A stretch of 12,903 nucleotides of DNA from an archaeon (GTDB taxonomy: Archaea > Iainarchaeota > Iainarchaeia > Iainarchaeales > 1-14-0-10-31-34). The translations under genes and the position numbers were made by a program. The stretch lies in the NCBI GenBank assembly GCA_043819075.1, contig JBDRFE010000053.1, positions 1 to 12,903 on the forward strand, given 5' to 3'. Under the pieces are notes generated by a model that had not been told where the DNA came from, ran no database searches, and was given only the letters and a program-made list of their open reading frames with translations. Of this stretch, positions 1 to 12,903 are shown piece by piece. Position 1 is the first letter of the stretch. Each line of letters starts with the position of its first letter.

Positions 1-20
1 TTACCTCATCATTGCCGATA
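1..20 (+). repeat. 21-bp module-boundary repeat, copy 1 (truncated by window edge)
   Basis: TTACCTCATCATTGCCGATA, 18/20 to consensus positions 2-21 of TTAACCTCATCATTGCCTATA. Confidence 0.85.
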
Positions 21-108
21 AAAACTCATTTACCGCATTTCCAACTTGCACAATCATGAAACTATTTAAAAGTGTTATTGGCATTCAATAATTTAAGGCG
101 CTGTGTTA

Positions 109-2757
109 ATGCAAGAGTTTGCTAAAATGAAAGTTGAAGAGGTTTTGGAACAGCTTGAAAGCTGTTCAACCGGCCTGACAGAAGAAAAAGCCGAAAACCG
201 ATTAGAGAAATACGGCTTCAACGAATTAAAAGAAAAGAAGAAAGTCACGCCTGCAAAAATTTTGTTAAGGCAGTTTGGCAATTTTATGGTCTGGGTTCTG
301 TTTGCGGCGGCTTCTACATCTTATCTTATTGGAGAGATTCTGAGCTTTTGGGCCACATTATTCATCATAATCTTTATAATCGCCGCCGGGTTTATTCAGG
401 AGTTCAAGGCAGAAAAAGCAATGGATTCCTTGAAAAAAATAGTGAAATCAGCAACCAAAGTTATTCGCAACAATAAAGTAAAGAAAATTCTTACAAGAGA
501 GCTCGTTCCAGGCGATGTACTGTTGCTGGAAACAGGCGACAAGGTTCCGGCAGACGCAAAAATACTGGAAGTTATTGGCCTAAAAGCAGATGAGTCGACC
601 TTAACCGGTGAAAGTCAGGCTGTGGAAAAAGCGATAGAAGACATAGTTTTTGCAGGCACGAGTATTGTTCGCGGAAAATGCAAAGCAGTTGTTTTTGCAA
701 CAGGAATGCAGACAAAAATAGGGGAAATTGCTGAAATGATTCAGGAGGAAGAAGAAAAAACGCCTCTTCAGATAAAAATAACGCGATTGGCGAAAACAAT
801 CGCAATGATTGCTTTAGTGGTCTGCGCTCTTATATTTTTATTGGGCATTCTAAGAGGGGCACCAGTTGCATCAATGCTTGTTGTGGCTTTGGCTCTTGCT
901 GTTGCAGCAGTCCCGGAAGGCCTGCCGTTAACGCTGACAGTTACTCTTTCAGTAGGGATGCACAAAATGGCCAAATATAATGCAGTAATAAGACGAATGC
1001 TTGCAGTTGAAACTCTTGGAAGCACCACAGTAATATGCACGGACAAAACAGGCACGCTGACTAAAAACGAGATGACAGTGGAAAAAATCTTTGTTAATGA
1101 CAGTGTGGTTGATGTTACTGGCGTTGGGTATGAACCAAAGGGCAAGTTCTCTATTAATGGACAAAAAATTGATACAAAAAGCAACAGAACAATCTCATTG
1201 ATGTTGAGGGCAGGCACTTTATGCAACAATGCGTTCCTTGAGAAAAAAGGAGAGAACTGGGAAACGATTGGTGATCCAACAGAAGCAGCCTTGGTTGTTT
1301 TGGCTGCAAAAGCAGGGGAATGGAAGGATGACTTGGAAGAAAAAAACCAGCGGCTTGAAGAAATCGTTTTTACCAGCGAAAGAAAAATGATGAGCTGCGT
1401 CAATCAAACCGGAAAAGAAAAAACGGTTTTTGCCAAAGGCGCACCTGAAACAATTCTGGAAAAATGTGGTTTCATTCAAAAGAACGGAAAAACGGAAAAG
1501 ATTTCAAAAGAAGAGATAGAGAAAATCCTGAATGCAAATAAACAGTTTGCAGGCAATGCTCTTAGAGTATTGGGTTTTGCCTATAAAGAAATTTCACTGC
1601 CTCTCACTCCGGAAAACATTGAAAAAGATCTTGTTTTCCTCGGTTTGGCCGCGATGATTGACCCTCCAAGAGAAGAAGTGAAGCATGCAATTGAAACATG
1701 CAAAACCGCGGGAATAAAAACAGTGATGATTACAGGCGATAACGAGCACACCGCAAAAGCAATTGCAAAAGAGATTGGGCTTCTAAATGACGACAACCAG
1801 CGAATAATTACTGGAAAAGAATTAGATGAAATGAATGACGAAGAATTTGAAAATATTGTTGAACAAACAGTGGTTTATGCAAGAACACACCCAGAACATA
1901 AAATGAGAATCGTTAAAGTCCTGCAGAAAAAGGGGCATATTGTTGCAATGACTGGAGATGGCATAAACGATGCGCCGGCAGTAAAAAAGGCTGACATCGG
2001 CATAGCAATGGGCATAAAAGGAACTGATGTCACAAAAGAGTCAGCGGACATGATTCTTATAGATGACAACTTTGCAACAATAGTGGATGCAGTCAGGGGC
2101 GGCAGAACAATCTACGAAAATATAAGAAAATTCACAACTTACCTGCTTTCGAGAAATTTCACTGAAGTGATTTTAATATTCATAGGCATAGCGTTCTTTA
2201 ATTTTAATTTCCTGCCACTGCTCGCTCTGCAAATCTTATTCATAAACTCTTTTGACGAAGTAATGCCTTCTCTGGCTCTCGGAGCCGAACCAGCGAGAAA
2301 AGGAATAATGCAAAAACCGCCAAGAAACCCAAAAGAAAGATTTCTGACAAAAAAGAACACAACAATAATATTAAGCATGGCTGTATTCATGGCTCTGGCA
2401 GCCCTTGCAGTATTCATCCATGCAGATCCGGCAACAAACATTGAAAGGGCAAGAACAATGGTCTTTGCAACAATAGTTAGCATGGTGGTTTTTATCCCTT
2501 CCGGCTTCAGGTCACTTGAGGAACCAATACACAAAATCGGGCTTTTCACAAACAAATGGATGCTACCTACAACAGCTATTGTAGCCATAACAACATTAAT
2601 CGCGATGTATGTCCCTTTTTTCCAAAAAATATTTGAGTTCACAACACTGAATTTGTTTGACTGGCTAATCTGCATATCAGCAGCGTTCAGTGCGTTCATC
2701 TTTCTTGAAGCGCTAAAATTTTTTACAAACAGGAAAAACACAGACTATAATTCTTGA
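109..2757 (+). CDS. Cation-transporting P-type ATPase, type IIA (SERCA/PacL-like)
   Basis: TGES, PEGLP (M4), DKTGTLT phosphorylation site, KGAPE, DPPR, MITGD and TGDGINDAP motifs plus hydrophobic segments. ATG 109 preferred over GTG 103 because AAGGCG lies 8 nt upstream. Confidence 0.95.
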   Translation: MQEFAKMKVEEVLEQLESCSTGLTEEKAENRLEKYGFNELKEKKKVTPAKILLRQFGNFMVWVLFAAASTSYLIGEILSFWATLFIIIFIIAAGFIQEFKAEKAMDSLKKIVKSATKVIRNNKVKKILTRELVPGDVLLLETGDKVPADAKILEVIGLKADESTLTGESQAVEKAIEDIVFAGTSIVRGKCKAVVFATGMQTKIGEIAEMIQEEEEKTPLQIKITRLAKTIAMIALVVCALIFLLGILRGAPVASMLVVALALAVAAVPEGLPLTLTVTLSVGMHKMAKYNAVIRRMLAVETLGSTTVICTDKTGTLTKNEMTVEKIFVNDSVVDVTGVGYEPKGKFSINGQKIDTKSNRTISLMLRAGTLCNNAFLEKKGENWETIGDPTEAALVVLAAKAGEWKDDLEEKNQRLEEIVFTSERKMMSCVNQTGKEKTVFAKGAPETILEKCGFIQKNGKTEKISKEEIEKILNANKQFAGNALRVLGFAYKEISLPLTPENIEKDLVFLGLAAMIDPPREEVKHAIETCKTAGIKTVMITGDNEHTAKAIAKEIGLLNDDNQRIITGKELDEMNDEEFENIVEQTVVYARTHPEHKMRIVKVLQKKGHIVAMTGDGINDAPAVKKADIGIAMGIKGTDVTKESADMILIDDNFATIVDAVRGGRTIYENIRKFTTYLLSRNFTEVILIFIGIAFFNFNFLPLLALQILFINSFDEVMPSLALGAEPARKGIMQKPPRNPKERFLTKKNTTIILSMAVFMALAALAVFIHADPATNIERARTMVFATIVSMVVFIPSGFRSLEEPIHKIGLFTNKWMLPTTAIVAITTLIAMYVPFFQKIFEFTTLNLFDWLICISAAFSAFIFLEALKFFTNRKNTDYNS

Positions 2758-2873
2758 TCCGAAGATTTTCAAGGGAATGGGAAAAACAGCAGTATAACAG
2801 GACTTTAATAAATCTTTTTTTCCTATTTGAGTTGAACTGGTTAAAAAAACAAGGAATTCGGTTATGAACAAGA

Positions 2874-3305
2874 TTATTCTTTGAAGTAATTCTTGTCTTC
2901 TGCAATCAAACCATCTAAAAGCTCAAAGCAGTCCAACTCACCAACAATTTTTCCTTTTTCACAAACAGGAAGGTCTTGCAGGCCAGATACAATGGCTGCA
3001 CGAAAAGCATCATCTAAATCATCATCTAATGAAACAGATATCACAACTTTCATTATATCCCCTGCTTTTAAATCCTTTTTTTTATTAAATATTTTTAGTA
3101 TTTTGGGTTTCATTTTATTAAATATCTGGCCAAAAATTTCCTTGATTGTTATTACTCCGACTAAATTCATTTTTTTGTCAATCACAAAAACTGTTCTGGT
3201 GGATTTATTTTCTGCCATTACTTCAATGACTTTTTCAATGCTATCATCTTCAAAAACTTTATCTACAAAACCAGAATTTTTTTCATAAACATCTCTGACC
3301 TTCAC
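2874..3305 (-). CDS. Stand-alone CBS-pair (Bateman domain) protein
   Basis: MKVRDV start; two CBS units (VFVID..LVGVIT..EI; KAGDIM...LPV...GKIVG.L); GTG start preceded by AGGTGG RBS. Confidence 0.9.
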   Translation of the reverse strand: MKVRDVYEKNSGFVDKVFEDDSIEKVIEVMAENKSTRTVFVIDKKMNLVGVITIKEIFGQIFNKMKPKILKIFNKKKDLKAGDIMKVVISVSLDDDLDDAFRAAIVSGLQDLPVCEKGKIVGELDCFELLDGLIAEDKNYFKE

Positions 3306-3402
3306 TCAACCACCTAAACCTAAAAGACAGTAAAATCTTTTAAATGTTTTCTTTGTTGTTCACTTGTGAAACCTTGAAATAGCATTCAAAACACAATCAG
3401 AA

Positions 3403-3423
3403 TTAATTTATCATTACCTATAA
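3403..3423 (+). repeat. Degenerate tandem copy of the 21-bp boundary repeat
   Basis: TTAATTTATCATTACCTATAA; the 3' part ATCATTACCTATA matches ATCATTGCCTATA 12/13, the 5' part is diverged. Confidence 0.5.
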
Positions 3424-3426
3424 CAT

Positions 3427-3456
3427 TCAATAGTTTTAACTTCATCATCGCCTATT
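3427..3456 (+). repeat. 21-bp module-boundary repeat, copy 2 (with 5' extension TCAATAGTT)
   Basis: Core 3436-3456 TTAACTTCATCATCGCCTATT is 18/21 to consensus; the extension is identical to that of copy 4. Confidence 0.85.
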
Positions 3457-3466
3457 TTGTATGATT

Positions 3467-3483
3467 AAAAAGTTTTAAATATA
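3467..3483 (+). promoter_or_regulatory. Putative archaeal BRE/TATA promoter of the lipoprotein gene
   Basis: AAAAAG-TTTTAAATATA ending about 22 nt before ATG 3505. Confidence 0.5.
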
Positions 3484-3504
3484 AGTTTGATTCTTAAGAT
3501 ACAC

Positions 3505-4614
3505 ATGAAACAATTGTGTTTTGCAGTTGTGGTTTTGTTAATTTTATTTTTTGGATGTACTGAACCATCTGAATCTGATAATACAAGTAATGATGAGTTG
3601 GCTGATGAATCTCTAATTAATGGAAATCAGCAACCACAAGAAAAAGAAATTGATTTGCCTGTGAAACTCACATACACAATTCCAATGTACAAAGAGGATA
3701 AACAAAAATTTGACAGATATATAGTGTATTATCTTGAAAAACAAATAAAATGTTCTGGGAGAGATGCAATTGTTGGTGTGCTGAATTCTTATGAAGAAGG
3801 TGCGCCACCAGAGCATGAGTACTGGGCCAAGTTTACTCTTTATTTGGATAATGGCGAGTTCGGTGTTTCAGAAGGCACTGGAAAATCAGGTTTAACATTT
3901 GACGATGCAAAATCACGGAGACCAGAAGAATATGATTTAATTTCACAACTTAATTTAATATTTGCTTCTAACGGAAAAAATTTTAGTTCCTCTGAAGTAT
4001 GGGAATCAGATATTCCGACAATTTTAAAGGACATTTATTATCCGACAATGGCTGTTGGAGATTTATTGGGCGACCTTTCAATCATAAAAAAAGAAGTTTC
4101 AACAAAACATGCTGTGCCTTGCACTGAATTCAGCGTAAACTTAAAAGGTGGAATGGGTTTTGGTGGTGAAATAGTTTACTGCGTTACTGCTTTAGACAAC
4201 AAGCTTGGTTTGCCTTATGTTGTTTCAATGACAACACCTAAAATGGATATGGACAATGACTTTAAGCTGAAAAAAATTGAGAAAGAATCTTCAGGAGTAT
4301 CGTTTTATCCTCAATGCATGGAACCTTTTTATTGTGCAAAACCAGAGATGATGAATGAACAGGAAAGGAACGAGTGCCAGTCACAGGGAAGATTAGTTTA
4401 TGAGGAAAGAGATGACAAGAAATGCATTACTGCTTTTAAGTGTCTTACCAAAATTGAGTCAGTTAAAATTCAAATAAAGAAAGGGCAGCCAGCTAACTGT
4501 CTTGATCCTAGTGATGAATTGTTACAGGAAGCAATGAAGTGTGTTGAAGGAGAATACGAGCCAAAAAGCATGGAACTTGACGATATGGGTTGTCTTATTT
4601 CAGTGGAATGCTAA
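3505..4614 (+). CDS. Cys-rich exported/lipid-anchored hypothetical protein
   Basis: MKQLCFAVVVLLILFFGC signal with lipobox-like GC, acidic linker, many Cys in the C-terminal third; ATG 3505 preferred over TTG 3487. Confidence 0.8.
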   Translation: MKQLCFAVVVLLILFFGCTEPSESDNTSNDELADESLINGNQQPQEKEIDLPVKLTYTIPMYKEDKQKFDRYIVYYLEKQIKCSGRDAIVGVLNSYEEGAPPEHEYWAKFTLYLDNGEFGVSEGTGKSGLTFDDAKSRRPEEYDLISQLNLIFASNGKNFSSSEVWESDIPTILKDIYYPTMAVGDLLGDLSIIKKEVSTKHAVPCTEFSVNLKGGMGFGGEIVYCVTALDNKLGLPYVVSMTTPKMDMDNDFKLKKIEKESSGVSFYPQCMEPFYCAKPEMMNEQERNECQSQGRLVYEERDDKKCITAFKCLTKIESVKIQIKKGQPANCLDPSDELLQEAMKCVEGEYEPKSMELDDMGCLISVEC

Positions 4615-4671
4615 TTCTTTTCAGAAATATCAAAATTGAATATATGATTATATATTAGCTAATTCGCGCTG

Positions 4672-4692
4672 TTAATCTCATCATTGCCTATA
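4672..4692 (+). repeat. 21-bp module-boundary repeat, copy 3
   Basis: TTAATCTCATCATTGCCTATA, 20/21 to consensus. Confidence 0.9.
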
Positions 4693-4847
4693 GAGATGTA
4701 TAGAAGTTATCCTTAATATTGTTGCTGGCTCATATTTTTTTGGCACATATGAATTACAGGATTATAAAATTAATTCATCCGCAAAATTCAGTTCAAGGAA
4801 ATCCAGCAACCGCTTTTGTATACAAAATTCCTTTCACAAAAAAAAAT

Positions 4848-5387
4848 ATGACTATTTATGACACAGTGGATTTTTTTAGAAAAGAAATATTTTTAAAGAC
4901 AAAAAAAACAAATAAACAAAAGACTGCAGGGAAGGTATTGTTGAGAAAGATCATAAACCTGCATAACAACAACGGCATAAAAAACATTCCCCAGATAACA
5001 TCAATGATTAACCAGATAAAAACAGGAAAAGACATTTTATCTGATTTAGATTTGCCTAATGTAAAATTAGTAAAAACTTGCAACAAGAAATGGGTTTTGT
5101 TTGACGGGCATCACTCCATGCTTGCATACATGGCTCTAGGCAGAAAATATTTGAGTGAAATACCTCATTTAATAATCCAAAACAAAAACGGTTATGTGAA
5201 AGACAGTGAGATTCTTGTATTTTTTGGAGTTCATTCAAAAAAACTTAGAGCTTTGAGTTGGAGAGATTATGTAATAAACTGGCAGCAGCTAAAAGAAAAA
5301 CAACTTTGTAGACGCGTTCAAGAAAATATGGGTGAGCTTTTTGATTCCTTTAAAAATAAAGCTAAAGATAATCTTGCCATAAGATAA
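4848..5387 (+). CDS. ParB/Sulfiredoxin-like N-terminal domain protein (atypical)
   Basis: LPNVKLV...WVLFDGHHSMLAYMALG...IP resembles the ParB/Srx DGHHR motif; ATG 4848 lies about 26 nt after TTTTGTATA; the ORF-track start is TTG 4719. Confidence 0.65.
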   Translation: MTIYDTVDFFRKEIFLKTKKTNKQKTAGKVLLRKIINLHNNNGIKNIPQITSMINQIKTGKDILSDLDLPNVKLVKTCNKKWVLFDGHHSMLAYMALGRKYLSEIPHLIIQNKNGYVKDSEILVFFGVHSKKLRALSWRDYVINWQQLKEKQLCRRVQENMGELFDSFKNKAKDNLAIR

Positions 5388-6400
5388 GAAATTGTTGATT
5401 CTGCTCCCTGATTGATATTAACTGAAATTTCCTCCAAACCATCATGGCAGCCTCCATTTGATTCATTATAAACTGCCTGATTTAAAACGTTTTTCCCCAG
5501 AAACCATTGAAATGCAGTAATTGCTTTCCCTAAATAGCTGTCTTTTTTTGTTATATTATAAGCCAAAACAAGTGTCTGGACCATTGAAGCAGTGTCCACT
5601 GGCTGCTGGGCAAAACTTGATTTTTGGTTGTTTTTTTTATACCATCCGTTGCTTCCAACAGGAGAAAACACTCCGTTTTTGAAAGTAATAGAAACCAAGA
5701 AATCAAGTGATGATTCTGCAATCTCTAAATATTTTTTGTCTTTAGTGGCAAGATAAGAATAAAAAAGTGCTTCAGAAAGTTTGCTGTTGGAATAAGTAAG
5801 ATAACTCTCAAACCAATGCCATTCATTAGAAAAATTATCGTTATACAATGAAATCAGATGATCAGCGGATTCACGGATTCTGGAAATATTTTCAGGCAAA
5901 GGCCTTGCTTTGTTGTAAAAATACAATCCTAAGATTATGAATGCAACCGCTCTAGGGGACTTAATGTTTTTTATTGCATTTAGCGCCCTGCAAAATATTT
6001 GATCAGCTTTATTTTTTAATTCCTGAGAAATGCCTTTAGTGAAAATCAAAAAACCAAGAGACCAGATTGCCCTTCCATGAGCATCTTCAGACCATTGTTC
6101 TAAATTTACTTTTTTATTATAATCAACAAAGTTACATAATTTTCCATCAGGCTGCTGAACGTGTTCAATAAAATCAATATATGTTTTAAGCAGATTTATT
6201 TTATTATTATTTTCTGAAATAGAATAATGCATACAGCAGACTATAATTGCCCTTGCATTGTCATCCAAAGAATATCCGGAATCTGTATCAGGATTTATAT
6301 TCTTTGCAAACTGGATAACTCCAAAATCATCTGTAAGTTTCACTAGATGGCTTAGCTTAATTTCAGGAAATGTTTTTTTATATTTTAGGTAGTCCAGCAT
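5318..6400 (-). CDS. Six-hairpin glycosidase-like (alpha/alpha) domain, normally the C-terminal half of fused GT4 proteins
   Basis: HL..LTDDFGVIQF, GYSLDDNARA, SEDAHGRAIWSLG, W.WFE..LTYSN, F.QQP.D, F.WFLG.N, GGC.DGL and N.NQGAEST motifs; probably out of frame with the upstream GT4 by one base. Confidence 0.85.
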   Translation of the reverse strand: MLDYLKYKKTFPEIKLSHLVKLTDDFGVIQFAKNINPDTDSGYSLDDNARAIIVCCMHYSISENNNKINLLKTYIDFIEHVQQPDGKLCNFVDYNKKVNLEQWSEDAHGRAIWSLGFLIFTKGISQELKNKADQIFCRALNAIKNIKSPRAVAFIILGLYFYNKARPLPENISRIRESADHLISLYNDNFSNEWHWFESYLTYSNSKLSEALFYSYLATKDKKYLEIAESSLDFLVSITFKNGVFSPVGSNGWYKKNNQKSSFAQQPVDTASMVQTLVLAYNITKKDSYLGKAITAFQWFLGKNVLNQAVYNESNGGCHDGLEEISVNINQGAESTISYLMARLSLALFLKESKSSPIFS

Positions 6401-7562
6401 ATTTGTTAAACACCTTTATATTAGATAATGCAATATTAGGCCAAGTCATATGCCTTGTGTAAGAGTATGCGTTCCTTTCCATTTTCTCTTTCAATTTTGG
6501 GTCTGACAACAGTTTCATGATTGCATTTTCAAATGAATGGGGATTATTAAATTCAACTAAAATCCCTCTTTTTGGATTGACTGCTTCTATTGCATGCACA
6601 AAAGGTGTGGAGATAACTGCCCTGCCACAGCCCATTGCATAAGCCAAAGTTCCGCTTACTGCCTGGTATGGATCATTATTTGAACAAATATAAATATCAG
6701 CTGCCTTTAGGTATTGTACTATTTCACTTAACTTGACATATTTGTTGTAAAATTTTACGTTTTTCTGAAGGCCTAATTCTTTTACTTTATTTTTAAGAAA
6801 ATTCCTGTATTTCTCTCCTTCATTTTGCCTTACAATTGGATGTGTTTCCCCTACAATTAAATACAAGAGATTAGAGAATTTTTTTGTGAGTTTAGGCAGT
6901 GCATCAATAACATATTCACAGCCTTTGCCTGCATTAAGCATTCCAAAAGTTAAAAGAATGATGTTGTTTTTATAGCCAATCTTTTTCTTTTCTTTTGCAT
7001 TAGAGCCAAATGAAACAGTTGGTATGCCGTGAGGAATAACCTCAATAGGCGTTTTTATTCCATAATCGTTTCTGAGAATTTCAACAGCGTTTTTTGTCAT
7101 TACAACAAGGCAGGATGATTTTTTCGCAAGGCATTGGACAACTTTTTTTAGTTTGCTGTCAGGCTCTGGTAAAATAGAATGAAATGTAATTACCACTGGC
7201 TTGTTTATTGTATCAAGAAAAGCATTTAGATAATCTTTGCACTGCCCTCCAAAAATGCCAAATTCGTGTTGGATATTAACCAGCTTGATTGAATCCATTT
7301 TATTGATTTTTTTTGCTGTGTCAATGTATTCAGAAATATTATCATCGCTAATATTCAACAGAACATTCTTGGGATAATTATAAGTTGCAGTAGAGTTATC
7401 ATTCATTGCCAGTATCCTTGATTTTATTATAGGAGAGAATTTTTTATCCATTGCATTTGTTAAGTCCCTGGTAAATGTGGCTATACCACATTCTCTTGGA
7501 GGGAATGTTCCCATATATAATATTCCCAAAGATTTCTTTTTGCTGTGCTTTTGTTTTTCCAT
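6378..7562 (-). CDS. Glycosyltransferase family 4 (GT-B)
   Basis: TFPPRECGIATFT, IQHEFGIFGG, IPHGIP, TFG.L..GKG.E, G.THP, QAVSGTLAYAMGCG.AVISTP motifs. Confidence 0.92.
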   Translation of the reverse strand: MEKQKHSKKKSLGILYMGTFPPRECGIATFTRDLTNAMDKKFSPIIKSRILAMNDNSTATYNYPKNVLLNISDDNISEYIDTAKKINKMDSIKLVNIQHEFGIFGGQCKDYLNAFLDTINKPVVITFHSILPEPDSKLKKVVQCLAKKSSCLVVMTKNAVEILRNDYGIKTPIEVIPHGIPTVSFGSNAKEKKKIGYKNNIILLTFGMLNAGKGCEYVIDALPKLTKKFSNLLYLIVGETHPIVRQNEGEKYRNFLKNKVKELGLQKNVKFYNKYVKLSEIVQYLKAADIYICSNNDPYQAVSGTLAYAMGCGRAVISTPFVHAIEAVNPKRGILVEFNNPHSFENAIMKLLSDPKLKEKMERNAYSYTRHMTWPNIALSNIKVFNKYAGLPKI

Positions 7563-7642
7563 TATATAAGATTAAAGCAAAAAATAATTAAAGGGATTAA
7601 ATTCAACTTTATGTTTCTTCTGATTTGAATGTATCACAAAAA

Positions 7643-8674
7643 CTATGGCTTGTTTTTGCTAGCCAACAATTCATTTACAAGTTCTTTTAGGTCAAGAGAA
7701 ACTGCTCCAATCTTTTTATCTGCTGCGCCATAATAAATGTAAAGCCGGTTATCAAACACTGCTGTGCCAGTGGGAAATACAACATTATCTACATTGCCTT
7801 TTTTCTCCCATTCTTCTTCAGGAGAAAAAAGCGGTTCCCGTAAATGGCTTATTACTTTTGTAGGATTTTTTTTATCCAGCAAAGCTGCTCCTGCCCTGTA
7901 AATTCTTCCCTGGTTCATATCATCTACTGCATGATAAATCAAAAGCCAGCCTTTATCTGTTTCAATTGGCGGGCAGCCACCGCCGATGTTCCTGTTTTCA
8001 TACCAATGCCTTGATTCAAGGATTGTAAAATCATATAATTTTGCAAAATGCTTTTTCCAGAAGTCCAGTGTAAGGTCCTTAAAATCATTAAAATAAATTA
8101 CCTGTATGTCTGGAAGAATTCTGTGAACCAAAGCAAACTTTCCATTAATTTTTTTCGGAAACAAGAATGCATCTTTGTCCCATAACAATGCATCTTCGCC
8201 AACTACATCCATAAAATGTGATTCAAAAAGAAAGTACCTGTCTTTCAGCCTCAAACTGCAGGCACGCAATATGTCTGCTGTTGCATGATATGTTATTTGA
8301 GGCGAGATTAACCCTTTTTTTTCAAATTTTTTAAGATCAGTGCTTGTTGCATAAGCTATGTGCACGTTTTTGCCGTCGTAAGCAACATAAGTGAGATAAT
8401 ATTTTTTATCAAGAAAAACAATTCTTGGATCTTCAAGATTATACTCAAAATCTTGTTCTTGAAACAAAAATGGTTTCTTTGATCTTTCTATAACTTTTAA
8501 AGGCCCGTCAAGCTTGCAGTAACCTATTGTTGATCTGTTCTCTTTATTCCAGGCACGGTAAAACATATGCACATGTTTTCCTTTCCTAATGCACGCTGGA
8601 TTAAATACTCCTTTATTTTCAAACTCTAATTCAGTTGGTTCTAAAATAATTCCTTCTCGTTTTATTTGCACCAT
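7643..8674 (-). CDS. Glycoside hydrolase family 130 (mannoside phosphorylase/hydrolase-like beta-propeller)
   Basis: GVFNPA, LEDPRI, YYLTYVAYDG, KDAFLFP.KING, HRI, IGGGCPPIET..GWLLIYH, G.V.NVVFPTG, IYYGAAD motifs. Confidence 0.9.
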   Translation of the reverse strand: MVQIKREGIILEPTELEFENKGVFNPACIRKGKHVHMFYRAWNKENRSTIGYCKLDGPLKVIERSKKPFLFQEQDFEYNLEDPRIVFLDKKYYLTYVAYDGKNVHIAYATSTDLKKFEKKGLISPQITYHATADILRACSLRLKDRYFLFESHFMDVVGEDALLWDKDAFLFPKKINGKFALVHRILPDIQVIYFNDFKDLTLDFWKKHFAKLYDFTILESRHWYENRNIGGGCPPIETDKGWLLIYHAVDDMNQGRIYRAGAALLDKKNPTKVISHLREPLFSPEEEWEKKGNVDNVVFPTGTAVFDNRLYIYYGAADKKIGAVSLDLKELVNELLASKNKP

Positions 8675-8733
8675 GGCATATATTAATCATTACTGATTTA
8701 TATGCTTAATTAATTGTGGGGCGTCTGCTATAA

Positions 8734-8763
8734 TCAATAGTTTTAACCTCATCATTGTCTATA
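8734..8763 (+). repeat. 21-bp module-boundary repeat, copy 4 (with 5' extension TCAATAGTT)
   Basis: Core 8743-8763 TTAACCTCATCATTGTCTATA, 20/21 to consensus. Confidence 0.9.
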
Positions 8764-8834
8764 AAACCAATAAGTGTTTATTGTTAAAAAGAGTTTTATT
8801 TGCTTTTTTTTGCAAAATCAGCTAGCTGAGTTAT

Positions 8835-8981
8835 CTATTCTTTTATTACTGTAATTCCCATTTTTTTGTGGCAAAGTTCGTGTTCTTCATTGTCTTTTTC
8901 GTCATAATCTTTATGCTTTTTATGCCATTCGTCATGCTCTTTTTTGGTAATAACAATATTTTTCTTAGGTTTTTTGTCCAT
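8835..8981 (-). CDS. 48-aa His-rich microprotein (not in ORF track)
   Basis: Hand translation: MDKKPKKNIVITKKEHDEWHKKHKDYDEKDNEEHELCHKKMGITVIKE-TAG; starts 17 nt after the ATPase stop, with purine-rich GAGAG upstream. Confidence 0.7.
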   Translation of the reverse strand: MDKKPKKNIVITKKEHDEWHKKHKDYDEKDNEEHELCHKKMGITVIKE

Positions 8982-8998
8982 ATTATCTCTCTATAAAA

Positions 8999-10294
8999 TC
9001 ACTCAGTGAAAGCCGAAGCAGTCATTCCTCCGTCCCAGGAAAAACGAGGGCGGATTTTAATCATCCACAAATTCTCTGTATTGTCATCCAAAATTAATGC
9101 AAAGCCTTTAGAGCGCGGCATTTCCTGATAATATTTGTCAAAATTCTGGTGCATATAAGAAGGCCTTAAAGCAGAAACAGCTTCAATGTCTGGCTGGGAA
9201 GTCATTCTATGGGAAATAAATAAATCGCACTGGGAAATACAGTCAGGATGAAGCTTGTCAGGCCTCTGGGTTGCAAGAACTAAACTAAGCCCGGGTTGCC
9301 TGCCAACTCTCACCCACTCCAACAAAACTTTTAATGCAATGCTTTCCCTGTCTTTTGGCATAAACATATGAGCTTCATCTATTAACATCCAGACAATAGG
9401 CATATCACTTTCTTTTTTTTCGCCTTGGATTAATTTAATTTCTTCTTCTTTTCTGTAAAGCATTCTTTCTTCAAACAATTTTTTTCCAATCAAAGCAACA
9501 ATTATTTCTCTAGTGCCCTCCATTCCAATGGATTGCCTGTAAGCAGAAACATCAATTATAGTGATTTTTCCCGGCTCTGCAAGGTCTCTTATTTTTGTTC
9601 CTTCTTTTTCAAACAAGCCCCAGCTTTCAGCAACCTTTAATCTTCCGATTATTGCATCTCTAGCATTTTTGTCTGAATTCTTGTCTGATTCAACTGCAGA
9701 AATAATTTTCTTGATGTCATATAATGTTCCAAGTTTTTCTTTAACTGAATCAATTGTCCGAGAAAGCAATACCCCTTCAGGCTCTTTCCAGGTTAAATTA
9801 AACAAGGCAAGCCATTCCTCTGATTCAAGCTCTGAAACCTTTAAAGTAAATGCTCCGTCCACAGGAATCTTTTTTTCTCTATAAAAAGAAAGCTTTCCTT
9901 TTGGAACCAAAACCCTTGCATCAGTTTTATCCGGAGCCAAATCCCAGTTAAATAATTCAGCTTTTTCTTCTTTGTTCGGCACCTTTAAAGTCCAGAAGAT
10001 TCCAACAGTATCTATTGCAATAACTGAAATCCTTTTTCTGATGTGAACAGGCTGTCTTGCAAATTCTTCCAATAAAACTGCGATGTCATATGACTTTCCA
10101 CCGCCACGTTTTCCGCAGATTAAAACAACGTGTGGTTTTGCAATATCAAGCAAAATTTTTCTTCCAAGAACAGGCCTTTCGCCAGAGCTCATTACAATTT
10201 TTCCAATGTAGGCAGTGCCTTTTTCCCTGTATTTTTCTAAGTCATTTAAGCTTCTTCCAAGCACAGTGTGTTTTTCAGAAAAATCTATTGCCAT
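8999..10294 (-). CDS. HerA/FtsK-superfamily ATPase (DUF87 type)
   Basis: Walker A GKRGGGKS, Walker B WMLIDEAH, arginine-finger region GRQPG, LVLATQRP; likely start MAIDFS at 10294, which avoids overlap with the divergent gene. Confidence 0.9.
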   Translation of the reverse strand: MAIDFSEKHTVLGRSLNDLEKYREKGTAYIGKIVMSSGERPVLGRKILLDIAKPHVVLICGKRGGGKSYDIAVLLEEFARQPVHIRKRISVIAIDTVGIFWTLKVPNKEEKAELFNWDLAPDKTDARVLVPKGKLSFYREKKIPVDGAFTLKVSELESEEWLALFNLTWKEPEGVLLSRTIDSVKEKLGTLYDIKKIISAVESDKNSDKNARDAIIGRLKVAESWGLFEKEGTKIRDLAEPGKITIIDVSAYRQSIGMEGTREIIVALIGKKLFEERMLYRKEEEIKLIQGEKKESDMPIVWMLIDEAHMFMPKDRESIALKVLLEWVRVGRQPGLSLVLATQRPDKLHPDCISQCDLFISHRMTSQPDIEAVSALRPSYMHQNFDKYYQEMPRSKGFALILDDNTENLWMIKIRPRFSWDGGMTASAFTE

Positions 10295-10393
10295 AGTCTC
10301 TGTAATAAAATAATGAACCTTAATTAAATAGTTTTGTTTCACCGGAAACAAGGCTTAATAATCATTAAAAACTCTTTCAACCAGAAATCTTTT

Positions 10394-10966
10394 ATGGAAT
10401 ACATTGTTTTAGACACAGAAACCTGCCCGATAAAATTAGAGGGTTACCTGGAGTTAAGCGAAACTGAAAGAAAAAAACTGATTAATCCAATTGACTCAAA
10501 ATTAGTTGCAATAGGATTAAGGCATAATTCAAGAAACATTATATTGCAGGATGAAAACGAAAAAAAAATGTTAGAGGAATTCTGGAAAGAACTGGCTGAA
10601 ATAAAAAAAAAGAAAAAAGAAACAAAAATAGTCGGCTTTAATGTAAAAGACTTTGATTTGCCTGTACTGGTTACAAGAAGCTTCATTAATAATGTGGTAA
10701 TCGAGCCGTTTGTGTTAAAGGATGTAATTGATTTAAGAGAAAAAGTCTCTGCTTTCAGGTACGGCCAGACAAGAGGAAAACTAAAAGAATTTGGAGAATT
10801 CATGGGAATTGAACTGCATGAAATGGATGGCTCTCAAGTAGCAGAAGAATGCATTAAAGGAAACTTTGAAAAAATAAAAGAATACTTAAACAAGGATCTG
10901 GAAATAACTGAAAAAATGCTTAAAAGAATTATTGAAACAAGAATAATTGAAATAGAAAAATGGTAA
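10394..10966 (+). CDS. Stand-alone DEDD 3'-5' exonuclease (RNase H-like fold, YprB/PolB-exo-like)
   Basis: ExoI LDTET, ExoII GFNVKDFD, ExoIII YLNKD; likely start MEYIVLD at 10394. Confidence 0.88.
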   Translation: MEYIVLDTETCPIKLEGYLELSETERKKLINPIDSKLVAIGLRHNSRNIILQDENEKKMLEEFWKELAEIKKKKKETKIVGFNVKDFDLPVLVTRSFINNVVIEPFVLKDVIDLREKVSAFRYGQTRGKLKEFGEFMGIELHEMDGSQVAEECIKGNFEKIKEYLNKDLEITEKMLKRIIETRIIEIEKW

Positions 10967-11347
10967 CCAACTGCCACTGGCGTTGGTGTCAGCGCAGGAC
11001 ATTCGCTTTCGCTCAGTCCAGCTACATTGTCTAATAATTTAAAAGTAGTTGAAGGCGCTTTGCTTTTTGGCAAAGCGCTCCAATGGATTCTGCTAGTTTT
11101 GTTACAGCAACAAAATCATTGATTTTGTTCTGCACTTAAACCTTTTTGGTTTAAGTCGCACCTTTTGGAAAAGGTTTAGGCAAAGGATTTTTTAATTTTA
11201 TGGCAAAAATTTTTTCCTTTTTTTCTTGGTATTGGAAATCAAGGAATTAAGCGTATTTGCGCCAAGCTGAAAACCATAGGGGGTCAAAAGCGGTTTTACA
11301 GCCTGGCACAAATGGTGGGAGTAAGCAAAACTTTTGAGAAAAGTTTT
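10966..11347 (-). ncRNA. Candidate structured RNA or palindromic-element cluster
   Basis: At least eight inverted repeats in the intergenic region; several A/C mismatches on + become G-U pairs on -; GC-GAAA-GC tetraloop on -. No known family recognised. Confidence 0.45.
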
Positions 11348-11360
11348 ATCAAAACCTTTC

Positions 11361-11828
11361 TTACTGCTTAAGGAAATACAAAACTTTTTTTCCTGACTGA
11401 GCTTTTTTGAGGTAGCCTTCCTTGAATAACTTGTTTAATCTCTGCGAGGCAGCGTTGATTCCCTTGTAGTTGAGTTCTTTCTGAATTTCTGTTGCATTAA
11501 CTGCATTCTTTTTTGAAATCAAGTCCATTATTTTTTTGTCTTGGTCTGCAAGCAAAACAAAAGAGTTTTCTTCTTTTGTTTCAGGCAGGCTTTTTGTCTT
11601 GAGTTCAAGCATTATTCTGTCGAATTTGTCGTTGATTTCATTCAGGATTTTGTTTGTTGCTTCTCTTTCCTGTGCCAGCTTAAATAACAGCATTGAAACA
11701 AAGAACGGGTCCTTGCTTTGCTGGAATATCTCATGAATGTCTAAAGTTAGTTCATCGAATTTAGGGGAAAGCTTTTTTGCCTGCTCCCTGCTCTTCAACA
11801 ACTCTTCAAACATATCATGATTATTCAT
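11361..11828 (-). CDS. Coiled-coil plus C-terminal winged-HTH putative transcription regulator
   Basis: C-terminus DKKIMDLI..NAVNATEIQKEL......ASQRLNKL.KEGYL.....GKKV.Y is a wHTH pattern; helical N-terminus. Confidence 0.8.
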   Translation of the reverse strand: MNNHDMFEELLKSREQAKKLSPKFDELTLDIHEIFQQSKDPFFVSMLLFKLAQEREATNKILNEINDKFDRIMLELKTKSLPETKEENSFVLLADQDKKIMDLISKKNAVNATEIQKELNYKGINAASQRLNKLFKEGYLKKAQSGKKVLYFLKQ

Positions 11829-11868
11829 GTCATATCATGATAGTATCATGACATATAAAAGCTTTTCG
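11815..11868 (-). promoter_or_regulatory. BRE/TATA promoter with phased palindromic operator array
   Basis: Minus strand CGAAAAG-C-TTTTATAT about 25 nt before ATG 11828; TCATGA/TCATGT at 11815, 11825, 11835 and 11846. Confidence 0.65.
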
Positions 11869-11921
11869 TCGTCGGATATAAAACTAGCATATATAAAGAA
11901 AAGCAATAAATCAAACCAAAA
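11863..11921 (+). repeat. 59-bp direct repeat, copy 1
   Basis: TTTTCGTCGTCGGATATAAAACTAGCATATATAAAGAAAAGCAATAAATCAAACCAAAA; 57/59 identical to 12348-12406. Confidence 0.95.
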
Positions 11922-11973
11922 GCAACAAAAAACAATTAGAAAAGTTTTTATTTAAATCAAACAATATCAATAC

Positions 11974-12276
11974 ATGGACAAAAAAGAATTTGTAGTTTTT
12001 TCTGTTTTATTTATCATATTATTTTATTTTTCTTCATACTTGTCTGACCCTTATTTGTTTGCATTATGCTCCCCATGCGGTTGTTTTAATTCAATGGGCT
12101 TTCCTTTAACTTTTTCTGAAGAATTACCTTTAATAGCTGAAGAATACAGTTGTGAAACAACAAACAAAGTTGATTTCAATTACCTTACAATAGATTTAAT
12201 TTTCTGGTATGCAGTATCTTTTGCAGCAATTCTGACAGTCAAAAAAATAAGAAACAAAAACCTTACCAAAAAATAA
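11974..12276 (+). CDS. Small two-TM membrane protein with Cys-containing loop
   Basis: Hydrophobic N-terminus, CSPCGC...GFPL.F loop, IDLIFWYAVSFAAIL TM, Lys-rich tail; TATA-like TTTTTATTTAA upstream. Confidence 0.75.
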   Translation: MDKKEFVVFSVLFIILFYFSSYLSDPYLFALCSPCGCFNSMGFPLTFSEELPLIAEEYSCETTNKVDFNYLTIDLIFWYAVSFAAILTVKKIRNKNLTKK

Positions 12277-12347
12277 AAACTGCTTTACTTTCCGGAAAAA
12301 CCCTCATATATAGAATTAATCACTAAAGAAATATAACATAAATATAT

Positions 12348-12406
12348 TTTTCGTTGTCGGATATAAAACTAGCATATATAAAAAAAAGCAATAAATCAAA
12401 CCAAAA
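12348..12406 (+). repeat. 59-bp direct repeat, copy 2
   Basis: Two substitutions relative to 11863-11921. Confidence 0.95.
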
Positions 12407-12409
12407 ATA

Positions 12410-12874
12410 TCAGCATTGTTCCCAACACAAGTTTTGTTCACAGTCTTCTTCGCAAGAAATCAAAACAGCGTTATCTAATCCATATTGAGGCACCATTGTT
12501 TTATCAGTTGAATTCTCAAGACAAACATCATGGTCGCTTTCACTAAAACAATATTCATCTTTAATTACAGTTCCTTCAGCAATCCCTTTTTTACAATATT
12601 TTGGTTTTTCAAATTCATTAAAATTCCAGCAAATATTTTCTAATGTTCGAAAATCAAAAATCCTATTATTTTCTTTTATACATTCATCAAAACCAAAATA
12701 GCCGCTTCCACTAGGGCACAGCCCACCTTCAGGTCTTTCAAACTCAACCTGAACCCTTTCTCCAACATGTTCAGAATAATCAGAAGAATTTATTTTCTTT
12801 GCAGGTTCAATAGTACAACCACTAAAAAGAACTACAATCAAAACAAAAAATAGCAATAAAAATTTTGAATCCAT
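12410..12874 (-). CDS. Cys-rich exported/lipid-anchored hypothetical protein
   Basis: MDSKFLLLFFVLIVVLFSGC lipobox-type signal; many Cys; stop codon 3 nt from the 59-bp repeat. Confidence 0.8.
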   Translation of the reverse strand: MDSKFLLLFFVLIVVLFSGCTIEPAKKINSSDYSEHVGERVQVEFERPEGGLCPSGSGYFGFDECIKENNRIFDFRTLENICWNFNEFEKPKYCKKGIAEGTVIKDEYCFSESDHDVCLENSTDKTMVPQYGLDNAVLISCEEDCEQNLCWEQC

Positions 12875-12903
12875 GCTTAAATTAAGCTTTCTTTATTTTT
12901 AAA

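What the first reader, a model, noticed from the sequence alone, without database searches (positions are those of the whole stretch)
1..8766. Gene-cassette-like array delimited by a 21-bp same-orientation site (TTAACCTCATCATTGCCTATA)
Seen: four copies (1-20, 3436-3456, 4672-4692, 8743-8763; 18/20, 18/21, 20/21, 20/21) plus a degenerate fifth (3403-3423). All are intergenic and on the same strand regardless of neighbouring gene direction. They occur only between functionally unrelated modules: ATPase+CBS (~3.4 kb), lipoprotein (1236 bp), ParB-like+GT4+six-hairpin+GH130 (4071 bp). I found none in intra-module spacers or right of 8766. The first and third modules are convergent gene sets with promoters at the module edges, so they look self-contained. 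Copies 2 and 4 share a further 9 nt. Inference: these are recombination sites or scars of serial site-specific insertion, i.e. an integron/dif-module-like capture platform with a short non-attC site. One arm (TTTTAACCTCA) loosely resembles the XerD arm of bacterial dif (ATTTAACATAA, 8/11), but there is no matching second arm. No recombinase is in the window. The window starts inside a copy, which would fit an assembly break at a repeat if this is a contig end.
Basis: partly seen in the sequence, partly recalled or inferred. Interest (0 to 1): 0.82.

Follow-up and report, generated by a model that had tools for sequence, protein, structure and literature searches.

The report
Gene cassettes stacked at guide-RNA gene
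The repeat is the start of a small ribosome-modifying guide-RNA gene that a dedicated family of integrases uses as its landing site in tiny groundwater archaea, so swappable gene modules pile up there like an integron, at a kind of target not found described before.

Summary
The repeat is real. Read on the minus strand, it is the 5' end (C box) of a box C/D guide-RNA gene; both guides pair with the 23S rRNA A-loop region. The exact 14-bp core occurs in 80 of 196 genomes of the order, and 42 of 42 neighbouring copies are co-oriented. Where an array holds the intact RNA gene, it is the last site in 17 of 19. Shared modules break at the core in different genomes, including this window's GH130 module. 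A tyrosine-integrase clade starts about 80 nt downstream of the core in 11 genomes; its sister rows sit beside tRNAs. Only 3 of 60 units carry it; this genome has none. Best reading: tandem site-specific accretion of mostly integrase-less elements, not an integron or dif system. The window array lacks an intact RNA gene and probably grew on a half copy between herA and pdxT (inferred). No excision was seen. Stacked islands are known; a C/D guide-RNA target was not found in six searches. The scan noted similar tRNA-anchored arrays on other DNA, not this one.

The parts
3..16 (-). Site 1 core (14 bp, contains C box ATGATGA); cut by contig end
109..2757 (+). P-type cation ATPase (cargo, unit 1; 3,436 bp core to core)
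   Evidence: 87.5% DNA identity to a copy in a different family, G012
2874..3305 (-). CBS-domain protein (cargo, unit 1)
3402..3422 (-).
   Evidence: by eye 15/21; +33 to +35 copy in 30 of 97 non-terminal sites
3439..3452 (-). Site 2 core
   Evidence: eroded homologue upstream of CBS in G002
3505..4614 (+). Lipoprotein-like ORF of no known family (unit 2; 1,236 bp)
   Evidence: one 65% relative in G092 without a site within 1.5 kb
4675..4688 (-). Site 3 core
4689..4719 (-). Upstream flank of site 3 with TATA-like box at about -30; belongs to the GH130 unit
   Evidence: same flank at the end of the same unit in G003; TATA-like word at -30 in 61% of 115 sites
4719..5387 (+). ParB/sulfiredoxin-like ORF (cargo, unit 3; 4,071 bp)
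   Evidence: no Pfam hit
5318..6400 (-). Six-hairpin glycosidase-like ORF (cargo, unit 3)
   Evidence: weak hits
6378..7562 (-). GT4 glycosyltransferase (cargo, unit 3)
7643..8674 (-). GH130 mannoside phosphorylase-like (cargo, unit 3)
8746..8759 (-). Site 4 core: upstream (attL-like) end of the array
   Evidence: homology to G003 begins at this core
8999..10294 (-). HerA-like ATPase, conserved flank gene outside the array
   Evidence: next to pdxT across one variable gene in G002 and G005

Best explanation
The repeat is the attachment-site core of a family of integrative elements of this archaeal order (relatives labelled Ca. Iainarchaeum) that target the 5' end of a conserved box C/D guide-RNA gene. 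Shown: the core is the terminal stem + C box + first guide bases of that gene; a ~430-aa tyrosine integrase clade starts ~80 nt downstream of a core; strand exchange falls inside the 14-bp core; the flank upstream of each core travels with the unit and usually holds a TATA-like box. Inferred mechanism: a circular unit recombines with the core; the intact RNA gene is rebuilt at the downstream end behind a promoter brought by the unit, and the displaced 5' piece stays upstream. Repeated insertion stacks units in one orientation. Most units have lost the integrase but kept the flanks and would move only when the enzyme is supplied in cis or in trans. The window's array consists of such integrase-less units, most likely grown on a half copy of the gene (C box, D' guide, D' box; contig C14) between herA and pdxT.
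For: RNA: canonical boxes with 12-nt guides in most of 20 copies; only hit of a strict genome-wide C/D pattern; both guides hit 23S rRNA sites 29 nt apart in 4 of 4 genomes tested with their own 23S; fibrillarin in 5 of 5 genomes. Arrays: core in 80 of 196 genomes versus 2 control hits; 42 of 42 adjacent pairs co-oriented, 23 genomes, from the 150 of 202 matches listed; last site is the full RNA in 17 of 19 loci that hold one. Breakpoints: 14 of 97 alignment ends lie at a site in both genomes while sites cover 0.4% of bases; GH130 unit bounded by cores at both ends in G003; the C20 ABC-F unit is 95% identical in another genus and ends at the core. Crossover: upstream-flank identity stops at -1, downstream-flank identity starts at +15 (129 sites). 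Enzyme: 13 integrase ORFs in 11 genomes have the core upstream, 12 at -78 to -85; the 11 long enough for the tree fall in one 15-row branch (97/96), none of the other 30 rows has a core and 11 of them have a tRNA. Complete elements core-integrase-cargo-full RNA in G033 and G112. Integrase-less units carry the same downstream flank as integrase units.
Against: No integrase of the clade in G000 (genome 90.6% complete); 20 of 196 genomes match the profile at 1e-60 and not all belong to the clade. No intact RNA gene in the window; the join C53-C14 is inferred only from G004 synteny, and G002, G003, G005 have no core between herA and pdxT. 14 of 33 multi-site loci hold no full RNA. Two clade members (G049, G151) lack the core within 400 nt. 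No clean excision joint in 4 runs of contigs. ATPase/CBS and lipoprotein relatives are mostly not flanked by a core within 1.5 kb, and the GH130 module in G005 has only eroded ends. The attP-like inverted repeat between a unit's two flanks is significant overall but absent in the window's three units. Guide complementarity alone is modest: 17 and 3 of 150 shuffles did as well. Genomes and pairs are not independent.
Confidence: 0.8

Rival explanations
1. The host XerA recombinase acts at these sites as at dif-like modules; the adjacent integrases are passengers.
For: XerA-like recombinase is the only full PF00589 match in G000; 57 of 60 units lack an integrase.
Against: A separate integrase clade sits at a fixed -78 to -85 spacing from the core in 11 genomes; the core is a guide-RNA 5' end, with several loci per genome.
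Confidence: 0.07
2. The system is real but the window's array is a fixed fossil: units were inserted once and are now immobile and decaying.
For: No integrase in G000; substitutions in the cores of sites 2-4; no flank inverted repeat in window units; eroded ends in G005 and G002; no excision joint.
Against: Cores remain 18-20 of 21 intact while flanks diverge; the same GH130 unit has sharp ends at a different locus in G003. This rival concerns activity, not origin, and is compatible with the best explanation.
Confidence: 0.4
3. The copies are regulatory or RNA-processing elements (promoter plus L7Ae-bound C box leader) spread in front of accessory genes, not recombination sites.
For: TATA-like word at -30 in 61% of 115 sites; GH130 and CBS genes start 70-135 nt downstream in the same direction; the C box is the most invariant part.
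Against: Downstream genes face either way; strict co-orientation in clusters; flanks swap partners exactly across the core; link to one integrase clade.
Confidence: 0.05
4. A true integron or CALIN with short attC sites.
For: Gene-sized co-oriented units, median 2.0 kb; partial inverted repeat with 13-nt spacer upstream of the core; one relative's site folds (z -2.9).
Against: Window sites do not fold better than shuffles (z +1.4 to -1.4); integrases score 31-47 bits against an IntI cut-off of 265; cargo is multi-gene and in both orientations.
Confidence: 0.03

Closest known systems
Tandem ssrA genomic islands of Dehalococcoides (PMC3146451, passages read)
   Same: Many islands stacked at one conserved non-tRNA RNA gene, delimited by ~20-bp direct repeats; some with an integration module next to attL, 15 without.
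   Different: Bacterial tmRNA 3' end and a serine recombinase there; here the 5' end of an archaeal box C/D guide-RNA gene, a tyrosine integrase, and a promoter-like flank carried by each unit.
CIMEs and site-specific accretion (PMC5704250, passages read)
   Same: Elements that lost integration genes but keep attL/attR, stacked by repeated insertion at one site.
   Different: Described in bacteria with conjugative or mobilisable helpers; no transfer gene was recognised in the cargo scanned here; target class differs.
tRNA-targeting archaeal tyrosine integrases, especially pTN3-like (PMC8371274, sections 17 and 18 read whole)
   Same: Tyrosine integrase, conserved RNA gene as attB; pTN3-like enzymes use the 5' half of a tRNA gene so the rebuilt gene is expressed from the element's promoter.
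   Different: Target is a C/D guide-RNA gene; integrase gene is intact beside attL, not split; the words snoRNA and sRNA do not occur in that review.
Archaeal integrons and CALINs (PMC9668308, passages read)
   Same: Arrays of gene-sized mobile units, mostly without a neighbouring integrase.
   Different: No IntI-type enzyme, no folding attC, and the platform site is a host RNA gene.
Archaeal box C/D sRNAs guiding A-loop methylation (PMC7994747, PMC4644070, passages read)
   Same: C, D', C', D boxes, 10-12-nt guides, target at the fifth nucleotide from the D/D' box; first A-loop nucleotide is a predicted target in five species.
   Different: This RNA reaches no Rfam gathering score (best archaeal hit sR1, 20 of 45 bits), and use as an integration target is not mentioned in the passages read.

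Membership tests
Box C/D guide RNA (target gene) | C/D and C'/D' boxes, 10-12-nt guides, terminal stem | tested here: met
   (20 copies; a few have deviant boxes)
Box C/D guide RNA (target gene) | Guide complementarity to rRNA | tested here: met
   9-12-nt runs on own 23S in 4 of 4 genomes; G000 has no assembled 23S, tested on same-genus G005; single-guide shuffles 17/150 and 3/150
Box C/D guide RNA (target gene) | Fibrillarin machinery in host | tested here: met
   5 of 5 genomes
Box C/D guide RNA (target gene) | Transcription and methylation of the target | not testable with these tools
   needs small-RNA sequencing and methylation mapping
Tandem integrative elements / CIMEs | Direct repeats of a target-gene end, intact gene at one end | tested here: met
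   17 of 19 loci with a full gene; not met inside the window itself, which has no intact gene
Tandem integrative elements / CIMEs | Site-specific recombinase next to an att end in some members | tested here: met
   tyrosine-recombinase domain, conserved R186, K212, H293, R296, Y329 (catalytic roles recalled)
Tandem integrative elements / CIMEs | Unit gain or loss breaks at the site | tested here: met
   for 1 of 3 window units
Tandem integrative elements / CIMEs | Excised circle or demonstrated mobilisation | tested here: inconclusive
   contigs of 4 runs, no clean joint
Integron / CALIN | IntI-type integrase | tested here: not met
Integron / CALIN | attC folding as single-stranded hairpin | tested here: not met
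   three window sites on both strands; no attC covariance model was run
dif / pdif modules | Two Xer arms around a 6-bp spacer served by host Xer | tested here: not met
   no such two-arm site in the 52- and 129-site profiles; dif anatomy recalled; XerA activity itself not testable here

The most novel reading that the evidence does not exclude
Iainarchaeales run an active, integron-like gene exchange built on a box C/D guide-RNA gene: rare autonomous elements supply one integrase clade in trans, gene-sized integrase-less cassettes move between genera and families, each junction brings a promoter, and cassettes that carry a whole or half copy of the RNA gene seed new landing platforms elsewhere in the genome, as at herA-pdxT here.
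Probability: 0.4. Interest if true: 0.85.

Novelty: new variant of a known kind. Interest (0 to 1): 0.72.

Why it matters
It adds a new class of integration target, the archaeal counterpart of a snoRNA gene, to tRNA, tmRNA and protein-gene ends. It pairs a defined site with a defined enzyme clade, so it can be tested at once in vitro. It explains where a lineage of small-genome archaea collects accessory metabolism, ion transport and defence genes, and why assemblies often break there (22 of 150 listed cores lie within 400 nt of a contig start). A 14-bp core conserved across an uncultured order is also a candidate landing pad for genetic tools. The stacking architecture itself is already known from bacteria.

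Tried and rejected
Viral carrier: 13 IMG/VR matches to the site pattern, all judged chance (mostly inside coding sequence, none followed by guide sequence). Excision: contigs of 4 of 15 listed runs laid on the window; one contig spans 108-9043; the only joint near a site (3358 to 4677, depth 2, 27-letter side, 9 letters between) is too weak to use. No RNA holder listed. tRNA origin: no tRNA on C53 or C20; C14 tRNAs lie over 4 kb from its site. 16S as guide target: best runs 7-9 nt, rejected. Rfam: nothing at gathering score. Single-stranded hairpin: rejected for window sites. Flank inverted repeat: cognate mean score 14.75 versus 12.7, 0 of 5,000 permutations as high, but driven by a few units and not seen in the window. 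Outside the order: a stricter 17-mer found 0 of 19 same-class genomes; not found in those searched only. The full-RNA classifier was faulty (0 hits) and was redone; only the TATA tally is used. Literature searches without a matching report: (listings and abstract starts only); the library lacks most subscription papers and no supplements were read, so target tables in supplements (e.g. PMC6563490 Table S2, 15 intergenic targets) could hide a case.
Full report
Observation. The window is the whole of contig C53 of a 1.24-Mb, 75-contig archaeal genome. The fifth copy is one base off and is a sub-site (by eye). Two more close copies lie on C14 (at the contig end, 12 nt past the pdxT stop) and C20; then there is a gap to 5 mismatches.

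What the motif is. On the opposite strand the motif reads GGC-R-ATGATGA-GGTTAA. On C20 it continues into a complete box C/D RNA: C box, 12-nt guide, D' box, C' box, 12-nt guide, D box and closing stem. The same layout recurs in most of 20 copies compared across the order. The two guides pair with 23S rRNA at sites 29 nt apart in 4 of 4 genomes with their own 23S. By the fifth-nucleotide rule (PMC7994747) the D' guide points at the first nucleotide of the loop I identify as the A-loop (U2552 in E. coli numbering per PMC4644070; my mapping to that numbering is from recall). Each guide alone is only modestly significant (17 and 3 of 150 shuffles). Fibrillarin is present in 5 of 5 genomes. No Rfam family reaches its cut-off. 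G000 has a second full copy at C35 with an altered core and a long insert.

Arrays across the order. The exact 14-bp core occurs in 80 of 196 genomes, up to 11 times, against 2 hits for the reversed control. Among the 150 of 202 matches listed, all 42 adjacent same-contig pairs within 25 kb are co-oriented (23 genomes; median spacing 2.0 kb). Of 33 fetched loci with two or more sites, 19 hold a full RNA gene; it is the last site in 17, and the two exceptions end within 154 nt of the fetched edge; 14 hold none. These loci were chosen because they had several matches. Relatives that carry the integrase are labelled Ca. Iainarchaeum in 6 of 10 record titles, with one labelled Micrarchaeota and the rest unlabelled or uncultured (several rows come from one genome).

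Breakpoints. The window's GH130 unit (4671-8760) reappears in G003 between different neighbours, and homology starts and stops in the cores. The ABC-F unit before the C20 RNA is 95% identical in G007 (another genus) and 83-87% in two other families, ending at the core each time. Overall 14 of 97 alignment ends fall at a site in both partners while sites cover 0.4% of the bases (pairs are not independent, and most other ends are gene ends). Across 129 sites, pairs alike upstream stay alike to -1, pairs alike downstream are alike from +15, and the variable core positions 4 and 12 follow neither flank. Exchange therefore lies in positions 1-14; that the invariant 7-bp C box is the overlap is inference. 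Against: ATPase/CBS relatives are mostly not flanked by a core within 1.5 kb, the lipoprotein has one distant relative without a site, and G005 holds the GH130 module with eroded ends.

Site anatomy. A TATA-like word lies at about -30 in 61% of 115 sites chosen on the core alone, versus 2-6% further upstream. That fits a unit having to restore the promoter of a gene entered at its 5' end, as described for pTN3-like integrases on tRNA genes (PMC8371274). A degenerate inverted copy sits 13 nt upstream and a direct copy at +33 to +35 (30 of 97 non-terminal sites); I read these as accessory binding sites (inference). A unit's two flanks are more complementary than mismatched pairs (0 of 5,000 permutations), most clearly in the integrase-bearing units, not in the window's.

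Enzyme. A 430-aa PF00589 protein lies just inside a site in G033. Of 48 related ORFs examined, 13 (11 genomes) have a core upstream, 12 at -78 to -85 nt. In a tree of the 45 rows of at least 230 aa, the 11 site rows fall in one 15-row branch (97/96) that also holds two rows without a site and two with too little upstream DNA; none of the other 30 rows has a site and 11 have a tRNA upstream (midpoint root only, so direction of the target switch is not shown). The enzymes are far below IntI and XerA cut-offs. G112 and G033 show core, integrase, cargo, full RNA gene. Cargo scanned includes type III restriction-modification, toxin-antitoxin-like genes, ATPases, transporters and sugar enzymes; no capsid or conjugation family was hit among 59 proteins scanned. 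Only 3 of 60 site-to-site units carry the integrase, and several without it have the same downstream flank. G000 has no clade member.

This locus. In G002 and G005 herA and pdxT are separated by one variable gene and no core. G004 has herA, site, cassette, site, pdxT. In both G000 (C14) and G004 the pdxT-side site keeps C box, D' guide and D' box but not the rest. So the window array probably continues through missing DNA to C14 and grew on a half copy, not on the intact gene. How that half copy arrived is unexplained; some units elsewhere begin with a full RNA copy, which offers a route. An independent or source run has one contig across 108-9043 and another running 818 nt past the window start, so the array is not an assembly artefact. 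No excision joint was seen.

Comparison. It works like an integron in outcome, but fails both integron tests. By parts it belongs with tandem integrative elements and CIMEs (PMC3146451, PMC5704250; passages read). Archaeal targets on record in the papers opened are tRNA genes, protein-gene ends and intergenic sites (PMC8371274 sections 17-18; PMC6563490 passages). Six searches found no C/D guide-RNA target. PMC12123411 was searched for passages only and added nothing beyond U2552 context. The scan's earlier notes list similar arrays at tRNA ends and at an Asgard gene promoter, none at this RNA.

Verdict. Real, order-wide, with site, target and enzyme clade identified by comparative evidence; activity untested. 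New variant of a known kind; interest 0.72.

Noticed in passing
window 11834-11921 and 12319-12406: 88-nt direct repeat (84%) around a 100-aa ORF. Contigs of runs X1 and X2 skip the 485 bp between the copies, so this small unit is polymorphic. Unrelated to the C-box motif.
   Followed up: partly
L174:5562 (G000:C35:11561, minus): Second full copy of the guide RNA with an altered core and a ~70-nt insert between D' and C' boxes; G003 has a similarly altered core at L167:5151. Possibly escape from integration.
   Followed up: no
L048:11480, 13868; L062:8194; L110:5519; L160:1783: A family of downstream flanks looks like a rewritten C/D RNA, with a second C-like box at +33 and different guide-position sequence. 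Could be cassette-borne guides or decayed copies.
   Followed up: no
L157:6820-7386; L172:6097-6663: A TATA-binding protein gene (Pfam hit for L157) lies inside site-bounded units in G048 and G101.
   Followed up: no
G000:C30:15035-15393: N-terminal part of a related integrase directly after tRNA-Tyr at the contig end; probably the tRNA-targeting type.
   Followed up: partly
window 8835-8981 (minus): 48-aa His/Lys/Asp-rich ORF between herA and site 4.
   Followed up: no
window ~10960-11210: Intergenic stretch where contigs of all four runs have loose ends, suggesting a repeated element.
   Followed up: no
L062, L047, L048, L056, L100: Arrays ending in partial copies with kilobases of sequence beyond, i.e. 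further secondary loci like the window's.
   Followed up: partly
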